Made by a program: the position numbers and the translations under genes. Below are positions 1 through 64,000 of a stretch of DNA of 64,000 nucleotides, piece after piece. The notes under the pieces were generated by a model, which searched no databases, was not told where the DNA came from, and was given only the letters and a program-made list of their open reading frames with translations. Each line of letters begins with the position of its first letter. Positions within the stretch are counted from its first letter, which is position 1. The DNA comes from an uncultured Candidatus Saccharibacteria bacterium (lineage in GTDB: Bacteria > Patescibacteriota > Minisyncoccia > Phycocordibacterales > GWA1-40-21): the NCBI GenBank assembly GCA_964513515.1, contig CAZEMP010000001.1, forward strand, positions 75,336-139,335, given 5' to 3'.

Positions 1-194
1 ATTTACTTTTACCAGTTTCTGAAGCGCTTGTAGCATCTATATTTTTATCAATAATTGCATTATTTATTCTTGGTGTAGTTGGCGCTGAAGTTTCAAGAAC
101 GAGAATTATAAAAAATGGTTTCAAAATGGTTATTGTTGGAGGGGTAGCTATACTTGTCGGTATAATCGCTGGTAACTGGTTATCTGGATTTTAA
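1..194 (+). CDS. C-terminal fragment of a VIT1/CCC1-family membrane protein (5' end outside window)
   Basis: Frame 3 is open from the window edge to TAA at 192-194. Translation ...SRTRIIKNGFKMVIVGGVAILVGIIAGNWLSGF resembles the last TM helices of VIT-family proteins. Confidence 0.45.
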   Translation, partial: LLLPVSEALVASIFLSIIALFILGVVGAEVSRTRIIKNGFKMVIVGGVAILVGIIAGNWLSGF

Positions 195-205
195 ACTATT
201 AAATA

Positions 206-403
206 GTGGTGAATTTAATAAAATTTATTAAAAAATATAGTCACGATAAACCAATAACTAGAAAAATAATTGGGGTTATTTTAATGATTGTAGGTTTAAT
301 AGCTCTTGTGACTCCATTAACCCCTGGCTCTTGGTTATTTCTTATTGGTTTTGAGTTATTAGGATTAAGAGTTTTATTTTTTCCTAAAAATAAGAAAGTT
401 TAG
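206..403 (+). CDS. small membrane protein (PGPGW-like hydrophobic hairpin)
   Basis: 65-aa ORF with a TM segment and a TPLTPGSWLF motif. Confidence 0.35.
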   Translation: MVNLIKFIKKYSHDKPITRKIIGVILMIVGLIALVTPLTPGSWLFLIGFELLGLRVLFFPKNKKV

Positions 404-435
404 TATAGTGTTACATTAATAAAATTTATATAAAT

Positions 436-756
436 ATGGAAAATAATATTTTAGAAAAGATAAGTGAAGTGAGCAGATCTGGTTTTGATACTAAAGGTGA
501 CTTTATAAAAAATGTTGGGATTTTACCGACCATAATTATAGTCGCGATTCTTGTTGGTGGTTTTTATTATTTATTAGGGTCAGTTTTTACAGCAACTAGA
601 AATTGTATTGGGTCCATAAGTGGGGCTCCAGAGTGTAGTGATTGTAGTACAAAGCTAATCAACACAACTTTAAATGGGAGATCCTTAGGAAAATGTACTG
701 CAAACCCAGGAACTGGAAAATACGATGATCAGTGTACGCTTAATTGTTCGAAATAA
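436..756 (+). CDS. hypothetical membrane-anchored Cys-rich protein
   Basis: 106-aa ORF with an N-terminal TM helix and a Cys-rich C-terminal half. No homology recognised. Confidence 0.35.
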   Translation: MENNILEKISEVSRSGFDTKGDFIKNVGILPTIIIVAILVGGFYYLLGSVFTATRNCIGSISGAPECSDCSTKLINTTLNGRSLGKCTANPGTGKYDDQCTLNCSK

Positions 757-832
757 TTTAATTATTGTATAATTTGTCAATCTAGATTTAGGTTAATTTT
801 ATTAATAAAAAATAATAATTCCAATCAAAAAG

Positions 833-1108
833 ATGGCTAAACAAGTAATAAAAAATGATGGTACAAAAGTTGCATTTGATGCAAAGAAAATTATTAGAGG
901 AATAACAAGAGCTGCAAATGATGCAAAACTATCATCAGATGAGATAAATAAATTAGTAAATGAAGTTTCAAATAAGACCATGAGCTTTGTAGACTCAAAA
1001 GACAAAGTCAAATCTAGCGAAATTAGAGATGTAATATTGGCCGAATTGGACAGATTGGCACCAAATGTATCATCAGAATGGAGAAGGTTTATGAATGCTG
1101 GTAAATAG
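833..1108 (+). CDS. stand-alone ATP-cone domain protein
   Basis: 91 aa. VIKNDGTKVAFDAKKIIRGITRAA...EIRDVILAEL matches the ATP-cone fold found at the N-termini of NrdR and RNR. Confidence 0.5.
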   Translation: MAKQVIKNDGTKVAFDAKKIIRGITRAANDAKLSSDEINKLVNEVSNKTMSFVDSKDKVKSSEIRDVILAELDRLAPNVSSEWRRFMNAGK

Positions 1109-2020
1109 TTGAATAAAACTTTAATGCAAAAAATACAAATCTATTATTTCTTATTACTAACAGTACTAGTTTTAACTTTAAGTATTTATAAATTTAATTC
1201 TAAAGTGGATAATAGATTCAGTTTTACTGATGGAACATATTTAATTAATGGAGAAAAAATAACATTAAAAAACGGACTGTCTGAAATAAAAGCCAATTCA
1301 GATTCAAAATCCAAAATAGTTACTAGATATTTTGGGAATCAAGCAAGGACTGATCTGGACAATGATGGTAGTGAGGATTTAGTATTTCTTTTGACTCAAG
1401 AAACAGGTGGAACGGGTACATTTTTCTATGTTGTTGCATTACTAAATACTTCAAATGGCCCAGTCGGATCACAAGCTTTATATCTAGGTGATCGTATTGC
1501 TCCACAAACAACCGAGATTGGGAAAAATAATATTATAGTTGTTAATTATGCAGAAAGAAAACCTGGTGAAAGTTTTGCAGTAAAGCCATCTTTCGGAAAA
1601 AGTATCTGGCTTAAACTTGATCTAGAAACTATGCAATTTGGAGAAGTTGTACAAAATTTTGAAGGCGAAGCAGATCCTGCGAGAATGAAGCTTGATATGA
1701 AAATATGGAAATGGATAAATACAATATACAATGATGGCAAAGAGATAAAACCTAGTTTAAAAGATAAATTTACTTTGATATTAAAAAATAATGGAACATT
1801 TTCAGCTACTACAGACTGTAATGGTATAGGGGGAGAATACATAATAAATGGTAGTAAAATAAGTTTTGAGAAAATGATGTCTACTTTAATGTATTGTGAA
1901 GGTTCACAAGAAAGTGACTTTAGTAAATCCCTTAACGAGGTAGATAGCTACTTCTTTACATCTAAAGGTGAGTTAATCTTTAATCTTAAGTTTGATAGTG
2001 GATCAATGATTTTTAGATAA
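1109..2020 (+). CDS. membrane-anchored/secreted protein with C-terminal META (HslJ-like) domain
   Basis: N-terminal TM segment. The C-terminal TDCNGIGGEYIINGSKISFEKMMSTLMYCEGSQ...FTSKGELIFNLKFDSG matches the META-domain pattern CN.f.G.Y...g..l.fg.lasTmMaC. Confidence 0.5.
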   Translation: MNKTLMQKIQIYYFLLLTVLVLTLSIYKFNSKVDNRFSFTDGTYLINGEKITLKNGLSEIKANSDSKSKIVTRYFGNQARTDLDNDGSEDLVFLLTQETGGTGTFFYVVALLNTSNGPVGSQALYLGDRIAPQTTEIGKNNIIVVNYAERKPGESFAVKPSFGKSIWLKLDLETMQFGEVVQNFEGEADPARMKLDMKIWKWINTIYNDGKEIKPSLKDKFTLILKNNGTFSATTDCNGIGGEYIINGSKISFEKMMSTLMYCEGSQESDFSKSLNEVDSYFFTSKGELIFNLKFDSGSMIFR

Positions 2021-2093
2021 ACATAAGATTATCTAATAAAAATAACCTTATTTTACAAGGTTATTTTTATTTATAGTTAAAGTTAAATAATAC

Positions 2094-2122
2094 TTGACAA
2101 ATATATATACTATGATATACTG
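2094..2122 (+). promoter_or_regulatory. sigma70-like promoter (TTGACA-16-TATACT)
   Basis: TTGACA at 2094-2099, a 16-nt spacer, TATACT at 2116-2121. Confidence 0.4.
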
Positions 2123-2128
2123 ACTTTG

Positions 2129-2280
2129 TTTACTAAGACGGCTCCGACGGGGGCTGTACGTGTAAATCTAGAATACAATAATTGCCCTCCCGGGAGTGGT
2201 GAAAGTTGTATGGCTCATTCTTGCAGTGTGTCTCATAACATTACCCCTCGGCTGCGTATACGCCGAGGGGTTCTTTTTTA
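2129..2280 (+). ncRNA. candidate small RNA 1 (GC-rich ~150 nt unit, unknown class)
   Basis: GC-rich structured segment between a near-consensus promoter and an intrinsic terminator. It has no credible ORF. Confidence 0.3.
2244..2280 (+). terminator. intrinsic terminator
   Basis: Hairpin CCCCTCGGCtgcgtatacGCCGAGGGG followed by TTCTTTTTTA. Confidence 0.6.
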
Positions 2281-2286
2281 TTTAGA

Positions 2287-2314
2287 TTGACAATAATTGC
2301 TAAGGTGATATTTT
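2287..2314 (+). promoter_or_regulatory. sigma70-like promoter (TTGACA-16-TATTTT)
   Basis: TTGACA at 2287-2292 and TATTTT at 2309-2314. Confidence 0.4.
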
Positions 2315-2320
2315 GGCACT

Positions 2321-2449
2321 AGTCCTACTGATGTCTTTGGCCTCCGAAACATCGGTAGGATAGAGGTTTGAGCGGCCGCTAATGGAGCCCTCCCGCTCAT
2401 ATTACTCCCCCTTCCCGTTGCGCAAGCGACCGTGGAGGGGTCTTTTTTA
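2321..2449 (+). ncRNA. candidate small RNA 2 (GC-rich ~130 nt unit, unknown class)
   Basis: Hairpin CCTACTGATGT...ACATCGGTAGG and a GAGCGG...CCGCTC stem, followed by a terminator. It has its own promoter. Confidence 0.3.
2406..2449 (+). terminator. intrinsic terminator
   Basis: CCCCTTCCCGTTGCGCAAGCGACCGTGGAGGGG followed by TCTTTTTTAT. Confidence 0.55.
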
Positions 2450-2509
2450 TTTAAAAATACACTTTAATATATGCTATACTTTTATCTATAAATAATAAAT
2501 TTTAAACAC

Positions 2510-3865
2510 ATGAAAAAAATTGTTGTACTTTCTAGTTTGATACTAGTTATTATTGTATCTCTTTATTTTTTAAATATAAAAAATAATAATAGCTTTTTTG
2601 GTACAAAAATCTCTAAACCCTGGATTGAAATAATTACTAATAATGTGTATGAACTTCGAGAGGATGGAAAAACTATTAATAAAAATCTGTTTACAGGAGA
2701 TGAACTAGATGAAAATTCAATAATAAAAACAGACATTACTGGTAAAGCTGTGGTGCACTTTTCTGATGGTTCTGTTTTACGTTTAGATAAAAACTCAACT
2801 ATTAAACTCAATGAAGCAAACTTTAATGAAAAAACTGGTAGCCTTCGTGTAAATGTAAGTCTTTTTACTGGTCGTGTCTGGTCAAAAATTATTGGACTTA
2901 CAACAGATGATTCTGTATGGCAAGTTCAAACTGGTAGCACGGTTGCTACTGTACGTGGAACCGCCTTTAGTGTTGAAGTAGATAAAAATAATAAAACCAA
3001 GATATTTGGTTCAGAAAACACCGTTTCTGTGGATCTTATAGATGAAAATAAAAATGTAATTAAAACAGATTTAAAGATAAATGAGAATGAGGTGTTAGAG
3101 ATAAATGATGAGATCATTGAGGAAGTCTCGATCATAGCAAAAGAAAGTGAAGGTGTTATTGATGAAGAAAAATTGGGAAATATTGTTTCAATAAAAGAAG
3201 CAGACGAAGATACTTTATCTGATGAATGGATAGTGGAGAGTGAATTTGAAGATAAAAGTCTTGAAGAAAAAATTGACGAACTAAAAGAAGAAGGTCTGGA
3301 AGATCGAGATTTAAGAGAGGAATTAAAAGAAGTAGTTGAAAGTGAAATTAAAGAAAGAATAAAGGAAGAAATCCTTAATAATGATGCCACACTCGATAAA
3401 ATAATCGAAACAAGAGAGGCTGATATTCAAACTACTAAAGATTTAAATACAAAAGAAACAATCACTGAAGAAAGTGTAGTAAAAGACAGTGGGACATTAA
3501 ATAGAACAGAAAATGTTCTTGTTGATTCATTAAAAGGTAGTACACTTCAAGTAAGAACTGATTCTAAATTATCTGAGTATATTGAGGGAGACAGAATTAA
3601 ATTTGATGCTGTACTCATAATGCCAGACCAGAGAGAAAAAGTGGTAACAGCTGATGCTATATGGTCTGTTGTTGGAGATATAGGAAATTTTATATCCCCT
3701 GGAATTTTGGTTGCAAGAATACCTGACAATCGATTTGAGGAAGGTATAGTTATTGGTGGTATATTAGTAAAATATAAGTACAGTGATGGAGAAATTGATG
3801 GTAAAAGTGAAATAATAACAGTAGTTGCCAAACCTCCAGTTTTGCTTGAAAATAGTGGTCAATAA
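2510..3865 (+). CDS. FecR-domain protein with signal-anchor and long acidic coiled-coil region
   Basis: N-terminal TM helix. The FecR-like block is TGKAVVHFSDGSVLRLDKNSTIKL...LRVNVSLFTGRVW. The gene sits immediately upstream of the CHASE2 cyclase. Confidence 0.5.
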   Translation: MKKIVVLSSLILVIIVSLYFLNIKNNNSFFGTKISKPWIEIITNNVYELREDGKTINKNLFTGDELDENSIIKTDITGKAVVHFSDGSVLRLDKNSTIKLNEANFNEKTGSLRVNVSLFTGRVWSKIIGLTTDDSVWQVQTGSTVATVRGTAFSVEVDKNNKTKIFGSENTVSVDLIDENKNVIKTDLKINENEVLEINDEIIEEVSIIAKESEGVIDEEKLGNIVSIKEADEDTLSDEWIVESEFEDKSLEEKIDELKEEGLEDRDLREELKEVVESEIKERIKEEILNNDATLDKIIETREADIQTTKDLNTKETITEESVVKDSGTLNRTENVLVDSLKGSTLQVRTDSKLSEYIEGDRIKFDAVLIMPDQREKVVTADAIWSVVGDIGNFISPGILVARIPDNRFEEGIVIGGILVKYKYSDGEIDGKSEIITVVAKPPVLLENSGQ

Positions 3866-3881
3866 TAGAAAATAATTTAAG

Positions 3882-5891
3882 ATGGATAAAATATTTAATT
3901 CAAAACTTACCTATTGGGCAGTTGGCATAGTTTCTGGATTAATCGTTGTTATATCTTTTAGTTTTGGATTATTTAGCGGTATTGAAAAATATTTTGAAGA
4001 TATTTTAGTCTCTCCCAAACAGATAAGCTCAGATATTGTGATTGTAGCGATTGATGACGAGTCTATTTCAAAGATTGGGCAGTGGCCATGGCCAAGAGAA
4101 GTTTTTGCTAAAGCCCTAGAATCACTTACATATTATAAACCAAAAGTTGTTGGTATAGACATTGTTTTTTCTGAAAAATCACGTCTTGGTATTGACGATG
4201 ATCAGAAGTTGGCTAAACAATTAAATAAAATTAACTTCCCTTTAATCCTAGCTTCAGAAGCTCATAAAACAGAGCGTTATCCTGATAATATATTTAAAGC
4301 ATCTGACTTTTTATTACCATTAGAAATATTTTCATCATCAGATATGGTTTATTTGAGCCATGTAAATTTGTTTGTAGACCCAGATGGTGTGGTCAGACAA
4401 TTCCCTATTAAAATTGAGTTAGAAAAAAATGATCTTAAAAAAATATTTAATAGCTTTTCATATGATTTGTCATTATTAGGCAAAGGAGAAGTCAGTCTTG
4501 ATAGTATTAGCAATATAGTAAAAATAGTTTATTCCAATGAACCAGGGAAAATCAGACGTATACCATTCTGGCGAATATTAGAAAATACCAATACCGATTT
4601 AAATCTTGATGAAAAAATAGTCTTAATTGGAGCTACGGCGCCAGATTTGCACGATGAACAACTTACACCTTTTTCAAGAGGGATACCTATGCCTGGTGTG
4701 GAAATTCAAGCTAATATTGTAAATATGTTTTTAAATAATTACAGACTGACGGATATTCCTACAAATTTCATGGTTATATTAATTTTGATTGTTGCCCTTA
4801 TTACTACAGCTATATTCAATCTTACATCTGGAATATTAAAACCGGTTTTAATAAATCTTGTTTTATTTTTTATTTATATAGTAGGGATAATTTTTACATT
4901 CGAAATAGGCGTTGTGGTTAACTTAGTTCATATTAGTTTTGCCTGGATATTATCTGTAATATCACAAATATTGTTTAGATATTTTCTTGTTGAGAAAAAC
5001 AAAAAAGAGCTGAGAGATGTTTTTTCTAAATATGTATCAAAAAGTGTTCTAGATGAAATATTAATAAATCCCAAAAATATTAAGCTTGGTGGTGAAGAAA
5101 AAGTAACAAGTATTTTATTTTCGGATATAAGAGGTTTTACGACACTTTCAGAAAAGATGTCTCCGACAGAACTTACCGATTATTTAAACAGATACCTTAC
5201 CTCAATGACAGATGTTATTTTGGCAGAACGTGGGTTGATAGATAAATACGTGGGTGATGCAATTATGGCGTTTTGGGGTGCTCCACTACCAAACCCACAC
5301 CATGCATTGGATGCTGCGAAAGCCGCCATTAGAATGATTCAGGTACTAAAAGTATTTAATAGTGAAAACAAAGCTCTTGGAAAGCCAGAGATAGAGATTG
5401 GTATAGGTATTAATTCTGGTCGTGTTGTTGCTGGAAATGTCGGATCTCGTGAAAGACTTAGCTATACACTTATGGGAGATTCTGTGAACTTAGCGTCACG
5501 TATTGAGGGTTTAAATAAAATATATGGTACGAGTATAATAGTGAGTGAGTTTGTAATAAAAAATATTGGAAAAGATGTACTATTAAATAATAAAATATTT
5601 TTTAGACTCATTGATACTGTGAAAGTGAAAGGTAAAAATCAGGGCGTTTCTATATATGAGATATTTGATAATGAAAGAAATAATAACTTGGCAGGTATTA
5701 TTGAAGACTTTAATATTCTTTTCAAGGATTATCAGTCAGGAGAGTGGAAAAAATCCCTACAAATGATAGAGAAGATACTGAAAATTAGGCCAAATGACGG
5801 TCCAACAATTTTACTAAGAGAACGCTGTGAAGAATTTATAAAAAACCCTCCAGAAAAATGGTCTGGTGTTTTTGAACTAACTTCAAAATAA
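3882..5891 (+). CDS. CHASE2-sensor class III adenylate/guanylate cyclase
   Basis: TM segment, a periplasmic CHASE2-like region, a cluster of TM helices, then the cyclase core FSDIRGFTTLSE...YVGDAIMAFWGAP...GINSGRVVAGNVGS...YTLMGDSVNLASRIE. Confidence 0.8.
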   Translation: MDKIFNSKLTYWAVGIVSGLIVVISFSFGLFSGIEKYFEDILVSPKQISSDIVIVAIDDESISKIGQWPWPREVFAKALESLTYYKPKVVGIDIVFSEKSRLGIDDDQKLAKQLNKINFPLILASEAHKTERYPDNIFKASDFLLPLEIFSSSDMVYLSHVNLFVDPDGVVRQFPIKIELEKNDLKKIFNSFSYDLSLLGKGEVSLDSISNIVKIVYSNEPGKIRRIPFWRILENTNTDLNLDEKIVLIGATAPDLHDEQLTPFSRGIPMPGVEIQANIVNMFLNNYRLTDIPTNFMVILILIVALITTAIFNLTSGILKPVLINLVLFFIYIVGIIFTFEIGVVVNLVHISFAWILSVISQILFRYFLVEKNKKELRDVFSKYVSKSVLDEILINPKNIKLGGEEKVTSILFSDIRGFTTLSEKMSPTELTDYLNRYLTSMTDVILAERGLIDKYVGDAIMAFWGAPLPNPHHALDAAKAAIRMIQVLKVFNSENKALGKPEIEIGIGINSGRVVAGNVGSRERLSYTLMGDSVNLASRIEGLNKIYGTSIIVSEFVIKNIGKDVLLNNKIFFRLIDTVKVKGKNQGVSIYEIFDNERNNNLAGIIEDFNILFKDYQSGEWKKSLQMIEKILKIRPNDGPTILLRERCEEFIKNPPEKWSGVFELTSK

Positions 5892-6009
5892 CAGAAAGAT
5901 AATTACCAGCTAATATCTTGACAAAGATTTTATCTATTATAACATTATGAACGAGTCGAATGCACATCGGCTGCCCCTCTCGAGAGGGTCGCCTGTGCCC
6001 AATACTCAA

Positions 6010-6049
6010 GACCCCGGAAGCGCGAGCTACCGGGGTCCCCTTTTTTTTA
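6010..6049 (+). terminator. intrinsic terminator
   Basis: GACCCCGGaagcgcgagctaCCGGGGTC followed by a T9 run. Confidence 0.6.
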
Positions 6050-6085
6050 TTTAAAATATCTTCTTATGATATAATTTGATTAATT

Positions 6086-6448
6086 ATGAAAAAAAATATA
6101 CTAACAAATCAAGAAGCAGGAGTTATTATAAATAAAGGAACAGAAGCGCCTTTTACCGGTGAATATGTGAACAATAAAGAAACTGGGGTTTATGTATGCA
6201 GGCAATGTGAAGCCTCGCTTTATAATTCTAAGGATAAATTTGAGTCTGACTGTGGTTGGCCGAGTTTTGATGATGAAATACCTGGAGCAATACATAAAAG
6301 TTTAGATGCTGATGGTAGAAGAACAGAAATAACATGTGCAAAATGTGGTGGACATCTTGGACATATATTTGTTGGTGAGGGTTTAACAAGCAAAAACGTT
6401 CGTCATTGTGTAAATTCTATATCCATGAAATTTATTCAGGGTAAATAA
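6086..6448 (+). CDS. msrB: peptide methionine-R-sulfoxide reductase MsrB
   Basis: SelR fold with two CxxC pairs and the GWPSF and CGGHLGHIF motifs. Confidence 0.85.
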
Positions 6449-6474
6449 GCAATATACTAAAATTTAAACTATAT

Positions 6475-6963
6475 ATGACAAGAAAAATATTACTGGCAGG
6501 GGGCTGTTTTTGGGGATTGCAAGATCTGATAAGAAAACAACCCGGTGTTACAAAAACACAAGTCGGCTATACAGGGGGAAACGTCAAAAACCCAACATAT
6601 GAGAATCATGATGGCCATGCTGAAGCTGTAGAGATTGAATATGATACAGATAAAACATCATACAAGGTGCTTTTAGATTTCTTTTTCCAAATACATAATC
6701 CTACAACACTCAATCAGCAAGGTAATGATGTGGGAACGTCCTATAGATCTGCTATTTTTTATGGAAATGAAGAGGAGAAAAAAGAGGCTTTAAATTTTAT
6801 TGAAATTGTAAATAAATCTGGTAGATGGAAAGATCCTGTAGTTACCACATTAGAATCTTTAGATAAATTTTACCCTGCTGAAAATTATCATCAAGATTAT
6901 TTGATCAAAAATCCTGGTGGATATACTTGTCATGCTATATGGTTTGATAGTTATTTAAAATAA
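6475..6963 (+). CDS. msrA: peptide methionine-S-sulfoxide reductase MsrA
   Basis: The GGCFWG active-site motif is present and the length is typical. Confidence 0.85.
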
Positions 6964-7037
6964 TGCGCCCTGTAAAGAATTTTTTAGAAATTACGTCTTT
7001 GCGAGCCTAACAAAGCAATCCAGGTTAAATAAATATT

Positions 7038-7460
7038 ATGTTAAATTTTAAACAAAGTGAAAATTCACACGGGGCAAGAAAAACATCTATAATCTTTCTT
7101 GTTTCTTTTTTGCTAAATGTGGTATGGGAAAATTTACATTCATATTTATATGCAAATTATATGGGAGAAAATATTACTCAATTTATTTTAGTTAGGGCTT
7201 CCCTATTTGATGCACTATTAATAACACTTATATCACTTCCCTTTTTATATTTTAATTCGTTAAAATATAAAGTATGGATAATACTTATTCCTGCCACAAT
7301 TATTGCAGTGATTAATGAATGGTATGGATTAGGAACTGCTCGTTGGGCATATAATGAGCTTATGCCTATAATACCTATCTTAAATACAGGAATTACACCA
7401 ACAATACAACTTGGTTTGTTGGCTTACTTTTCATTTAAAATTGAAGAGTATCTGTCTTAA
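7038..7460 (+). CDS. hypothetical integral membrane protein
   Basis: 140 aa with about 4 predicted TM helices. No family assigned. Confidence 0.4.
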   Translation: MLNFKQSENSHGARKTSIIFLVSFLLNVVWENLHSYLYANYMGENITQFILVRASLFDALLITLISLPFLYFNSLKYKVWIILIPATIIAVINEWYGLGTARWAYNELMPIIPILNTGITPTIQLGLLAYFSFKIEEYLS

Positions 7461-7502
7461 TAAATTTTTACGAAGGACTGCCCTTTGTAATTCTTCTGGG
7501 GA

Positions 7503-8573
7503 TTATTCACCTTTATCGTATTTTTCTAAATAGTTTGTAAGTTGCCTGTTTACTTTTATAAAAGTAGCTCTCTTGGGAAATTCTTTAAGCTGTCTTGCAC
7601 CAATGTATGTAGCTGTACTCCTCAAAGATCCCATAAGATCTTGTATAAAATCGTGTAAATCGCCCTTGTGAGGTATAAGCGTGTATCTTCCTTCACTTGC
7701 TCTATGACTATCTTTTTTGCCATATAGCTCTATCATTGCTTTATTTGATGATGAACCAAAATATTCTTTAAACTTTTTACCGTCTTTTATAATTGTTTCT
7801 CCACCACTTTGTTCATATCCGGAAAATAAAGATCCGCACATATTAAAATCAGCACCACCACAAAATGCCTTTGCTATATCTGAAGGATATTGCTGTCCCC
7901 CATCAGCTATTATCCTTCCCACACCCTTTTCATTCGCTATACCATGTGCAGAATCTGCACATTCAATAACAGCAGAAAGCTGAGGATATCCAACCCCAGT
8001 CATTCTTCTTGTGGTACAAGCAGAACCAGGCCCAATACCTATTTTTACAATATCTGCTCCAGCTAAAATAATTTCCTCAGTAATTTCATTTGTTACTACA
8101 TTTCCAGCAATGATTATATGTTTTGGACAAAGTTTTCTTATTAATCTTATAGTTTCTAAAAATGATTGAAGATATCCATTTGGTACATCAAGACAAATAA
8201 ATGAAAATTTCTCAAGTAAACCTTTCTTTTTCATAACTTTTAATTGCTCAATGTCTTTTTCGCGCATTCCAAGGGTGTAACAAATATAATCTGGATTATT
8301 GAAAGTCTTAAAAAAATCTTGATATTCTTTTACAGTATAATATTTATGAAAAGTAGTAATCATTTTATACTTTGAAAGTATTCTTGCCATCTCATATGTG
8401 CCACATGTTGCCATATTGGCTGTCATTATGGGCAAGCCTGTCCATTTTTTAGGTGAATTATAAAAAGTAAGTGTTCTTTCAAGTAAAACGTCTTTTCTAG
8501 ATTCTAGTGTACTTCTCTTTGGTCTTAGTAATACATCCTGATAATCCAATTTCACATCATCTATTATTCTCAT
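7503..8573 (-). CDS. guaC: GMP reductase (IMPDH/GMPR family)
   Basis: Collinear with E. coli GuaC ([26 protein letters not shown]... and GIGPGSVCTTR). It has no CBS insertion. Confidence 0.75.
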
Positions 8574-8603
8574 ATATTTAAAGTATACACTAAATTATTT
8601 TTT

Positions 8604-8648
8604 CAACAAAAGAATAGGGCCCGAGTCTCGTAAAGACGACTCGGGCCC
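8604..8648 (-). terminator. intrinsic terminator of the minus-strand GC-rich unit
   Basis: Perfect 11-bp stem GGGCCCGAGTC/GACTCGGGCCC followed on the minus strand by TATTCTTTTGTTG. Confidence 0.6.
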
Positions 8649-9385
8649 CTTGCCAAATTTTGATAGGCACATTCTTTTGTCATGCTCTCTGCAGAGCATC
8701 AAGATCTTTGTTATTTGGGCCCTTGGCGGAGCCCATAACGCGGATCAGAACATTCCTCACCGTTGGCCAGACGATACAGGTGTGGTTAGTACCCGTATTT
8801 GATGCATTTCGCAGACCACCTGAGGTATTACCTCAAGCAATCTAGATCCTCCCGGACCCCTATGGATCAGTTATCCATAGACTTGTGACAAGAAAGAAAT
8901 CGTAGAAATGAGAGCCCTTGCGGACAACTCTTCCCTAGACTTCTCAAGACTTCTAGACATTGCATATTTTGGTTGCCTTTATGGCTTCCATTTGGTCCTT
9001 GTTTAAGGGATCAATGTGAATTGTCACTACCTTAGCCTGGAGGCATGGGGTAATAACTTTCCACAATATGTTCTGTGACAACTCTTTTCCCTTTCGAGTT
9101 AAGAGTTATGGATTTGATCTGTTTAGGATCTTTTCCACATCACCTACTGTCGTTACTCTTACTCGCGTAAGTTCACGGGAAGTAGGTTGATTAGCTAGAA
9201 GTCGCTGCATCTTGTGTGACTGCCGTTCGAGCGGGTTCGAGGCCCACTTATATTTCCCTGATGGTTTCGAGGCCATCATTTCTCGTCTGTCTGCGAGAAG
9301 GAACAACAGTTTGCGTGCGCAAAATCTTTTTGCTACGCTGTGCCAACTAAATTTGTGAAAGAACTGATTTACGTTACAACTAAAA
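8649..9385 (-). ncRNA. candidate large structured non-coding RNA (~740-780 nt, class unknown)
   Basis: GC-elevated block (~45% vs ~30% background) bounded by a promoter and terminator on the minus strand. It has no ORF of 60 aa or more in the transcribed orientation. Confidence 0.35.
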
Positions 9386-9391
9386 CTTGAA

Positions 9392-9418
9392 CGTGCTATG
9401 TATACTATCGAAATTAAA
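9392..9418 (-). promoter_or_regulatory. sigma70-like promoter (minus strand TTGACA-16-TAGTAT)
   Basis: The reverse complement of 9392-9418 reads TTGACAgattttttaatttcgaTAGTAT. Confidence 0.4.
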
Positions 9419-9509
9419 AAATCTGTCAAATAATATAACTGTGGATAACTTTTTTCACCAAAATATCTTTATATTATAAGGATATTTTGGTAGAAAATTA
9501 TTATTTTGT

Positions 9510-10205
9510 GTGGATTATCAAAAATACATTTTTAATAAATTTAATTTAACTTTACATTTATTTCTAATACTTATATCATTAATGTATATGAATAAAGAAA
9601 AGACGCACAAAAATATTTTAATGATAATAAAGTGTCTTCAAATGCTTTATAAACCATTCCCTGCAGTCATCGTTGCGTGTCTTTTTTGGTATTTTATTTT
9701 TTTTAAGAATCAAATTTTTCTAAATCTTCCTATTGAAATAATAAACACTTGGATTTCTATGTTTGGTCTTTTGTATGGTCTTTTAGCTGCAGTAGTTTTG
9801 TCTACAGTATGGAATGAATACAAAACAATGCGTACAGCTGTAAAAAAATATGACTTTGAAACATTCATTGATCTTCGTGATGAGGAAATATCTCCACTAG
9901 TGCATACCTTAATGTTTGTGCTTTCAGGAATGATACTTCTTGCGTTTATGTGTCAAAAATTTAATGGCCTTTATAGTGGTTTTCTATTAATTGGTACTAC
10001 AACATATATTTTTACCCTTCTATTTCTTGTTATATACGAGATAGATGATCCGTGCACTGGTACATGGTATATCAAGAACATTCCAAAGGAATGGCTTATG
10101 ATTGATCCTAAAAAATATCGTGAGGAGATGAGACATAAAAAGGGCCGTGAAGAATTTAAAGCTGTCCTTAAATATGGAAGAAGAAAAGGAGATCTTAATC
10201 TTTAA
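9510..10205 (+). CDS. hypothetical integral membrane protein
   Basis: 231-aa ORF with several TM helices. The true start may be internal. Confidence 0.4.
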   Translation: MDYQKYIFNKFNLTLHLFLILISLMYMNKEKTHKNILMIIKCLQMLYKPFPAVIVACLFWYFIFFKNQIFLNLPIEIINTWISMFGLLYGLLAAVVLSTVWNEYKTMRTAVKKYDFETFIDLRDEEISPLVHTLMFVLSGMILLAFMCQKFNGLYSGFLLIGTTTYIFTLLFLVIYEIDDPCTGTWYIKNIPKEWLMIDPKKYREEMRHKKGREEFKAVLKYGRRKGDLNL

Positions 10206-10239
10206 TATTATTTGAAAAAAGTGTGATAGAATAATTCTT

Positions 10240-10857
10240 ATGAAATATGATAAGGTTGCAAATATAAGTTCTATTAATAAAGCTAAAGGGGCACTTGAAA
10301 AGAGAGGTTTTGAAGTTTTTGTATTAAAAAATAAGACTGAAGCATTATTAAAAATAAAGGATATTATTCCTAAAGGAGCTAGTGTAAACAATGGCTCATC
10401 TACCACTTTGACCGAAATAGGTTTTATTGATTATTTAAAATCAAATAAACATAGTTGGAATAATTTACACGCATTAGTTGTTGAGGAGAAGGATTCAAAC
10501 AAACAAGCAGAACTTCGCAAACACGCAATGTTTGCAGATTATTACTTAGGTAGTGTTCATTCACTAGCAGAAACAGGAGAAATCGTCATAGCTTCAGCTT
10601 CTGGTAGTCAGCTTGTTCCTATAGTTTATGGTTCTAGGAACTTAATTTTTGTTGTAGGTGCACAGAAAATCACCAAATCATATGAAGATGCTATGAATAG
10701 ATTAAGAAATCATGTGGTGGCACTTGAAGATATCAGAATGAAAAATGTAGGTATGGGGGGAACCACCCTTTCTAAAATATTAACCATAGAAAATGAACCG
10801 GTATTTATGGGAAGAAGTGTTAAAATTATAATTGTTCAAGAAAAACTCGGTTTTTAA
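10240..10857 (+). CDS. LUD-domain protein (LutC/YkgG-like)
   Basis: 205 aa. The overall pattern matches DUF162/LUD family members (GVSGASA-like region VIASASGSQLVP). Confidence 0.55.
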   Translation: MKYDKVANISSINKAKGALEKRGFEVFVLKNKTEALLKIKDIIPKGASVNNGSSTTLTEIGFIDYLKSNKHSWNNLHALVVEEKDSNKQAELRKHAMFADYYLGSVHSLAETGEIVIASASGSQLVPIVYGSRNLIFVVGAQKITKSYEDAMNRLRNHVVALEDIRMKNVGMGGTTLSKILTIENEPVFMGRSVKIIIVQEKLGF

Positions 10858-10881
10858 TTTATTAATTTAATAATAAGAAGT

Positions 10882-11445
10882 ATGTTAAATATAAATTCCA
10901 TAGTTCCAAATTTTGAGGCAGAAATATATCAGAATAATAAAATTAAAAAAGTAAAGCTTTCAGATTATAAAGGCAAGTGGGTAGTTTTGGTATTCTATCC
11001 TGCAAATTTTACTTTTGTCTGTCCTACAGAGCTTGAGGATGCACAAAGATACTATAAGGAAGTGAAAAAACTTGGTGGAGAAATAATTTCTGTGAGTACA
11101 GATACAGCTTTTGCTCATAAATCATGGCATGATACTTCCCCAGCTATTAGTAAAATTGAGTATCCGATGATGGCAGATCCAACCGGTAAACTTTGTAAAC
11201 TTTTTGGAACATATATTGAAGAAGAAGGGCTATCACTAAGAGGGACATTTATTATAGATCCAGATGGTATTCTAAAAACAATTGAAATTCATAACAATGA
11301 CATTGGTAGAAGTGCAAAAGAGATGGTTAGAAAAATTAAGGCCGCTAAGTTTGTAAAGGAAAATAAAGGTAAAGTGTGTCCAGCTAGCTGGGAACCTGGT
11401 GATGATACTTTGACTCCAGGAGTTAATCTTGTTGGTAAAATTTAA
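10882..11445 (+). CDS. typical 2-Cys peroxiredoxin (AhpC/TSA family)
   Basis: FTFVCPTE peroxidatic Cys motif and a C-terminal resolving Cys (KVCPASW). Confidence 0.85.
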   Translation: MLNINSIVPNFEAEIYQNNKIKKVKLSDYKGKWVVLVFYPANFTFVCPTELEDAQRYYKEVKKLGGEIISVSTDTAFAHKSWHDTSPAISKIEYPMMADPTGKLCKLFGTYIEEEGLSLRGTFIIDPDGILKTIEIHNNDIGRSAKEMVRKIKAAKFVKENKGKVCPASWEPGDDTLTPGVNLVGKI

Positions 11446-11454
11446 CAAGAATTA

Positions 11455-11928
11455 CTATCGTATAATGTCAATTTCTTCTAACCATTCCTCCCGGTATTCC
11501 TCTATCTTAATATTTAGACTCTTAGTAATATTCCTTTCCCATGTCGCTCCACGAGAACTCTGCCAATCTGGTAAAAAAAGCGCTCGACTTATATAGCCCG
11601 ATTCAAAAATCTTTCTGTAAAATACGTCTAGAATTGGTAAACAGTACCCATCTGTTTTTGGATATTTAATCATAAGTCTACTTATTGCACTCTCAAAAGG
11701 AATCAGATCAAAAACTTGTAAGCCGTTTTTATTTGCTGTTTCTATCGCTCTTTTAATACGTTCAAGGTTTTTCTCAAGACTACCAAGCCCTCCTGTTGAT
11801 ATTGGTCCACAAATTTCAACAATTGGTTCACCGGATTCATTCATCTTTTTCAAAACATCTAAAGCTACAATAGAAAGTTCCTCAAAAGTTTGAGCAGAAT
11901 CAATCTTACTTTTGTCAACCTTAACCAT
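11455..11928 (-). CDS. hypothetical protein (possible DUF4406/nucleoside deoxyribosyltransferase-like fold)
   Basis: 157 aa with an ICGPISTGG motif. The family assignment is weak. Confidence 0.3.
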   Translation of the reverse strand: MVKVDKSKIDSAQTFEELSIVALDVLKKMNESGEPIVEICGPISTGGLGSLEKNLERIKRAIETANKNGLQVFDLIPFESAISRLMIKYPKTDGYCLPILDVFYRKIFESGYISRALFLPDWQSSRGATWERNITKSLNIKIEEYREEWLEEIDIIR

Positions 11929-11943
11929 GTATTTAAATTAGTT

Positions 11944-12963
11944 TTATCTTTTCAAAACTAAAACCTTATACATATCCATCGCAGAAATAAATAACGAGAG
12001 AAGGGTTGGTCCAAATATAAAACCGAGAGGTCCAAAAAACGCTATACCACCAAGAATAGAAAACAAAATAAATGGTGCTGGGACATCTAAACCCTTACCA
12101 AAAAAATATGCTGAAAGTGTATTATCTATGAAAACAAAGATTGCCAATCCAAATATAATCATTCCTAAAGCAAAATAAATATTACTATAAAGCAATAGAT
12201 ATATGGTCGCTGGAATTATGGCAAAAGGGGTACCGAGGCCTGGTGTCATTCCTATAATTCCTCCAATACTTCCCCACAATAACGCATTTGGAATACCAAA
12301 GAAATAAAAAGCTGTAGCTATAAGCAAAAAACGAATCAGACCGACAAAAAGTGTTCCTCTAATAACAGAAGTGATTGCTCTATATACTGAATTGATTATT
12401 TGTTTATTTTGACCTTTTTCAAAAGGGCTTAGTGAGAAAAAAGTATCAAGTATCTTTTCTCCATCTTTCAAAAAGAAAAACAGAGTAAAAAGTAAGAAGA
12501 ATATTTGAAAGAAAATATAGGTAGTCTGTGAAAGAATTGATACTAAATTATTGGAAGCAAATATCTTTGCTTTATTAATAAAATCAAAAATATTAAAGTA
12601 AAAACTAGGAAAAATATTTTGTCCTAAATTATTTATATTTTGCTGTAGCGCTTGTATATATTGACCTTGACCAGCTTGATTTAATGATAGAAAGTTTTGA
12701 GCTTGTCCAAGTATTTGCAATCCGAAGAAAAAGATTGGAATAATCAAAAATACCAATGCTACGATAACTAAAAAAATAGCGACTACATTTCTACCGCCAT
12801 GAAAAAAATCAATGAGACTTTCGTATAATGGATGAAACAGAACAGACAAAACAGCAGCCAAAATAATGATGTATAAAAAGGGTCTAAAAACAAAAAAAGT
12901 GAGTGTGGATAATATAATAAATAATGCAGAGAAAAGTATAATTTCTAATCTTTTGTTTTCCAT
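11944..12963 (-). CDS. AI-2E family transporter (PerM/UPF0118)
   Basis: 339 aa, polytopic, with the conserved GMTPGLGTPFAIIPATIYLL region. Confidence 0.7.
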   Translation of the reverse strand: MENKRLEIILFSALFIILSTLTFFVFRPFLYIIILAAVLSVLFHPLYESLIDFFHGGRNVVAIFLVIVALVFLIIPIFFFGLQILGQAQNFLSLNQAGQGQYIQALQQNINNLGQNIFPSFYFNIFDFINKAKIFASNNLVSILSQTTYIFFQIFFLLFTLFFFLKDGEKILDTFFSLSPFEKGQNKQIINSVYRAITSVIRGTLFVGLIRFLLIATAFYFFGIPNALLWGSIGGIIGMTPGLGTPFAIIPATIYLLLYSNIYFALGMIIFGLAIFVFIDNTLSAYFFGKGLDVPAPFILFSILGGIAFFGPLGFIFGPTLLSLFISAMDMYKVLVLKR

Positions 12964-13107
12964 ACTATAATTCTAACACACTATTAATATTATTCTATTG
13001 TTAATACTCCAACACTTTACATTTGGCAGAATATTTGATATAAATATGAACACATAAATGCGCTTCGGCGCCTTTTAAATTTAAAGCGTGTCGCGCTAAA
13101 AGGACGG

Positions 13108-14913
13108 TTGCACGACATGATTTCGCAAAATCAAATGGATATCAGAAATATAGCAATCATAGCCCACGTAGACCACGGAAAAACGACTCTCACTGACGCA
13201 ATTTTAAAGCAAACGGGAATGGTGGAAGAGGGTGTAAGCATGGACAGCAACAAACTCGAACAAGAGAGAGGTATTACTATTTATGCAAAAAATACTTCTA
13301 TCTTTTATAAAGATACAAAAATAAATATTGTAGACACTCCCGGACACGCAGACTTTGGTTCTGAAGTAGAAAGAGTTCTAAGATCTATTGATACCGTACT
13401 TCTTGTGGTAGATGCACAAGAAGGTCCTATGCCACAAACAAGATTTGTGCTGAAGAAATCTCTAGAGCTTGGACTTAAGCCCATCGTAGTTATAAATAAA
13501 ATAGATAAGCCAGCAGCAAGACCTGATGAAGCTCATGAGGAAGTTTTGGAGTTGTTTATGGAACTTGGAGCAAATGACGATCAACTCAACTTCCCTGTTA
13601 TTTATGCAATTGGCAGAAAAGGAGTCGCCATGAAAAGTATAAAAGATGAGCAAAAAGATCTTTCTCCCCTTTTAGATATGATCTTAGAAAAAGTTCCACC
13701 TGCAAAGAAAGATGTGAACGCACCACTTGAAGCGCAAATTTTTAATCTTTCATATGACAACTTTTTAGGAAGACTTGCTGTTGTAAGAATTTATAACGGA
13801 AAAGTAAAAGATGGGCAAAATATCTTTATTAAAAAACCAGACGGAACTGTTCGAAACACAAGAATAACAAAACTCTATACTTTCAAAGGAACACAAAAAG
13901 ATGCTGTCTCCGAAGCTTTAGCTGGTGATATTGCTATGATAGCCGGTATATCAGACGCATACATAGGAGAGACTATTTGTGAAAATACAGAGCAAAACCC
14001 ACTTCCAGCTATCAACATAGATGAGCCGACTATTTCTATGAATTTCTTGGTAAATGATTCTCCTTTTGCCGGACGTGAAGGTAAATTTGTCACGGGAAGA
14101 CAAATAAGAGAAAGACTTGAAAAAGAGCTTGAAATAAATGTGGGTCTAAAAGTCAATTTTGATACTAATCCTTTTACTGTTTATGGAAGAGGTGAACTTC
14201 ATATTGCAATTCTTATTGAAAATATGAGAAGAGAAGGTTTTGAACTTCAGGTTTCTCAACCTCACGCAATCCAAAAAGAAATCAATGGCGTGCTTTCTGA
14301 ACCTTATGAAGAAGTCACTATAGACATACCTTCAGAATTCCAAGGAATTGTGATCGAAAAGCTCGGTAAAAGAAAAGGAATAATGAAAGATATGAAAGTG
14401 AAAGACAATCAACTTAGAATGTTATTTGAAATTCCAACAAGAGGACTTTTGGGATATAGAGGATCTTTCGTGGTTGATACAAAGGGTTTGGGAATACTTG
14501 CTTCAAGATTTATAGATTTTAGACCATATGCGGGAGAAATACAGAAACAAGAATACGGTTCTATGACTTCTATGATAACAGGAAAAACAATGGCTTTTTC
14601 ACTTTGGAACTTGCAAGAGAGAGGTGTTTTATATATTGATCCTGCGATAGAAATATATGAGGGAATGGTTGTTGGCCATGTTTCAAGCGGTGAAGATCTT
14701 GAGGTAAATCCAACAAAAAATAAAGCTCTTACAAATATGAGAACTTCTGGAAATGATGAGGCTCTTTATCTTGTACCACCAATGAGACTTGATATAGAAA
14801 AAGGTTTAGAAATTATGCAAGATGATGAGTATTTGGAAATCACTCCTAAAAGCGTAAGACTTAGAAAAAAACTTTTAACTAATAACGATAGGCAGAAAGC
14901 GAAAAGAAAATAA
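13108..14913 (+). CDS. typA: translational GTPase TypA/BipA
   Basis: G-domain motifs [10 protein letters not shown] and DTPGHADF, with the TypA-specific C-terminal domain. Confidence 0.9.
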
Positions 14914-14948
14914 TAAAAATAAACTGAGATTGAATCTCTGGATAATGT

Positions 14949-15839
14949 TTATATCTTAAAGTCTCCAACCTTCATCCTTTTTATATTTAAAGCTAAAGCT
15001 GGAATACCAACTTTTTCTCCGATAGCATTGGCCAAACTTCTCATGTAGGTACCGCTTGTACAATTTACCCTGATTGAGATAATAGCAAATGCAGAGTTGG
15101 TTGCGTCACATATAATTTTCTGCTGAAAATTTATGCCGACCCCGACTCCTTCACCTTCGTTCAGTCCGTCTTTGAAAAGCTCCACGTATTCGCTTTTCAA
15201 CGCTTCGCTCGCAAAGACATTATTCCATTTTTCTAATATTTCTTCTTGGCGGAAATCTCCTTTTACTAGATTAATAGATTCTTTTATATATTTATGTAAG
15301 TCTTCTTTTGATATTGTTCTTTCCTCCAAAAGTTCAATGTTTTTTATTTCTACTTCTTTTGATTCAATTTGATCACTGTCCAATTCCTCACTTCTAGCAG
15401 AATTCCAATATTTTGATGAGTATGCTGGATATTTTTGAGAATATCGACCTATAAAAGAATTTAACAATTCCTTTATAGTGTCGTTCCCGCGAAAGCGGGA
15501 ATCTAGATTTAGTAAATCCGTCTGGATTCCCGCCTTCGCGGGAATGACAAGACCCAAAACATCGTAGGTATCTGTATTAAAACCAAAAAGTACATCTACT
15601 TCATATTCTTTATCTAAACCTAAATATTTTTCCTTATTTTTACATTCCTCTCCTACCAAAACTAAAAGTAAGCCTTCTGCGAGAGGATCGAGCCTTCCTG
15701 CATATGTCATCTTTTCATTTTTATATTCTTTATTATCTGTTTTAAATCTTTCCAAACATTCAAGTGGTGTTTCTCCCCTCTTTTTGTAAAGACTCAATAT
15801 TCCTTGTTTTGGCTTCATAATTTGATAGAATACTACCAT
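14949..15839 (-). CDS. truB: tRNA pseudouridine(55) synthase TruB (carries in-frame palindromic insertion)
   Basis: AGRLDPLAEGLLLVLVGE catalytic-Asp motif and the TruB PUA-less architecture. It includes a 21-aa insertion encoded by the GC-rich palindrome. Confidence 0.7.
   Translation of the reverse strand: MVVFYQIMKPKQGILSLYKKRGETPLECLERFKTDNKEYKNEKMTYAGRLDPLAEGLLLVLVGEECKNKEKYLGLDKEYEVDVLFGFNTDTYDVLGLVIPAKAGIQTDLLNLDSRFRGNDTIKELLNSFIGRYSQKYPAYSSKYWNSARSEELDSDQIESKEVEIKNIELLEERTISKEDLHKYIKESINLVKGDFRQEEILEKWNNVFASEALKSEYVELFKDGLNEGEGVGVGINFQQKIICDATNSAFAIISIRVNCTSGTYMRSLANAIGEKVGIPALALNIKRMKVGDFKI
15484..15545. repeat. 62-bp GC-rich nested palindromic element inserted in-frame in truB
   Basis: Two hairpins, TTCCCGCgaaaGCGGGAA and ATTCCCGCcttcGCGGGAAT, flank a spacer. 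The outer inverted repeat is GGGAATCTAGA/TCTGGATTCCC. GC content contrasts sharply with the surrounding gene. Confidence 0.6.
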
Positions 15840-15858
15840 AATTCATCTTTAAACAAAC

Positions 15859-17199
15859 ATGTTCAACTTTTTCAAAAAAAAACAGAAGGCGCAAGAAATA
15901 AAATCTCAAAAGTTAAGTACGGAATCATACAAAGGTGTACGTGATTTTTATCCAGAAGATATGGCGGTGCAAAACTACATATTTGATGTAATGAGAAAAA
16001 CCGTTGAAAGTTTTGGATATGGAGAGTATGGGGCTTCAGTTTTGGAGTATTCCGATCTATACAAAGCAAAGTCTGGAGATGAAATAGTGAATAGCCAAAC
16101 CTACACTTTCATTGATCGTGGTGATAGAGAGGTTTCCTTGAGGCCTGAAATGACACCAACAGTAGCCAGAATGATAGCCGCGAGATTGAAAGAGTTCTCC
16201 TTCCCACTTCGCTGGTATTCAATTCCAAATCTTTTTAGATATGAAAAGCCACAAAGAGGGAGAACTCGTGAACACTGGCAGCTCAATGTTGATATTTTCG
16301 GAGTAAAAAATGTAAACGCAGATGTAGAGGTTATTTCGATTGCCTCAGCAATATTGAGAAAATTTGGTTTGAAAGATTCTGACTTTGAAATAAGAATAAA
16401 TAATAGAAAAATAGTAAATTATATTTTGAATGATTTATTTAAACTTGAAAAAGAAACTGCACATGCTGTTGCCAAACTCATAGATAGAAAAGAAAAAATG
16501 AGCGTTGAAGAATTTAAAGGTGCAGTACAAGAAATTGTACCAGAGAGAAGTTCAGAACTTTTAGAGCTTTTAAATAGTAAGAATTTTCTAGAATTTATTT
16601 CGAAGCTCCCTAAAAATGAAAAATTAAATGAAGGCTTGATGGAAATTAAGGAAGTAATGGAAAAACTTGAAAAATTAGGGATTACTAATGTTGTTTTTTC
16701 TCAAAATCTTATGAGGGGTTTTGACTACTATACAGGTATTGTTTTTGAGTTTTTTGATAAAAATCCAAAAAACAGCAGGTCAATTTTTGGTGGTGGAAGA
16801 TATGATGAACTATTGTCAATTTTTGGTAAAGATATAGTTCCTGCGGTTGGTTTTGGAGCTGGAGATGTAATAATCAGAGATTTACTTGAAACCTACGGCT
16901 TACTTCCAACACTTAGACCAACATCACAGCTTCATATATGTGTAATAGACGAAAGATCTATAAGCTATGCACAGGATTTGGCACAAAAAATACGTGAAGA
17001 TAATATTAAAGTCACTGTAGATTATTCTGGCAAAAAAATTGGTGATCAATTTAAATATGCAGATAAAAATAAAATTCCATATGTTCTTGTAATTGGAGAG
17101 GACGAAGTAACAACAGGCAAACTAAAAATAAAAGAACTGGCTAGTGGTATTGAAACTGAAACCACTGAAGATAAAATTGCTGGTGTGATTAACAGATAA
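15859..17199 (+). CDS. hisS: histidyl-tRNA synthetase
   Basis: Class II motifs, the GGGRYDEL motif and a C-terminal anticodon-binding domain. Confidence 0.85.
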   Translation: MFNFFKKKQKAQEIKSQKLSTESYKGVRDFYPEDMAVQNYIFDVMRKTVESFGYGEYGASVLEYSDLYKAKSGDEIVNSQTYTFIDRGDREVSLRPEMTPTVARMIAARLKEFSFPLRWYSIPNLFRYEKPQRGRTREHWQLNVDIFGVKNVNADVEVISIASAILRKFGLKDSDFEIRINNRKIVNYILNDLFKLEKETAHAVAKLIDRKEKMSVEEFKGAVQEIVPERSSELLELLNSKNFLEFISKLPKNEKLNEGLMEIKEVMEKLEKLGITNVVFSQNLMRGFDYYTGIVFEFFDKNPKNSRSIFGGGRYDELLSIFGKDIVPAVGFGAGDVIIRDLLETYGLLPTLRPTSQLHICVIDERSISYAQDLAQKIREDNIKVTVDYSGKKIGDQFKYADKNKIPYVLVIGEDEVTTGKLKIKELASGIETETTEDKIAGVINR

Positions 17200-17204
17200 C
17201 ATAA

Positions 17205-17780
17205 ATGCGCAAAATTGTTTTTGATATTGAAACTAGCAATCTTTTTCAAGATGTTGCATCAAATGATCCGGCAGCTTTAGATATGTCTGTTTGTTGTATT
17301 TATGATTACGAAACAGATAAATTTAGTAGCTATACCAAAGAGACACTTCCAGATCTTTGGCCTATTCTTGAGAAAGCAGATTTGCTTATAGGCTTTAATA
17401 GTGATCATTTTGATATACCCATATTAAATAAATATTATTCTGGTGATCTTACAAAGATAAAAAGCTTGGACTTACTTAAAGAAGTGAAAAATTCTCTTGG
17501 AAGAAGGATAAAACTTGATACTTTGGCAGAAGCAACTTTAGGAAAAAATAAAAGTGGTCACGGGCTTGAGGCTATTGTGTGGTGGAGAAATGGAGAAAAG
17601 CAAAAAGTTATCGATTATTGTATTGATGATGTAAAAATTACTAAAGAGATATATGAATATGCAGTAAAAAATAAGATCCTAAAATATTTAGATGGAAAAG
17701 AAATTAGAGATATTAAGCTTGATACTTCAAACTGGGATAAAAAGGAAAATGCGACAATGACTTTTACACTACCTTTTTAA
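17205..17780 (+). CDS. RNase H-like 3'-5' exonuclease domain protein (PolB-exo/YprB-like)
   Basis: IVFDIETSN acidic motif (ExoI) and downstream FNSDHFDIPIL and YCIDDV motifs (ExoII/III-like). Confidence 0.5.
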   Translation: MRKIVFDIETSNLFQDVASNDPAALDMSVCCIYDYETDKFSSYTKETLPDLWPILEKADLLIGFNSDHFDIPILNKYYSGDLTKIKSLDLLKEVKNSLGRRIKLDTLAEATLGKNKSGHGLEAIVWWRNGEKQKVIDYCIDDVKITKEIYEYAVKNKILKYLDGKEIRDIKLDTSNWDKKENATMTFTLPF

Positions 17781-17816
17781 AAGCTGTTAGCTATTGGCTT
17801 ATAGCTGTTAGGAAGT

Positions 17817-17860
17817 AAAAAACAAAGAGCGATTTCCTTCGGAAATCGCTCTTTGTTTTG
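17817..17860. terminator. bidirectional intrinsic terminator inside a larger palindrome
   Basis: 17-bp stem AACAAAGAGCGATTTCC/GGAAATCGCTCTTTGTT with a TTCG loop and T-runs on both sides. Flanked by AGCTGTTAG/CTAACAGCT inverted repeats. Confidence 0.6.
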
Positions 17861-17888
17861 CTAAAAGCTAACACCTAACAGCTAGAAG

Positions 17889-18908
17889 CTATTTAAGGTA
17901 CTTAAACTTATTCTCAACATGCTCATCAAACGTCGTGGCATAATACATATTTCCATCATTACCAGTTAGGAAGTAAAAGTAACCTGTTTTAATAGGGTAT
18001 ATTGTAGCTTTTATTGCCTCTAGACCAGGGTTGGATATAGGAGTTGGTGGTAATCCCCTTTTTGTATAAGAATTGTAAGGAGAATCAATTTTAAGGTCTT
18101 CTATTGTAAGCGTGGCGGTTGTCTTGCCATTTATATATTTGAAAGAAGAATCTACTTGCAAAGCCATACCTATTGATATTCTTTTCCATAATATGCCAGC
18201 AACAATTTCTCTAGACTCTAAGGTCCTGGCTTCTTCCTCCACAATAGACGCCATTTTTATGACATCAGATAATGATTTACCGAACTTTTCAATATCGAGC
18301 CTCAAGTCATTAATTTTTGCATTAAAATTATCTGTCATTATTTTAACAATGTCCTCTTCCTTAATGTCTGGTACAAAAAAGTATGTATCTGGGAAAAGAT
18401 ATCCTTCAAGTTTTTGTTTTTCAATAATACTCAAAAAAACCTTCTTATCAAACGATGGAAAATTATTTGTTATAATATCTGCAATCTCATATGAATTTAC
18501 ACCCTCAGGAATTGTGATTCTTACAGGTACTATATCTAGTTTACCGCGAGAAACTCTCCATGCTAAAGTTAAAACATTTTGTTTTTTGTATAATAAATAG
18601 TCTCCAGCGATCACTTTTTCATCACCAAGTGAAAATAAATATATAAAAGATTTAAACCAAAATTCTGATTGTATAACTCCTATATCTTTAAATTTTTCTG
18701 AAACTCCAGAAAGTGTTTCTCCGTACTTTAAATCATAGATAGATCCAACAGGAAAGTTCTTTGGGGCATTTAAGAAAAAAGCATAAAATAAAACAAAAAA
18801 AACCGCTATGATGATAGTGATCAGACCCCTTTTGTTTTCATAAAGATTATTTAAATATTCTTTACGAGGAATTACCATTGATATATAAGGATTTTCGTTC
18901 TCATTCAT
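17889..18908 (-). CDS. mltG: endolytic murein transglycosylase MltG (YceG family)
   Basis: N-terminal TM helix plus the YceG-like domain. Confidence 0.8.
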   Translation of the reverse strand: MNENENPYISMVIPRKEYLNNLYENKRGLITIIIAVFFVLFYAFFLNAPKNFPVGSIYDLKYGETLSGVSEKFKDIGVIQSEFWFKSFIYLFSLGDEKVIAGDYLLYKKQNVLTLAWRVSRGKLDIVPVRITIPEGVNSYEIADIITNNFPSFDKKVFLSIIEKQKLEGYLFPDTYFFVPDIKEEDIVKIMTDNFNAKINDLRLDIEKFGKSLSDVIKMASIVEEEARTLESREIVAGILWKRISIGMALQVDSSFKYINGKTTATLTIEDLKIDSPYNSYTKRGLPPTPISNPGLEAIKATIYPIKTGYFYFLTGNDGNMYYATTFDEHVENKFKYLK

Positions 18909-18921
18909 TTGAATTAGGATT

Positions 18922-20262
18922 TTATATAGGTAAATTTGAAGGAGCTTCTGATTTCTTTGATCCTACCCTCTTTAAAGTAGGTGTCTGAGAAACCATTCCG
19001 CTTGGAAAATGAAATACGGTTGCTAATTCCTCCGTAGTAAGTATAAAAGGCTTACACTTTCTAAAATTCTTATAAGGCCATTGGAAATAAGATCTTAGTT
19101 TGTAAGCGTAAAGAAAGCCTCTTTTCCATCTTGTTATTTTTTTATCATAATGTTTTTTCAAAAAAGGAAATATTCTCAAAAGATCTTTTTGAAAATTAGT
19201 AATATCTGCACCAGCTCCTGGCTTAAAACCATTTAAGTTATTTGAGCCAAATTGCTTAAGTCCGCCTATAAGGCCTCCGATGTTTATAGGTGTAAAAGAT
19301 TCCTTTTCGGCTATATATATACTTCTTATCATGCAGTCGAACGGTGTCTTGGAAGCGCTTCTCTCGAGTGCCGCAATAATCTCCAAATTACCTTTTGTTG
19401 GATTAGGAAATCTAACATTTTTATCATCACCCTTTTCTGGTTTGGGAAGGGTAGATTCTTTAATTTTCTTAATCTCTTCAGCAACCTCATCTTTTAGATT
19501 TTTTGATTTTCCAAAGATGGAAATAGATGCTCTCTGAAAAATATTCGCCTTTTTAGGATCAACATCTGATGTAAGTTCTCCATGGAACCAGCTTTCAGGT
19601 TCATGTTTTTGTAAAAGAATTTGTATCCATGCATTTTCTCCGGCTTTTAATGAACCAAGATATTCCAAAACTGAAGTAATTGGATCTATTTTATATTCCT
19701 CCTTCTGATCTTCATCTAGGCCGTAATCTATATATGTTTTTATTGGAAAAGCATCTTTCTTAGTGAGCGCATATTGAACTGCTGACATTTGATATTTATC
19801 CATATCAAAATAAAAATCCTTAGTATAATCATCTGCCTCAAAAATTTCTAGATTTGGATATTGAGCATACAATTGTGCTTCTACAATATTTCTAAACTTT
19901 GCTTCACTACACCAAACAAAGAAACGAACATATCCGCCAGTTGAAACGATTTCGCAAGAAAACCATGGTCTTGTTTTCCCATCTAAAAAGGCTTCGCTAT
20001 AATTTCCAGCACCACCCTGCATCAAATGAGAAAAGAATATTTCCATGGCAGCCGGAGACTTTGTTATCTCCTTGGGTAATCTTATTTCAAGTAAGCAATT
20101 CTTCTGTTTTTCTATATACTTCATTGTTACCCATCTGAATCTTACTGTCCAAAATGTATAAATGAGAGCAATAGGAATAAATATAGGTAAAATAATCAAA
20201 AGATATTTACCTATCATTACTACCGCATCTGATCTAAAAAATTCTGAGTATATATTAAACAT
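18922..20262 (-). CDS. hypothetical membrane-anchored protein
   Basis: 446 aa with an N-terminal TM helix. No nucleotide-binding motifs and no family recognised. Confidence 0.4.
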   Translation of the reverse strand: MFNIYSEFFRSDAVVMIGKYLLIILPIFIPIALIYTFWTVRFRWVTMKYIEKQKNCLLEIRLPKEITKSPAAMEIFFSHLMQGGAGNYSEAFLDGKTRPWFSCEIVSTGGYVRFFVWCSEAKFRNIVEAQLYAQYPNLEIFEADDYTKDFYFDMDKYQMSAVQYALTKKDAFPIKTYIDYGLDEDQKEEYKIDPITSVLEYLGSLKAGENAWIQILLQKHEPESWFHGELTSDVDPKKANIFQRASISIFGKSKNLKDEVAEEIKKIKESTLPKPEKGDDKNVRFPNPTKGNLEIIAALERSASKTPFDCMIRSIYIAEKESFTPINIGGLIGGLKQFGSNNLNGFKPGAGADITNFQKDLLRIFPFLKKHYDKKITRWKRGFLYAYKLRSYFQWPYKNFRKCKPFILTTEELATVFHFPSGMVSQTPTLKRVGSKKSEAPSNLPI

Positions 20263-20364
20263 TTATATATCAATTAGTATTCAATATTATAACAAAATCT
20301 TATCTTAAAAGAAAATAGTCCCTTAAACTTTTGGGACTATTTTCAGCATTTCATAAACTATAAC

Positions 20365-21399
20365 TTATTTTACTACCTCGTATTTTCCATCTTTATTTTT
20401 GTGGAAATATTTCTTATTTTGCAAATTTATAACAATAGTATTTTCTTTTACATATCTCTCCTTCATGACCTTATCCACTATTTCTTTTTTGGTCATAGGA
20501 CCATTCTTTTCAATAACTTTCTTTATAACATCTTTTACTACACCGTTCATATAACCCCATTCTGAAAGAGCATAAAGACCACGTCCAACAAGTACGAATC
20601 TAGGATCTTTTATAAGTTCATTATGAGTTGTAGCAACATGGGCCTTCTTGTTGAACACTGTTGTAATAGCCTTTGCAACTTCCTTGAAGTGTATTGGTGA
20701 TCCATGCTTTCTTATTACTAAATATGCATAATCTCTTACTCCCTTTATGCTTATGTTTGGTGACACTGTCTTTCCCCATTCACCTAATGGATTCTTAGAA
20801 ATTTTCTTTGATAGATTTAACCATCTTTTTGCAATTTCCTCTGTTCTGTACTGCTCAGAAACATCTTCAATATAACTAAGAAAAGTCTTGATCATTTCTG
20901 GCTCAACCACTAATTGATCATCTTTCAAACTTTCATATAGCTTCTTAAGAGAGTTCTGAATTTTTTCTGCAAGATTGTTGTCAATAAACCATCTGTATTT
21001 AAAATCTTCATCTTCTTTCATTTTATTGAAAGGATGACCAATAACAAGAATAAAGTTCAAACAACTTTGAGTGCTTGGATCTTTTGAAATAGCGTCGAGC
21101 AAATCTTGCTCAACAACTATACCACCCATACTTCCAATTATTTTTTCTATTTCATCAAATGTAGCTTTTTCTTCTGTGTATGATTTTGACTTTCTAATAG
21201 TATTTATAGCGTGATTTTCTATCTGTCTTACTCTCTCACGAGTAATGCCATAAGCCTTACCAATCGCATCTAAAGTCATTCGATCTGGATTCTTACCCAA
21301 GCCATATCTTTTGGTAATAATATCTCTTGATCTTTCTTGTAAAGCAACAAGAAGTTTTTTTGCAGACTGTTTTGGCTTGAAATTTAAGGCTATTTTCAT
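20365..21399 (-). CDS. protein with N-terminal sigma-70 region-4-like HTH and uncharacterised C-terminal domain
   Basis: Residues ~20-75 (RYGLGKNPDRMTLDAIGKAYGITRERVRQIENHAINTIRK) resemble sigma70 region 4. The remaining ~260 aa are unassigned. Confidence 0.5.
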   Translation of the reverse strand: MKIALNFKPKQSAKKLLVALQERSRDIITKRYGLGKNPDRMTLDAIGKAYGITRERVRQIENHAINTIRKSKSYTEEKATFDEIEKIIGSMGGIVVEQDLLDAISKDPSTQSCLNFILVIGHPFNKMKEDEDFKYRWFIDNNLAEKIQNSLKKLYESLKDDQLVVEPEMIKTFLSYIEDVSEQYRTEEIAKRWLNLSKKISKNPLGEWGKTVSPNISIKGVRDYAYLVIRKHGSPIHFKEVAKAITTVFNKKAHVATTHNELIKDPRFVLVGRGLYALSEWGYMNGVVKDVIKKVIEKNGPMTKKEIVDKVMKERYVKENTIVINLQNKKYFHKNKDGKYEVVK

Positions 21400-21463
21400 G
21401 TTCTAATATTTAATGAGTTGATACTAGCATACAATAGTAATGGCGTCAACCACCTATTGACAA

Positions 21464-24334
21464 TTATATTACAAAATTGATTATTCTGTTTTTAACAAAG
21501 ATTTTCTTAATTATTTTTACATTTTTCAACCACTTGACAACGTGTTCATTTTTTAAAGCTGTAGCTTCAACCATCTGCTCATCCGAATCTATAGGAACCT
21601 CAATAGTTGCCCTTACCTTTCCACTAATTTGAACTATTATTTTTACAATCGATGAAATTAATTTTGTATCATCATATTCAGGCCAGGCCTCAGTAACAAT
21701 AAGTTTTTTATTACCAAAATTCTTCCAAATCTCTTCGCACATATGTGGAGCAAACGGAGAAAGAATTTTTATAAAATCTAGATAAGCTTTTTTACTTATA
21801 TTTTGTTCTGATTCAAGTAGGTTTGAAAATATCATCATAGAAGATACTGCTGTGTTTGCATTGAAAGATAATATATCTTCTCCAACTTTTTTAATCGTTT
21901 TGTTTAACGATAAAATAACCCTTTCACTATCTGTAAATTTATCAATGACTTTATCTTGTAATTTCCATACTCTTTCCAAAAATCTTCTCGATCCTATCAT
22001 GCTGTCTGTACTCCATGATATCTCCTGCTCAAAAGGACCCATAAAAGATTCATAAATTCTTAATGTATCTGCACCAACATTTTTTATAACGTCATCCGGG
22101 TTAACAACATTTCCCCATCTTTTGCTCATTTTTCTTCCATCAGAGCCAAGAACTGTACCTTGATTTCTAAGTTCCTTAAATGGTTCTTTACCTGAAACAA
22201 TACCAATATCAAATAAAAACTTATGCCAAAATCTTGCATATATTAGATGTCTTGTAGCGTGCTCTGTACCACCCACATACATATCTACCGGTGACCAATA
22301 CTTTTCTTTCTTTTTATCTACAATGGCTTTATTATTTTTTGGATCAATAAATCTTAAATAATACCAAGAAGAACCGGCCCACTGTGGCATTGTGTTTGTT
22401 TCCCTTTTAGCTTTCTCTCCACAATTTGGACATTTAGTATTTACCCAACTCTTCATGTCAGCAAGAGGTGACTCTCCTGTACCTGTTGGCTCATACGATT
22501 TAACTTTTGGAAGTAAGACTGGTAAATCCTTTTCTGGCACTGGCACAACTCCGCATGTCTCACAATGAATAAGTGGTATTGGCTCTCCCCAATATCTCTG
22601 TCTTGAAAAAACCCAATTTTGGAGTTTGTATGAAGTGGTCAATTTTCCACCAGCAAATTCTGTTATGTCTTTTTTTACTTCAGTATTTTTTCTACCATCA
22701 AACCTGCCAGAATTTACCATTACTCCGTCGAGAGTATAACAATCATTGTTCAAAACTCTTTTCCACATAAGCTTTAAATCGTCACGGTTTAAAAATTTCT
22801 CCATTTCTTCTGCTGTGAGCCACTCGGTTTTGTGTAGCTTCTTTTCATGTTCTGCTATCGGAGCAGTTTCTCCATTTTTTAGTTTGTATAAAAGTGGTGT
22901 CCAGTGAGCAAGACGATTTTCATTCTTTACTGCTTGATAAAAGCTAGCATCAACTTGAAAACCTAAAGCGCGAACAAAAACTGCATTAGCATATCCAGTT
23001 TCTTCCTTTATTTCTCTGACACCAGCATCTGCTATGTCCTCATCTTCATTTACACCCCCAGTAACAAATCCTCTCCAATCATTTTTTGTCCAATGTACGC
23101 CTAAATATTTTTCTTCTGACCAATGTTTAATTATACAAACCATAACAGTTCTCTCTGTATAAGGTAAATTTTCGCGAACTGCATCATCACCAATAGTTCT
23201 TACAAATTTTGGTCTTATTACTTCTTTAATAGGAAGATTATATTTCTTTGCAAAAGCAAAATCGCGCTCATCATGAGCCGGAACCGCCATAACTGCACCT
23301 GTACCATAATGAGCAAGTACGTAGTCTGAAATATATACTGGTATTTTTTCTTTAGTAATAGGGTGCTTCACAATCACACCCTTTAAAGGGACGCCTGTTT
23401 TTTCTCTTGATTCTGATGTGCGTTCAATTTCTGATTTTGTTTTTGTAAGATTTATGTAATCTTGTACATCATTCCAATTTTCAATCTGTGGTTTTAGCTT
23501 ATCAATAAGTTTATGCTCTGGTGCTAAAACTACATAAGTTACACCAAACAAAGTATCTGGTCTTGTTGTAAAAACAATCACTTTCTCATCTGAATTGGCA
23601 ATATTAAACCATAATTCTGAACCTTCACTCTTTCCTATCCAATTCCTCTGAAGTTCTTTTATATGTTCAGGCCAGTCAAGTTCTTTTAAATCAAGAAGAA
23701 GTCTTTCTGCATAATCACGAATCTTTAACACCCATTGTCTCATTGGCTTTTTTTCAACCACTGTTCCACACCTCTCACATTTACCATCTTCCAAATCTTC
23801 ATTAGCTAGACCGGTCTTACATGAAGGACACCAATTGATCGGCTCGTTAGATTCATAAGCTAGACCCTTTTTAAAAAGTTGTAAAAAAATCCATTGTGTC
23901 CATTTGTAATATTTTGGGTCGGTCGTATTTATTTCACGATCCCAATCATAACTAAGACCAATCATCTTTATCTGCTCTTTATATCTTTTAACATTCTTCT
24001 TTACAGCAGTCGCTGGATTGATCTTCATCTTTATCGCGTATTGTTCTGCTGGTAAACCGAAAGCGTCCCATCCCATAGGATGAAGTATGTTAAAACCTTG
24101 CATTCTCTTTAGTCTAGAATATATGTCTGTTGCAATGTATCCTCTTGGATGTCCAACATGTAAACCTTCTCCAGATGGATAAGGGAACATATCCAAAACA
24201 TAGTATTTTGGATTATTATTTTTTTCAGAAGTTTTATAAACTTTTTTCTTGTCCCAAATAGCTTGCCATTTTTTCTCTATTTTTAAATGATTATATTTTA
24301 AATTCTGAGGTTTTAGTTTCATAACATTGTGCAA
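21464..24334 (-). CDS. leuS: leucyl-tRNA synthetase carrying an inserted NUDIX hydrolase domain
   Basis: HVGHPRGY (HIGH) and KMSKR motifs. The editing region TTRPDT...GTGAVMAVPAHDERD is present. An extra ~165 aa with a canonical Nudix box lies between the editing domain and the GVMVNSGRFDG block. Confidence 0.9.
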   Translation of the reverse strand: MHNVMKLKPQNLKYNHLKIEKKWQAIWDKKKVYKTSEKNNNPKYYVLDMFPYPSGEGLHVGHPRGYIATDIYSRLKRMQGFNILHPMGWDAFGLPAEQYAIKMKINPATAVKKNVKRYKEQIKMIGLSYDWDREINTTDPKYYKWTQWIFLQLFKKGLAYESNEPINWCPSCKTGLANEDLEDGKCERCGTVVEKKPMRQWVLKIRDYAERLLLDLKELDWPEHIKELQRNWIGKSEGSELWFNIANSDEKVIVFTTRPDTLFGVTYVVLAPEHKLIDKLKPQIENWNDVQDYINLTKTKSEIERTSESREKTGVPLKGVIVKHPITKEKIPVYISDYVLAHYGTGAVMAVPAHDERDFAFAKKYNLPIKEVIRPKFVRTIGDDAVRENLPYTERTVMVCIIKHWSEEKYLGVHWTKNDWRGFVTGGVNEDEDIADAGVREIKEETGYANAVFVRALGFQVDASFYQAVKNENRLAHWTPLLYKLKNGETAPIAEHEKKLHKTEWLTAEEMEKFLNRDDLKLMWKRVLNNDCYTLDGVMVNSGRFDGRKNTEVKKDITEFAGGKLTTSYKLQNWVFSRQRYWGEPIPLIHCETCGVVPVPEKDLPVLLPKVKSYEPTGTGESPLADMKSWVNTKCPNCGEKAKRETNTMPQWAGSSWYYLRFIDPKNNKAIVDKKKEKYWSPVDMYVGGTEHATRHLIYARFWHKFLFDIGIVSGKEPFKELRNQGTVLGSDGRKMSKRWGNVVNPDDVIKNVGADTLRIYESFMGPFEQEISWSTDSMIGSRRFLERVWKLQDKVIDKFTDSERVILSLNKTIKKVGEDILSFNANTAVSSMMIFSNLLESEQNISKKAYLDFIKILSPFAPHMCEEIWKNFGNKKLIVTEAWPEYDDTKLISSIVKIIVQISGKVRATIEVPIDSDEQMVEATALKNEHVVKWLKNVKIIKKIFVKNRIINFVI

Positions 24335-24400
24335 CTTTTATAAAAAATTATCTTTTAATACTACAATAAATTATCTTATTGATAAAGGGTAATAAAAAAC

Positions 24401-24428
24401 TTGACAAAAGATAGTTATGCTATATATT
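24401..24428 (+). promoter_or_regulatory. sigma70-like promoter (TTGACA-16-TATATT)
   Basis: TTGACA at 24401-24406 and TATATT at 24423-24428. Confidence 0.45.
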
Positions 24429-24468
24429 ACTAGACTTATGTTCTTTCGTTTTATATCGCAATCAATTT

Positions 24469-24660
24469 TTGTCGAGAAAACAAACCCGTAATGGAGGATC
24501 GGTGCGAGTCAGGAAGCATCACATACTCACAGGTAGGGTGATGGAGTCGTTCTGTCCCGGATTCAAGGGCTTCGACAAGAGGATGAAGGAGAGGGCGGTA
24601 CTGCGTGTGTACGACCACCTGAAGAGTCAGGGCGAGCTCGTCCACATGGGGAGGAAGTAA
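24469..24660 (+). other. GC-rich small transcription unit (structured sRNA or small basic protein; unresolved)
   Basis: Segment of ~55% GC between a near-consensus promoter and a strong terminator. The frame starting at TTG 24469 gives a 63-aa basic peptide. An internal ATG with an SD-like AGGTAGGGTG gives 40 aa. Confidence 0.3.
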
Positions 24661-24683
24661 CGCTGGGCAACCAGCAAAAAGAC

Positions 24684-24712
24684 GGCGGGGTAATCACCCC
24701 GCCTCTTTCTAT
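24684..24712. terminator. bidirectional intrinsic terminator
   Basis: GGCGGGGtaatcaCCCCGCC with T-rich runs on both strands. It also follows the rmuC stop. Confidence 0.6.
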
Positions 24713-24719
24713 TCTCATT

Positions 24720-25847
24720 TTATTCGTCTTCCCTCTCAGGTTTAGCTAATTCTAGTATTTCTAGATCTGAATCAATACCAGTGATTCTTACAACATCCTT
24801 ATCAATCTTTTTAAACTCTTTATTTGAATTATTAAAGTGACTTACCGTTGTAGAAAGTGCATTACCGAGCTTTTCTTGATATTCGCCATAGCTTCTTAAA
24901 TGTTTTTGTAAACTCTCAACGTTTTTCTTTATATCTTTTGCTGATTCTTCAATCTGAAGTGCTTTCAAACCTTGTAGAACCGTTTGTAGATATGCAAGAA
25001 ATGATGTTGGAGAAACAATAATTACATGCTTTTCTTTAAATGCGTATTCAACGAGATCTCTGGTATTTACTTTTATAGCTCCAACTTGAGATATAAGAAG
25101 ATCATAATATATAGCTTCATGCGGAATAAACATAAATGCAAAATCCATTGTCCCCTCGCCCGCCTTAACATATTTTGCCGTCTCATCTATTCTTTTCTTT
25201 AAATCTTCTTTAAAAAGTTTCTCTAATCTTTCTTTTTCAACTTGATTCTTTTCATCAACAAGACGGTTGTAATTTTCAAGAGAGAATTTGGAATCTATAG
25301 GTATTATTTTATCTTTTACAAAAACAACAGCGTCCACAATAGTTCCATCTTTAAATGAATATTGCATTTGATAGCTTCCTGTCGGTAAAACATTTTTTAG
25401 TAATGTTTCAAGATAATATTCTCCGAGAATTCCTCTTTGTTTAGGATTTTTAAGAATATCTTGCAAAGATTGAAGTTGGTCCGCAAAAGAAACTACTTGC
25501 TTATTTGTCTCATCAAGTCTTGTTAATTTTTCTGTAATATCACGAATAATATTGAAAGATTCCGTAGATTGATGTTTCAAAGATTCGTGCATTTGCTTTG
25601 AATTCTCACCTATTTTTTTATCTACAGTTCTATTAAGCTCATTGATCTGCTCTAAAATTAGCTTAAGACCAATATCTTCACCTTTGTTTTCTTTATTAGA
25701 TTCATGTTTAACTATGTAATACAGGAGAGCTGCGATTATAACTATGAGTATAAGTAAAATAATTGTTAATACTGTTGCAAAATTCATGATGTCATTATAC
25801 CAATAAATAATAAATGTGGTAATATTAAAAAGTTTAAAATTATTCAT
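24720..25847 (-). CDS. rmuC: DNA recombination protein RmuC
   Basis: N-terminal TM helix, coiled coil, and a C-terminal RmuC nuclease-like region (DFAFMFIPHEAIYY). Confidence 0.7.
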   Translation of the reverse strand: MNNFKLFNITTFIIYWYNDIMNFATVLTIILLILIVIIAALLYYIVKHESNKENKGEDIGLKLILEQINELNRTVDKKIGENSKQMHESLKHQSTESFNIIRDITEKLTRLDETNKQVVSFADQLQSLQDILKNPKQRGILGEYYLETLLKNVLPTGSYQMQYSFKDGTIVDAVVFVKDKIIPIDSKFSLENYNRLVDEKNQVEKERLEKLFKEDLKKRIDETAKYVKAGEGTMDFAFMFIPHEAIYYDLLISQVGAIKVNTRDLVEYAFKEKHVIIVSPTSFLAYLQTVLQGLKALQIEESAKDIKKNVESLQKHLRSYGEYQEKLGNALSTTVSHFNNSNKEFKKIDKDVVRITGIDSDLEILELAKPEREDE

Positions 25848-25862
25848 AATTTTGAAAAAACT

Positions 25863-26315
25863 ATGTCATTACACAAACAAATAAAGGATGGGATAAAAGA
25901 AGCTATGATAAAAAAAGATGCGCTTCGCCTTACGGTGCTTCGTAATATTTCCTCTGTTTTCACAAACGAAATGATTGCTAAAAAAATCACTACGGAAGAG
26001 CTTTCTGATGAAGATGCAATAAACATAATTAGAAGACTAGTTAAGCAAAGAAAAGATTCGATTGACCAATTTACAAAAGGAAATCGTATGGATCTTGTAA
26101 AAAATGAGGAGGATGAGATGAAAGTACTTGAAACTTTTCTTCCTAAAATGATGGAGAGAGGTGAAGTAGAAAAAATAATTAAAGCAAAAATATCAGAAGC
26201 CGGAACAATAGATAAAGCAAAGCTCGGTCAATTCATGGGAACAATAATGAAAGAACTGAAAGGAAAAGCTGATGGAATGCTTGTAAAAAATATTTTGGAG
26301 GAATTGGTAAAATAA
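25863..26315 (+). CDS. GatB/YqeY domain protein
   Basis: 150 aa with the typical YqeY helical pattern. Confidence 0.7.
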   Translation: MSLHKQIKDGIKEAMIKKDALRLTVLRNISSVFTNEMIAKKITTEELSDEDAINIIRRLVKQRKDSIDQFTKGNRMDLVKNEEDEMKVLETFLPKMMERGEVEKIIKAKISEAGTIDKAKLGQFMGTIMKELKGKADGMLVKNILEELVK

Positions 26316-26373
26316 TATTTATATATTAGACATTAAAAAGCATCTGATTTTAAAAAATTGGGTGCTTTTTAAT

Positions 26374-26401
26374 TTGACATAACTCAATATAGTGTTATAG
26401 T
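26374..26401 (+). promoter_or_regulatory. sigma70 consensus promoter (TTGACA-16-TATAGT)
   Basis: Exact -35 hexamer at 26374-26379 and TATAGT at 26396-26401. Confidence 0.5.
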
Positions 26402-26450
26402 TGAACTTGAGCTTTGTTCACCACGTCGTAAACAGAGAGGTTCTTAAACA

Positions 26451-26717
26451 GTGGCGGTAACGATCGATACGTCTCGCGTTTCGACGCAGGATGTCGCGTG
26501 CACCCGAAAATGGATCGCTATTCATGGCTTCTGCGGCCTTGCCTTCACCAAAGCGGAAGAGGAACGCAATCTCCCCTCTGGGACGATGGCGAGCTACTTC
26601 GGCAAGCGCAGACTGATGAAGAAGCGGTCTGTCGAGAGGCGCCCTTTGGAGAAGGCGCGCGTCCCCATTCCCAATTGCAGGGACTGGATGGCGGAGTGGG
26701 AGGCAAACCAGCCTTAA
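26451..26717 (+). other. GC-rich small transcription unit (88-aa GTG-initiated ORF or structured RNA; unresolved)
   Basis: ~57% GC. The ORF ends 6 nt before a strong terminator. An alternative 80-aa frame overlaps it, so coding status is ambiguous. Confidence 0.3.
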
Positions 26718-26723
26718 GAATGG

Positions 26724-26758
26724 GGGCGGGTCTAGTATAGACCCGCCCCTCTTTCATT
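26724..26758 (+). terminator. intrinsic terminator
   Basis: GGGCGGGTCTAgtataTAGACCCGCCC followed by CTCTTTCATTTG. Confidence 0.65.
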
Positions 26759-26803
26759 TGTTCAAAATATTAAAAACTGTTATATTTGTTTTTGTATTTC
26801 ATT

Positions 26804-26875
26804 GGCCTTATCGTCTAACGGTTAGGACACGGCCTTCTCAAGGCTGTAATCGGGGTTCGATTCCCCGTAAGGTCA
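26804..26875 (+). tRNA. tRNA-Glu (anticodon CTC)
   Basis: Manual fold. Acceptor GGCCTTA/TAAGGTC, D-arm GTCT..GGAC, anticodon stem CGGCC/GGCTG with loop TTCTCAA, T-arm CGGGG-TTCGATT-CCCCG, discriminator A. Confidence 0.75.
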
Positions 26876-26888
26876 CAAAAATAATAAA

Positions 26889-26926
26889 CCTGACACAAAG
26901 TATTGTGTCAGGTGATTATATTTTTG
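26889..26926 (+). terminator. intrinsic terminator after tRNA-Glu
   Basis: CCTGACACAaagtatTGTGTCAGG followed by TGATTATATTTTTG. Confidence 0.5.
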
Positions 26927-26931
26927 TAGAG

Positions 26932-26947
26932 CTTACGGGGAATCGAA
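26932..26947. repeat. 16-nt inverted copy of the tRNA-Glu T-arm/acceptor 3' segment
   Basis: CTTACGGGGAATCGAA is the reverse complement of tRNA positions 26856-26871. Confidence 0.5.
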
Positions 26948-27099
26948 AGACGAAGCGGGGCCCAAAGGAAAAACTAATAACACAATATAAAAATTATCAT
27001 TTGTAAATTGATAATAAAATATTTAAATGTTAAATTTTTTATAGAAGTACACGTCCCGTCACAGCGCGGGGCATAACCCAAAAAAGAGGTTCAAACCAA

Positions 27100-28170
27100 A
27101 TGACTCAGGAAAACGAGACGGAAGCGGTCCATCCACTCCTTTCAAAGGAGGTTGGGCCAATCCGAAATTGGCATGAATGGCTAGAGTACTGGAACAGGGC
27201 GGATAACTACCAGTGGATGGAGAGTTTGCTCCACACAGGTTTTAACGTCCCACTCGAGAAGATGTCCTCTGAAGAAAAAGAGTATGACGAGCTTGACCGC
27301 TACATATTCTACTTCTCTGTGGCAGACGGATGGGCACACCACTGGAAGTCTGAAGGTAGTTGGCGTGATGAGAAAGAATACGACATCGGTGTTCGTGGTA
27401 CAAACGGATCATCGAGAAAGTTCACGATACCTCAACTTCGCCGTCGATTGGCAACAAAAGCATTCGATATACTGTGTCTGAACCTATTCAGGGTAGAGTT
27501 GCGACTTAGTGGAGAAAGTGAATTCTACTGGAGCTGGGAGCGTCACATAGCTTCCAAAAAACTCTTCCCTGTGATTGTGAATTTCTTCAGGATAGAAAAA
27601 AGTAAGTTCGGTAGTGGTGCGGAGATTATTAACCTGTCTCAATGTTTTCATGGTGAAAAATCTCACAACGAACAACATGCCGTTAACTTTCTTCTACATC
27701 TGGTGGAATTCATGTGGGAGTGTAAGAACAACTGGATAACTTCCACTCCTGCGACTGAAAGGGATGAGATGATTATCCGCGTGAATGAGGCAAAACCGTG
27801 GATGATCGAGATCCTTGCTGAGCTCGGGAAACTCGATAAGTTACGCAGATGGATACTTGATCTTGATAAAACTTGTCTTTCCAAGATCAAGGAGATCGCA
27901 ATGCGTAACAGGCTTACTGGGTTTCGAGATCGAGGAGAGAACGAAGATCGCTTTGTCTCCTCACTTGATGAGGCCTGCTATGCCGGCTCAAAAGCAGCCT
28001 GGTTCCTCAAAGAGCATGAGCTAATGCAAAAGGAAAGCAAGCGCCTTGAGGCTATCCGCGAGTCTGAGAGAGCAAAGTGGGAAGTTGATCGCAGACGTGA
28101 AGCGATTCGTGAAGCCGAGAAGGCAAAAGCTGAAGCTGACCGCAAACTCAGAGACCTTAAGGGTCAGTGA
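27100..28170 (+). CDS. hypothetical protein, GC-rich (~48% GC), Trp-rich with C-terminal charged coiled coil
   Basis: 356-aa ORF with an AAGAGG SD. Codon usage is distinct from neighbouring genes. A terminator follows immediately. Confidence 0.5.
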   Translation: MTQENETEAVHPLLSKEVGPIRNWHEWLEYWNRADNYQWMESLLHTGFNVPLEKMSSEEKEYDELDRYIFYFSVADGWAHHWKSEGSWRDEKEYDIGVRGTNGSSRKFTIPQLRRRLATKAFDILCLNLFRVELRLSGESEFYWSWERHIASKKLFPVIVNFFRIEKSKFGSGAEIINLSQCFHGEKSHNEQHAVNFLLHLVEFMWECKNNWITSTPATERDEMIIRVNEAKPWMIEILAELGKLDKLRRWILDLDKTCLSKIKEIAMRNRLTGFRDRGENEDRFVSSLDEACYAGSKAAWFLKEHELMQKESKRLEAIRESERAKWEVDRRREAIREAEKAKAEADRKLRDLKGQ

Positions 28171-28181
28171 GTTTGTAAGAA

Positions 28182-28220
28182 CTGCGGGGTCCGACAGGAC
28201 CCCGCAGCTTTCTTTTATTT
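28182..28220 (+). terminator. intrinsic terminator
   Basis: CTGCGGGGTCCgacaGGACCCCGCAG followed by CTTTCTTTTATTTT. Confidence 0.65.
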
Positions 28221-28296
28221 TAAATATTATTCACTCTTGATATTTTTCTATTTTACATATATTATCCCCACCGGAAAACATCCCGGGAGGGTGTAA

Positions 28297-28482
28297 ATGT
28301 TGAAATGGTTTATTTCGTTCTTTGGCCACTTTGTCTTGTGGCAGTGGCTTCTTTTCACCTTTATCGTCGTCGTGGTGTGCTTCGTGTTTTGCTGCCTTCT
28401 TGGTCTTTGGTCAGTCGTGACCGTGTGGGCCAAGCAGGAAGAAGAAGCAAAACGTAACCGCGTTTGGACTATGGGCTGGTGA
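28297..28482 (+). CDS. small hydrophobic membrane protein (GC-rich)
   Basis: 61 aa with a strong SD (GGGAGGG) 6 nt upstream of the ATG. Two TM segments. Confidence 0.4.
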   Translation: MLKWFISFFGHFVLWQWLLFTFIVVVVCFVFCCLLGLWSVVTVWAKQEEEAKRNRVWTMGW

Positions 28483-28490
28483 AAAGAAAA

Positions 28491-28517
28491 GGGCCGTCGC
28501 GCAGTGCGCGATGGCCC
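28491..28517. terminator. GC-rich hairpin terminator (stronger T-run on minus strand)
   Basis: GGGCCGTCGCGCAgtgCGCGATGGCCC, with TTTTCTTTTC on the minus strand. It serves the 28528-28821 gene. Confidence 0.55.
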
Positions 28518-28527
28518 TTTCAAATTA

Positions 28528-28821
28528 TTATACAGAGACAGGTTCTCTTTCTGATCCACCTTCATTTTTTAAACTTAGTGCTTTAATAACAAACTTTGCT
28601 GCTTCATTATATTCTCCACTATTAATAAGATCTCTGACTTCTATATTTTCCGGATCATCAATAAGTTTAGCAATATTTTTTGCATTTTCTGATAACCATT
28701 TTGCTTGGTTTATTGAATCTTCAAGACTCATGTTTAATTCTTTTATTATAGCAATCTGAAGAAAATTTCTTGCTTTTGTTGAAATTTCTTTTGAATTTTC
28801 TTTTAATGTTTCTGTTACCAT
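28528..28821 (-). CDS. hypothetical protein
   Basis: 97 aa, AT-rich native composition, helical. No family recognised. Confidence 0.4.
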   Translation of the reverse strand: MVTETLKENSKEISTKARNFLQIAIIKELNMSLEDSINQAKWLSENAKNIAKLIDDPENIEVRDLINSGEYNEAAKFVIKALSLKNEGGSEREPVSV

Positions 28822-28846
28822 ATTTTTATTTTATTAAATTTCTATA

Positions 28847-30145
28847 CTACTTATTTAACCACATTTCATCTTGCCTAACAAGTAAGTCTTTTGCACTTTC
28901 AGGTTCTAACATTATTTCCTCTACCACTCTCTCCATTCTCATTGACTGAGAACCCTTTACCAGTATAGTATCTCCACTTTTTATCATATCCTGCAATTCC
29001 CTTCCGGCAACTATTGAGTTCTCATATTGAAATATTTTTTTCTCGCTCATAAGTGCATCTAATGCACCTTCTACAATTTTTCTTGATCTGATACCTACCG
29101 TAATTAATATGTCGCAAACTTCTGCGGCAATTTTTCCAGCGTTATAATGCTCTTCAGCTGAATGTTTTCCTAATTCCATCATGTCTCCAAGCACAGCAAT
29201 TCTCCTTGCGCCATCACTTATTTTTATGCGTTTTAATGAATATAAAGCAGAATTCAATGCTGCTGGAGACGAGTTGTATGTATCGTCTATAATTATACTG
29301 TTTTTAATTCCATTTAGAATTTTCATTCTTCCATTTGACGCCTCGAGTTTTAACAAAGCCTCTGCAGACTTAACAATGTTAATCTTTTGTGTCAGACCAA
29401 CTGCAATAGCCGCTAGTGGCGAATAAACACTTTTTGCACCCAAGGAACCTTTTATTACTATCGGAACAATATTACCCTTATGTTCTACCTTGAAAGTCAT
29501 ACCGTCTATGTGTCCGTTGTCACTATAATAATTATTTGTTTCGGTCGCTATTAGATCACAATTTTTATTTGTACCGTAAATAATTGATACATTTTTTGTA
29601 TTTTCTTTTATTTTGATAGAATCTTCATCATCACCATTTACAATAAGTACTCCGTCTCGCTTTAACGAATCAACTAAATATTTTTTCTCTCTAACTATTT
29701 CATCCCTATTTTTAAAAAATTCCACATGAACTGGAACTTTAGGAAATGATGTCAGAACTACAATAGATGGCTTCAGCCATTTTGTTATTGCTTTTATATC
29801 ACCAGGTCTGTCTGCACCAACTTCTAAAATAAGCCATTTTGGATATTCATTTTGAAAAATAATCAATTCAAGCCCCACTAAGATATTTCTCATCCAACCC
29901 ACAGGACTTAGCCATGGATTTCTACAACCTAAAATAGTAAGTGGGATGCCTATGTCACTATTAAAACTCTTTTCACTTTTTCGTACAAAAAAAGAAGTAG
30001 ACATCACAGCAAAAATCGCATCTTTGGTAGATGTTTTACCAACACTTCCGGTAACGGCTACTATTTGAGGTTTATATTTTTTTAAAATTAAAATTGCCTC
30101 AAATTTTATTATAGTAGCTACGATTTTTTTAAAAATTGATTTCAT
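28847..30145 (-). CDS. murF: UDP-MurNAc-tripeptide--D-Ala-D-Ala ligase MurF
   Basis: GSVGKTSTKD P-loop, the DDTYNSSPAAL motif, and its position in the dcw cluster. Confidence 0.85.
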   Translation of the reverse strand: MKSIFKKIVATIIKFEAILILKKYKPQIVAVTGSVGKTSTKDAIFAVMSTSFFVRKSEKSFNSDIGIPLTILGCRNPWLSPVGWMRNILVGLELIIFQNEYPKWLILEVGADRPGDIKAITKWLKPSIVVLTSFPKVPVHVEFFKNRDEIVREKKYLVDSLKRDGVLIVNGDDEDSIKIKENTKNVSIIYGTNKNCDLIATETNNYYSDNGHIDGMTFKVEHKGNIVPIVIKGSLGAKSVYSPLAAIAVGLTQKINIVKSAEALLKLEASNGRMKILNGIKNSIIIDDTYNSSPAALNSALYSLKRIKISDGARRIAVLGDMMELGKHSAEEHYNAGKIAAEVCDILITVGIRSRKIVEGALDALMSEKKIFQYENSIVAGRELQDMIKSGDTILVKGSQSMRMERVVEEIMLEPESAKDLLVRQDEMWLNK

Positions 30146-30173
30146 TTATATTAATATGCTTTATGACCACTCA

Positions 30174-31916
30174 TTATCTATCTGGTTCTATATTATAATA
30201 ATTTATCAGAAAATTTGTAATATCGAAAAATGGTCCAGTAAGTGTCTTTGAAGCATAATCAATGTTTTTTGGCTCGACAGTATAAAGAAAAACTAAAAAT
30301 CTTGGATTATAAGCTGGAAAATAACCGAAGAAAGAGTGAAGTATTCTGTCGGAATAGTATCCTCCGCCTTCACTTCCGGGTCTTGCGATCTGGGCTGTAC
30401 CAGTCTTTGCAGCAATACTATAATTTTTCATCTTCATTGATCCTCCGGCCAATGCTTCGTCCACAACTCTTACAAGCATTCTAGAAATTTCTTCAGAAGT
30501 CTCCTTTCTTATTACTTGTTTAGCTTCATTTACATATGATATGTTTTTAGAAAGACCAACTTTATAATCAATCCTTTTGACAATGTGTGGAATAATAAGC
30601 TTTCCACCATTTGCCAAAACAGACATAGCTTTAACGGTTATTATTGGCGTCATAGAAATACCTTGTCCGAAAGAGGCTGTGGCATATTCTATTTTTTTAC
30701 TATTATTCAAATTATTTAATAAGTTTCCAATATTTCCCGCAGCTTCAGCTGGCAGATCTATTCCTGTTTCAGAGCCTATGCCATATTTTTGTATATATTC
30801 CAAGAATTTGTCTTTTCCAAGACTGTTCATTACAAAAGTTGATCCTGTATTTAAAGAGTTATTTAAAACAGCCTGCATGTCCACTATGCCTCTATTTTTT
30901 TTATCAAAATTATAAATAGTTCTACCATCCATTTCCAAAAAACCTTTATCATTATATGTAGTTTTAGCAGTTACATCCCCATTGTCAATTCCAGCGGCCA
31001 TGGTAAGTGGTTTTATAATAGAACCCATTTCATAAGCATCAGAAATTAGTGGGTTAGAAAAAATATTTACATTGGTTTCCTTTTTAAAATTATTTAAATT
31101 AAAAGATGGAGAAACAGCCATAGAATATACCTCGCCTGTTTTAGGGTCTATGACGATGGATCCTGTTACTTTAGAATTCCATTTTTTTTGAATATCATTT
31201 ACTGTCTTTTCTACATATCCCTGAACTTCTGGATCAATTGAAGTAATAATATCTGCCTCCCTGTCTTTGTTTTGAATAAAATTTTTATTTATATTTGAAA
31301 ATATTTCTGCAAAAGCATTTACATAAAGACCATCATTATCTCTCTTCAGATTATCATTGTAATATTTCTCAAGGCCATATCTACCTTCCAGGTCTGTACC
31401 AGTGTTATTGTATCCAACAAAACCAATTACATTTGCAGCAAGATTGTCTCCAGGATAGTATCTCCAGTTTTCTTTTTCAATTATCACCCCAGGAAGATTT
31501 AATTCACTAATTTTCTTTATCTTTTCTTCGGATACCTGTCTCGCTATCTCTTCATATGGATCATTCGCTTTGGAAGCTTTTGAATAAAATGTACCCGCAT
31601 CAATTGGTAAAACGGCGGATATTTTTTTGTAATACGTTTCCATATCACCGGACATGATTTTTGTATTCAACGCCAAGATATATCCCGATTTTAAACTTGC
31701 TGCAGATATTAGATCTCCTTTTTTATCATTAAAAAAAATACTCCCTCTATTATAAGTATCTGTGGATATATTTATATACTGCCTGTCGGCTTTTTCACTA
31801 TAATTCTGCCCATAAACAATCTGCAAGAAATAAAGTCTCACAACCATTACAAATGCAAATAGAACTATAAGACAAAATATTATTCTTACTTTATTCTGAA
31901 AAGTATTAGTTTTCAT
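30174..31916 (-). CDS. ftsI: penicillin-binding protein (FtsI-type transpeptidase)
   Basis: N-terminal TM helix, a dimerisation domain, and the SIIKP (SxxK) and KTGTA motifs. Located in the dcw cluster. Confidence 0.8.
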   Translation of the reverse strand: MKTNTFQNKVRIIFCLIVLFAFVMVVRLYFLQIVYGQNYSEKADRQYINISTDTYNRGSIFFNDKKGDLISAASLKSGYILALNTKIMSGDMETYYKKISAVLPIDAGTFYSKASKANDPYEEIARQVSEEKIKKISELNLPGVIIEKENWRYYPGDNLAANVIGFVGYNNTGTDLEGRYGLEKYYNDNLKRDNDGLYVNAFAEIFSNINKNFIQNKDREADIITSIDPEVQGYVEKTVNDIQKKWNSKVTGSIVIDPKTGEVYSMAVSPSFNLNNFKKETNVNIFSNPLISDAYEMGSIIKPLTMAAGIDNGDVTAKTTYNDKGFLEMDGRTIYNFDKKNRGIVDMQAVLNNSLNTGSTFVMNSLGKDKFLEYIQKYGIGSETGIDLPAEAAGNIGNLLNNLNNSKKIEYATASFGQGISMTPIITVKAMSVLANGGKLIIPHIVKRIDYKVGLSKNISYVNEAKQVIRKETSEEISRMLVRVVDEALAGGSMKMKNYSIAAKTGTAQIARPGSEGGGYYSDRILHSFFGYFPAYNPRFLVFLYTVEPKNIDYASKTLTGPFFDITNFLINYYNIEPDR

Positions 31917-32244
31917 TTATAGACAATGATATATTTTTTTGTGTAGGATTAATAGAAGCAAATTTATCAGATTGAACAGAAACAAAACCTTTTGAATGAG
32001 CCAGGCTTAATGTAATACCATTTTTTATCGTTAGATATTGAAATTCCATTGAATTTACATCTGAACTCATAGATAATATTTCTCTTTCCATTTTTTGCTT
32101 TGAAACAGCACTCATTATTGTACTGTTAAGTAAAAAACCATAAGAAACAACAAAAAATACAAAAATAGAGAAAAGAAGCCAAAAGATTTTTCTTTCTCTA
32201 TATTCAAGTATTTCTATTTGTTTTTGTATTGCTTCTTTAACCAT
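31906..32244 (-). CDS. ftsL: FtsL-like cell division protein
   Basis: 112 aa, single TM helix plus a coiled coil, positioned between rsmH and ftsI. Confidence 0.5.
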   Translation of the reverse strand: MVKEAIQKQIEILEYRERKIFWLLFSIFVFFVVSYGFLLNSTIMSAVSKQKMEREILSMSSDVNSMEFQYLTIKNGITLSLAHSKGFVSVQSDKFASINPTQKNISLSINEN

Positions 32245-32251
32245 TTGATTT

Positions 32252-33142
32252 TTACTTTACTTTCTCAATCACTCTCAATTTTGCACTTCTTGATCTTGGA
32301 TTTTCCTTAATTTCTATATCCGTTGGTATTATCGGTTTCTTATTTATGAATCTTCCTTCTTTAAGCTTCACTTTGTCTCTAAAAAAATTCTTTACTTCTC
32401 TATCCTCAACTGAATGAAAAGACATAATTGCCATTCGTCCCCCAATTTTTAGAAAACTCCATCCTTTATCCATTCCTTCCTTTAAAGCGGTTATCTCATC
32501 ATTTACTGCAATTCGTAAAGCTTGAAATGTTTTTGTTGCAAAGTGTGTTTTACCTCTTCTGTATCCAGCTGGTACTACATTTTCTATTATTCTGACAAGG
32601 TCGTAAGTTGTTTCTATAGGTTTAGTTTTCCTTGCCAGTATAATCGCTTTTGCAATCCTTCTTGAATATCTTTCATCTGAATATCCGTATAAAATATCTG
32701 CTATCGTTTCTTCACCCCAATTGTTTACTATCACTCTTGCATCAACTTTTTGTTCACTTTCTGCAAAAGTCATTAGAAGAGGTTCATCACGTCTGAATGT
32801 AAAACCTCTACCTGAAACATCTAACTGATCGGAAGAAAGTCCTAGGTCCAAAAGTATTGCGTCTACTTTTTCAACTTTGAGATCTGCTAAAACTTTGTCT
32901 ATATTTCTGTAATCTGAGAGTACGAGGTCTGCCTTACATCCAAGATTTGATAATTTTTCTCTAGCATTTTTTATTGCCAAATTATCTCTATCTGTTGCTA
33001 TTATTCTGACTTTATTACCAAAATCTGAGCAAACTTTAGATGTGTGACCTGCTCCACCTAATGTACCGTCAAAATAAATTGCCCCTGGCTTTAAGTGAAG
33101 ATTATCTATTGATTCATGTAAAAGAACAGTCTTGTGTATCAT
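32252..33142 (-). CDS. rsmH: 16S rRNA (cytosine1402-N4)-methyltransferase RsmH (MraW)
   Basis: The FDGTLGGAGHT SAM-binding motif is present. Confidence 0.9.
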   Translation of the reverse strand: MIHKTVLLHESIDNLHLKPGAIYFDGTLGGAGHTSKVCSDFGNKVRIIATDRDNLAIKNAREKLSNLGCKADLVLSDYRNIDKVLADLKVEKVDAILLDLGLSSDQLDVSGRGFTFRRDEPLLMTFAESEQKVDARVIVNNWGEETIADILYGYSDERYSRRIAKAIILARKTKPIETTYDLVRIIENVVPAGYRRGKTHFATKTFQALRIAVNDEITALKEGMDKGWSFLKIGGRMAIMSFHSVEDREVKNFFRDKVKLKEGRFINKKPIIPTDIEIKENPRSRSAKLRVIEKVK

Positions 33143-33146
33143 TTGA

Positions 33147-33584
33147 TTAAAGTGCTCCGGCTTGTCCGAGCTTTTCTGCGAGTTGATCAGCTTTTTTCTC
33201 TACGACTTCCTTATAATCTCTCCAAGCAGATTCATTCCATATTTCTATTCTGTCTTGAACTCCAACTACCGCTATTTTATTTTTTAAAGAAGCTCTTGAA
33301 ACAAGAAATTCTGGTAAAAGTATTCTCCCGATGGTATCTACTTCTACCTCTGTAGCTGAACCAAACATATATCTGTTAAAACTTCTGTTATCTGCTTGAA
33401 GCATTGAGAAATCTGAAAGTTTTTCTGATATTTTTTTCCACTGAGCTACTGTAAAAATCCAAAGACAATTATCAAGACCAGCTGTCACAATGATTTTTTT
33501 GCCGACTTCTTTACGGAATTTAACAGGGAGAGATACTCTCTTTTTTTCATCTAATGTATGTATGTATTCTCCAATAAGCATAAT
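33147..33584 (-). CDS. mraZ: transcriptional regulator MraZ
   Basis: MLIGEYIHTLDEKKRVSLPVKFR matches the MraZ N-terminus (start taken at the internal ATG). Two MraZ repeats are present. Confidence 0.85.
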   Translation of the reverse strand: MMLIGEYIHTLDEKKRVSLPVKFRKEVGKKIIVTAGLDNCLWIFTVAQWKKISEKLSDFSMLQADNRSFNRYMFGSATEVEVDTIGRILLPEFLVSRASLKNKIAVVGVQDRIEIWNESAWRDYKEVVEKKADQLAEKLGQAGAL

Positions 33585-33609
33585 AGTTTTTGGTTGGGAA
33601 AAATTTAAT

Positions 33610-33655
33610 CCCACTTATTCCCACCTACTCTATATTTTATAACACTTTATCCCAC
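33610..33655 (-). promoter_or_regulatory. putative MraZ operator (three GTGGG boxes)
   Basis: On the minus strand GTGGG occurs at 33610-14, 33620-24 (10-bp spacing) and 33651-55, immediately upstream of mraZ. Confidence 0.35.
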
Positions 33656-33802
33656 AATACAATTTTAAAACCCACTTTCTTTTTATAGAAAGTGGGTTAA
33701 TTTCATGGCTAAAAATATAGGTTTTTCAACCGATAAATAAGTTATCAACATTTTCAAAAATTTTATTTAAAATATTGATTATTTTTAATAATATATTACT
33801 AT

Positions 33803-34468
33803 TTAAATATTCGTCTTAGGTTTTTTTCTAACAAAAAAGAATTTATTAAACATATAATAATTATAACGTCCTTTTACTCTTGCATTTCCTATATTTAATG
33901 AATCAAACCCATCAGAATATCTTTCAGGTCTTCCACTATAATAAAAAATAAACTGAGTTATACCATAATATTCAACCTTTTGATCTATGGGTTTCATAGC
34001 AACATTTATCCAATCTGGGTTATCATTATATTTCCCATTAATATATTGTGGGACAGTAAAAGGAATTGATATCGCCAAGCTAGCAGGAACAAAATCTAAT
34101 CCATTTTCTTTTGCTTTTTTTACAATATCCTTATAAGGATGAATTTCTTTGTCATTAAATAAATCTTCAGTATTAACAATTACTACATCGTAATAACTCT
34201 CCAACTTCTCACTCCAATTTACCTTATCCATCATTCTCGAAAGTTCAGAGAGCCTGTCGTATCTTGCTACCTTATATCCTTTTTCTGTGAGCTTATCGAG
34301 AGCTGTCATAGTAGAGATTATTTCTGGATCAGGAATAACTTGTTTCCAAGTTGGAAACTTTTTTTCTTGTTTTATAGATTCAGGAGTCTTTATTGAAGCT
34401 GAAAGTTTAATTCCCTCATCTGAAAATTCTGGTTTACTATATTTTTCTTTTCCAAATGGCCATTCCAT
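33803..34468 (-). CDS. MEWPFG-family paralog 1 (uncharacterised)
   Basis: 221 aa. Shares the N-terminus MEWPFGKE, the PDPEI(I/N)S block, D.H.Y.EI...GL.L.P, and a C-terminal FFFVRK with the next two ORFs. Confidence 0.5.
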   Translation of the reverse strand: MEWPFGKEKYSKPEFSDEGIKLSASIKTPESIKQEKKFPTWKQVIPDPEIISTMTALDKLTEKGYKVARYDRLSELSRMMDKVNWSEKLESYYDVVIVNTEDLFNDKEIHPYKDIVKKAKENGLDFVPASLAISIPFTVPQYINGKYNDNPDWINVAMKPIDQKVEYYGITQFIFYYSGRPERYSDGFDSLNIGNARVKGRYNYYMFNKFFFVRKKPKTNI

Positions 34469-34481
34469 ATATATTTATTAA

Positions 34482-35063
34482 TTATTTACGAACAAATAAA
34501 AATTCTTCATCAGGATTGAATTTAAAATTATTAGAACCACCTATCTGACCTAACCATAAATTATTATCAAAAGTATTTAATCCACAAGTAAATAGTAAAG
34601 TTGAGTATTTAGTCTCTATTGCCTTAGTGGCAATCACTCTATCTTTGTCTTTTTTATAATTTAAGCAAATTTCAGTCACTAAGGTGGGTGGAACAAGTTC
34701 AAGTCCGTAATCTTCTTTCGCCTTTGTTATAATTTCCCAGTAAGTGTGAAATTTGTCATCGTCAAAAAGTTCGTTTACAGAAATAGAAACGATTTTATAT
34801 GGATTTTTAGGTTTTTCTTTCCAATTTAATTCTTGTAACATTTCCTTGGCAGAATCACTTATTTTATATCCCACAGAAACTAGTTTGTTGTTTGCTATTA
34901 AGATTGAATTAATTTCTGGATCAGGAGTAATATCTTTCTTGAATAGAAATTCTGGTTTCCTTTTACTTTTTATGTTTATATTTTCTATTGGAGCAGAAAA
35001 TTGAATTCCGTTATCTAGGAATTTTTCCTTACTATATTCTTCTTTTCCAAAAGGCCATTCCAT
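34482..35063 (-). CDS. MEWPFG-family paralog 2 (uncharacterised)
   Basis: 193 aa with the same conserved blocks. 13-nt spacing to its neighbours. Confidence 0.5.
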   Translation of the reverse strand: MEWPFGKEEYSKEKFLDNGIQFSAPIENINIKSKRKPEFLFKKDITPDPEINSILIANNKLVSVGYKISDSAKEMLQELNWKEKPKNPYKIVSISVNELFDDDKFHTYWEIITKAKEDYGLELVPPTLVTEICLNYKKDKDRVIATKAIETKYSTLLFTCGLNTFDNNLWLGQIGGSNNFKFNPDEEFLFVRK

Positions 35064-35076
35064 ATATGTTTATTTT

Positions 35077-35640
35077 TTATTTACGAATAAAAAAGAACTG
35101 GTGCCAAGAACGCCAATAGTGATCATCTAGACCAGAGTCAACACCCAGAAAAGACTCACCGCCAGATTCATTACAAAAGAATAGTCTTTGATCATCATAC
35201 GCATCACTTATGGGTTCAATTGCGATAACCACTAAACCCACATCCTTAGAATAATTTTTTCTGATACTTGGAACAAGTTTTGCTGGTATTAGTTTTAATC
35301 CTTGTTTGTCTGCCTCTTCTTTTATTTCTTTATATGTATGGTCGGATTTATCTTTGAATAGTTGCTTGACCATTATTAGAGCCATGTCATATCTTTCTTT
35401 TAGTTCTTTTTTATAGTTTATATCAAATAGAAACGGTTTAGCATAATAACTTATTACGTGACCATCTTTTTCAAGTTTTTGTATAGCTGTTTCTGCAGAA
35501 ATTATTTCAGGATCTGGAGTTATTTCTTTCCATATAGGAGAATTTTCAGGTTTTTTAATAGATTCAAATGGTCTCATTTGAGTGTCACCAGTTGCTATTT
35601 CTAGTTTATTAATTTTTTCTTCTCCAAATGGCCATTCCAT
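35077..35640 (-). CDS. MEWPFG-family paralog 3 (uncharacterised)
   Basis: 187 aa with the same conserved blocks. Confidence 0.5.
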   Translation of the reverse strand: MEWPFGEEKINKLEIATGDTQMRPFESIKKPENSPIWKEITPDPEIISAETAIQKLEKDGHVISYYAKPFLFDINYKKELKERYDMALIMVKQLFKDKSDHTYKEIKEEADKQGLKLIPAKLVPSIRKNYSKDVGLVVIAIEPISDAYDDQRLFFCNESGGESFLGVDSGLDDHYWRSWHQFFFIRK

Positions 35641-35706
35641 ATAAATATATTTTTAGTATTAAATTTTCTGTGTTTTCCTTATACTTATACGAAATACTTA
35701 TACTAT

Positions 35707-37164
35707 TTATCCCTTCGGTCTCATGAAAGGGAAAATCTGACATTCACGAGCTGGCTTGTCAGAAAGAAAGCTGAAAAATCTTTCAGAGAGTCCAAAGCCA
35801 CAGGTTGGTGGCATTCCGTACTCAAGTGCTTCAACAAAGTCATTGTCCATCATTTGCGCCTCATCATCCCCTTCATCTCTCAACTTTGCTTGGTCTGTAA
35901 ATCTTCCGAGTTGATCTATTGGATCGTTTAATTCGCTAAAACCTTTACCCATTTCTGATCCGGCAAGAATCACCTGGAATCTTTCAACAAGATTTTTATT
36001 TTTATCCATTCTTTTTGCCAATGGTTCCATCATCACTGGAACATTTACCAAAAATCCTGGTCCGGCTATTTGGCGTCTACAATATTTCCACAATGAATCA
36101 ATTGCTCTATTTAAATTGAACCCTTTTCTGTCATATTCTATTTTTAAAGTTTGTAACTTCTTTTCTATCTCTGTTAATTTAGCGATAGTTACATCTATTC
36201 CTGTCTTTTCTTTTATCAAACTGACATAGTCGTATTTTTCCCATTTACCACCAAGATCTACTTCAAAATCTTTTATTTTAAATTTGAGTGTTCCAAAAGT
36301 TTTCTCTGCAATATGTTTATACATTTCTTCTACAAGCTTCATGCCGTCATTATAATCTGCATAAGCCCAATAGAACTCCATTTGAGCGTAATCCTGGAGA
36401 TGTTCAGCATCAGCCCCTTCGTTTCTAAAGATTCTTCCGATTTCGTAGACTTTTGGAAAGCCGGCAACCATAAGGCGTTTGAGCCAAAGCTCCGGAGATA
36501 TTCTCAAATAAACGTCCGTGTCATAAGCATTGTAATGAGTAACGAAAGGTCGAGCTTCTGCACCTCCGGCTGTATTTTCCAATACCGGTGTATCTACTTC
36601 CATAAAACCCCTCTCTTCAAGAAATTGTCTCATTGAGCTAAAAAACTTTGCTCTTTTTTCTATTGTATCTTTAACATCTTTGTTAAAAATAATATCCAAA
36701 TATCTTTTTCTTAGTCTGTCTTCTTCATCCTGTATACCATGCCATTTTTCAGGTAATGGTCTTAAGCTTTTTGTAAGAATTTTCCAACCAACAACTTTTA
36801 GGGTCTTTTCTCCTCTTTTTGTTATGAAAAGTGAACCGTTTATTTCTATAAAATCCCCAATATCAATTGTGTTTTGAAAAAGATCAAATAACTTTTCATC
36901 CATTTCATCTTTTTTTAGTAAGCCCTGAAATACTCCTGTACCATCATTTATATTTATAAATATCAAACCACCCTGGCCTCTTATGGCCATTATTCTGCCA
37001 ACAAGATATACAGACTCTTTCTTAGAAATCTTTTCAAAATCAGCTATAACTTCTGAAAGATAATAGTCTCTTCTTGAGGTTGCTGGAAATGAATCCATAC
37101 CAGCCTTTTCAAGGAGTTTTAATTTTTCTATTCTAATATTTTTTAATTCCTCAAAAGAAGACAT
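35707..37164 (-). CDS. lysS: lysyl-tRNA synthetase (class II)
   Basis: N-terminal OB anticodon-binding domain and class II motifs 1-3 (GAGF-like and GFGLSERF). Confidence 0.9.
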   Translation of the reverse strand: MSSFEELKNIRIEKLKLLEKAGMDSFPATSRRDYYLSEVIADFEKISKKESVYLVGRIMAIRGQGGLIFININDGTGVFQGLLKKDEMDEKLFDLFQNTIDIGDFIEINGSLFITKRGEKTLKVVGWKILTKSLRPLPEKWHGIQDEEDRLRKRYLDIIFNKDVKDTIEKRAKFFSSMRQFLEERGFMEVDTPVLENTAGGAEARPFVTHYNAYDTDVYLRISPELWLKRLMVAGFPKVYEIGRIFRNEGADAEHLQDYAQMEFYWAYADYNDGMKLVEEMYKHIAEKTFGTLKFKIKDFEVDLGGKWEKYDYVSLIKEKTGIDVTIAKLTEIEKKLQTLKIEYDRKGFNLNRAIDSLWKYCRRQIAGPGFLVNVPVMMEPLAKRMDKNKNLVERFQVILAGSEMGKGFSELNDPIDQLGRFTDQAKLRDEGDDEAQMMDNDFVEALEYGMPPTCGFGLSERFFSFLSDKPARECQIFPFMRPKG

Positions 37165-37179
37165 GTAGTGAGTATGTGA

Positions 37180-37647
37180 TTATTTTACATCTACAAGTTT
37201 ATATTCCATCTTACCACTTGGAGAATTGAATGAGAAAAATTCACCTTTCTTTTTTCCCAAAACTGCAGAGCCTATTGGTGATCTATTAGATATTTTACCA
37301 GAAGCTAGATCTGATTCTGCTGATCCAACGATCATAAGAGTCATCTTTTTAGAGCCATCCTTCTTCTCCACTACAACAGTACTACCTATCACAGCATGAT
37401 CGCCGTGCTTTTCTTCAACCATTGTTGTATTCTTCAAAATTTCTTCGAGTTTAGAAATTCTCTCTTCAATATCTGCTTGTCTATTTCTAGCTTCATGATA
37501 TTCAGCATTCTCGGAAAGATCTCCAAGATCACGTGCATAGTCTAGCGCTTCAGCAACTTCTTTTCTTTTAACATTCTTCAAATCCTTAAGCTCACTCATC
37601 AATTCTTCATATTTCTTTTTTGTAAGATATTCTCTTCTTTCTTCCAT
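37180..37647 (-). CDS. greA: transcription elongation factor GreA
   Basis: 155 aa with the N-terminal coiled coil and C-terminal FKBP-like domain typical of GreA. Confidence 0.85.
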   Translation of the reverse strand: MEERREYLTKKKYEELMSELKDLKNVKRKEVAEALDYARDLGDLSENAEYHEARNRQADIEERISKLEEILKNTTMVEEKHGDHAVIGSTVVVEKKDGSKKMTLMIVGSAESDLASGKISNRSPIGSAVLGKKKGEFFSFNSPSGKMEYKLVDVK

Positions 37648-37739
37648 ATTTTTGAGGATTTAAATTAATAAAACTTGCAAATATTTTAGCAAGTTTTTTT
37701 ACTAAAGTCAAAGATAAGATTTATTTTCCAAATTAGAAT

Positions 37740-39443
37740 TTAATCCAAATATTCTGGTCTATTCAAAAACATCCAATCTAAAACCTGTCTCATTACATAA
37801 ACACCACCAATAGTATTTTCCACTGGACCCTTCTCCATTATGACAGCAAAAGCATATCGCGGATTACTGTATGGAAAAAAGCCAGTCACCCAAGAATTAA
37901 CAAATTGTTTTTTTGATCCAAGCTCTGCTGTTCCTGTTTTAGCACCCAAAGTAAAATATCCAGTATTTAAACCAGAAGCGGTACCTTGCTCTACTGCGAG
38001 CTTCATACCCTCTCTAGCAACTTTAAAATAACTTTGATCCAAATTCAGCTGAACAAAATTATCTTTGTTACCATCAAGTAATATAGATGGTTCTAACAAT
38101 TTTCCATTATTTGCTACACTTGCTACGGCTCTAACGGCCTGTATTGGAGTAACCTGAAAGCCATACTGACCAATTGAAGTGTGGTAGGTATTTCCAATAT
38201 TCCATCTTTCCCCATCAAAATTTTTTGCCTTCCACTGCGGATCAGGAATAACTCCAGACACACCACTAAAAAAACCTTCTTTTATGTTCTGACCAAAACC
38301 AAACATACTCATATATTTATCTATTAAAGTGATACCTAAACCTTTTTGTCCCTCATAACCACCGCCAATTTCATAAAAATAGACATCTGAAGAAACGGCT
38401 ATTGCCTCTCTCATATCCACCCATCCATGCACTTTCCAATCCTTAAATACTGAAGGATGTAATGGATCATAAATATTTGGAATTGAAATGGAGCCGGTAC
38501 TTAATATTTTCTTCTTTGGGTCAATAATTTTTTCAGATAAAGCAGCAATTGATATATATGGCTTTAAAATAGAACCGGGGGTATAAAGACCATTAATCAC
38601 TCGATCTAAAAATGGATTATTCTTATTATTTAAAAAAATATTTATAGCCGATACATTTTTACCATCTGTTAATATTTGTGAATCATATTCAGGATAACTC
38701 GTCATAGACAATATTTCCCCAGTTTCTACATCCATTATTACTCCGGCTCCTCCAGTAAAACCAGTTTTTCTTGCTAGATCTAATATAACTTTATACATAT
38801 AACTCTGTAATTCAGAATCAATAGACAGTTTAATATCAGTACCGTCTTGTGCCTGTCTAACGACACTTTCAGACTGGAGTTGGCCCCTTGCATCAACCTC
38901 AACTATCCTCAAACCATTCTTGCCAGAAATAGAATTATCATAATACTTTTCGACACCATCTTTACCTATATAGTCTTCATTATAATAAAAACCCGAACTG
39001 TCCTTTGACGGATATTTTATATAACCTACAACATGTGATAATCCTGGTAAATCTAAATATTTTCTTAATGAAAAATCTGGATTGTCTTCACTTATTACGT
39101 TCCATGCTAATTTATTATTATTTCTATCATATATAATTCCTCTATTAGAAAAAACGAGTGTATTTTTTAACCTATTATTCTCACTTTTATCTAAATAAGT
39201 TTGACCATTAGTAACTTGTAAATCATATGCCCGAGCAAAAAAACCGATAAAAATTGTGAGACAAAATACTCCAAAGAAAATAAATGTATTTGAAGATATT
39301 GGCTTTTCTAGCCTACCCTCAAATTGATTCACATCAAATTTGGGAAGATTTTCTGAATCTATAAAAATTTCATCAGGATCTATGTCTTTTATCCTGCTGC
39401 TATATCGGTTATTTTTAAAATATTCTCTTAATTTATTAAACAT
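37740..39443 (-). CDS. mrdA: penicillin-binding protein 2 (elongasome transpeptidase)
   Basis: SILKP (SxxK) and KTGTAE motifs. The gene is adjacent to mreBCD. Confidence 0.8.
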   Translation of the reverse strand: MFNKLREYFKNNRYSSRIKDIDPDEIFIDSENLPKFDVNQFEGRLEKPISSNTFIFFGVFCLTIFIGFFARAYDLQVTNGQTYLDKSENNRLKNTLVFSNRGIIYDRNNNKLAWNVISEDNPDFSLRKYLDLPGLSHVVGYIKYPSKDSSGFYYNEDYIGKDGVEKYYDNSISGKNGLRIVEVDARGQLQSESVVRQAQDGTDIKLSIDSELQSYMYKVILDLARKTGFTGGAGVIMDVETGEILSMTSYPEYDSQILTDGKNVSAINIFLNNKNNPFLDRVINGLYTPGSILKPYISIAALSEKIIDPKKKILSTGSISIPNIYDPLHPSVFKDWKVHGWVDMREAIAVSSDVYFYEIGGGYEGQKGLGITLIDKYMSMFGFGQNIKEGFFSGVSGVIPDPQWKAKNFDGERWNIGNTYHTSIGQYGFQVTPIQAVRAVASVANNGKLLEPSILLDGNKDNFVQLNLDQSYFKVAREGMKLAVEQGTASGLNTGYFTLGAKTGTAELGSKKQFVNSWVTGFFPYSNPRYAFAVIMEKGPVENTIGGVYVMRQVLDWMFLNRPEYLD

Positions 39444-39445
39444 AC

Positions 39446-39709
39446 TTAATACAATGATAATCTTAAAATAGTTTTTAATCTAAACGAAATCAAATAAACT
39501 ATAAAGATAAGTAATGTTATTGAATAAGGAAAATTAATACCAAAAATACTTCCTCCGCTATATAATAAGTCTAAAATGTAAGCAAAAATTATTGACTCAA
39601 AAAAATTATCTAAAGAAAAAATAAAAAACAATATCAAAACTATTGATAAATAAATGGGGAATAAAAAAACAGCAACTAACAAAAAAATGTTTGATAAAAT
39701 TCTAATCAT
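39446..39709 (-). CDS. mreD: small polytopic membrane protein, probable MreD
   Basis: 87 aa and hydrophobic, sitting between mreC and pbp2. Confidence 0.4.
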   Translation of the reverse strand: MIRILSNIFLLVAVFLFPIYLSIVLILFFIFSLDNFFESIIFAYILDLLYSGGSIFGINFPYSITLLIFIVYLISFRLKTILRLSLY

Positions 39710-40493
39710 TTTTATTAGACAATAAAACTTCCGCCCATTTAAGTTCAGAGATATTCACAGGATTTTTAAACAATACATCTTGAAAGGAATCTGCTTCCTT
39801 AAAATCTATTTTTTCTACTACACCAAATATATTTGGTGATATTGATGGCATAACTATAGAATCTCCCTCCTTTATATCCCCTTCTCTTGGCATTTCAATT
39901 TTAAAATTACCAGCCCCAAGACCTATTGCTTCTTTTTCAACATTATTATTCCCAATCAATACCTTCACTTTCTCTCCTGGTGATGAATATAATACAACCT
40001 TGGAAGTGTTGCTATAGACTTCAGAAATATAGCCAATAAATATATTTCCATCGACTAAAACTTTGTTTCCAATACTAACCCCATCTACTTCACCAATATC
40101 TATTATTAACGTATCGTAAGGTGACAAAAAAGGTTTTACTAATATTGTGGAAAGTATAAGTTTTTGATTTGATTTATTTCTATTTAAAATATTTTTCAAA
40201 TCTTCATTCTCCTTTTTGATCAAATCGTACAAAGCATTTTTACTTTCATTCACTCGAATCTGATCTTTTAATAAAATATTTTCATTCAGAAGACTGATCT
40301 TTGAGTTCAGGATACTGATATTATCAACAAAAAAAGAACTAATGCTATTTTTTATTGCCCATACAGGAGTTCCTGTATTAAAAAGTATATTTCTTGTCCA
40401 TGAAAAGTAGAAAATAATAATAAATAGTATTGGGATAACTGACCAATATATGTTTTTATTACTATTATTTCTTTGGGGGAAGTTCGTCTTCAT
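39702..40493 (-). CDS. mreC: rod shape-determining protein MreC
   Basis: N-terminal TM helix, coiled coil and the MreC beta domain. Located downstream of mreB. Confidence 0.75.
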   Translation of the reverse strand: MKTNFPQRNNSNKNIYWSVIPILFIIIFYFSWTRNILFNTGTPVWAIKNSISSFFVDNISILNSKISLLNENILLKDQIRVNESKNALYDLIKKENEDLKNILNRNKSNQKLILSTILVKPFLSPYDTLIIDIGEVDGVSIGNKVLVDGNIFIGYISEVYSNTSKVVLYSSPGEKVKVLIGNNNVEKEAIGLGAGNFKIEMPREGDIKEGDSIVMPSISPNIFGVVEKIDFKEADSFQDVLFKNPVNISELKWAEVLLSNKND

Positions 40494-41529
40494 TTTGTAT
40501 CAATGATTCTTTATAAAGATCCATATTCTCTAGAATAATTCCAGTACCTCTAGCAACAGCAGTAAGTGGATCATCTACAAGATGTACTGGTATTTTTAAA
40601 TACTCACTCAAAAGTTGATCTAGCCCCTTTATTAATGCTCCTCCACCAAAAAGATATATTCCTTTTTGCATAATATCTGTAAGAATTTCAGGTGGCGTGG
40701 TTTCTAAAACTTCTTTAGTAGCATCAACAAGACTTTCGATAGACGCAGATACGGCTTCTCTTATATCTGAATCTGTCAAAATAACCTCTCTTGGCAATCC
40801 TGTGATTAAATCTCTACCTTTAATTGGAGACTCTAAATGATCGTCTGAAGACACTACACAACATATAGCGAGTTTTATATTCTCTGCGGTTTTTTCCCCA
40901 ATTAATATTTTAAATTCACTTCTAATGTAAGCGATAATATCATTATTTAATTTATCACCAGCGACTCTTAGATTCTTTGACTTAACAATTCCGCCTAAAG
41001 ATATAACGGCGATATCTGTAGTACCTCCTCCAATATCTATCACCATATTTCCTACAGGTGAATTTGTTGGTAAACGAATACCAATAGCTCCTGCCATTGG
41101 CTCTTCTACTATATGTACTTCGCGTGCTCCTGCATTTCTTGTTGCATCACGAACTGCACGTATCTCTACGTTTGTAACACCCGATGGAACTCCAACCACA
41201 ACGCGCGGTCCAAGCATTTTTGGAGAAGCCTCTTCTGCTTTTTTAATTAGGTATGCGATCATTTCTTCCGTAACTTCAAAATCAGAAATAACACCATCAA
41301 CAAGAGGTCTTATAGCAACTATGTGTGGAGGTGTTCTTCCCAACATTTCTTTTGCTTGTGTTCCAACAGCTACCACTCTTCCTGTCTTTTGATTTAGTGC
41401 AACAACAGAAGGTTCATTGATAACAATACCCTTACCGGAGACATAAACTAAAGTGTTTGCGGTACCGAGGTCTATACCAATATCATTGGATAAATGTTTA
41501 TTTAATTTTGCTTTTATATTTTCAAACAT
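40465..41529 (-). CDS. mreB: rod shape-determining protein MreB
   Basis: Actin-like ATPase motifs DLGTANTLVYV and DIGGGTTD. Confidence 0.9.
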   Translation of the reverse strand: MFENIKAKLNKHLSNDIGIDLGTANTLVYVSGKGIVINEPSVVALNQKTGRVVAVGTQAKEMLGRTPPHIVAIRPLVDGVISDFEVTEEMIAYLIKKAEEASPKMLGPRVVVGVPSGVTNVEIRAVRDATRNAGAREVHIVEEPMAGAIGIRLPTNSPVGNMVIDIGGGTTDIAVISLGGIVKSKNLRVAGDKLNNDIIAYIRSEFKILIGEKTAENIKLAICCVVSSDDHLESPIKGRDLITGLPREVILTDSDIREAVSASIESLVDATKEVLETTPPEILTDIMQKGIYLFGGGALIKGLDQLLSEYLKIPVHLVDDPLTAVARGTGIILENMDLYKESLIQNEDELPPKK

Positions 41530-41531
41530 TT

Positions 41532-42791
41532 TTATTTGTATTCGTTTACAAAATCAAGAATTTCTTTTTCTTTCAAACTTAAGACTTTACCGTCTTTCCT
41601 TAATTTAATTTCAAACTCACCCTTTTCCAAACCCTTATCAGAAACAACAATTCTTATAGGCATACCCATAAGATCTGAGTCATTAAACTTCTCGCCTGGA
41701 CGTGCATCTCTATCATCATATAACACCGTAACGCCCGCTTTGACAAGCATATTGTAAAGCTTTAAAGATGTATCTTGAACTTTTTTATTCGTAGAACTTA
41801 TCTCAACGATATGTACTTTAAATGGAGCAACAGAAGATGGCCAAACAATACCCTTATCGTCAGATAATATTTCTACAATAGTACCCATCAATCTTCCTAG
41901 TCCAATACCGTAACTTCCCATTATTACTAATTTTTCTTCACCTTTTTCATTTTTATATTTCAAATCAAACGGTTCAGAAAATCTAGTTCCGAGTGAAAAA
42001 ATATTTCCTACTTCAATAGACTTTTTTTCAACAAGTTTCTCTTTTTTAAGATCTAAATTTTTTAAAATCTCTTCATCATATACTTCTTTGTTTACTGCAA
42101 TCCCACTTTTTTCATCTAAATATATCGTATCTTCACCAGCATCTGTTATGGATTGAAATTCGTGAGAAAACTTTGAAAATGAACCGCCAGAAGCAAAAGT
42201 TAAATATGTTAAATCTCCTATACCAACTTTCTTGAAAATGTTTGAGTATGCTTCTTTTGCTTTTTCATAAAAATCATTATGCCCCTTTTCGTCCTTTGAA
42301 AATGAATATAGTGCTTTCCAATAAAATTCTCTTCCTCTTAATATTCCGGACTTACTTCTAGCTTCGTTTCTAAATATAGTTTTAAAATCATAAGGATAAA
42401 CTGGCAAATCTTTATACGAACTTATATATTGCTTCAAAATATTTGAATATGCCTCTTCATTTGTAAAAGATAGACCAACCTCTCCACCATTTTTTAATTT
42501 TGTTTTAAACCAATTATCTACTACTTTGTCGTCCCATCTGTCAGATTTTTCCCAAATTTCTTTATTTTGAAAAATAGATGTTTTCATTTCTATACCACCA
42601 ATCTTGTCCATCTCTTCACGAATTATATTTTCAATATTTTTCATGACCTTGAGACCTAAAGGCATATAGTCATAAACACCAGCCATTTCTTTGTTTATAA
42701 ATCCAGCACGAACAAGGAGATTCGCATTTTTTGATACTTCATCACGTGGACCCTCTTTACGGGTCTTAGTTAGCAACATTGATTGTCTCAT
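41532..42791 (-). CDS. proS: prolyl-tRNA synthetase (short form lacking INS editing domain)
   Basis: N-terminus MRQSMLLTKTRKEGPRDEVSKNANLLVRAGFI, class II motifs, and a C-terminal anticodon-binding domain. The 419-aa length implies no INS domain. Confidence 0.85.
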   Translation of the reverse strand: MRQSMLLTKTRKEGPRDEVSKNANLLVRAGFINKEMAGVYDYMPLGLKVMKNIENIIREEMDKIGGIEMKTSIFQNKEIWEKSDRWDDKVVDNWFKTKLKNGGEVGLSFTNEEAYSNILKQYISSYKDLPVYPYDFKTIFRNEARSKSGILRGREFYWKALYSFSKDEKGHNDFYEKAKEAYSNIFKKVGIGDLTYLTFASGGSFSKFSHEFQSITDAGEDTIYLDEKSGIAVNKEVYDEEILKNLDLKKEKLVEKKSIEVGNIFSLGTRFSEPFDLKYKNEKGEEKLVIMGSYGIGLGRLMGTIVEILSDDKGIVWPSSVAPFKVHIVEISSTNKKVQDTSLKLYNMLVKAGVTVLYDDRDARPGEKFNDSDLMGMPIRIVVSDKGLEKGEFEIKLRKDGKVLSLKEKEILDFVNEYK

Positions 42792-42889
42792 ATGGCTTAA
42801 ATACTACATTATTTTATAATAAAACAAAACCCTTGACCTAAGGTTGATTATTATGTTATTTATCAAAAAAATTGATTACTAAAATAAGA

Positions 42890-43987
42890 TTATAAAGTAA
42901 ATAATCTTAAAATATCTTTGTATGTAATAAATAACATCAAGGTAATAAGGAGGATGAAACCGCTTAAGTTTAACCAGTTTGCAATCGCTGGTTTTATTTT
43001 TCTTCTAATTATTATCTCTATAAATACAAATAAAACTCTTCCTCCATCAAGTGCTGGAAAAGGAACAAGATTAAGCATTGCGAGATTTATAGAAATCATT
43101 GCTATAAAACCCAATAAATATGATATGCCCATATCAGATGCTTGCCCTACCATACCAGCAATACCAACTGGTCCTGTAACACTAGATAATAAACTTCCAT
43201 CACCGACAAATGCAGCGCCGATAAAACTATAAATTCCTTTGCTAATATTTAAAGCTTCGATAAAAGTTAGTTTTGCTCCCTCATAAAATGATCGGAAAAA
43301 ACCAAACTTCACTGTACCAACCAAGCCCATAGAAATCCCTATCGCTTTTCTTCCTTCAACTACACCCTCAGTGGCAATTACATTCACAGTACTTGTAGCA
43401 TCACCTCTTTTATAATCTATTTTTATAGCATCTTTACTTTCAGCAATTACTTTTTGAACTTCTGCTACTAATGGTGAAATTATTTTTGTACTACCAGATT
43501 CAATACTTAAAATATTGTCACCTTCTTTTAATCCTGCGAGATCAGACGGTGAACCTTTTTGTACAGAAAGTATCATTACTGAAACATTTTCTGCCTTATC
43601 TCTATATTGATCTTCTATAGATGTAACAAGTCCAAAATTGAATGACATGGAAATGAGTAGCCAAGCAAAAATAATGTTCATTGAAATACCGGCTAGTAAT
43701 ACAACAATTTGTTTCCATTTTGAAGCGTTTACAAAGCTCCTCTCTGCATCTGGACCATTTAAGGATTCGTCATCTGGATCTTCTCCAAATATTTTTACAT
43801 AGCCACCGAGCGGTATCATATTCAAACTATAGTGTGTCTCACCAATTTTTTTACCAAAAATCTGTGGTGGAAAACCAATTGCAAATTCATCTACACGAAT
43901 ACCAAAAAATTTGGCTGTGGCAAAATGTCCAAGCTCATGAACAAATATGAGAAGGCCCAGTACGATTATAAAAAGAATTACCGTCAT
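42890..43987 (-). CDS. rseP: site-2 protease RseP (zinc metalloprotease)
   Basis: HELGHF zinc motif, a PDZ domain and an LDGG motif. Confidence 0.85.
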   Translation of the reverse strand: MTVILFIIVLGLLIFVHELGHFATAKFFGIRVDEFAIGFPPQIFGKKIGETHYSLNMIPLGGYVKIFGEDPDDESLNGPDAERSFVNASKWKQIVVLLAGISMNIIFAWLLISMSFNFGLVTSIEDQYRDKAENVSVMILSVQKGSPSDLAGLKEGDNILSIESGSTKIISPLVAEVQKVIAESKDAIKIDYKRGDATSTVNVIATEGVVEGRKAIGISMGLVGTVKFGFFRSFYEGAKLTFIEALNISKGIYSFIGAAFVGDGSLLSSVTGPVGIAGMVGQASDMGISYLLGFIAMISINLAMLNLVPFPALDGGRVLFVFIEIIIRRKIKPAIANWLNLSGFILLITLMLFITYKDILRLFTL

Positions 43988-43989
43988 GT

Positions 43990-44541
43990 TTATGAGTTGA
44001 TCTCTTTTTCTTTTTTAGAAAATAGTACTTCAAGACTAGAGTTTCCATCATCGACTATCTTTTGCATTTCTTTTTTATATCTAAATTTGTCGTCCTCGCC
44101 CATACCGCCTTTTTTCTCCATATCTTCTATTTCCTTCCAGGTATTATCACGAAAACTTCTTACGTTTACTTTTGCATCTTCAAGTTTTGCTTTTGCAGTT
44201 TTTATAAGAAGTGTTCTTCTTTCTCCCGTAAGCTCTGGGAAAAATATTCTCACTCCCTTATCATCTACACCTACAGATACACCAAGATTTGCAAGAGTTA
44301 TTGCTTTTTCAATTGCTTTTGATTGTGTTTTATCATATGGAGTTATTCTTATAACTCTTGCATCTTCAATACCTATACTTGCAACTTGATTTATAGGCAT
44401 GCGAGATCCGTAAACTTCAACCTGTACTGAATCCAAAATATTAGGACTTGCAATACCTGTTCTTAATCCAGAATATTCTTTCTTGAGCCATTCTTCTGAT
44501 CCTTTTATATTATCCTTTAGTTTTTTGAAATCATAAGCCAT
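43990..44541 (-). CDS. frr: ribosome recycling factor
   Basis: 183 aa that aligns with RRF along its full length. Confidence 0.9.
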   Translation of the reverse strand: MAYDFKKLKDNIKGSEEWLKKEYSGLRTGIASPNILDSVQVEVYGSRMPINQVASIGIEDARVIRITPYDKTQSKAIEKAITLANLGVSVGVDDKGVRIFFPELTGERRTLLIKTAKAKLEDAKVNVRSFRDNTWKEIEDMEKKGGMGEDDKFRYKKEMQKIVDDGNSSLEVLFSKKEKEINS

Positions 44542-44582
44542 AAAATTTGTTTAAATTATTATACGAAACATTATAACAAAAA

Positions 44583-45284
44583 TTAACTTTTAATAATAGG
44601 TAAAATAATAGCTATATGTTCCAAAAGCATTTTTAAAGATGATGATTGTTCTGAAGCATATTGTCTAATTTTTTCTAATTCTTCAAACATTTGTATTTGG
44701 TATTCATTTATATTTAAAAAATCGACATTGGATTTAAGCTCAACTTCTAGAGAATTTAAAAATTTAATAATTTCTATTTTACTTTCTTCTTCATCTGAAA
44801 TACTTTCGCATAGATTTTTCACTGCTTCCATTCTTTTCCCTACAGGACAGTTCAAAAAATCTTTTGGGTTTATTAGAGAGTTATTAATTTTGTTTGTATC
44901 GATAATAAAAAGTCTTGATCTGAAAGTAGGAATAATATTATTGAGAGTTGGTATTATTAAAAAGAAATGCGTATCACCACGAGGCTCTTCAAAAAGCTTG
45001 AGCATTGCATTTTGAGCTTTTTCAGTAATAAAATTTGCACTTACAATAAAAATCTTTTTGTCTCCCGCTGTTGGTTTATTTTGATGAGAATTCTTTATGG
45101 CTCTGCTATCTTCTATGTCCATAACATCAAAATCTCCATACAAAAAATCTGGATTGTTTTTAATTGGAAAATTCAACTTTTTTAAAAAAAGCGTTTCTAG
45201 TTGATTCATTACTTCTTCAGAATCTCCTAAAATACAATATGCGTGATGTAAAAGATTGTTACTGAAAGATAAATTTAAACTATT
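44583..45284 (-). CDS. holB: DNA polymerase III delta'-like subunit (short)
   Basis: HAYCILGD at the N-terminus (degenerate P-loop) and FLIIPTLNNIIPTFRSRLF (the SRC/sensor region). Start placed at the internal Met. The upstream 64 aa of the ORF-track call run through the GC-rich gene on the opposite strand and are not part of holB. Confidence 0.55.
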   Translation of the reverse strand, partial: NSLNLSFSNNLLHHAYCILGDSEEVMNQLETLFLKKLNFPIKNNPDFLYGDFDVMDIEDSRAIKNSHQNKPTAGDKKIFIVSANFITEKAQNAMLKLFEEPRGDTHFFLIIPTLNNIIPTFRSRLFIIDTNKINNSLINPKDFLNCPVGKRMEAVKNLCESISDEEESKIEIIKFLNSLEVELKSNVDFLNINEYQIQMFEELEKIRQYASEQSSSLKMLLEHIAIILPIIKS

Positions 45285-45329
45285 CATTAGTATGTATATT
45301 AGCAGAAAAATATAAATGAGAAAGTAAAT

Positions 45330-45374
45330 TTTAGAAAACAAAAGGCTCAGACAAAAGAGCCTTTTGTCTGAGCC
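45330..45374 (-). terminator. intrinsic terminator
   Basis: GGCTCAGACAAAAGagccTTTTGTCTGAGCC with a minus-strand T-run. Confidence 0.55.
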
Positions 45375-45376
45375 GG

Positions 45377-45610
45377 TTACGCTTCCGGTTTGGAAGTGAA
45401 AAACCCCCACGTAAAGCTGTAATGGTGCGCTTCCGCACCGCAATTCATACAGCTTGTCTTGTAATAGGATCCCCATTTCCTATCCGTGATCTTGGTCTTG
45501 AAGCTTCCACAGACCCCGCACCTACCTGCCCGAAAGGTAAAGAGTACGACGGCTCCGACACCAACCAGAACTGCTCCAGAAACCGCTGCGACTACTGCAG
45601 GCGTTGGCAT
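45377..45610 (-). CDS. small TM + CxxC...CxxC zinc-ribbon protein, GC-rich copy
   Basis: ~77 aa starting MPTPAVV. The SD is GGGAGG. One TM helix, then the CGVCGS...CMNCG motifs. ~58% GC. Confidence 0.45.
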   Translation of the reverse strand: MPTPAVVAAVSGAVLVGVGAVVLFTFRAGRCGVCGSFKTKITDRKWGSYYKTSCMNCGAEAHHYSFTWGFFTSKPEA

Positions 45611-45757
45611 TAGGACAGCCTCCCAAGAAAGTTGAATTAACAACCGGAAAAATATATACTAAATAAATATATATGTCAATATAAATAACTTATAAGAAAA
45701 CAAAAAGCCCAGAACAAAAGGCTTTTTGTCTGGACTACTAACTTCTTTGGTGTAATA

Positions 45758-46003
45758 CTATCTGCTAAAGATCCTGTTGGCAAAATGGCTTACCTTGCCA
45801 ATACCACATCTTTTGCAGATCTTCTCTACTATGATGTAGTAGACATCTCCATGATGTTGACTAGAACCCTTGGCGTGCCTAAGCTTAAGGGTGATCTTAG
45901 AGCTTTTACAAAGATCACATTTTCCTCTCAACCTAAAGAACAGCACGATTCCAACAATGAGTAGAATCGTGATGAGAAAAATCACGACTTCTAACATTGT
46001 CAT
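45758..46003 (-). CDS. small TM + CxxC...CxxC zinc-ribbon protein, AT-rich paralog
   Basis: 81 aa with SD AGGAGG. One TM helix, then the CDLCKS...CKRCG motifs. Shares the FR.RG.C..C.S.K...YY...C..CG...HF pattern with the GC-rich copy, and has a similar terminator hairpin. Confidence 0.45.
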   Translation of the reverse strand: MTMLEVVIFLITILLIVGIVLFFRLRGKCDLCKSSKITLKLRHAKGSSQHHGDVYYIIVEKICKRCGIGKVSHFANRIFSR

Positions 46004-46087
46004 AATATCGACCTCCTGAAAAATTCGTATTGACTATAAAAATAGTACATTAAATAATATACATGTGTCAAATATTAAATTAATGCG

Positions 46088-46122
46088 AAAAAAGTGTTTT
46101 TGCTTAGCAAAAACACTTTTTT
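46088..46122 (-). terminator. AT-rich perfect hairpin terminator for mreB paralog
   Basis: AAAAAGTGTTTTTGCttaGCAAAAACACTTTTT. Confidence 0.45.
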
Positions 46123-46168
46123 CACATCTAATTTATAGACTCTATAAACTTTTTACTTTCAACTTCCA

Positions 46169-47182
46169 CTATCTCTTAGCAATAATACTTTTCTTATAAA
46201 TATCCAAATGTTCCAGTGCAATACCCGTTCCCTTTGCAACACAATAAAGCGGGTCTTTTGCTACAACCGCTTTTACCCCTATTCTTCTAAATACTAGTTC
46301 TGTAAGATTTCTAAGTTGAGAAGATCCCCCTGTCATAATGATCCCATTATCAATAATATCTGCTGCAAGTTCTGGTGGAATATCCTGTAAAACATCTTTA
46401 ATAGCTTTCACCATGTCTTTCAACTCTTTTGAAATAGCTTTAACGATTTCATTTGTTTTTATTTCTGTAGAACGTGGAAGTCCAGTCAGAAAATCTCTTC
46501 CTTTTATAATAACAGAAAGTTCTTCTTCTATCGGAACAGCACTACCGATGGTTATTTTTATTTGTTCAGATGTTTTATCTCCAATAGCTAAATTGAAAGT
46601 CTTTTTAATATAGTCAGCGATAGCAGCATCTATCTTGTTTCCTGCACATTTTACTGAAGTAGAAGCAACAATACCTCCGAGTGATATAACTGCAACGTCT
46701 GTAGTCCCTCCTCCAATATCAACTATCATGTGACCCATTGGCTCATATATAGGAATACCAGCACCAATAGCAGCGAGAATCGGCTCCTTCACCACATATG
46801 CATTCTTTGCACCGGCTCTTATAGCCGCTTCAACTACAGCTCTTCTTTCTGTTGAAGTGATTCCTGCGGGAACAGACACCATAACTTCTGGCTTAAAAAT
46901 ATTCCATTTACCTAAAGCTTTGTCTATAAAATATCTTAGCATCGCTTCGGTTACACGATAGTCAGCAATAACTCCATCCTTCATTGGTCTGTAAGCAATA
47001 ATACTGTCTGGAGTTTTACCGATCATATTTTTTGCTTCAAGTCCTACTGCTAAAATCTTATTATCCTGTTCTGAAATAGCAACAACAGATGGCTCAAAAA
47101 TAACAACACCTTTTCCAGGAACGAATACGAGCGTATTTGCAGTTCCCAAATCTATACCCAATTTCTTAACAAAAAATGACAT
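46169..47182 (-). CDS. MreB-like actin homolog (second paralog)
   Basis: 337 aa with the DLGTANTLVFV and DIGGGTTD motifs. Confidence 0.85.
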   Translation of the reverse strand: MSFFVKKLGIDLGTANTLVFVPGKGVVIFEPSVVAISEQDNKILAVGLEAKNMIGKTPDSIIAYRPMKDGVIADYRVTEAMLRYFIDKALGKWNIFKPEVMVSVPAGITSTERRAVVEAAIRAGAKNAYVVKEPILAAIGAGIPIYEPMGHMIVDIGGGTTDVAVISLGGIVASTSVKCAGNKIDAAIADYIKKTFNLAIGDKTSEQIKITIGSAVPIEEELSVIIKGRDFLTGLPRSTEIKTNEIVKAISKELKDMVKAIKDVLQDIPPELAADIIDNGIIMTGGSSQLRNLTELVFRRIGVKAVVAKDPLYCVAKGTGIALEHLDIYKKSIIAKR

Positions 47183-47295
47183 ATTTATATACTATATTGT
47201 TTAGTATAAATTGCAAATTTCGGGAAAATATATTTCATAGAGAGAATTTATATTTCATATGCTATAATTTTGAAACAAATAATATTAAAACCTGA

Positions 47296-48639
47296 ATGAA
47301 ATCTGTAGAAAATAAAAAAACTGTCGGTACTTTAGGTGGCACAATTAATTTTGAAATTGAAGGAGGAAAGAAGCTTTCTGGAAGTGTAGTCACAAAAACA
47401 TCAAAAAATGGTGCAATGGGTATTATTCCTGCAACTCTTTTAAATAAAGGAAAAGCGACTTTAAAAAATGTACCCAAGATAGAGGAAGTGCACAGAATGG
47501 TAGAGGTATTGCAAAGTATTGGAGTTTCTGTGCATTGGAAGGCCAATGATTTAGAAATACAGGCTGGAAAAATAAATCTGAAAAACATAAACAGAAATTC
47601 TGCAGAAAGAACACGCAGTATCATCATGCTCATCGGGCCACTTATTCATTTTTTTAAAAAGTTTTCTCTTCCTCACTCCGGTGGCTGCAAGCTTGGAAAA
47701 AGAACTGTCACTCCTCACTTTTTTGCACTTGAAAATTTCGGTGTAAATATTGAAACCAAAACTTCTAGCTATGAGATATCAAGTAAAAAATTGAATACAT
47801 CAGAATTTGCTTTATATGAATCTGGAGATACTGTAACAGAAAATGCCCTGATGGCCGCGGCACTGATAGAAGGAAAAACAACGATCAAATTTGCTTCGGC
47901 AAATTATCAAGTACAAGATTTGTGCTTTTTTCTGGAGAAACTTGGTGTACAGATTGATGGCATTGGTACCACAACCCTTACTATACATGGAGTAAAAGAA
48001 ATAAATAAGGAAATTACTTATTTTCTTGCTGAGGATCCTATAGATACAATGTTTTTTATTTCCGTAGCAATAGTTACAAAATCTAGCATTACGATTGAAA
48101 GATGTCCGATTGATTTCCTTGAGATAGAACTTTTGAAACTTAAAAAAATGGGTTTTAAATACAAGATACTAAAAAAATATAAAGCTTTAAATGGTAAAAC
48201 AAACTTAGTAGACATTAGAACCTTTCCATCAGTACTTAATGCACTCCACGATAAAATAGAATCGAGACCTTATCCTGGACTTAACATCGACAATCTTCCC
48301 TACTTTGCTGTCATAGCAACGCAAGCGAAAGGACAAAGTCTTATTCATGATTGGGTTTATGAAAGTCGCGCTATTCATTATAAAGAATTAGATAAGCTTG
48401 GCGCCGATACAATACTTGCCGATCCACACAGGTTTTATGTAAACGGACCGACAAAATTCAAACCTGCTGAAATCATGTGTCCTCCAGCATTGAGACCTGC
48501 AGCTATAATTCTAATTGGTATGCTTGGTGCAGAAGGAAGATCTATTATAAGAAATGTCTACAATATAAGTCGTGGTTATGAAGATATAGTAAAAAGACTT
48601 AATTCTCTAGGAGCTAAAATAAAAATATTTAAAGACTAA
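47296..48639 (+). CDS. murA: UDP-N-acetylglucosamine 1-carboxyvinyltransferase MurA
   Basis: EPT fold. The catalytic Cys lies in HSGGCKLGKRTV. Confidence 0.85.
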   Translation: MKSVENKKTVGTLGGTINFEIEGGKKLSGSVVTKTSKNGAMGIIPATLLNKGKATLKNVPKIEEVHRMVEVLQSIGVSVHWKANDLEIQAGKINLKNINRNSAERTRSIIMLIGPLIHFFKKFSLPHSGGCKLGKRTVTPHFFALENFGVNIETKTSSYEISSKKLNTSEFALYESGDTVTENALMAAALIEGKTTIKFASANYQVQDLCFFLEKLGVQIDGIGTTTLTIHGVKEINKEITYFLAEDPIDTMFFISVAIVTKSSITIERCPIDFLEIELLKLKKMGFKYKILKKYKALNGKTNLVDIRTFPSVLNALHDKIESRPYPGLNIDNLPYFAVIATQAKGQSLIHDWVYESRAIHYKELDKLGADTILADPHRFYVNGPTKFKPAEIMCPPALRPAAIILIGMLGAEGRSIIRNVYNISRGYEDIVKRLNSLGAKIKIFKD

Positions 48640-48644
48640 AATAG

Positions 48645-50600
48645 TTGAAAAACATTTATATTTCTGACATTATAGGACAAATGAAAATTTTAGAGGTAAT
48701 ACCAATCGCACGCGGCATAAACAAAGATACTCTTTCATATTTTTCTGGAAATGATATTCCTGTTGGTTCTATAATTAAAGTTCCTATAAGAAAAAGGATT
48801 GTACCGGCTCTTGTTATAAACTCGACTGAAATAATAGACTCTAAAGCTGAGATAAAAAACTCAACTTTTCCACTAAAGAAAATTACAAAGGCAAAACATA
48901 CAAACCTTTTTAGTAAAAATTTTATTGATGCTACAGAGGTGACTGCTGACTATTATATAAGCTCTATTGGATCGGTTTTAAATAATATTATTCCTAAAGT
49001 ACTGTTGGAAAATATTGATAAGATTTCAACAGAAGATAAGTCTTTTCCTATGGGGAAAAAAGTAACACGAGCAGAAAAATTTGTTATTCAGTCTAATGAT
49101 GAAGATAGATACGCACAGTATAAAAGCATTATAAGAGAAGAATTTGCTAGAAACTCTTCAGTATTTTTCTGTCTTCCTACCGTACAGGATATTAAAAAGG
49201 CTAAGGAGTCATTACAAAAAGGTATAGAGAAATATACCTTTGTACTACATAGTTCAATCAATAAAAAAGAGCTCGTCGAAACTGTTAATAAAATACTTGA
49301 AGAGAAACACCCTGTACTTATCATAGCTACTGGAGGTTTTCTTTCGATTCCTAAAAATAATATAGAGGCGATAATATTAGAAAAGGAAAATTCCCGATCA
49401 TATAAAACACAAACGAGACCATATGTTGATATAAGAAAATTTGCCGAAATATTTGCAACTAAAATAAATTCAAAGATAATCTTTGGTGATTTATTATTGC
49501 GTACAGACACAATATGGAGACAAAAAACAGGAGAGCTGGTAGAACTGGCACCATTAAAATTCCGTTCTCTTACTACTTCTACTCAAGAGATTGTGGATAT
49601 GAGATCATTACAAAGTGATCCGGTAGAAAATGAAAAAAATGATAATAAAAAATCTTTTAGAATACTTAGTGAAAATCTTGAGCAAAAAATTAAAGAAAAT
49701 ATAGAGAATAATGAGCACATGTTTGTCTTTACTGGAAGAAGAGGTTTTTCTCCATCAACGGTGTGTGCTGACTGTGGCAATATAGTAAAGTGCAATTCTT
49801 GCGGCGCTCACACTGTCCTACACAAATCTGTAACAGAAAATTTCTTCCTTTGTCACAAATGCGGCGAGAGAAGATCTGCACTTGAGAAATGTTCTTATTG
49901 TAATGGTTGGAGACTTACAACTCTCGGTATTGGATCAGAACTTGTAGAAGAAAAACTGAAAGAACTTTATCCTAAAGCAAACATTTATAGAATAGATGCA
50001 GACATTACATCTACACACAAAAAAGCAGAGAGTGTGTCAGAAAAATTCTATAATTCCCCACAAGGAATCCTCATCGGGACAGAGATGGCACTTTTATACC
50101 TTACTAAAAAAGTCCAAAATACTGCTGTGGTGTCTATAGATTCTTTTTTTTCTGTTCCAGACTTCAGGATAAATGAAAGAATATTAAATATACTTCTCAA
50201 AATAAGATCTATTACTGATAAAAACTTTATAATACAAACCAGAGACATATCACAGAAAGTTTTTGATTATGCAATAAAAGGAAACCTTGTTGATTTTTAT
50301 AAAGATGAAATAACTGACAGAGAAAAACTCAATTTTCCCCCATTCAGTATATTGATAAAAATATCCATTTCTGGATCAAAAAATGAAGTGCTGGAAAGAG
50401 TAGAAAGTATACAAAAGTTAATCGAGCCTTACGAAATAGATGTATTCCCTGCTTTTATACCACAATCTAAAGGAAAATATGGAGTAAATGGTATTATTAA
50501 AATACCAAAGGAAAAATGGCCAGATAAAGATTTACATAATAAATTGAGAACATTACCACCGAATGTTTCTGTAAATGTAGATCCAGATTCTTTGATATAA
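48645..50600 (+). CDS. priA: PriA-like primosomal protein with degenerate helicase motifs
   Basis: N-terminal 3'-DNA-binding domain. The Cys-rich region CADCGNIVKCNSCGAH...CHKCGERRSALEKCSYCNGW is PriA-like. Walker A (GSGKT) and DEEH are not conserved: VIQSNDEDRY and ILEKENSRSYK occupy those positions. Confidence 0.6.
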   Translation: MKNIYISDIIGQMKILEVIPIARGINKDTLSYFSGNDIPVGSIIKVPIRKRIVPALVINSTEIIDSKAEIKNSTFPLKKITKAKHTNLFSKNFIDATEVTADYYISSIGSVLNNIIPKVLLENIDKISTEDKSFPMGKKVTRAEKFVIQSNDEDRYAQYKSIIREEFARNSSVFFCLPTVQDIKKAKESLQKGIEKYTFVLHSSINKKELVETVNKILEEKHPVLIIATGGFLSIPKNNIEAIILEKENSRSYKTQTRPYVDIRKFAEIFATKINSKIIFGDLLLRTDTIWRQKTGELVELAPLKFRSLTTSTQEIVDMRSLQSDPVENEKNDNKKSFRILSENLEQKIKENIENNEHMFVFTGRRGFSPSTVCADCGNIVKCNSCGAHTVLHKSVTENFFLCHKCGERRSALEKCSYCNGWRLTTLGIGSELVEEKLKELYPKANIYRIDADITSTHKKAESVSEKFYNSPQGILIGTEMALLYLTKKVQNTAVVSIDSFFSVPDFRINERILNILLKIRSITDKNFIIQTRDISQKVFDYAIKGNLVDFYKDEITDREKLNFPPFSILIKISISGSKNEVLERVESIQKLIEPYEIDVFPAFIPQSKGKYGVNGIIKIPKEKWPDKDLHNKLRTLPPNVSVNVDPDSLI

Positions 50601-51422
50601 CTACTTGTTAAATTCAAAATTTACTTTGTTTCCAAATCTAAGATCTATATATTTTATTTTTTTGATAGAATCTGTATCAGTCTTTATATAGCCACTATCT
50701 ATGAGGGCACGCAAATTCAAAAGTGAAGATTCAAAGCTTTTTTTGTCATTTATTAAAATTTTTCCATCACCTAAAAGATATATTTCATATTCATGTTCGT
50801 CTTTAGCTATGAAATACTTTAGTTTAAATGACATATTCTTTAACGTATCAAACAAACTGTATATGTCACTGAAATTATTCTTAAAATAAAATTGTCCAAT
50901 AGGATCCACACCTTTAATCAAACCAAAAAATTTAAAATACGTATCTGATGAAAATGTTGGTGCTTGTTCAAAAATAAATCCGCTTTTATCAATAAAATAA
51001 CAAGATTTTGAAACTACAGGGGTTCCATCACACCATAAACTTTTAATTTCTCTTTCTGTTACGTGTATTTCAATCTTATCCACGCCTTTGTATATAATTT
51101 TTACAGACGATATTTTCTTAATATTCTCCAAAATATCATTCTTGATCTGATATCTTCTTAATAAGATAATGTTATCTGTAGGAATAATCCATAAATAATT
51201 TATACCTATCTCGTCATTTACAATTTTTACTATATCTTCAGAAAAAACTGAGACATTACCACTAACGTCTATACTTTTTATCCTTGCTTTCTCTGTAGTT
51301 AAAACATATACCCCTAAGCAAATAAAAAATAATATAAAAACTAAATAAGCAAAAACTCTCTTTAAGAAACTTCTGCGTCTTTTTTTACCCAAAGATGTAC
51401 TTATATTAGATCTCTGATTCAT
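50601..51422 (-). CDS. ftsQ: cell division protein FtsQ/DivIB-like
   Basis: Basic N-terminus, one TM helix and a POTRA-like domain (IKSIDVSGNVSV). Confidence 0.55.
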   Translation of the reverse strand: MNQRSNISTSLGKKRRRSFLKRVFAYLVFILFFICLGVYVLTTEKARIKSIDVSGNVSVFSEDIVKIVNDEIGINYLWIIPTDNIILLRRYQIKNDILENIKKISSVKIIYKGVDKIEIHVTEREIKSLWCDGTPVVSKSCYFIDKSGFIFEQAPTFSSDTYFKFFGLIKGVDPIGQFYFKNNFSDIYSLFDTLKNMSFKLKYFIAKDEHEYEIYLLGDGKILINDKKSFESSLLNLRALIDSGYIKTDTDSIKKIKYIDLRFGNKVNFEFNK

Positions 51423-51521
51423 AATTAATGACTATTATACTAAATTTATAAAAAGATGGATACAAAAAGCGAGTTTTACTATGTAAAGCTCGCCCTTTGT
51501 ATTAACTTTATATTTTTTACT

Positions 51522-52799
51522 TTAAGACTTTTTGCCAATAACCTCTTTCCCCCCCATATATTTTCTCAAGGCTTCAGGAATTTTTATACTCCCATCAGCT
51601 TGCTGATAATTTTCAAGAATCTGAATAAGTATTCTTGGTGTTGCAATAGCTGTATTGTTTAGAGAGTGTGCAAATTTTAATTTTCCATCATCATCTCTGT
51701 ATTTGATATTTAGTCTTCTTGTCTGAAAATCATGGAAATAAGAACAAGAATGTGTCTCCCCGTATTTATTTTTTGATGGCATCCATGTCTCAATATCATA
51801 CTTTTTCACTTGCCCAAGTCCCAAATCTGCCCCGCAATTTACAACCACATGATATGGTAAACCCAACGCTTGAAGTATCTCTTCAGCATTTAATAAAAGC
51901 TCCTCGTGGTGCTTTACAGACATCTCATGAGACGCTTCACAAAGTATTACTTGTTCAAACTTCATGAATTCATGTACTCTATAAAGACCTTTTACATCTT
52001 TACTATAACTTCCAGCTTCTCTTCTGAATGCTGGAGAAAATGAAAGTTTCTTTATAGGTAAATCTTTTTTATTTAAAATCTTATCTGAAAAATATGACAT
52101 GGTAGCAACCTCCGCTGTACCAGCAAAATAATCATTGTCTTGAGTCTTATACATATCATCCTCTCCTTGTGGCAAATATCCAGTTCCTAGAAGTGTGTCT
52201 CTTTTTACAAGAGATGGTACAAACATGATTCCGTAATCTTGCTTTTTCTCTCTAAATAAATCCATTGTTAGTTGCCAAACAGCAAACTCTAGTTCTGCAC
52301 CTTCATTCTTCAAAAAATAACCGCGGAAACCAGATACTTTTGTACCAGTTTCAAAATCCGCAAGATCAAGTTTCTCCATAAGCTCAATATGATCTTTTGG
52401 TACAAAGTCCATTTTAGGAATTTCTCCCCAAACTTTTACTTCTTTATTTTGCTCATCACTTTCACCCTCTGGAACAGAAACATCTGGAATATTTGGAACC
52501 TGAAGCATTAGTGTCTGCCACTCCTTCATCACATCTTTCAAAGTTTCCTCTTCTTTTTGCAATCCTTCTTTGAGAATTTTCATTTCAGAAATAAGTTCTG
52601 CCTTTTTATCTGCTTCTTTAAGTTGGGTAATACGAAGAGAAGTTTCATTTTGCTCAGCTCTTTTTGCTTCTATACTAGTGAGTAGTTCTTTTCTTTTATC
52701 ATCCAACTTAATAAGCTCACTAGGATCAAATTTTATATGTTTCTTTCTAGCGCCCTCAATAATGAGTTCTTTGTTTTCTCTGATGAATTTAATGTCTAA
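51522..52799 (-). CDS. serS: seryl-tRNA synthetase
   Basis: The start is placed at MLDIKFIREN. N-terminal coiled-coil arm and class II core. The upstream 22 aa of the ORF-track call are judged to be 5' UTR. Confidence 0.9.
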   Translation of the reverse strand, partial: LDIKFIRENKELIIEGARKKHIKFDPSELIKLDDKRKELLTSIEAKRAEQNETSLRITQLKEADKKAELISEMKILKEGLQKEEETLKDVMKEWQTLMLQVPNIPDVSVPEGESDEQNKEVKVWGEIPKMDFVPKDHIELMEKLDLADFETGTKVSGFRGYFLKNEGAELEFAVWQLTMDLFREKKQDYGIMFVPSLVKRDTLLGTGYLPQGEDDMYKTQDNDYFAGTAEVATMSYFSDKILNKKDLPIKKLSFSPAFRREAGSYSKDVKGLYRVHEFMKFEQVILCEASHEMSVKHHEELLLNAEEILQALGLPYHVVVNCGADLGLGQVKKYDIETWMPSKNKYGETHSCSYFHDFQTRRLNIKYRDDDGKLKFAHSLNNTAIATPRILIQILENYQQADGSIKIPEALRKYMGGKEVIGKKS

Positions 52800-52865
52800 C
52801 ATAATTTTATTTACGAATATACGAATAAACGAATGAAACAAATGGAAACGAATAATTGAATTCAT

Positions 52866-52942
52866 TTGTAGACATTCGTATCATTCGAATAATTTGTTGA
52901 TTCGTATATTATATTAGCAACAAATGGTACAATAAACAACAA
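52866..52942. repeat. array of ~7 ATTCG(T/A)AT / ACGAATA motifs in the serS-dprA divergent intergenic region
   Basis: TTATTTACGAATATACGAATAAACGAATG...ATTCGTATCATTCGAATAATTTGTTGATTCGTAT. The motif is a near-palindromic octamer. Confidence 0.35.
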
Positions 52943-53815
52943 ATGCTACATAACTTTGGAATTGAACTCCTTCAGGGCGAAGAAATTCCAAAAATTCTTC
53001 GTGAAATTTCTGATCCACCAGAAAAACTATACGTTCAAGGCATGCTTCCTTCGGCTAGCACAAAGATACTTTGCGTTGTTGGTTCTCGCAAATATACTCA
53101 ATATGGAAAAGATGTGTGCGAGAAACTTATTTCAGGACTTCGTGGATATGATATTACAATAATCTCTGGCCTCGCTTTAGGTATCGATGCTATTGCACAC
53201 AAATCTGCATTGGATGCTGGTTTAAAGACAGTTGCTGTCCCAGGTTCTGGACTTGATCCATCGGTCTTATACCCAAGCACACATAAACAACTCGCTGAAA
53301 AAATACTTGAGGCCGGTGGAGCTCTTATTTCAGAATTTGAGCCTGAATTTCGTGCTACACCTTATAGTTTTCCACAAAGAAATAGAATTATGGCAGGAAT
53401 GTCACACGCGGTGCTTGTCATAGAAGCTGAGATAAAATCTGGAACGCTTATTACCTCCAAGTTTGCGACAGAATATAATAGAGATGTGCTTACTGTTCCT
53501 GGCTCAATTTTTTCTAAAAATTCTGTGGGTCCAAACATGCTTATCAGACTCGGTGCTACACCTATAAGAAATAGTGAGGATATATTGGAGGCACTTGGTT
53601 TCAAAATAAATGAAGTTCCTCAAAACCTCGAGCTAAAATACTCTGATTGTTCGGAAGAAGAATTGTTAGTAATAAAAATTCTGCATGAGCCCCTAGAAAA
53701 AGATGAACTGATTCGTCAAATGAAAATGTCAGTATCAAAAGCGAGTGTTGTAATTTCAGTAATGGAAATTAAGGGATTAATTAAAGAAAGTATGGGAGAA
53801 ATTTTTTTAACTTAA
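52943..53815 (+). CDS. dprA: DNA processing protein DprA (Smf)
   Basis: Rossmann-like region ILCVVGSRKYTQYG...ISGLALGIDAIAH and a C-terminal winged-helix domain. Confidence 0.8.
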   Translation: MLHNFGIELLQGEEIPKILREISDPPEKLYVQGMLPSASTKILCVVGSRKYTQYGKDVCEKLISGLRGYDITIISGLALGIDAIAHKSALDAGLKTVAVPGSGLDPSVLYPSTHKQLAEKILEAGGALISEFEPEFRATPYSFPQRNRIMAGMSHAVLVIEAEIKSGTLITSKFATEYNRDVLTVPGSIFSKNSVGPNMLIRLGATPIRNSEDILEALGFKINEVPQNLELKYSDCSEEELLVIKILHEPLEKDELIRQMKMSVSKASVVISVMEIKGLIKESMGEIFLT

Positions 53816-53866
53816 TTTAAACCCAAATTTGCACGAAATGATATTTGTGTGTAATACTAGTGAACG

Positions 53867-56026
53867 ATGAAACTTTTAATTGTTGAGTCTCCGTCAAAAG
53901 CGAAGACAATAGAAAAATATTTGGATGGTGCATATACCGTACGAGCAAGTATCGGACATATTCGCGATTTACCAAAATCCAACAAAGACGCTATCGATAT
54001 TGATGGTGGTTTTATTCCACGTTATGTGGTCAGCCCTGGGAAGGAAAAAGTAGTATCTGAAATAAAGAGCTTAGCTAAACGCGCTGATGAGGTATTGCTC
54101 GCAACCGACCCTGACCGAGAAGGAGAAGCTATTGCATGGCATGTAAAAGAAGCTGTTGGACTCAAAAATCCAAAAAGGGTTCGCTTCTATGAGATTACAA
54201 AAGATGCTGTAAAAGAAGCTTTGACTCATCCAACAGATATAGATGACAATTTAAGACGTGCGCAAGAAGCAAGACGTGTACTTGATAGACTTGTTGGCTA
54301 TGATCTTTCTGGACTTATCTGGAAAAAAGTTCGCTATGGACTTTCTGCAGGAAGAGTGCAATCCCCTGCACTCCGTATAATAATGGAACGTGAAAGAGAA
54401 ATTCGCGCATTCAAACCAGAACAATTCTGGACTATTGAGACTGACACACAAACAAAAAATGGAGTTAAAATTCTTTTGGGATGTGATGAAGAACCACGTG
54501 ATATAAAAAAGGTAGAGAAAATACTTGAAATTGGAAATAAGGAAACTTGGTCTGTAAAAAATGTAACTGAAACAGAAGCGAAAAGAAGTCCTAAAGCACC
54601 TTTCACAACTTCCACTCTTCAACAAACAGCAAGTACACGTTTAGGATTTGCACCCTCAAGAACTATGGGTATTGCTCAAAAACTTTATGAGGCTGGACTC
54701 ATAACATATATGAGAACAGATAGTACAAATCTAAGTACAACTGCCCTTGATCAAATAAGTTCTATGGTTAGTAAAAAATATGGGGCCAATTATGCAAACA
54801 GAACTATTTACAAAACTAAAAGCAAAAATGCACAGGAGGCACATGAAGCAGTAAGACCAACCGACATCAACAAAGAAAGTGCTGGACTTACTGATGAGCA
54901 AAAAGAATTGTACAGACTTATTTGGCAAAGAACTGTTGCATCACAAATGTCAGATGCAAAAATACTTAGAACAAAGATTATTGCAGGTGTTACAAACCCT
55001 GAAATTCCAACATTTTCTATTAATGGATCTCGAATGCTTTTTGATGGTTGGCTAAAGGCCGATCCAGATGCACGAGGTGAAGATGTAGAGCTTCCGAGTG
55101 TTTTAGTCGGGGATATTTTAAAATTATTAGAATTAAGATCTACGGAAAAATTTACCGAGCCACCAGGTAGATATAGCGAAGCTGGACTCATTAAAGAACT
55201 CGAAAAAAGAGGTATTGGTAGACCTTCTACCTATGCTTCTATTATGAAGACGCTAGAAGAAAGAAAATATATAGAAAAGATAAACAAAGCTTTATTCCCT
55301 ACTGACACGGGAGAAGTAGTGAGTGACTTCCTTGAGAAAAACTTTGCTGAATATATAAGTGATACTTTTACTGCAGAAATGGAAGATGAGCTTGATGAAA
55401 TCGCAGAAGGAAAAAGAGATTATGAGAAAACTTTGAAAGATTTTTACGGTCCTTTTTCAAAAGATATAAAAGCTAAAAATAAAATAGAAAAAGTAACAAA
55501 CCTTGGTGAAGCTGACCCGAGTATAAAATGCCCTGTTTGTGGTGGGCCAATGATAATAAAGCTTTCAAAAAATGGTAAATTCTTAAGCTGTGCTAAGTTT
55601 CCTGAATGTACAGGAGCAAGAAAAATAACAGGAGAAGAAATGGAGGGTCCAAAAGAAACTGGTGAAAAGTGTCCGGAGTGTAAAGACGGTAAGCTTGTGG
55701 AAAGAGACGGAAAGTTTGGAAAATTTGTTTCTTGTTCAAACTATCCAAAATGTAAATATATTAAAAAGGATGCTATACCAACAAATACTACTGGAATAAA
55801 GTGTCCTGTATGTAAGACCGGTGAGATGGCGGAGCGAAAAGGAAGATTTGGAATATTTTACAGCTGTACCAATTATCCAAAATGTAAATATGCAATTAAA
55901 GCCAAGCCAACAGGAAAGAACTGTTCAACATGTACTTCACTTATGATGGCTGGTACCAAAACTATACCAGAGCGTTGTTCAGACAAGATGTGTCCAAATC
56001 ATAACCCACACAAACTAAATAAATAA
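53867..56026 (+). CDS. topA: DNA topoisomerase I with C-terminal zinc-ribbon repeats
   Basis: Toprim MKLLIVESPSKAK, the catalytic Tyr region, and three C4 ribbons near the C-terminus. Confidence 0.9.
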   Translation: MKLLIVESPSKAKTIEKYLDGAYTVRASIGHIRDLPKSNKDAIDIDGGFIPRYVVSPGKEKVVSEIKSLAKRADEVLLATDPDREGEAIAWHVKEAVGLKNPKRVRFYEITKDAVKEALTHPTDIDDNLRRAQEARRVLDRLVGYDLSGLIWKKVRYGLSAGRVQSPALRIIMEREREIRAFKPEQFWTIETDTQTKNGVKILLGCDEEPRDIKKVEKILEIGNKETWSVKNVTETEAKRSPKAPFTTSTLQQTASTRLGFAPSRTMGIAQKLYEAGLITYMRTDSTNLSTTALDQISSMVSKKYGANYANRTIYKTKSKNAQEAHEAVRPTDINKESAGLTDEQKELYRLIWQRTVASQMSDAKILRTKIIAGVTNPEIPTFSINGSRMLFDGWLKADPDARGEDVELPSVLVGDILKLLELRSTEKFTEPPGRYSEAGLIKELEKRGIGRPSTYASIMKTLEERKYIEKINKALFPTDTGEVVSDFLEKNFAEYISDTFTAEMEDELDEIAEGKRDYEKTLKDFYGPFSKDIKAKNKIEKVTNLGEADPSIKCPVCGGPMIIKLSKNGKFLSCAKFPECTGARKITGEEMEGPKETGEKCPECKDGKLVERDGKFGKFVSCSNYPKCKYIKKDAIPTNTTGIKCPVCKTGEMAERKGRFGIFYSCTNYPKCKYAIKAKPTGKNCSTCTSLMMAGTKTIPERCSDKMCPNHNPHKLNK

Positions 56027-56136
56027 TCATAGATAGTTTTGGTAAGACGGAGCACACGAAGCGAAGCGAAGTCTGTTTTCAGCAGAAAACAGGTGTGAGT
56101 CGTGGTCAGGGAAATTTCTGAGTGTCGACGAAGAAA

Positions 56137-56208
56137 TTATCTGTGACCGAAAACAATTCCGGAAAGATGTAGCGACAAAACTTGTTTGATGCACAATCCT
56201 CACAAATT
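56137..56208 (+). pseudogene. divergent in-frame duplicate of the topA 3' end (last ~21 codons)
   Basis: Translates PKTIPERCSDKTCLMHNPHKLNK*, against the topA C-terminus TKTIPERCSDKMCPNHNPHKLNK*. Most differences are synonymous (cgt/aga, tca/agc, gag/gaa). Confidence 0.45.
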
Positions 56209-56267
56209 AAATAAATAAGCTTCGGCTCTTTAGGTACTTTATACTTTATATTAAATACTATATACTG

Positions 56268-57812
56268 TTGCCAATGGCTATAGAAGAAATAATTTCATTA
56301 TTAGATTTTCCATCACAAAAAGATAAAGAGCTTATAAAAAAAGCTTATGATTTTGCATATAAAGCTCACGAGGGACAATTACGAAAATCTGGTGAGCCTT
56401 ACTTTAACCATGTCTTTGAAACAGCAAAAATACTTTCTGGTTTAAAAATGGGTGTAACCACAATCATAGCGGGCTTACTTCACGACTCAATAAAAATTGG
56501 TAATGCTACGGAAGAATCTGTAAAGAAGGAGTTCGGAGATGAAGTATTGTTTTTGATAAATGGGGTTACTAAGCTCGGTAAATTAAAATATAGAGGAGCA
56601 GAAAGACACGTTGAAAGTTTTAGAAAATTTATTGTGGCTGTAGCACAAGATATCCGAGTACTTATCATAAAGCTTGCAGATAAACTACATAATGCACGCA
56701 CATTAGAACACGTTAACCCTGAAAAACAGCAAAGGATTGCTCTTGAGATACTTGAAATTTATGCTCCTCTAGCCGATAGACTTTCTATCAGAATGGTTGC
56801 AAGAGAACTTGAAGACTTATCTTTTAAGTACGTTGATCCAAAAGAATATAAGAAAACAATTGATCTATTAAAAGAAAAGAAAGAAAAATCTACACCAGAG
56901 CTTGAAAAGTTTATTAAACTAATTAAAAAATCTTTAGCAGAGCAAAATATAACAAATTTTAAAACTGACTATCGTCAAAAAGGTATATATAGTCTATATA
57001 AAAAATTACAAAAATTTGATGGCGACATAAGCAAAATATATGACATGCTCGCTGTTAGAATAAGCGTAGATAATGTAGCGGATTGCTATAAAATACTCGG
57101 TATTATTCACAGTATCGCTATACCAATACCCGGAAGAATAAAAGATTATATAGCCTTCCCTAAACCTAATGGATATCAGAGTCTACATACGACCGTCCTT
57201 ACAGGTGATGGTGCAACCATAGAAATACAAATTAGAACTTTTGAAATGCACTACAATTCTGAATATGGTATTGCTTCACATATTCTTTACAAAGAAAAAG
57301 GTTCTGTAAAACAAAAGGAAAATTCTGAATCTCGTTGGTTTAAGCAATTTCTACCTAAAATGATAAACTCTTTTGAAGTTTCTAAAAATGGCAGCGAGAT
57401 AACTCCAAAGTGGATTAGCGAGTTGGCAGAGTCTCAAAAAAATATAAAAACGAGTAAAGATAAGGATGTTTTTATGGAAGATGTTAGGGGGGATTTTTTC
57501 AACGAAAGAATATTTGTGCTTACACCTAAGGGTGATGTTGTAGACTTACCGGTAGGATCATGTGCACTCGACTTCGCATTTGCCATTCACTCTGATGTGG
57601 GTATGCACACTAGTGGTGCAAAAGTAAATGGAAAAATGGTGTCACTTGATACCGAACTCAAAAATAGCGATATTGTAGAAATAATAACCAATAAAACAAG
57701 TAAACCGTCTTCAAAATGGCTCGAGATGGCAAAAACAAACATGGCTAAAAGACATATAAACAATTATCTGGAAAAAAATAAACATAAAAATATAATTCCT
57801 AGACAAAAATAA
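56268..57812 (+). CDS. bifunctional (p)ppGpp synthetase/hydrolase (RelA/SpoT homolog)
   Basis: HD hydrolase motif (HDSIK), the RelA_SpoT synthetase domain and a TGS domain. It is short (514 aa), so the ACT/regulatory C-terminus is reduced. Confidence 0.85.
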   Translation: MPMAIEEIISLLDFPSQKDKELIKKAYDFAYKAHEGQLRKSGEPYFNHVFETAKILSGLKMGVTTIIAGLLHDSIKIGNATEESVKKEFGDEVLFLINGVTKLGKLKYRGAERHVESFRKFIVAVAQDIRVLIIKLADKLHNARTLEHVNPEKQQRIALEILEIYAPLADRLSIRMVARELEDLSFKYVDPKEYKKTIDLLKEKKEKSTPELEKFIKLIKKSLAEQNITNFKTDYRQKGIYSLYKKLQKFDGDISKIYDMLAVRISVDNVADCYKILGIIHSIAIPIPGRIKDYIAFPKPNGYQSLHTTVLTGDGATIEIQIRTFEMHYNSEYGIASHILYKEKGSVKQKENSESRWFKQFLPKMINSFEVSKNGSEITPKWISELAESQKNIKTSKDKDVFMEDVRGDFFNERIFVLTPKGDVVDLPVGSCALDFAFAIHSDVGMHTSGAKVNGKMVSLDTELKNSDIVEIITNKTSKPSSKWLEMAKTNMAKRHINNYLEKNKHKNIIPRQK

Positions 57813-57842
57813 TAAAACGAGCGGTCTGGGCTCGTTTTATTA

Positions 57843-58844
57843 TTATAGGCTGAAATTTTTTACGGAATATAAATCTTCACTCTCCTCTTCCTCCTTCTTT
57901 TCTATTGGACTTCTATCATCTATAAAAGGAGCTTCTTCCTCAGTTATTTTAGGTAATTTATCAATATCTTCTAGTGAGGCAATGTGTTTATCCATAAGCT
58001 CGTTAACCTTTCTCTTATCCTTTGTACTTAATAAATCTAATATTGCTCTAACATCATCATTTGAAAAGAAATCTATAGTAATTTTGCCACCCTTTTCTCC
58101 TTTTTCAATATGTACCCTTGTTCCCAAAGATTCTGCAAATTTCTCTTCGAGCGCAACTATTTCTGGATCGATCATTGTTTCTTTCTTTCTTGCTCTTTCT
58201 ACTGCTATTTTTCTCGCAATAATTTCCGCGTCACGAACTGTTATTTTTTTATAAATAATTTCCTTAAAAAGAGTTTCTTGTTCGTCTTTTCTATCTGTAA
58301 GCATTAGAAGCGGTCTTGTATGACCTTCAGATATCTTTCCCTCAGAAATAGCAAGGAGCATATGCTCAGGAAGTGCCAATATCCTCAAACTATTTGAAAC
58401 ATACTCCCTACTCTTACCCATTTTCATTGCAATTTGAGTGTGTTTAAAACCAAATTCTGTCACGAGTTGCTGAAAGGCTTTTGCTCTGTCTACACAGTTT
58501 AGATCTTCTCTTTGAAGATTTTCGATAATAGCAAGCTCTAGCTTCATCAAGTTTGATTCGTCATTAGAACGTATCACTGCAGGTATTTGTGGTATACCGG
58601 CTATTTTTGATGCACGTAGTCTTCTTTCACCAGAAATCAATTCATATTCAACAACGATACCCCCATCTTCCTTTTGAACTTCTTTTCTGGTAACAACTAT
58701 TGGTTGAAGAACACCATATTGTCTTATGGATTCAGCAAGATCATTTAATCTAGCTTCATCAAATTCTTTTCTTGGTTGAAAAGGATTTGGATTAATTTTT
58801 CCTGTTTCTATCCAAAATATTGAGTCGCTGTAAAATTGTGTCAT
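57843..58844 (-). CDS. parB: chromosome partitioning protein ParB/Spo0J
   Basis: ParB N-terminal domain with the GERRLRA motif, an HTH, and an acidic C-terminal tail. Confidence 0.85.
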   Translation of the reverse strand: MTQFYSDSIFWIETGKINPNPFQPRKEFDEARLNDLAESIRQYGVLQPIVVTRKEVQKEDGGIVVEYELISGERRLRASKIAGIPQIPAVIRSNDESNLMKLELAIIENLQREDLNCVDRAKAFQQLVTEFGFKHTQIAMKMGKSREYVSNSLRILALPEHMLLAISEGKISEGHTRPLLMLTDRKDEQETLFKEIIYKKITVRDAEIIARKIAVERARKKETMIDPEIVALEEKFAESLGTRVHIEKGEKGGKITIDFFSNDDVRAILDLLSTKDKRKVNELMDKHIASLEDIDKLPKITEEEAPFIDDRSPIEKKEEEESEDLYSVKNFSL

Positions 58845-58882
58845 GGGGCAATAATATCACACAAAAAACATACAGCAAAAAT

Positions 58883-58908
58883 TGATTTTTGTTGATAAAT
58901 TGTATACT
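58883..58908 (+). promoter_or_regulatory. extended -10 promoter for tRNA-Leu
   Basis: TGtTATACT at 58900-58908. The -35 is weak. Confidence 0.3.
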
Positions 58909-58920
58909 ATGTCCAAATAT

Positions 58921-59001
58921 GCCGGAGTGGTGGAATGGTAGACACGCACGACTCAAAATCGTGTTCCGAAAGGGGTGAGAGTTCAAGTCTCTCCTCCGGC
59001 A
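58921..59001 (+). tRNA. tRNA-Leu (anticodon CAA), type II with long variable arm
   Basis: Acceptor GCCGGAG/CTCCGGC, anticodon stem CACGA/TCGTG with loop CTCAAAA, long variable arm, T-arm GAGAG-TTCAAGT-CTCTC, discriminator A. Confidence 0.8.
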
Positions 59002-59011
59002 CAATAAAAAT

Positions 59012-59911
59012 ATGAAACCAAAAATAGTAGTGGTTCTTGGACCAACGGCTACAGGTAAAAGTGGTCTAGCGGTAAAAATAGCTCGTAAATTTCAAAGTGA
59101 AATAATAAGTGCTGATTCACGCCAAGTATATAGAGGAATGAACCTTGGTAGTGGTAAAATCACTAAAAAGGAAATGTTGGGTATTCCCCATCATCTTTTA
59201 GATATTATTAGTCCAAAAAATACCTTTTCTGTAGTCGAGTATAAAAAACAGGCAGAAAAAGAAATAGAAAAAATAATTACAAAAAATAAGATTCCTATAA
59301 TCTGTGGTGGTACAGGTTTTTATATAGACAGTATTGTGAAAAATATTGTATTACCAGAAGTAAAGATAGATAAAAAATTGAGAAAGAAACTTGAAAAATA
59401 TTCGGTAGAAAAACTATTTACTATGTTAAATAAACTTTCTTCAAGAAGAGCCGAAGATATTGATAAGAATAATAAAGTACGTTTGATAAGAGCTATTGAA
59501 ATAGCAAAAACACTTGGTGATGTTCCAGAAATAAAAGAAATGCCAAATAAATATGATTTTATTCTTATAGGTCTTGATACGAACAATAAAATATTAAAAG
59601 AAAAAATACAGAAAAGATTACTTGCCAGAATGAAACTTGGAATGGTAAGTGAGGTAAAAAATCTTCATAAAAAAGGAGTGAGTTGGAAAAGATTAGAATC
59701 TTTTGGTCTTGAATATAGACAAGTTGCCTTATTTCTTCAAAATAAAATTACAAAAGAGCAGTTGATTGAAAATTTAAAAAAAGAAATCTGGAACTATGTT
59801 AAACGCCAAAGAACCTGGTTCAAAAGAAATAAAAATATTGAATGGTTTGAACCGAAAGATAGTAATAAGATACTTGGTTATTTAAAAAATAAAATTCAAA
59901 TTTTTGAGTAA
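59012..59911 (+). CDS. miaA: tRNA dimethylallyltransferase MiaA
   Basis: P-loop GPTATGKS and the SADSRQVYRGMNLGSGK motif. Confidence 0.9.
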   Translation: MKPKIVVVLGPTATGKSGLAVKIARKFQSEIISADSRQVYRGMNLGSGKITKKEMLGIPHHLLDIISPKNTFSVVEYKKQAEKEIEKIITKNKIPIICGGTGFYIDSIVKNIVLPEVKIDKKLRKKLEKYSVEKLFTMLNKLSSRRAEDIDKNNKVRLIRAIEIAKTLGDVPEIKEMPNKYDFILIGLDTNNKILKEKIQKRLLARMKLGMVSEVKNLHKKGVSWKRLESFGLEYRQVALFLQNKITKEQLIENLKKEIWNYVKRQRTWFKRNKNIEWFEPKDSNKILGYLKNKIQIFE

Positions 59912-60411
59912 TCTTCTGAATATGATGGATGTCCTCTCTCAGCAAGTCCGAGATTAAAATTTGTTAATATATCAGCATTTCTTTTACTTAAAACCCTTGC
60001 TTTAGATATAATCGTGCTACGAATTATCTTTCCCTCCATATATAGAATAGTACCTTCAATGTACGCCGCCCAAGATCCGTCTTGTGCATTTTCTAATGCA
60101 CTTCTAAAATGATCCAGTGCGTCCTCTTTGTCTATTCGAGCAAATATCTGGCCAACATGAAACTCTGTAAAACTTAATAATGCTTTATATCCCCTAAAGA
60201 CTTCTATATTAAACTTAACATAATCTATAATTTCCTGATCATATAAAAACTTTAAATTATCTATAGCAGCAGTTCGAGAATCTGTTAGCTGATCTAAAAC
60301 TACAAGTTTATCTCTTAATTCTTCAAAAGTTATTTTACCATTTAACAATTCCTCTTTTGAAGTCATGTAAATATCTTGATTTTCTGTATTTTCATGATTT
60401 TTCATGTTCAT
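59896..60411 (-). CDS. hypothetical helical protein (possible C-terminal-domain partner of the upstream nucleotidyltransferase)
   Basis: 171 aa. No motifs recognised. Separated by 13 nt from the nucleotidyltransferase gene. Confidence 0.3.
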   Translation of the reverse strand: MNMKNHENTENQDIYMTSKEELLNGKITFEELRDKLVVLDQLTDSRTAAIDNLKFLYDQEIIDYVKFNIEVFRGYKALLSFTEFHVGQIFARIDKEDALDHFRSALENAQDGSWAAYIEGTILYMEGKIIRSTIISKARVLSKRNADILTNFNLGLAERGHPSYSEDYSKI

Positions 60412-60424
60412 ATTATATCAAATA

Positions 60425-60895
60425 TTATATTTTACTAATTTGCTTAATATCAATCTTATCAACCTCCCTTGAAAGTATCTTCTTATATTTGATCAATTCT
60501 TCCTTTACAATAATAGGGACTCTAATTCCATAGATTTCTATCATATCTGTCTTCATAAAATCTGTCTTCAAACTTAACCATTGTTTATTATTTGAGTTAA
60601 ATATCATTACATTATTTGAACCACCTATATCTATTTCTTGATTCTTATAAACAAGTGTCATAAGTTGAAGATCCCAATTTCTGTCTATATACCTTTTTGG
60701 ACCGAATATTATATATTTTTTAACTTCTGGAATAATTTCTGAAAATCTATCCTCTGGAATATCAAAATCAATATCAGCTAATTCTCTTTTTGATCCATAT
60801 ACTCTTGCTGCAAAACCACCTGCAATTTGAAATGGTATTTTATGTTTATTTAAAATATTAACAATCCACTTAAATGCCTCTTCGGTATTTTTCAT
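60425..60895 (-). CDS. nucleotidyltransferase-fold protein (pol-beta superfamily, LinB/KNTase-like N-domain)
   Basis: IAGGFAARVYGSKRELADIDFDI fits the hG[GS]x9-13Dh[DE]h nucleotidyltransferase signature. Confidence 0.5.
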   Translation of the reverse strand: MKNTEEAFKWIVNILNKHKIPFQIAGGFAARVYGSKRELADIDFDIPEDRFSEIIPEVKKYIIFGPKRYIDRNWDLQLMTLVYKNQEIDIGGSNNVMIFNSNNKQWLSLKTDFMKTDMIEIYGIRVPIIVKEELIKYKKILSREVDKIDIKQISKI

Positions 60896-60955
60896 TTTAT
60901 TTATTATAAGAGATGTGATTTGACTTACTCTCTAATCCATTCACTCTGCTTACTG

Positions 60956-61026
60956 CGGGAGATGGAGGAATCGGACCTCCGACAGCGGTTTTGGAGACCG
61001 CAGTTATACCACTTAACTAATCTCCC
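60956..61026 (-). tRNA. tRNA-Trp (anticodon CCA)
   Basis: Minus-strand fold. Acceptor GGGAGAT/ATCTCCC, D-arm GTTA..TAAC, anticodon stem GCGGT/ACCGC with loop CTCCAAA, T-arm GGAGG-TCCGATT-CCTCC, discriminator G. Confidence 0.75.
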
Positions 61027-61064
61027 GTGGTCAGATAAATATATCATAAAATAATTAAATTAAA

Positions 61065-61095
61065 AACAAAAAGCCGCCTCTCGGCGGCTTTTTCG
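61065..61095. terminator. bidirectional intrinsic terminator
   Basis: GCCGCCtctcGGCGGC with a T5 run on the plus strand and TTTTTGTTTTT on the minus strand. Confidence 0.6.
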
Positions 61096-61104
61096 ATAAT
61101 TTAA

Positions 61105-61269
61105 TTATCCGGTCATTTTAGCTTCCTTGTGTTTAGTGGTTTTTTTACACCATTTACAAAACTTCATGAGTTCAATTTTTCTCTCTACAAGTTTCTTGTT
61201 TTTTCTGCTGTAATAATTTGGTCTTTTACATACAGTACACTTTAGCCTTATTAATTGATCTTGTGACAT
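61105..61269 (-). CDS. rpmG: 50S ribosomal protein L33 (zinc-binding form)
   Basis: 54-aa ORF MSQDQLIRLKCTVCKRPNYYSRKNKKLVERKIELMKFCKWCKKTTKHKEAKMTG with two CxxC pairs and the KKNKRN..EKLELKK pattern. It is below the ORF-track length cutoff and lies in the classic position next to tRNA-Trp. Confidence 0.8.
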   Translation of the reverse strand: MSQDQLIRLKCTVCKRPNYYSRKNKKLVERKIELMKFCKWCKKTTKHKEAKMTG

Positions 61270-61415
61270 TGTTTTAAAATTAAAAGTTTTAATTGAAAAA
61301 GTTAAATTAAGACCTGATTCAATTACGAAACACTATAGCTTAAAAAAGGTCTAAATGCAACCATTTTAAAGTTCTTTTTTTATAATACTAATACTATATA
61401 CTTATACTTTTTTTC

Positions 61416-63116
61416 CTATTTCAGGTCATCAACACTCGTATCTGGAACAATAGGTCTTATCTTCCAGAACTTCTTATGAAGAGTGTCTATGGTTTCCTCA
61501 AGCTCCTGACTCTTTAATAGTTTTAAAATTACCACAAGAGAAGCTATACCAATGATTCCAGAAACAAATCCTTGCATAAAGATACCAATGAGAGTATTTA
61601 GATTAAATACATCATCAAATATACCTAAGCATAAATATGAAATAAAACCCATAATCACTGAAGCTGAAAAACTTTGAAAAAGTGTTTTATTAATAGAGGA
61701 CGAAAAACCAGGATTTTCCTTTTCAAACCAAAACCAAAGAATAATACAATCTATAATTTGAGCTAATGAAAAGCCAAGGGCCAACATGAGTATCTCTGTT
61801 CCTGGTATGTCATCAACTCTAAACAAATACTCAATAAAATATCTAAATATATTAAATTCATAAAATATTTTTATAAAAATAAAGGATAAACCTATAGATA
61901 AAATGCCTGTAATAATACCTGCGTATAGAGCTTTTCGTGTATTACCTTTTGCATAATAACCTCGAACAAAAATTAACACGAGAGACTGTGCTGTGACAGA
62001 TAATGCAAATATTGCTAATGCGGCAGCTGTAAGTTTTGTTCCATTCCATCCAAAGGCACCTGCCCCATATATAGATCTTACAATCTGCGCGCGAAGTACT
62101 ACAAAAAGAACAGTGATTGGAACTGACCAAAAAATAATATGACGAACAGCAGCAGATATGTGAGACAAAAATTCTTTATCCTGATTTTTAGAAATGAACT
62201 TTGACAACGTAGGAAAAGCGGCAAGAGAATAACTTACTCCAATAATCGAGAGTGGCACCCCTTGAAGATTACTTGAAAAATTTAAAACTGAAATTGATCC
62301 TATAGTCATAACAGAGGCCATACCCACAAGTGCAAGCATCGTTATTTGTGTCATACCTAGAGTTACTGTTCTTGGTATAGATGTTAGAAAAACATTTTTT
62401 ACTAGTTTAAAATCAAAATTGAGAGGCCACGCTCTAAAAAGATCACTCTTTACAACAAACGGTAATTGAATACTTAAATGCATAAAAGCTCCAAAAACTA
62501 CTCCATAAATTAGACCTTCAATACCAAAAATTGGATATAAGAATACAGCACCAAGTATAATGCCAATATTATAAAAAATAGGACTCAAGGCATAAACTAA
62601 AAATCTTTTTCCTACTTGTGTAATACTCGCAAGAAAATTTGATGTTCCTAGTAATATTGGTGAAAGGAGTAGAATTCTAGACATTTTTATCAGCACTGCC
62701 TGATCTGCAATTCCTGGAAAAATCTTTGGGACAAGATATGGTATAAAAATAAAAACTACCGCACATACCAAAACGATTGTCACTGAAAAAAAAGAAAATA
62801 TACTATTAATAAAATACTTTGTTTCTTCTTTTGATTTTTCTAATCTATCAGAAATAAAAGGAATTAAAACTGATATAGAAACAACGGATGCAACTGTTGC
62901 AAATATAAAATCTGGTATTTCAAACGAAGCATAATACAAATCCAAAACGTGTCCTGTTCCAAATGTACCAGCTAATACTCGGTCTCTTAATAAGGCTAAT
63001 AATTGGGAAAGTATTGCAAATGAACCAAGTAAATATGCAGCTTCTAAAAGCCCGTCTATTTCCTTATAAAAAATATTAAAAAATCTTTTTACCATCCCGA
63101 TTGTAAAATTTTGCAA
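61416..63116 (-). CDS. murJ: lipid II flippase MurJ (MviN)
   Basis: 566 aa, polytopic, with the MOP-family N-terminus typical of MurJ. Confidence 0.8.
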   Translation of the reverse strand: MQNFTIGMVKRFFNIFYKEIDGLLEAAYLLGSFAILSQLLALLRDRVLAGTFGTGHVLDLYYASFEIPDFIFATVASVVSISVLIPFISDRLEKSKEETKYFINSIFSFFSVTIVLVCAVVFIFIPYLVPKIFPGIADQAVLIKMSRILLLSPILLGTSNFLASITQVGKRFLVYALSPIFYNIGIILGAVFLYPIFGIEGLIYGVVFGAFMHLSIQLPFVVKSDLFRAWPLNFDFKLVKNVFLTSIPRTVTLGMTQITMLALVGMASVMTIGSISVLNFSSNLQGVPLSIIGVSYSLAAFPTLSKFISKNQDKEFLSHISAAVRHIIFWSVPITVLFVVLRAQIVRSIYGAGAFGWNGTKLTAAALAIFALSVTAQSLVLIFVRGYYAKGNTRKALYAGIITGILSIGLSFIFIKIFYEFNIFRYFIEYLFRVDDIPGTEILMLALGFSLAQIIDCIILWFWFEKENPGFSSSINKTLFQSFSASVIMGFISYLCLGIFDDVFNLNTLIGIFMQGFVSGIIGIASLVVILKLLKSQELEETIDTLHKKFWKIRPIVPDTSVDDLK

Positions 63117-63236
63117 CCTCTAAATATCTATCTTTCTTATTGTACTATAATTTTTAATTATCACGAAGTAATTTTATTTTAGTGTGTTCGTAATTTACAA
63201 GGGGACAAGCAATCTAAAAATTTATTTTTTGTAAAA

Positions 63237-63373
63237 CCCCCACACCTATCTTGTTATCGTTGCATTATGTTTTTAATATTAATCAATATTAATCTTTGTT
63301 TATTAAAAAAACTTACCTTAGTTATAAATCTTTATTGGCAACAAAAACACAAAAACGAGATAGGTGTGGGGGA
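63237..63373. repeat. 137-nt palindromic unit (CCCCACACCTAT...AT-rich core...AGATAGGTGTGGGG), copy downstream of rnpB
   Basis: The arms are CCCCCACACCTATCTTGTTATCGTTGC and GCAACAAAAACAC...GAGATAGGTGTGGGGG. The pattern repeats at 63512-63647, and a partial motif lies at 63928-63940. Confidence 0.55.
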
Positions 63374-63379
63374 AAAGAA

Positions 63380-63876
63380 AAGGGGGCACCTTTCGGTACT
63401 CCCTTTCCATAACCTTTATACCTATAAGCCGAATTCTGTTTGTTGTATTACTACAACAAGATAATCATCTGTCTGGGCCAAACATTACTGTTTAGCTCAA
63501 GCGGCGCTTCCCCACACCTATTCTGTTATCATTGCTATCGTGTTTTAAGATACTAGACGATATTAACTTTTATTTACTAAGTAGACTTAATATCATTTTA
63601 CAAGTCTCGCTTAGCAACAAAAACACAATAATAGAATAGGTGTGGGGACTCGGCCTTGCACCAAGGTAAGGAATTTTGCCGTTGCACCCTTATGTTGCCA
63701 TAAGGACTATCCACTAGGGATATCTCCATTCTTTCGTCTGGAGCCGTTTCTGTTCGCACCTCTCATATTGCTATGGACGGGCGTTACCCGCTACCCTTCT
63801 CCTCAACTTTAACATTGAGGTGATGTTCGGACTTTCCTCCCCAACAAAGTTGGAGCAATTATCCAATATAAAGGCA
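63380..63876 (-). ncRNA. rnpB: RNase P RNA (bacterial type A-like) containing a 136-nt palindromic insertion
   Basis: Minus-strand motifs GGAGGAAAGTCCGAAC (P4/CR-I), GGGTAGCGGGTAACGCCCGTCC, GTGCGAACAGAAACGGCTCC, GCCGCTTGAGC and ACAGAATTCGGCTTATAGG (CR-IV). P1 pairs CCTTTATA with TATAAAGG. A terminator hairpin lies at 63377-63410. Confidence 0.65.
63512..63647. repeat. 136-nt palindromic unit embedded in the P15-P17 region of rnpB
   Basis: CCCCACACCTATTCTGTTATCATTGC...GCAACAAAAACACAATAATAGAATAGGTGTGGGGA. The conserved RNase P segment GCCGCTTGAGC follows directly. Confidence 0.55.
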
Positions 63877-64000
63877 ACTAAATTATACAATAATCTTTTA
63901 TATTTATCAAGTATTGTTAGGTTATAGTAGGTGTGGGTGATATAGTTTACATGGATGTAAGGAGCGGAGTTCATTCTCTACTCCGTTGACAACTCGCGCT

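Follow-up and report, generated by a model that had tools for sequence, protein, structure and literature searches.

A candidate large structured noncoding RNA gene of an undescribed class upstream of guaC in a Patescibacteria genome

INTRODUCTION

Few bacterial RNAs are large and intricately folded, and to our knowledge all those discovered to date (RNase P, OLE, GOLLD, and ROOL) have revealed unexpected biochemistry; for OLE, as far as we know, the biochemical function is still unknown. The CPR/Patescibacteria have tiny genomes and reduced proteomes. GOLLD (∼800 nt) and ROOL (∼580 nt) form RNA-only homo-oligomeric cages (PMC12286853), and together with OLE they serve here as the comparison for size and ornateness (PMC12286853, PMC12054373). 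Screens of GC-rich intergenic regions find noncoding RNAs (ncRNAs) in AT-rich genomes (PMC6429828, PMC11109978).

Here, we analyze computationally a long, GC-rich intergenic region in a 64-kb stretch of patescibacterial DNA (referred to throughout as the window), for which a preliminary description had proposed a large structured ncRNA of unknown class. All single-sequence tests that we applied agree with this proposal, whereas its comparative half found no support, as no homologue was detected. On balance, we consider it fairly probable that the region is a stand-alone, trans-acting large structured ncRNA gene of an undescribed class, encoded on the minus strand.

RESULTS

A GC-rich unit bounded by a promoter and a terminator

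The GC content of the region is 45.1% at positions 8604 to 9395 (44.1% at 8604 to 9430) compared to 33.1% for the whole window, which places it 12 points above the genome and confirms the initial impression of a ∼45% GC island, and the spacer adjoining the RNA unit (9400 to 9600) reaches only 17 to 22%. The elements that delimit the unit are as follows.

9440..9448, minus strand: DnaA box with a perfect match to the consensus, TTATCCACA, placed 10 nt before the −35 hexamer
9424..9429, minus strand: −35 hexamer TTGACA (promoter scan and sequence)
9402..9407, minus strand: −10 hexamer TAGTAT, separated from the −35 hexamer by a 16-nt spacer (promoter scan and sequence)
8604..9397, minus strand: predicted ncRNA transcript of ∼790 nt, 45% GC, with 68% of its bases paired in the minimum free energy (MFE) structure
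8604..8649, minus strand: intrinsic terminator with a 12-bp GC-rich stem and a U-rich tail (sequence and fold)
8582..8587, minus strand: guaC −10 element TATACT, outside the RNA, 8 nt before the guaC ATG (8573 to 8571)

The promoter had been described as a minus-strand TTGACA-16-TAGTAT at 9392 to 9418; it is indeed present, but ∼10 nt away, at 9429 to 9402, and its spacing puts the likely transcription start at ∼9397 to 9394. At the other end, the textbook terminator that had been pointed out is there as well: the stem strands GGGGCCCGAGUC (8649 to 8638) and GACUCGGGCCCU (8627 to 8616) enclose a loop of 10 nt and are followed by the U-rich tail AUUCUUUUGUU (8615 to 8605), and an A-tract upstream of the terminator (8681 to 8671) is able to pair with this tail. 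The terminator was absent from the automatic scan because its 10-nt loop exceeds the scan's 8-nt loop limit. Beyond it, the guaC −10 element marks the boundary of the RNA unit.

Perfect promoters of the form TTGACA-N16-18-TAnnnT are scarce in the 64 kb, with only eight occurrences, all of them preceding short GC-elevated units, and the RNA promoter is one of the eight. Two others (45679- and 46071-) drive small open reading frames (ORFs) led by Shine-Dalgarno (SD) sequences, and the remaining ones precede short terminator-ended units without an Rfam match. Since the RNA promoter shares its architecture with the seven other perfect promoters, it belongs to the genome's strong-promoter class, which argues that it is used. 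By eye, the ORF products behind the 45679- and 46071- promoters look hydrophobic and membrane-like. The DnaA box next to the RNA promoter is possibly regulatory and possibly a chance occurrence; across the window, 28 such boxes were found compared to 21.6 expected, and an origin of replication or DnaA-box cluster was dropped in view of this lack of enrichment.

The neighbors of the RNA are guaC and genes for a Bestrophin-like membrane protein, a LUD-domain protein, a peroxiredoxin, and MsrA/MsrB. ARAGORN found no tRNA within 17 kb, and no reverse transcriptase, transposase, IscB/TnpB, or integrase genes lie nearby. Repeat searches detected no terminal, target-site, or tandem repeats at the RNA locus and, combined with TRF, no repeat array (CRISPR, TIGR, or other) in 8300 to 9700; the window holds no second copy or paralogue of the RNA.

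Predicted folding is strong and strand specific

The folding results are thermodynamic predictions from one sequence, which can overstate structure; dinucleotide shuffles and the RNase P RNA of the genome serve as references. On the minus strand, the MFE reaches −290.8 kcal/mol compared to −211.5 ± 7.8 kcal/mol for 40 shuffles, i.e., ∼38% more stable, with z = −10.1 (z = −11.7 with 20 shuffles and −8.9 after removal of the terminator). On the plus strand, the corresponding values are −5.1 (40 shuffles), −4.4 (20 shuffles), and −3.3 (without the terminator), and the RNase P RNA, under the identical procedure, scores −7.4. A sliding 200-nt scan gives negative minus-strand z values throughout 8500 to 9400, down to −6.9, and values near 0 over most of the coding flanks.

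The predicted minus-strand fold is also rich in motifs. It contains four GNRA tetraloops (GCGA, GAAA, GCAA, and GGGA); among 60 shuffles, the average is 0.3 and none has more than 2. Uninterrupted helices of at least 8 bp number nine, where the shuffles average 3.8 and never exceed 7; the pairing probability exceeds 0.9 for most helices. The plus-strand fold has no GNRA tetraloop at all. Within these models, the GNRA count is independent of helix stability and picks out the strand that bears the promoter and the terminator. Thus, both properties that a generic test for structured ncRNAs looks for, strand-specific stability and loop motifs beyond what composition gives, are found here.

A predicted closed, multidomain architecture

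The MFE structure and its base-pair probabilities outline long-range closing helices around several internal domains.

9339..9389, minus strand: 5′ side of the long-range helices that close the molecule (RNA nt 12 to 62), pairing with 8700 to 8769
9219..9310, minus strand: 5′ domain of three hairpins with a 10-bp closing helix (fold)
8948..9203, minus strand: central domain with the 9-bp closing helix GACUUCUAG/CUAGAAGUC (probabilities of 0.96 to 1.0)
8813..8945, minus strand: five-hairpin cluster (fold)
8774..8798, minus strand: 8-bp hairpin with the 9-nt loop ACUAACCAC (probability of 0.96)
8700..8769, minus strand: 3′ side of the helices that close the molecule (RNA nt 632 to 701; fold)

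Base-pair probabilities in the closing helices are mostly 0.8 to 1.0. The 5′ domain contains two near-duplicate hairpins with the loops CCUCGAAA (9272 to 9265) and CCUCGAA (9242 to 9236), and the CUCGAA motif occurs four times in the RNA. The repeats that had been noticed on the opposite strand, GGGTTCGAGGCC (9233 to 9244) and GGTTTCGAGGCC (9263 to 9274), are present and correspond to these twin CCUCGAA(A)-loop hairpins when read on the RNA strand. In the central domain, one hairpin (9171 to 9158) ends in a GCGA loop and another (9107 to 9080) in a GAAA loop at 9094 to 9091, and a third (9057 to 9023) carries a CCAU/UAAG internal loop (9048 to 9032), which we take to resemble the 11-nt GAAA-tetraloop receptor (motif CCUAAG/UAUGG). 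GNRA tetraloops and the 11-nt receptor are hallmarks of compact tertiary folding; in the predicted fold of this RNA, such tertiary motifs were recognized by eye. The five-hairpin cluster includes GCAA (8921 to 8918) and GGGA (8853 to 8850) tetraloops and a 14-bp hairpin (8843 to 8813). No loop-loop pseudoknots of at least 6 bp were found.

The RNA matches no known family

All 4,227 Rfam 15 models were run with cmscan at the gathering score on the whole window, at E ≤ 10 on 8400 to 9700, and at E ≤ 0.05 on the window. At the gathering score, no family matches the RNA, so it is not an ordinary known RNA gene; elsewhere in the window, the only matches are RNase P and three tRNAs. The permissive search of 8400 to 9700 returned 12 weak matches with bit scores of 12 to 20, far below the gathering scores. 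Neither OLE, GOLLD, ROOL, HEARO, and raiA nor tmRNA, RNase P, SRP, 6S, group I/II introns, riboswitches, small ribozymes, and omega-RNA match at E ≤ 10.

The first reading by eye, which had recognized no RNase P, tmRNA, SRP, or group I/II intron, is thus upheld by Rfam 15 and ARAGORN. RNase P was rejected since the genome's real one lies at 63409 to 63874 (125 bits), with none at 8400 to 9700, and tmRNA since ARAGORN finds none in the window and the Rfam tmRNA models give no match. A group I/II intron was discarded given the lack of a model match at E ≤ 10 and of an interrupted tRNA, together with the unit's own promoter and terminator. The likeness to OLE, GOLLD, ROOL, and HEARO that had been suggested holds for size and ornateness, but the Rfam models of these families do not match, and OLE, GOLLD, and ROOL were also rejected by context (no OLE-associated genes, no tRNA cluster, and no prophage). 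Accordingly, we assign the RNA to no described family and regard it as a new class, with a single member so far, among the large structured bacterial ncRNAs.

No coding signal in any frame

Contrary to the initial statement that the region has no ORF of 60 amino acids (aa) or more, two mechanical ORFs exist, one of 107 aa (9106 to 9429, minus strand) and one of 61 aa (8660 to 8845, plus strand). The former had nevertheless been rightly dismissed as spurious: it begins at the TTG of the −35 hexamer, so that its start lies outside any transcript, and a search of 5.8 billion protein clusters found no homologue of it. A concatenated six-frame query against the same clusters gave nothing at E ≤ 1, and the three minus-strand frames contain no Pfam domain. 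On the identical ENA contig, the gene caller predicted no gene in the region. Only one ORF is preceded by an SD sequence; it is 27 aa long (8840 to 8757), starts with TTG, has a GGAGG 7 nt before the start, and has both the SD sequence and the start codon inside predicted stable stems. With no similarity in any frame and this 27-aa, TTG-started ORF as the sole SD-preceded one, a protein-coding gene or pseudogene was rejected. There is also no start codon at the transcription start; therefore, the RNA is not a leaderless mRNA.

guaC is served by its own promoter

Most of the 18 relatives compared, among them two contigs with a guaC of at least 90% identity, retain GTGTATACTTTAAATATATG or a close variant ahead of guaC, which puts a −10 element 8 nt from the ATG. 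In these 18 relatives, the DNA beyond the guaC promoter block is unrelated, and the RNA and the terminator hairpin are absent from all of them. Because the guaC promoter is thus conserved in relatives without the RNA, the RNA is not a guaC leader. Gene and promoter thus resemble a cassette, nearly leaderless, that is found in many contexts.

Search for relatives

The related DNA that we examined amounts to ∼0.87 Mb and comprises 74 guaC loci, fetched from GTDB genomes around guaC homologues (up to 89% aa identity), 11 contexts of the Bestrophin-like gene, and the two contigs with the closest guaC. In these ∼0.87 Mb of related Patescibacteria loci, nhmmer found no homologue of the RNA, the 74 guaC loci sharing no conserved neighborhood either, and a covariance model of the 5′ domain, run against 0.78 Mb of Patescibacteria loci, returned only its self-match. 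The Bestrophin-like neighbor has 32 homologues, at most 75% identical, and none of the 11 contexts contains the RNA; next to either flanking gene, the relatives have no copy of it. Upstream of the Bestrophin-like gene, each relative has a different gene; therefore, the spot is variable, which fits recently acquired, possibly transient DNA. In Logan contigs, the 90% cluster mate of guaC has no terminator upstream of guaC. The organism is poorly sampled: at 90% identity, its TM140, MsrA, and LUD proteins each form a singleton cluster in a set of 15 billion proteins.

Wider searches gave the same picture. A blastn search of the RNA against phage and plasmid records yielded nothing. JGI metagenomes and IMG/VR were covered by exact-pattern scans: six degenerate DNA patterns derived from the pseudo-protein (frame-0 translation) of the RNA gave no confirmed match in either collection, the exact receptor-hairpin pattern had 0 matches in the JGI metagenomes, and five DNA patterns in IMG/VR led to nothing beyond tandem repeats in coding sequence and a single conserved phage gene. 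These scans respond to exact words, and diverged homologues may exist elsewhere in Patescibacteria genomes. The exact guaC protein was found on one ENA contig (ERZ27284378), which is 99.97% identical and also carries the RNA; this is the sole other copy, and the one difference falls within adapter sequence at the end of the contig. With no homologue beyond this identical contig, there is no covariation and no family, and hence the sequences searched offer no evidence of purifying selection on the RNA.

Two further observations concern structured elements elsewhere. One relative (L198) has an ORF-less structured unit of ∼580 nt (z of about −10) between fmt and a hibernation-factor gene, where two other relatives (L196 and L201) have an empty site; the unit is unrelated to the RNA, with which it shares no homology. 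In addition, a MITE-like hairpin element is active in the genome studied here.

DISCUSSION

We favor the reading of this locus as a stand-alone gene for a large structured ncRNA acting in trans. Transcription would start from the near-consensus σ70 promoter (at ∼9395) and end at the strong intrinsic terminator (∼8605). The 5′ and 3′ regions of the transcript are predicted to pair into a closed, multidomain "ornate" fold, inside which three domains would be assembled from many stable hairpins, and the four GNRA tetraloops and the receptor-like internal loop probably lock these domains together via tertiary contacts. Such an RNA would most likely act in trans as a compact folded particle: a scaffold, the core of a ribonucleoprotein (RNP), or an assembly of RNA only. 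Its most obvious candidate sites for protein binding or for loop-loop contacts would be the twin CCUCGAA(A) loops, which contain the self-complementary UCGA. In a tiny genome, the investment of ∼0.8 kb and a promoter of the strong type suggests a useful function of the RNA. We also entertain a bolder version, possible but less likely than not, in which the RNA is the founding member of a new class of large ornate Patescibacteria RNAs, that is, a GNRA/receptor-stabilized ∼790-nt ribozyme, RNP core, or self-assembling RNA-only complex.

The alternatives that deserve most attention treat the region as an intruder. Its GC content, 12 points over that of the genome, its position at a variable spot without conserved synteny on either side, and its orphan character, with the flanking proteins TM140, MsrA, and LUD as singletons and no homologue of the RNA, could all be expected of foreign or decaying DNA, namely, a nonfunctional, hairpin-rich remnant of a higher-GC segment derived from a mobile element or phage. 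We regard this reading as unlikely, yet live: no frame matches a protein, terminal or tandem repeats and further copies in the window are missing, and the promoter is of the host's own type, as in the other units with strong promoters; the structure excess is strand specific, with GNRA loops enriched only on the strand of the promoter and terminator, and the genome's other structured RNAs, e.g., RNase P, are likewise GC elevated. The preliminary description would have classified the locus as decayed or foreign DNA for want of any homologue, a rule that is too harsh in view of the strand-specific structure, even though the outcome it names keeps its place as a minority view. The sporadic presence of the RNA, the different structured unit of L198 at a site empty in L196 and L201, and the active MITE-like element would instead suit a structured RNA of a mobile or selfish kind (an ORF-less intron-like, retroelement-associated, or satellite RNA) that inserted beside the guaC cassette. 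This we judge improbable, as no intron, ribozyme, or HEARO/omega-RNA model matches at E ≤ 10, the neighborhood has no gene for a reverse transcriptase, transposase, IscB/TnpB, or integrase, target-site and terminal repeats are absent, and the unit does not lie inside a host gene but brings its own promoter and terminator.

The remaining alternatives assign the region to a more conventional kind of gene. That the RNA is an mRNA or a guaC leader is unlikely. An mRNA for one or more very small proteins, with the 27-aa ORF at 8840 to 8757 and a 57-aa internal ATG ORF within 9106 to 9283 as candidates, has precedents in the small SD-led ORFs behind the perfect promoters 45679- and 46071- and could draw on the GGAGG 7 nt ahead of the TTG at 8840; we nevertheless find it quite improbable, considering the TTG start, the burial of SD sequence and start in predicted stable stems, the lack of protein similarity in the six-frame query, and a peptide that would take up ∼10% of a 790-nt structured transcript. 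Position is what commends a giant riboswitch-like cis leader or attenuator of the GMP reductase gene guaC, since the RNA immediately precedes it in the same orientation, with the end of the terminator 18 nt from the guaC −10. Such a leader is very unlikely, however: the −10 block near the ATG is conserved in most of the 18 relatives, all of which lack the RNA, 0 of 74 guaC loci carry an RNA homologue, no riboswitch model matches, and the terminator is strong, with no obvious antiterminator helix in the MFE fold that we inspected. Finally, the plus-strand hairpins GGGTTCGAGGCCC and GGTTTCGAGGCC read as canonical T-arm sequences, and Patescibacteria have tRNA genes with group I introns that standard tools miss (PMC13011429), so a tRNA-like or intron-interrupted tRNA gene on the plus strand also has to be weighed. 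We give it hardly any credence. ARAGORN reports nothing whether or not introns of up to 1,200 nt are allowed, no tRNA or group I intron model matches at E ≤ 10, and the plus strand folds much worse, has 0 GNRA loops, and lacks a strong promoter; moreover, a plus-strand C-A mismatch in one of the stems is a G-U pair on the minus strand.

Returning to the RNA as a gene in its own right, the window contains several further short, strongly promoted, GC-rich units, none of which is recognized by Rfam models, which suggests that patescibacterial ncRNA may be underannotated in general. If the transcript is real and relatives are found, the RNA described here would represent a new class of large RNA from a barely explored phylum.

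How, then, does the RNA compare with known systems? As in the composition-based screens, the starting point is a long intergenic region with a GC content far above that of an AT-rich genome; those screens, however, accept candidates only with covarying homologues, and this RNA has no homologue. With RNase P RNA and group I/II introns, it shares long-range closing helices, several GNRA loops, and a receptor-like internal loop, but their conserved ribozyme cores are not found in it (no covariance model match at E ≤ 10), nor are exon or splice features. It resembles OLE (∼600 nt, Bacillota) in being a large, structured, stand-alone RNA of several hundred nucleotides with many hairpins, and differs in that the OLE model does not match at E ≤ 10, no oapA-type partner genes lie beside it, and it comes from another phylum; furthermore, OLE is a well-conserved family, whereas our RNA has no known relative. 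GOLLD and ROOL differ from it in their Rfam models, which do not match, in the tRNA cluster or prophage that is not seen beside it, and in that no phage or IMG/VR homologue was found. Yet these two are similar to it in the ∼790-nt size and in the ornate multihairpin architecture, and in the RNA described here, the loops with the self-complementary UCGA might in principle make RNA-RNA contacts.

Sequences flanking the RNA

The 17-22% GC spacer upstream of the promoter of the predicted ~790-nt structured RNA contains two sites resembling DnaA boxes, that is, a perfect match to the consensus TTATCCACA located 10 nt upstream of the promoter's −35 element and, 60 nt farther upstream, a second site matching at eight of nine positions; across the whole window, DnaA boxes are not enriched. 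On the other side of the RNA lies guaC, encoding GMP reductase, which is up to 89% identical among many Patescibacteria and does not share a common neighborhood. A GTGTATACT/GTGTATAAT block, located 8 to 10 nt ahead of the guaC ATG, is conserved in most of the relatives compared, and together with this lack of a shared neighborhood it suggests that guaC travels from genome to genome as a cassette of promoter plus gene with almost no leader. The public ENA contig duplicating this locus (L075) starts with Illumina adapter sequence (ACACGACGCTCTTCCGATCT), a contaminant of the assembly at that end of the contig.

9440-9448 (-), perfect DnaA box
9509-9517 (-), DnaA-box-like site
8574-8590, guaC upstream block, with the guaC upstream regions of related loci L002-L023, L203, and L204
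L075:1-23, adapter sequence

Further compact units and small genes

Five plus-strand GC-rich units in the window all combine a perfect TTGACA-16-TAnnnT promoter with a GC-stem/T-run terminator.

2094-2275 (+), short GC-rich unit
2287-2450 (+), short GC-rich unit
5918-6050 (+), short GC-rich unit
24401-24710 (+), short GC-rich unit
26374-26760 (+), short GC-rich unit

None of the five matches an Rfam family at an E value of ≤0.05, and on the plus strand the regions surrounding them have folding z scores between about −4.6 and −5.9 (negative values being more stable than shuffled controls). Divergent housekeeping sRNAs (SRP, 6S, or tmRNA-like) are one possibility and sRNAs of unknown type another; alternatively, the unit at 24401 may code for a GC-rich peptide of ~39 amino acids. 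Two small GC-rich protein genes (~58 and ~85 amino acids) at 45400-46070 (-) also have perfect promoters (45679 and 46071), as well as strong GGAGG ribosome-binding sites, and by eye their products look like small hydrophobic membrane proteins with cysteine.

A Paceibacteria-type relative, L198, carries an ORF-less unit of ~580 nt, with a GC content of up to 55%, a TTGACA promoter, a terminator, and z of about −10 on both strands. The unit lies between fmt and a hibernation-factor gene, a position at which L196 and L201 lack any such insert, and it shows neither a match in Rfam nor similarity to the ~790-nt RNA. Its 3′ module recurs in a ~150-nt unit in L200.

L198:5540-6140 (+), ORF-less unit
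L200:7211-7333 (-), partial relative of this unit

Repeats and an interrupted RNase P RNA gene

An inverted copy of the 3′ part of tRNA-Glu (26804-26876), 81% complementary, follows ~30 nt downstream; it may be what remains of an att-like site, or it may act as a terminator. At 34320-35651, a ~595-nt unit occurs three times in tandem, with segments 81-87% identical; these are presumably paralogous gene repeats. An AT-rich palindromic element of ~135 nt, with the ends CCCCACACCTAT...ATAGGTGTGGGG, is present in two copies.

26856-26887 and 26916-26947, arms of the tRNA-Glu 3′ inverted repeat
63238-63371, palindromic element, copy 1, just downstream of the RNase P RNA gene
63510-63647, palindromic element, copy 2, inside that gene
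63927-63938, possible partial end of the element

The insertion of copy 2 accounts for the length of the RNase P RNA gene (63409-63874, minus strand), which measures 466 nt, compared to a model of 367 positions, whereas copy 1 lies outside the gene. The palindromic element is the subject of the next sentence. It appears to be a MITE-like hairpin element whose insertion into a peripheral helix is tolerated by RNase P RNA.

What the first reader, a model, noticed from the sequence alone, without database searches (positions are those of the whole stretch)
15484..15545. GC-rich nested palindromic element inserted in-frame into truB (RPE-like)
A 62-bp element of ~60% GC lies inside the truB coding sequence. 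It has two perfect hairpins (TTCCCGCgaaaGCGGGAA and ATTCCCGCcttcGCGGGAAT) and an outer inverted repeat. It adds 21 codons (…PAKAGIQTDLLNLDSRFRGND…) without breaking the frame. This mirrors the Rickettsia palindromic elements that colonise ORFs. No second copy was found in this window, so the source may lie elsewhere in the genome.
Basis: partly seen in the sequence, partly recalled or inferred. Interest (0 to 1): 0.55.

Follow-up and report, generated by a model that had tools for sequence, protein, structure and literature searches.

The report
Known hairpin repeat inside truB gene
A 69-base double-hairpin repeat of a family already known from Neisseria (dRS3/NTS) and Rickettsia (RPE-6) sits in frame in a floppy loop of the tRNA-modifying enzyme TruB of a tiny-genome Paceibacterota bacterium. 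It is an old inherited insertion whose DNA hairpins have been kept unusually intact.

Summary
Window 15480-15548 (minus strand) is a 69-nt palindromic insert. It is read in frame as 23 codons (V98-D120) of a TruB gene (14949-15839, minus) of a ~33% GC Paceibacterota (CPR) genome.

Each arm is a 28-nt unit: TGTC, an 8-bp stem ATTCCCGC/GCGGGAAT, a 4-nt loop and a CCAG tail. This fits the published CGTC-1 REP family (= Neisseria dRS3, = Rickettsia RPE-6). It matches the 28-nt NTS consensus, the ssDNA target of the GIY-YIG nuclease SsnA, with 1 and 2 mismatches. The two arms form the typical tags-outside "HH" dimer.

The same doublet occurs in genomes of many phyla. Orthologous TruBs either lack it or carry it at the same junctions, with a related spacer and a shared derived base. 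That indicates one old insertion inherited vertically. The peptide falls in a low-confidence loop of the structure model.

The new point is nucleotide-level conservation of the arms. The two small hairpins covary and the long hairpin does not. Rare G/C-ending codons are retained in 89% of comparisons against 26% elsewhere in truB.

This is a new member of a known kind, of moderate interest.

The parts
14949..15839 (-). truB (tRNA pseudouridine-55 synthase, short form without a PUA domain), 296 aa, the host gene
   Evidence: Pfam TruB_N 2e-21. Homologues are Paceibacterota TruB. The AF2 model has the TruB fold. HisRS-TruB-BipA synteny is conserved in relatives.
15480..15548 (-). Whole element: a head-to-head (tags outside) dimer of CGTC-1/NTS hairpin units, 69 nt, translated in frame as VIPAKAGIQTDLLNLDSRFRGND (V98-D120)
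   Evidence: The peptide lies in a loop with pLDDT < 50 at residues 102-118.
15522..15549 (-). Arm 1, an NTS unit on the coding strand: TGTC-ATTCCCGC-GAAG-GCGGGAAT-CCAG. It has 1 mismatch to the consensus CGTCATTCCCGCGMAVGCGGGAATCYRG.
   Evidence: consensus from PMC11893778.
15479..15506 (+). Arm 2, an NTS unit on the opposite strand: TGTC-GTTCCCGC-GAAA-GCGGGAAT-CTAG. It has 2 mismatches to the consensus. The G at 15483 is the shared derived AAC-GAC state on the coding strand.
15526..15545 (.). Small hairpin of arm 1 (8-bp stem, 4-nt loop, perfect)
   Evidence: This stem covaries across truB copies.
15483..15502 (.). Small hairpin of arm 2 (8-bp stem with a terminal A.C/G.T mismatch, 4-nt loop)
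15507..15521 (-). Spacer, 15 nt (ACGGATTTACTAAAT on the coding strand; TDLLN). It is AT-rich and evolves like ordinary sequence. Its homologue is present in L121, L122, L123, L201 and L203.
15201..15218 (-). Remnant of a second palindromic element type (GTCTTTGCGAGCGAAGCG; VFASEA) at the second variable loop of TruB. It is related context and not part of the reported element.
   Evidence: The intact form GTCTTTGCGAGCGAAGCGAAGCAATCCAG sits at the same site in L128 and L129.

Best explanation
The feature is a head-to-head dimer of the widespread CGTC-1 REP / NTS hairpin repeat. This is the same family as Neisseria dRS3/NTS and Rickettsia conorii RPE-6.

It landed in frame in a disordered surface loop of TruB, between the strand after the TDTYD motif and the helix TIKELLNSF. 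This happened in an ancestor of a Paceibacterota clade, and the insert has been inherited vertically since. It is translated as a 23-residue loop extension that the enzyme tolerates.

Shown here:
- identity with the family;
- in-frame insertion, with empty-site orthologues;
- common descent of the truB site-1 copies;
- nucleotide-level preservation of each arm's own 8-bp hairpin and of its flanking GTC and C positions, against the genome's AT pressure.

Inferred:
- The unit originally spread as single-stranded DNA hairpins handled by a hairpin-specific enzyme. The Ssn-type GIY-YIG ssDNA nuclease, which binds and cuts this very 28-mer in Neisseria, is the only known partner.
- The arms are still kept intact because such a factor, or a hairpin-templated repair or conversion process, continues to act on them. 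The peptide itself is not thought to matter.
For: **Family fit.** The tag is TGTC, the stem is 8 bp starting with AT, the loop is 4 nt, the tail is CCA(G), and the tags face outwards. These are the defining features of CGTC-1 HH dimers. The arms have 1 and 2 mismatches to the 28-nt NTS consensus. The supplement of PMC3733652 lists VIPAKAGI, SFPRKRES and LDSRFRGND as peptides encoded by intragenic CGTC-1 copies in R. conorii.

**Distribution.** These came from Alpha-, Beta- and Gammaproteobacteria, Desulfobacterota, Planctomycetota, Cyanobacteria, Bacteroidales, Ignavibacteria, Dehalococcoidia, Omnitrophota and several Patescibacteria. The arm consensus was GTCATTCCCGCG(A/C)A(A/G)GCGGGAATCCAG.

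**Insertion.** Orthologues exist with and without the peptide at the same loop. The loop has pLDDT < 50.

**One old insertion.** The junctions are identical, the spacer is homologous, and the derived AAC-GAC is present in 9 of the 10 site-1 copies. Non-truB copies in Patescibacteria have AATGAC and unrelated spacers. The nine site-1 carriers compared are on average 70% identical outside the element (lowest pair 63%).

**Nucleotide-level constraint.**
- The two small hairpins have 6 of 16 pairs with double changes, in 17 cells, and 93% of cells are paired. No shuffle of 500 reached this.
- The arm-to-arm helix shows no covariation (439 of 500 shuffles reach it).
- GC3 is 0.72 in the arms and 0.23 in the rest of truB.
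- G/C-ending synonymous codons are retained in 89% of comparisons in the arms and 26% elsewhere.
- The bases reported as critical for SsnA are invariant or nearly so: GTC before the palindrome and C after it.

**Real sequence.** An independent assembly carries an identical element.
Against: - No GIY-YIG/Ssn gene lies in the 64-kb window.
- The small GIY-YIG genes found in Patescibacteria loci (L148, L154, L206-L210) are not flanked by this motif. Two of them are instead preceded by a different hairpin, CCTGCCTGC..GCAGGCAGG. A cognate enzyme in this lineage is therefore unproven.
- The element is rare in these genomes: 22 arms in 921 kb, 13 of them inside truB. That does not look like an actively spreading repeat.
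- Carriers are scattered in a rough NJ tree, with empty-site relatives among them. Several gains, or many losses, cannot be excluded.
- Apparent compensatory changes could also come from replacement by other subfamily copies. The T..A stem variant also exists outside truB.
- No expression or protein data exist.
Confidence: 0.8

Rival explanations
1. Recurrent independent insertion. The truB loop is a hot spot that has been hit repeatedly and recently by copies of the element in different Paceibacterota lineages. The intact GC-rich arms would then reflect youth, not constraint.
For: - Carriers are scattered in the NJ tree, and close relatives have clean empty sites (P0003/P0008 against P0028/P0035).
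- A second loop of TruB carries the same element in L121, L131, L203 and L205.
- Left arms occur in another reading frame in P0005, P0021 and P0042.
- truB also carries REP/RPE inserts in S. alaskensis, E. litoralis, S. maltophilia and R. conorii.
Against: - Nine of the 10 site-1 copies share the derived AAC-GAC, and all 10 share the same downstream junction ..GAC|ACA.
- The long-spacer copies share a homologous AT-rich spacer that has diverged like ordinary sequence.
- Non-truB copies in the same phylum have symmetric AATGAC arms and unrelated spacers.
- The element is rare outside truB.
Confidence: 0.15
2. Neutral self-correction. The hairpins persist without any function, because quasi-palindromes are repaired towards perfect complementarity. 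The repair would be by intrastrand template switching during replication, or by gene conversion from other copies.
For: - Paired double changes in the stems alter amino acids on both sides (Ala to Val together with Ala to Thr). The pattern is therefore not driven by the protein.
- Each arm is corrected on its own, and the two arms drift apart.
- Template switching as a source of 'compensatory' changes is established knowledge of quasi-palindrome mutagenesis (my own knowledge, not tested here).
Against: Self-templating explains stem complementarity. It does not explain retention of the unpaired head (GTC), the tail (C, CA) and the GC-rich composition against strong AT pressure. The figures are GTC 13/14, ATC 14/14 and GAC 14/14, against 11-13% usage elsewhere, and 89% against 26% retention.
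Confidence: 0.2
3. Exapted functional insert. The 23-residue peptide (or the mRNA hairpin) now contributes to TruB function or regulation. Examples would be an extra RNA-contacting basic loop in a TruB that lacks the PUA domain, or a translational pause or stability element.
For: - Amino-acid identity in the arms (0.72) is as high as the gene average (0.71), even though the site is a loop.
- G.U wobble states occur on the coding strand in three stem cells.
- The insert has persisted across deep divergence.
Against: - Many orthologues work without it.
- The peptide is predicted to be disordered.
- Stem changes are non-synonymous and coupled, so the constraint is on nucleotides, not residues.
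- Mismatches that would be wobble on the opposite strand occur about as often.
Confidence: 0.1
4. Native TruB sequence that is palindromic by coincidence, or an assembly chimera.
For: Only one copy is present in the 64-kb window.
Against: - The same 28-mer arms occur in over 100 unrelated genomes.
- Orthologues without the insert exist.
- The region is 54% GC against 33%.
- An independent assembly carries an identical element.
Confidence: 0.01

Closest known systems
CGTC-1 REP family (Di Nocera et al. 2013, PMC3733652)
   Same: The tag is CGTC/TGTC, the stem is 8 bp beginning AT, the loop is 4 nt and the tail is CCA. Units form predominantly HH dimers with a 20-100 bp or shorter spacer. Intragenic dimers encode 20-30 aa. 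The encoded peptides are the same (VIPAKAGI, LDSRFRGND).
   Different: That family was described in Proteobacteria, Chlorobi, Bacteroidetes, Spirochaetes and Thermotogae. Here the host is a Paceibacterota (CPR) genome with very low copy density. The copy here is an ancient orthologous insertion and not one of many dispersed repeats.
Neisseria dRS3 / NTS, the target of the SsnA GIY-YIG ssDNA nuclease (Chenal et al. 2025, PMC11893778)
   Same: The arms match the 28-nt NTS consensus CGTCATTCCCGCGMAVGCGGGAATCYRG with 1 and 2 mismatches. The positions reported as critical for SsnA binding and cleavage are conserved.
   Different: No ssnA gene is seen in the window. In Neisseria the repeats are intergenic, in hundreds of copies and in mosaic clusters. 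Here there is a single doublet inside a coding sequence, and no evidence of transformation control.
Rickettsia palindromic elements (RPE-6; also RPE-1 in R. conorii truB)
   Same: These are palindromic repeats inserted in frame into housekeeping genes and translated. RPE-6 is the same sequence family (CGTC-1). truB is also a host gene in Rickettsia.
   Different: RPE-1, the classic case and the one found in R. conorii truB, is a longer and unrelated sequence. Rickettsia carries many copies per genome. The host lineage and ecology differ.
REPIN / RAYT systems (GTAG-type REP doublets)
   Same: The architecture is the same: two inverted REP units separated by a spacer, which can fold as one long hairpin or two small ones.
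   Different: The tag is CGTC-type, not GTAG. No RAYT association is known for CGTC repeats, and none was seen here.

Membership tests
CGTC-1 REP (Di Nocera 2013) | Terminal unpaired tag CGTC (or TGTC/CCTC) | tested here: met
   Both arms begin TGTC.
CGTC-1 REP (Di Nocera 2013) | 8-bp stem with complementary A-T in the first two positions, and a 4-nt loop | tested here: met
   ATTCCCGC-GAAG-GCGGGAAT and (G)TTCCCGC-GAAA-GCGGGAA(T).
CGTC-1 REP (Di Nocera 2013) | Short unpaired tail fitting CCA | tested here: met
   The tails are CCAG on the coding-strand arm and CTAG on the other arm.
CGTC-1 REP (Di Nocera 2013) | Dimers mostly HH (tags outside) | tested here: met
   The TGTC tags lie at 15479 and 15549, at the outer ends.
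CGTC-1 REP (Di Nocera 2013) | Repeated many times in the host genome | tested here: inconclusive
   The window has one doublet in 64 kb. In 921 kb around truB of relatives there are 22 arms, 13 of them inside truB. The whole genome is not available.
NTS / Ssn-related motif (Chenal 2025) | Match to CGTCATTCCCGCGMAVGCGGGAATCYRG with at most 1 mismatch (the authors' search rule) | tested here: met
   The coding-strand arm has 1 mismatch. The other arm has 2.
NTS / Ssn-related motif (Chenal 2025) | Genome encodes an Ssn (cd10448 GIY-YIG) protein, often flanked by the motif | tested here: inconclusive
   No GIY-YIG ORF is in the window. Small GIY-YIG genes exist in Patescibacteria loci but are not flanked by NTS. 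L012 (Casimicrobiaceae) shows a GIY-YIG gene next to NTS.
NTS / Ssn-related motif (Chenal 2025) | Cut by the cognate Ssn as single-stranded DNA | not testable with these tools
   This needs a biochemical assay.
Rickettsia palindromic elements (RPE) | Palindromic repeat inserted in frame in an ORF and compatible with the protein fold (surface loop) | tested here: met
   The ORF is uninterrupted. Orthologues without the insert exist. The insert lies in a loop with pLDDT < 50.
Rickettsia palindromic elements (RPE) | Sequence identity with a named RPE family | tested here: met
   RPE-6 = CGTC-1 according to PMC3733652. The R. conorii CGTC-1 peptides VIPAKAGI and LDSRFRGND are the same as here. No Rickettsia DNA was aligned directly.
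REPIN/RAYT | GTAG-tagged REP and a RAYT (Y1 transposase) gene flanked by the repeat | tested here: not met
   The tag is TGTC, not GTAG. The literature reports no RAYT linked to CGTC repeats. The window's ORFs were not scanned for Y1 transposases.
MITE | Terminal inverted repeats plus a target-site duplication | tested here: inconclusive
   Inverted arms are present. No clear duplication is seen at the junctions. Filled and empty orthologues are too diverged to define one.

The most novel reading that the evidence does not exclude
The two CGTC-1/NTS hairpins inside truB are not a dead relic. On this reading they are a functional nucleic-acid element kept by selection across a deep Paceibacterota radiation. 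One possibility is that they are recognition sites for an Ssn-like ssDNA hairpin nuclease acting during DNA uptake, replication or recombination in these presumably competent, tiny-genome bacteria. Another is that they are a cis element controlling truB expression. The evidence not excluded by any control is stem covariation with coupled non-synonymous changes, and 89% against 26% retention of disfavoured G/C-ending codons.
Probability: 0.2. Interest if true: 0.6.

Novelty: new member of a known kind. Interest (0 to 1): 0.4.

Why it matters
The finding extends a known trans-phylum hairpin repeat (dRS3/NTS/RPE-6/CGTC-1) to CPR/Patescibacteria. It also gives a clean natural experiment. A single orthologous intragenic copy can be followed across lineages whose TruB proteins have diverged by about 30%. 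That copy shows that each arm's hairpin and its flanking recognition bases are preserved at the nucleotide level, even where this changes the encoded amino acids and opposes genome-wide AT pressure. This bears on an open question: whether such repeats are merely parasitic or are maintained by a trans-acting factor such as the recently described Ssn nucleases. For annotation, it explains the recurrent VIPAKAGIQ / LDSRLRGND / SFPRKRES / WIPAFAGMT peptides seen in many predicted proteins.

Tried and rejected
- **Rfam.** A permissive scan of the region gave only sub-threshold chance hits (MIR9481, FtrB, RAGATH-12, CbSR3), all far below their gathering scores. No known RNA family matches.
- **Peptide search.** A synthetic 49-aa query covering the three reading frames returned only short hypothetical ORFs (Neisseria, Dyella, Lysobacter, Azospirillum, Rickettsiales, Planctomycetaceae and others). 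It was uninformative about host proteins.
- **Cognate nuclease.** A regex search and phmmer over all six-frame ORFs of the window found no GIY-YIG gene. Small GIY-YIG genes from Patescibacteria contigs were fetched, but none is flanked by the motif.
- **In-frame inserts elsewhere.** I looked for in-frame internal insertions in other low-GC genomes among the 120 loci. Most copies are intergenic or lie at ORF ends.
- **First codon alignment.** It misaligned the VIPA residues. The analysis was redone with ungapped arm alignments.
- **Similarity to type I-E CRISPR repeats.** I considered this (stem CCCCGC..GCGGGG, from memory). I dropped it because the spacing (33-41 nt in tandem loci L075 and L101) and the context do not fit CRISPR.
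- **TruB autoregulation.** I considered autoregulation through a T-arm mimic. The hairpin loop and sequence do not match the T-loop consensus, so I did not pursue it.

Full report
**1. The observation**

- It has two 20-nt hairpins, ATTCCCGC-N4-GCGGGAAT. One is perfect (15526-15545). The other has one terminal mismatch (15483-15502).
- These hairpins are embedded in 29-nt inverted arms that are 90% complementary.
- The 20-mer pattern, with up to 3 mismatches, occurs only at these two places in the 64 kb. Shuffles give 0.05 on average.
- As RNA the region folds at -46 kcal/mol, z = -10.
- The window is about 33% GC throughout. The 62-mer is 51.6% GC and the full 69-nt unit 53.6%, so "~60%" was an overestimate.

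The host ORF is 14949-15839 on the minus strand, 296 aa. It matches Pfam TruB_N at 2e-21. Its homologues are TruB proteins of Candidatus Paceibacterota. Its AlphaFold model (pLDDT 78.9) finds E. coli TruB 1k8w_A as top structural match, E = 2.7e-15. The element is read in frame as 23 codons, V98-D120 (VIPAKAGIQTDLLNLDSRFRGND). An independent ENA assembly (L211) has a truB that differs at 2 nt and carries an identical element. This rules out an assembly artefact.

**2. What the element is**

I scanned one genome per species for the exact doublet TTCCCGC-N4-GCGGGAA ... TTCCCGC-N4-GCGGGAA. The hosts included:
- cultured Alpha-, Beta- and Gammaproteobacteria (Dyella, Duganella, Massilia, Devosia, Povalibacter, Azospirillum, Sphingopyxis);
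- MAGs of Desulfobacterota, Planctomycetota, Cyanobacteria, Bacteroidales, Ignavibacteria, Dehalococcoidia, Omnitrophota, Gemmatimonas, Terriglobia and Coxiellaceae;
- several Patescibacteria.

The extracted copies share the arm (C/T)GTCATTCCCGCG(A/C)A(A/G)GCGGGAATCCAG. The central spacer varies. The small loops are complementary between the arms.

This matches the published CGTC-1 REP family of Di Nocera et al. 2013 (PMC3733652). That family is defined as follows:
- a CGTC or TGTC tag;
- an 8-bp stem whose first two pairs are A-T;
- a 4-nt loop;
- a CCA tail;
- mostly "HH" dimers with the tags outside;
- no dedicated transposase known.

The same paper equates CGTC-1 with Neisseria dRS3 and with R. 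conorii RPE-6. It notes that intragenic dimers encode 20-30 residues and that several truB genes carry REP or RPE inserts. Its supplement lists VIPAKAGI, SFPRKRES and ...LDSRFRGND as peptides encoded by intragenic CGTC-1 copies in R. conorii. These are the same peptides as here.

Chenal et al. 2025 (PMC11893778) define the 28-nt NTS as CGTCATTCCCGCGMAVGCGGGAATCYRG. They show that the GIY-YIG protein SsnA binds and cuts it only as single-stranded DNA. They also report that ssnA genes are often flanked by the motif across bacteria. The window's arms have 1 and 2 mismatches to that consensus.

**3. It is an insertion, and an old one**

In an alignment of 30 TruB orthologues the 23 residues lie in a length-variable loop. 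The loop sits between the conserved D-x-L-G-x-V strand and the helix (T)I-K-E-L-L-N-S-F.
- Some orthologues have no trace of the element (P0010, P0011, P0012, P0028, P0035, P0091, P0098).
- Others carry VIPxxxGIQ...NLDSRLRGND.

The structure model is confident everywhere except in four stretches:
- the first 7 residues;
- residues 102-113 and 115-118, which lie within the insert;
- residues 213-247, a second variable loop.

The alignment to T. maritima TruB places the insert where that enzyme has about 12 loop residues.

I retrieved 80 metagenomic truB loci and five further loci by exact protein look-up. Ten site-1 copies and four copies in the second loop were extracted.

The site-1 copies share features that point to common descent:
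- all ten share the same downstream junction (..GAC|ACA ATA AA.);
- nine of the ten share the derived AAC-GAC, where the family consensus is AAT-GAC;
- in the long form, they share a homologous AT-rich spacer (ACGGATTTACTAAAT / GCAGATTCAATTAAC / GATGGTTTAATTAAC / GTAGATTCAATTAAC).

Copies outside truB in Patescibacteria genomes have symmetric AATGAC arms and unrelated spacers. The shared features are therefore marks of common descent and not family traits.

The nine site-1 carriers compared are on average 70% identical in TruB outside the element, with the lowest pair at 63%. HisRS-TruB-BipA synteny is kept. A rough NJ tree scatters the carriers among empty-site relatives and shows decayed remnants, for example FVIPVKTDIQ in P0101. 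Losses, and perhaps a few regains, must have occurred. I could not resolve their number.

**4. Abundance**

Across the window and the 80 metagenome truB loci (L121-L200), 921 kb in all, only 22 arms are found with up to 3 mismatches. Shuffles give about 1. Thirteen of the 22 are inside truB, which makes up 6.7% of the bases. Three of the nine outside are a non-palindromic coding look-alike.

The element is therefore a low-copy resident in these genomes. The truB copy is not one of many dispersed repeats nearby. There is ascertainment bias, because the loci were ranked by similarity to a query that contains the peptide. Even so, the flanks are nearly empty.

**5. Nucleotide-level conservation (the new point)**

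I compared 13 distinct truB-resident copies.
- The two small intra-arm helices are paired in 93% of cells. Six of 16 pairs show changes on both sides, in 17 cells. No shuffle of 500 reached this, and the slid controls collapse.
- On the same sequences the arm-to-arm 27-bp helix shows no covariation (3 cells; 439 of 500 shuffles reach it). This serves as an internal control for relatedness.

The double changes are non-synonymous on both sides. For example, GCG..GCG changes to GTG..ACG, which is Ala/Ala to Val/Thr. Protein selection cannot explain them.

Codon usage points the same way.
- Outside the element, truB has GC3 = 0.23. GTC, ATC, GAC and CGC are rare there (11%, 11%, 13% and 7% of their families).
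- In the arms GC3 is 0.72, with GTC 13/14, ATC 14/14 and GAC 14/14.
- I took codon pairs from two orthologues that encode the same residue, where one uses a G/C-ending codon. The partner keeps that base in 26% of cases in the rest of truB (590/2285) and in 89% in the arms (608/683).
- The spacer evolves freely.

The invariant bases include the GTC head and the C directly after the palindrome. These are the positions reported as critical for SsnA cleavage and binding.

**6. Mechanism**

Shown:
- The element is a CGTC-1/NTS HH dimer. It is inserted in frame in a disordered loop and inherited vertically.
- Its arm hairpins are preserved at the DNA/RNA level.

Inferred:
- The family spreads or is handled as ssDNA hairpins by a dedicated enzyme, and Ssn is the only known partner.
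- Continued action of such a factor, or hairpin-templated correction, keeps the arms intact.

I found no GIY-YIG gene in the window. Small single-domain GIY-YIG genes are common in Patescibacteria. However, the five I could inspect are not flanked by this motif. Two of them are preceded by another hairpin, CCTGCCTGC..GCAGGCAGG. In a betaproteobacterial locus (L012) a GIY-YIG gene does sit next to tandem NTS units. The link to Ssn in this lineage therefore remains a hypothesis.

The rivals are recent recurrent insertion, neutral quasi-palindrome self-correction, and an exapted peptide or mRNA element. They are weighed in the dedicated fields.

**7. Novelty and score**

The kind is known. In-frame REP/RPE inserts have been described, the sequence family is the same, and truB is already a known host gene. 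Two things are new: the host phylum (CPR/Paceibacterota), and evidence from one orthologous copy that the hairpins are maintained at the nucleotide level over deep divergence.

I rate it a new member of a known kind, with interest 0.4.

Noticed in passing
window 15099-15218 (minus strand; TruB residues ~207-247): The second variable loop of this TruB carries an extra ~35 residues with pLDDT < 50. It begins with GTCTTTGCGAGCGAAGCG (VFASEA). This is the start of another palindromic repeat type (full form GTCTTTGCGAGCGAAGCGAAGCAATCCAG = VFASEAKQS), which sits at the same site in L128, L129 and L122 and as a full doublet in the first loop of L129 and L134. A 9-nt inverted repeat (15172-15180 / 15192-15200) follows.
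   Followed up: partly
L121:1369-1425, L131:1874-1930, L203:5182-5238, L205:10646-10702: The same CGTC-1/NTS doublet (short 3-nt spacer form) also occupies the second TruB loop in four relatives. L121 and L203 carry it in both loops of the same gene.
   Followed up: partly
L154:1343-1361, L206:9954-9973, L152 truB loop 1: A different GC-rich hairpin, CCTGCCTGC-(N1-2)-GCAGGCAGG, lies just upstream of small GIY-YIG nuclease genes in two Patescibacteria loci. A near-copy is embedded in the first TruB loop of L152 (..LPAGGNPG). It may be the cognate motif of those nucleases.
   Followed up: no
L208/L210:10001-14714 versus L209: Three small (84-103 aa) GIY-YIG genes lie within 5 kb in a Gottesmanbacteria contig. 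The middle one (11061-11333) is not among the genes called on an otherwise identical contig (L209). This suggests that these genes are mobile.
   Followed up: no
L012:4070-4499: In a Casimicrobiaceae MAG a 114-aa GIY-YIG gene lies directly next to two tandem NTS-like units (GTCGTTCCCGCGGATGCGGGAACCCAG). This is the NTS-ssn arrangement reported by Chenal et al.
   Followed up: partly
L122:10001-10939 (P0002): This TruB orthologue has a further 47-residue insertion right after the conserved ..GDECKN motif (KPRHPHCHYCTVFSLFNRIISFLPKNMEAYMKSILTIKTRWQCGCMG). No other orthologue has it, and its origin is unknown.
   Followed up: no
window 63409-63874 (minus strand): The bacterial RNase P RNA (class A, 125 bits) spans 466 nt against a 367-position model. 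It probably carries an insertion or expanded helices.
   Followed up: no
L046:5794-5847 and upstream; L075:2116-2199; L101:6144-6243: In some genomes the unit forms head-to-tail tandem arrays with 33-41 nt periods (Ignavibacterium, Halioglobus and others). This differs from the usual inverted doublet.
   Followed up: no
L169:17170-17235: The second repeat type (TCTTTGCGAGCGAAGCGAAGCAATCCATC) lies directly beside a CGTC-1 arm with a compensated stem (ATTCCGGT..ACCGGAAT). This is a small mosaic reminiscent of the Neisseria intergenic mosaic elements.
   Followed up: no
window 26001-28000: There is a local GC rise to 0.43 against ~0.33. tRNA-Glu lies at 26804-26876. The rest of the rise was not examined.
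   Followed up: no

Follow-up and report, generated by a model that had tools for sequence, protein, structure and literature searches.

Described Ap4A biology comprises the production of this compound by aminoacyl-tRNA synthetases (aaRSs), its degradation by ApaH, RppH and Nudix hydrolases, and Np4A RNA caps. In the systems known to us, the producer and the hydrolase are always separate proteins, and we are aware of no report of their covalent fusion. The preliminary description of the locus reported below had supposed that a Nudix domain joined to leucyl-tRNA synthetase was previously undescribed; our searches agree with this view, as no description of an aaRS-Nudix fusion was found by full-text literature searches or in a 2017 clan-wide review of Nudix proteins. 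Among synthetases, the closest described system is bacterial leucyl-tRNA synthetase (LeuRS-B; T. thermophilus structures 2BTE, 2BYT and 1H3N, and E. coli structure 4AQ7), whose CP1 editing domain is itself inserted into the Rossmann fold. A domain-insertion survey from 2026 reports that the corresponding family, PF13603, occurs exclusively as the inserted partner and in no instance as the host (PMC13114784).

The LeuRS encoded in the window (the whole 64,000-nucleotide stretch of DNA that was analyzed) resembles LeuRS-B in its full set and order of domains, in its HIGH and KMSKS motifs, and in the threonine-rich and AHDxRD motifs of CP1. It differs in that a CP1 loop of 12 residues (T. thermophilus 364-375) is replaced by a predicted catalytic domain of 158 amino acids. 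The editing domain thus turns host, which creates three levels of nesting and contradicts the recent generalization by which no other domain is ever inserted into it.

The leuS open reading frame (21464..24334, minus strand, as are all features given below) encodes 956 amino acids from a TTG start in an open frame without interruption. The public database copy (P0003) is a 100% identical protein of 952 amino acids that begins four codons later, at an ATG at position 24322. The whole protein scores 1025.5 bits with TIGR00396 (leuS_bact), for which the curated equivalog cut-off is 548.4. AF2 folds the entire chain confidently (pLDDT 85, pTM 0.72), and T. thermophilus LeuRS (2bte) is the top Foldseek match to this full-length model (TM 0.81). 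Conservation of motifs was assessed with alignment A1, which holds 76 LeuRS relatives. The HIGH signature of the synthetic site (HVGH, aa 59-62, 24149..24160) is unchanged throughout this alignment, and the KMSKS loop (KMSKR, aa 735-739, 22118..22132) is likewise conserved. The first part of CP1 (aa 230-373, 23216..23647), which ends in ...KKYNLPIKEVI, matches positions 1-161 of the 185-position PF13603 profile with 219 bits and aligns with residues 191-363 of T. thermophilus LeuRS. It carries the threonine-rich editing motif TTRPDT (aa 256-261, 23552..23569), which is invariant in the 76 relatives, and the editing-site motif AHDERD with its conserved aspartate (aa 353-358, 23261..23278), in which H, D, R and D are invariant. 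The remainder of CP1 and the way back to the catalytic core (aa 532-580, CYTLDGVMVNSGRFDG...SRQR, 22595..22741) align to T. thermophilus LeuRS from residue 376 onward, and the anticodon-binding domain follows at aa 809-920 (21575..21910; PF08264, 70.7 bits). With all four motifs intact in the window protein and conserved across the relatives, the host is, judged by its sequence, a LeuRS of the bacterial type that is otherwise complete and presumably functional, and it comes from a Paceibacteria-type Patescibacterium. Upstream of leuS, a search for a leader RNA or T-box returned only a sub-threshold PrrB/RsmZ match.

A Nudix domain inside LeuRS had been proposed in the preliminary description at 22760-23161 (aa 392-525), after the end of CP1. 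The arrangement is real, as evident by matches above the cut-offs for both TIGR00396 and the Pfam NUDIX family PF00293. The latter, with a gathering score of 21.1, matches aa 417-516 of the whole protein at 41.5 bits and the insert by itself at 46.6 bits (E=4.4e-12). The interval first given captures the core of the fold, but the full insert, with borders set against insert-free relatives, is wider and extends over the 158 residues from aa 374 to 531 (22742..23215; type ‘T5’). The same loop measures 12 residues in T. thermophilus LeuRS and 13 in close insert-free relatives. Its placement within LeuRS was correct, but the site lies within CP1 rather than behind it, because PF13603 is interrupted by the insert at position 161 of its 185-position profile, and the GVMVNSGRFDG block beyond the insert is still part of the same PF13603 domain. 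The loop that hosts the Nudix domain is on the surface of CP1.

The AF2 model of the insert (pLDDT 94.3, pTM 0.86) adopts the alpha/beta/alpha sandwich of Nudix proteins, and Foldseek relates it with probability 1.0 to many Nudix hydrolases (TM 0.77-0.80 to 2azw and 3i7u). The Nudix box, GGVNEDEDIADAGVREIKEETGY (aa 426-448, 22991..23059), had been described as intact and indeed fits GX5EX7REUXEEXGU exactly, with G426, E432, R440, E441, I442, E444, E445, G447 and Y448 at the defining positions; E441, E444 and E445 are the predicted metal-binding and catalytic glutamates. Two further motifs flank the box. The subfamily motif KHWSEEKYL (aa 403-411, 23102..23128) has its K, H, W, S, E, K and Y invariant in alignment A3, and the X-loop specificity region FYQAVKNENR (aa 465-474, 22913..22942) occupies positions +17 to +26 after the box and is also conserved.

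Since the source sequence is metagenome-derived, a chimeric assembly, a frameshift or a neighboring Nudix gene joined to leuS in error might be suspected. This possibility is effectively refuted, and we assign it a negligible probability. The gene is a single continuous frame, and identical DNA is present in a second assembly (ENA ERZ27284378, contig k139_29820; 100% identity over 2,991 bp). The insert matches the rest of the gene in GC content (0.361 versus 0.337) and in GC3 (0.222 versus 0.238/0.244). The whole chain also folds confidently, as noted above, and the architecture recurs in more than 100 protein clusters. Finally, a complete LeuRS with its Nudix domain lies in one stop-free frame at 74 of 80 species-representative genome loci.

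The insert is a member of a lineage-specific Nudix subfamily, whose 312 clusters are found almost exclusively as inserts within aaRSs. Few members are truly stand-alone, and many apparent ‘stand-alone’ matches resemble gene fragments. The genomic surroundings of one stand-alone homolog, P0001, were uninformative. The proposed survey of Patescibacteria LeuRS sequences reveals that the insert is widespread: most close LeuRS relatives from Paceibacteria-type Patescibacteria bear a Nudix domain, although they are deposited as plain ‘leucine--tRNA ligase’. A genome count made with the pattern KHWSE[DE], which catches only some Nudix types, gives at least 176 genomes. An insert-only, word-indexed search had returned just two proteins, including a fragment of LeuRS, and the rarity this implied was overturned by exhaustive and full-length searches. 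Nudix-bearing LeuRSs of Patescibacteria use at least four insertion sites and carry one to three copies per protein, and the common sites all flank CP1 or fall within it. Class II prolyl-tRNA synthetase (ProRS) hosts the same subfamily, albeit rarely (five clusters), between its anticodon-binding and C-terminal domains.

Mean identity among these Nudix domains is only ~35-39%. However, among 198 post-CP1 copies the residues of the box are retained in most cases (G in 195, E in 173, R in 178, E in 195, E in 191, E in 196 and G in 190), as are the K, N and R of the X-loop motif [FY][FY]xxxKxxNR (176 to 189 copies). The aromatic pair and the K..NR residues are near-invariant in all site classes. 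Retention of the box and X-loop despite such low overall identity argues for selection on catalysis, and the earlier proposal that the domain is probably active gains support from its box, predicted fold and conservation. An exception is the second pre-CP1 copy of three-copy proteins, in which a box E is changed to Q in 12 of 16 cases and the R to A in 8 of 16.

The domain also turns over in the manner of a cassette. At least 13 divergent Nudix types occupy this single CP1 loop, and LeuRS backbones that are 87-89% identical can carry Nudix domains that are only 26-28% identical. Among near-identical backbones, Nudix identity is bimodal and drops sharply at the borders of the insert, so the insert cannot have diverged in a purely vertical, clock-like fashion. 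Multi-copy proteins do not stem from recent duplication either, as copies from the same protein are only ~35% identical and cluster by site. Nudix presence or absence changes nine times among 76 LeuRS sequences, and P0012, which is among the closest backbone relatives (82% identity), carries no Nudix domain, an observation that counts against the explanation we favor below. The module is an accessory that is dispensable, mosaic, and often lost, duplicated or replaced, and LeuRS of close relatives works without it. Near the insert borders, a search for traces of mobile elements found only short direct and inverted repeats at chance level and no target-site duplication, and a Pfam scan of the protein found no endonuclease or intein domains. 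Other enzymes occupy LeuRS loops in relatives as well: a Ham1/ITPase domain (197 bits) in P0150, a HAD domain in P0022, and Ser_hydrolase domains at two different sites (P0011, P0087 and P0076). These inserts point to a generic house-cleaning theme and weigh against an assignment to Ap4A.

Clues to the substrate come from comparisons with characterized Nudix enzymes, to which the insert is ~15-21% identical. A sequence search of the PDB gave lupin Ap4A hydrolase as the best match (1f3y, E=0.0027), whereas a profile search placed the mRNA-decapping effector AvrM14 first (E=1.5e-8), with the Aquifex enzyme 3i7u at E=3e-6 and further matches to lupin Ap4A hydrolase, Dcp2 and DIPP1. The values for 1f3y and 3i7u fall short of family-level similarity to characterized Ap4A hydrolases. 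Structural neighbors include the MutT1/Rv2985 diadenosine polyphosphatase, the Aquifex, Chlamydia and human Ap4A hydrolases, Ndx1 and RppH, and the MutT1 8-oxo-(d)GTPase and MutT/nudix proteins are among the top structural matches. In NCBIfam, the window insert matches no curated Nudix equivalog. It scores 21.5 bits with the RppH models (PRK00714; cut-off 116) and 19.9 bits with the MutT1 8-oxo-(d)GTPase model (NF052459; cut-off 475), such that its likeness to the latter is structural only. Among phage proteins, it shows affinity for generic Nudix families only, and PADLOC defense models gave no meaningful match (best 12.7 bits, E=0.018, box region only).

Because no curated equivalog was matched, assignment of a substrate leans on remote similarity and one positional rule, namely that a tyrosine in the X-loop ~17 residues past the box marks ApnA hydrolases (Dunn 1999, summarized in PMC5389931). 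The window protein has F465 at +17 and Y466 at +18, and phenylalanine is as frequent as tyrosine at this X-loop position among the 198 copies (+17, F in 114 and Y in 72; +18, F in 94 and Y in 84). In five Saccharimonadales-labeled genomes, a gene for a canonical, aq_158-like Ap4A hydrolase (E=1.3e-15) is located 1.2 kb downstream of leuS, and these genomes still retain the embedded Nudix domain. Coexistence of the two suggests that their substrates are non-redundant, and it weakens the case for Ap4A.

On balance, the explanation we prefer, at roughly even confidence, is that the insert is a catalytically competent Nudix pyrophosphohydrolase nested in LeuRS, which would most likely act on Ap4A-type dinucleoside polyphosphates or on related NpnN or cap-like compounds; Ap4A is our best single guess. 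Both the activity and the substrate are inferred here from sequence and structural likeness, as is any functional coupling to LeuRS. The box glutamates E441, E444 and E445 would bind Mg2+, the conserved X-loop would recognize the X-moiety, and the enzyme would hydrolyze the diphosphate linkage of a nucleoside-polyphosphate compound. Ap4A-type compounds are side-products that aaRSs form from the aminoacyl-adenylate and ATP, and for this reason we propose that LeuRS would itself clear or recycle them (Ap4A to ATP and AMP). The aminoacyl-adenylate itself, which had also been suggested as a target, is an unlikely substrate because Nudix enzymes cleave a diphosphate linkage, and its single phosphate in a mixed anhydride offers no such bond. 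We count the ProRS inserts in favor of this explanation, as they tie the subfamily to the chemistry of aaRSs in general and not just of LeuRS; the Ap4A-hydrolase-like gene downstream of leuS speaks for the same link. Also in favor are the nearest Nudix relatives, which are Ap4A, DIPP and decapping enzymes, and the aromatic pair at +17/+18, in which tyrosine is frequent. Given at least four sites and one to three copies, a precise geometry relative to the LeuRS active sites does not seem to be needed, which counts against this explanation.

Several other readings merit consideration. It is possible, though less likely, that the domain is an active house-cleaning enzyme that sanitizes, for example, oxidized or aberrant (d)NTPs from a permissive LeuRS loop, with no link to aminoacylation or editing. 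A large, essential and constitutively expressed host might then serve, with similarly tentative standing, as a guarantee of expression in a minimal genome. The Ham1/ITPase, HAD and Ser_hydrolase inserts of relatives, the variety of sites and copy numbers, the frequent losses (nine presence/absence changes in 76 sequences), the MutT-like structural matches, and the persistence of the embedded domain despite a canonical Ap4A hydrolase are all consistent with this view. However, a random passenger is not expected to be nearly restricted to aaRS hosts, as this subfamily is, with another aaRS, ProRS, as the sole non-LeuRS host found. Few true stand-alone members exist, many such matches being fragment-like, and curated MutT families were unmatched. 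It is unlikely that the domain instead acts on RNA, by removing a 5′-pyrophosphate, NAD or Np4A cap or by repairing modified tRNA ends, with LeuRS as the tRNA-binding platform. Such a role would fit the best PDB profile match (AvrM14), the neighbors Dcp2 and RppH, the RppH models as best (though sub-threshold) NCBIfam matches, and common sites that flank or sit in CP1, the domain that handles the tRNA 3′ end. Nevertheless, these similarities are all remote and extend equally to the ApnA hydrolases within this Nudix branch, the RppH cut-offs were missed by ~95 bits, no RNA-binding extension is evident in the domain, and the ProRS insertion sits in a different context, at the junction of the anticodon-binding and C-terminal domains.

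Still more speculatively, an exchangeable Nudix module might, in these episymbiotic bacteria, shield the translation apparatus against attack or signaling by nucleotides. Its targets could conceivably be nucleotide alarmones from toxins or phages, or pyrophosphorylated or capped tRNA or RNA ends near the 3′-end site of CP1, and the 13 or more types, the backbone swaps and the variable copy number would then, improbably in our estimation, be products of an arms race and not of neutral drift. Conservation of the X-loop over all types and the lack of a PADLOC match both speak against this scenario. Least probable among the readings that accept the fusion, and very unlikely, is that the domain is a non-catalytic module, such as a spacer, a surface for binding tRNA or protein, or a nucleotide sensor that regulates LeuRS. 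Nudix domains without enzymatic function are known (PMC5389931), and loss of the box Glu and Arg from the second pre-CP1 copy of three-copy proteins indicates that some copies tolerate catalytic decay. However, the window copy and ~90-99% of post-CP1 copies retain the catalytic residues and the X-loop at ~35-39% identity.

Whatever the substrate, the cassette-like turnover, multi-copy forms and parallel capture by ProRS are unusual for a core translation enzyme. The Ham1, HAD and serine-hydrolase inserts are unusual in the same way, and the whole pattern suggests that, in reduced genomes, LeuRS is a scaffold for small hydrolases. Each of the two families is textbook material, whereas their combination is not: an essential aaRS carries a second, predicted catalytic domain nested in its editing domain, an arrangement conserved in hundreds of uncultured species of Patescibacteria.

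Comparison with described systems places the insert nearest to the Nudix (di)nucleoside-polyphosphate hydrolases and their branch (lupin Ap4A hydrolase 1F3Y, Aquifex aq_158 3I7U, human NUDT2, T. thermophilus Ndx1, DIPP1, Dcp2 and AvrM14), with which it shares the fold, the canonical box and an X-loop aromatic residue at about +17. It differs from these enzymes in its low identity and in reaching no curated family cut-off, in its own signature (KHWSEDKYL and [FY][FY]xxxKxxNR), and in being embedded in aaRSs rather than free-standing; in some genomes it coexists with a genuine aq_158-like enzyme. Among aaRS fusions, NCBIfam NF040702 (isoleucine--tRNA ligase, N-acetyltransferase domain-containing) likewise pairs an unrelated small-molecule enzyme domain with an aaRS from the same subclass of class I. 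However, the window protein is not a member (93 bits versus a cut-off of 1999), and its extra domain is a Nudix domain that is internal to CP1, multi-copy and cassette-like. The functional logic would come from aaRS-Ap4A biology, with LeuRS as the producer and the Nudix domain as the candidate degrader of one metabolite. If the Nudix domain does degrade Ap4A-type compounds, then this protein would represent the first case in which an Ap4A producer and its hydrolase are covalently coupled, and it would offer a direct experimental handle on the long-standing question of whether the dinucleoside polyphosphates made by aaRSs are signals or waste.

The leucyl-tRNA synthetase (LeuRS) gene, leuS, is an uninterrupted open reading frame on the minus strand of the window (21464..24334) that encodes 956 amino acids from a TTG start. 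The public copy of this protein (P0003) begins at an ATG four codons downstream and is 952 amino acids long. The window protein scores 1025.5 bits against the NCBIfam equivalog for bacterial LeuRS (cut-off 548.4), and its Pfam matches comprise the LeuRS editing domain, the class I catalytic domain, the anticodon-binding domain and NUDIX (PF00293). A Nudix domain within LeuRS, as proposed in a preliminary description, is indeed present, as evident by a Pfam score of 41.5 bits for amino acids 417-516 (gathering score 21.1) and by a canonical Nudix box, GGVNEDEDIADAGVREIKEETGY (amino acids 426-448), which matches GX5EX7REUXEEXGU at all specified positions. The excised insert by itself yields 46.6 bits (E=4.4e-12).

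When its borders are set against insert-free relatives, the inserted segment spans amino acids 374-531 (nucleotides 22742-23215, minus strand), and the originally proposed interval of 22760-23161 captures the core of the insert (amino acids 392-525) but not its full width. Alignment places the insertion point between residues 363 and 376 of Thermus thermophilus LeuRS, where close insert-free relatives carry a loop of 13 residues. The insert had been placed between the end of the CP1 editing domain and the next conserved block. However, the Pfam editing profile is broken at position 161 of 185, and the downstream GVMVNSGRFDG block belongs to the same domain, such that the site lies inside CP1. 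We retain the term 'post-CP1' for copies at this loop and 'pre-CP1' for those located before CP1. Among 76 close relatives, the HIGH and KMSKS motifs and both editing motifs, the threonine-rich TTRPDT and AHDxRD, show no or almost no variation. The host editing motifs are therefore intact, and the Nudix domain is no substitute for a decayed editing site.

A frameshift or assembly chimera, the concern raised in the preliminary description, can be dismissed with near certainty. An independent ENA assembly contig is 100% identical across 2,991 bp and spans the whole gene, and the insert matches the remainder of the gene in GC content (0.361 versus 0.337) and GC3 (0.222 versus 0.238/0.244). AlphaFold2 folds the full chain confidently (pLDDT 85, pTM 0.72; 87-95 in the insert region), and the model superimposes on T. 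thermophilus LeuRS with a TM-score of 0.81. The architecture also recurs in relatives: of 80 loci from species-representative genomes, 74 encode a complete LeuRS together with one, two or three Nudix domains in a single stop-free frame.

With the insert as query, HMMER was run exhaustively against 1.84 billion representative proteins and recovered 312 clusters at E<=0.001. When the best 150 of these were classified locally, nearly all proved to be LeuRS or LeuRS fragments; about 35 of the best 150 are short proteins of 150-200 amino acids, some of which are gene fragments (e.g. P0002), and at least one of which (P0001, on a 29-kb contig) is a genuinely free-standing Nudix protein. Where source records carry names, these are 'leucine--tRNA ligase', 'leucyl-tRNA synthetase' or 'class I tRNA ligase family protein'. 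Of the 120 full-length LeuRS proteins closest to the window's, 72 carry a single Nudix domain at the post-CP1 site, 19 carry one pre-CP1 and one post-CP1 copy, 12 carry two pre-CP1 copies and one post-CP1 copy, one carries a pre-CP1 copy only, and 16 have none. In other variants, a Nudix domain is located in the C-terminal catalytic half, or a tandem pair lies post-CP1. A pattern scan of one genome per species confirmed at least 176 LeuRS-Nudix loci; the motif used for the scan detects just a subset of Nudix types, so this count is a minimum. Their record titles include Taylor-, Vogel-, Adler-, Nomura- and Kaiserbacteria, Paceibacterota, Parcubacteria and Saccharimonadales. Several loci (L003, L008, L012, L018, L019 and others) are titled 'uncultured Gammaproteobacteria', 'Candidatus Saccharibacteria' or 'Nanoarchaeota archaeon', which probably reflects mislabelled or mis-binned MAGs rather than true occurrence outside Patescibacteria.

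Mean pairwise identity of the embedded domain is only ~35-39%, yet the Nudix box and X-loop are kept. Among 198 post-CP1 copies, the first G of the box is present in 195, the E of GX5E in 173 (Q in 14, D in 7), the R in 178, the three subsequent E residues in 195, 191 and 196, and the last G in 190. The X-loop, ~17 residues past the box, determines specificity (PMC5389931). Its aromatic pair is conserved in the same 198 copies (+17, F in 114 and Y in 72; +18, F in 94 and Y in 84), and K(+22), N(+25) and R(+26) are near-invariant in all site classes and in stand-alone proteins. In the second of two pre-CP1 copies, the box carries E-to-Q changes in 12 of 16 and R-to-A changes in 8 of 16, and such copies may be catalytically impaired.

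The embedded domain represents a distinct subfamily, because its scores against curated NCBIfam Nudix equivalogs all fall far short of the cut-offs (RppH, 21.5 versus 116; MutT1, 19.9 versus 475; NudE, 18.9 versus 169). Its best solved relative by sequence is lupin Ap4A hydrolase (E=0.0027), and the best matches of the family profile are the decapping effector AvrM14 (1.5e-8), lupin (3.4e-7) and Aquifex (3e-6) Ap4A hydrolases, an Enterococcus MutT/nudix protein, Dcp2 and DIPP1. A model of the domain (pLDDT 94.3, pTM 0.86) has this same set as structural neighbours, together with Mycobacterium smegmatis MutT1 and M. tuberculosis Rv2985 ('Nudix diadenosine polyphosphatase'), Chlamydia CT771, human Ap4A hydrolase, T. 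thermophilus Ndx1 and RppH (TM up to 0.8, identity 14-23%). Thus, the branch closest to the domain is the one whose members hydrolyse dinucleoside polyphosphates, diphosphoinositol polyphosphates and cap structures, a placement that does not fix the substrate. Aminoacyl-adenylates, which had also been suggested, are unlikely substrates because they carry no diphosphate bond.

Nudix copies group by site rather than by host, as evident by 168 of 188 post-CP1 copies, whose closest match in another protein is likewise a post-CP1 copy. Copies within one protein are only ~35% identical, indicating that colonisation of the sites is ancient. At the window's site, the length of 66 inserts is tightly held (161-177 amino acids), and these inserts form at least 13 types with less than ~45% identity between types. 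Identity of the LeuRS backbone correlates with CP1 identity (Spearman 0.75) far better than with Nudix identity (0.32-0.35). For backbone pairs more than 85% identical, the Nudix domains exceed 80% identity in 24 and fall below 40% in nine, including the pairs P0007/P0048 (backbone 89%, Nudix 28%) and P0004/P0008 (87%, 26%). Sliding-window comparison reveals that identity falls sharply exactly at the insert borders and is restored directly beyond. The window's own type, T5, occurs elsewhere only in P0007 (backbone 70%, Nudix 69%) and P0072, and the backbones closest to it are P0012 (82%, insert-free), P0004 (81%, Nudix 34%) and P0008 (80%, Nudix 28%). On a backbone NJ tree, insert state requires at least 29 changes, compared to a minimum of 13 and a shuffled-label mean of 42; presence or absence alone requires nine. 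This turnover reflects either recombinational cassette exchange between lineages or differential loss of tandem paralogues. Tandem Nudix forms exist in P0185 and P0210. No mobile-element DNA traces were found at the insert borders, nor was a compositional anomaly of the insert found in the window's genome. Under exchange or loss alike, the module is dispensable and turns over rapidly while its predicted active site stays constant.

We consider the chances about even that the domain is an active, Mg2+-dependent pyrophosphohydrolase that would cleave Ap4A-type dinucleoside polyphosphates or closely related compounds while tethered to the very enzyme class that produces them, an estimate carried mostly by the 'active Nudix' part of the proposal. 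A link to aminoacyl-tRNA synthetases is favored by the observation that the only other host found is class II ProRS (five clusters, P0260 and P0272-P0275; 641-674 amino acids). There, a Nudix domain of the same subfamily (X-loop F[YF]AxHKxxNR) resides at approximately amino acids 382-545, between the anticodon-binding (HGTP_anticodon) and C-terminal (ProRS-C_1) domains; the closest ProRS relatives lacking the insert carry the label Nanoarchaeota or Woesearchaeota. Also in favor, five Saccharimonadales-labelled genomes carry a separate Nudix gene of ~165 amino acids that follows Nudix-bearing leuS on the same strand, ~1.2 kb downstream (L055 7589-8113, L063 7091-7630, L066 6620-7126, L069 7030-7539 and L070 7021-7530). 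This gene is a member of another family, with clear similarity to Aquifex Ap4A hydrolase (E=1.3e-15) and T. thermophilus Ndx1. However, these five genomes retain the embedded domain, suggesting that the two have non-redundant substrates, which weighs against the specific link. The domain also occurs at several positions in one to three copies, and LeuRS relatives of 1,136-1,558 amino acids carry, besides Nudix, further hydrolase domains in other loops: a complete Ham1/ITPase (197 bits; P0150, amino acids 984-1167) between the catalytic and anticodon-binding domains, a HAD domain (P0022, 997-1155), and Ser_hydrolase/alpha-beta hydrolase domains (P0011, 597-784; P0087, 251-407; P0076, 651-771) located pre-CP1 or in the C-terminal catalytic half. 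Together, these features suggest that LeuRS in Patescibacteria acts as a permissive scaffold that accommodates small house-cleaning hydrolases.

The main rival, that the domain is a house-cleaning passenger uncoupled from synthetase chemistry, is possible though doubtful, with the ProRS capture and the neighboring Ap4A-hydrolase-like gene on the other side. An activity directed at RNA ends, a reading to which AvrM14, Dcp2 and RppH are pertinent just as the Ap4A hydrolases are to the proposed one, seems improbable. A non-catalytic role is very unlikely; the altered boxes of second pre-CP1 copies would fit such a role, and the conserved boxes of post-CP1 copies would not.

Elsewhere in the window, a GC-rich island (24451-24750; GC content as high as 59%, against 33% for the genome) separates an upstream rmuC-like ORF from leuS. 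Its minus strand carries a strong terminator-like hairpin (gaggcggggtgattaccccgccgtcttttt) after the upstream stop, its plus strand has a possible stop-free frame of 72 codons ending ...MESFCPGFKGFDKRMKERAVLRVYDHLKSQGELVHMGRK, and its only Rfam match (PrrB/RsmZ, 17 bits) is below threshold. A 400-nucleotide island (26380-26800; up to 61% GC) directly upstream of tRNA-Glu(CUC) (26804-26876) folds far better on the plus strand than shuffled controls (-152 kcal/mol, z = -3.96) and ends with a perfect GC hairpin and U-tract. It has no Rfam match above threshold and is possibly an undescribed structured RNA. Five further short islands (2251-2450, 8601-8850, 9151-9350, 27051-28550 and 45351-45650; 49-54% GC in the 33% GC window) share no mutual similarity by blastn, and some lie within ORFs (e.g. 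27034-28167). Class A bacterial RNase P RNA (63409-63874, minus strand, 125 bits), tRNA-Leu(CAA) (58921-59002, plus) and tRNA-Trp(CCA) (60955-61026, minus) are ordinary RNA genes.

Both LeuRS and Nudix proteins are already well known, and the fused sequences are public, with Pfam hits already computed, so that anyone can see the architecture. Consistent with the preliminary description, whose author knew of no LeuRS-Nudix fusion, full-text literature searches found no description of an aminoacyl-tRNA synthetase-Nudix fusion, including in the AARS Online paper and in the 2017 review of the Nudix clan, where these synthetases go unmentioned (PMC5389931). The interest of the system lies in its three-level nesting, multi-copy forms, cassette turnover, parallel capture by ProRS and possible bearing on Ap4A biology. 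A 2026 survey classed the LeuRS editing domain as 'insertion-exclusive', with zero instances as host (PMC13114784); in contrast, the editing domain of the window LeuRS serves as a host.
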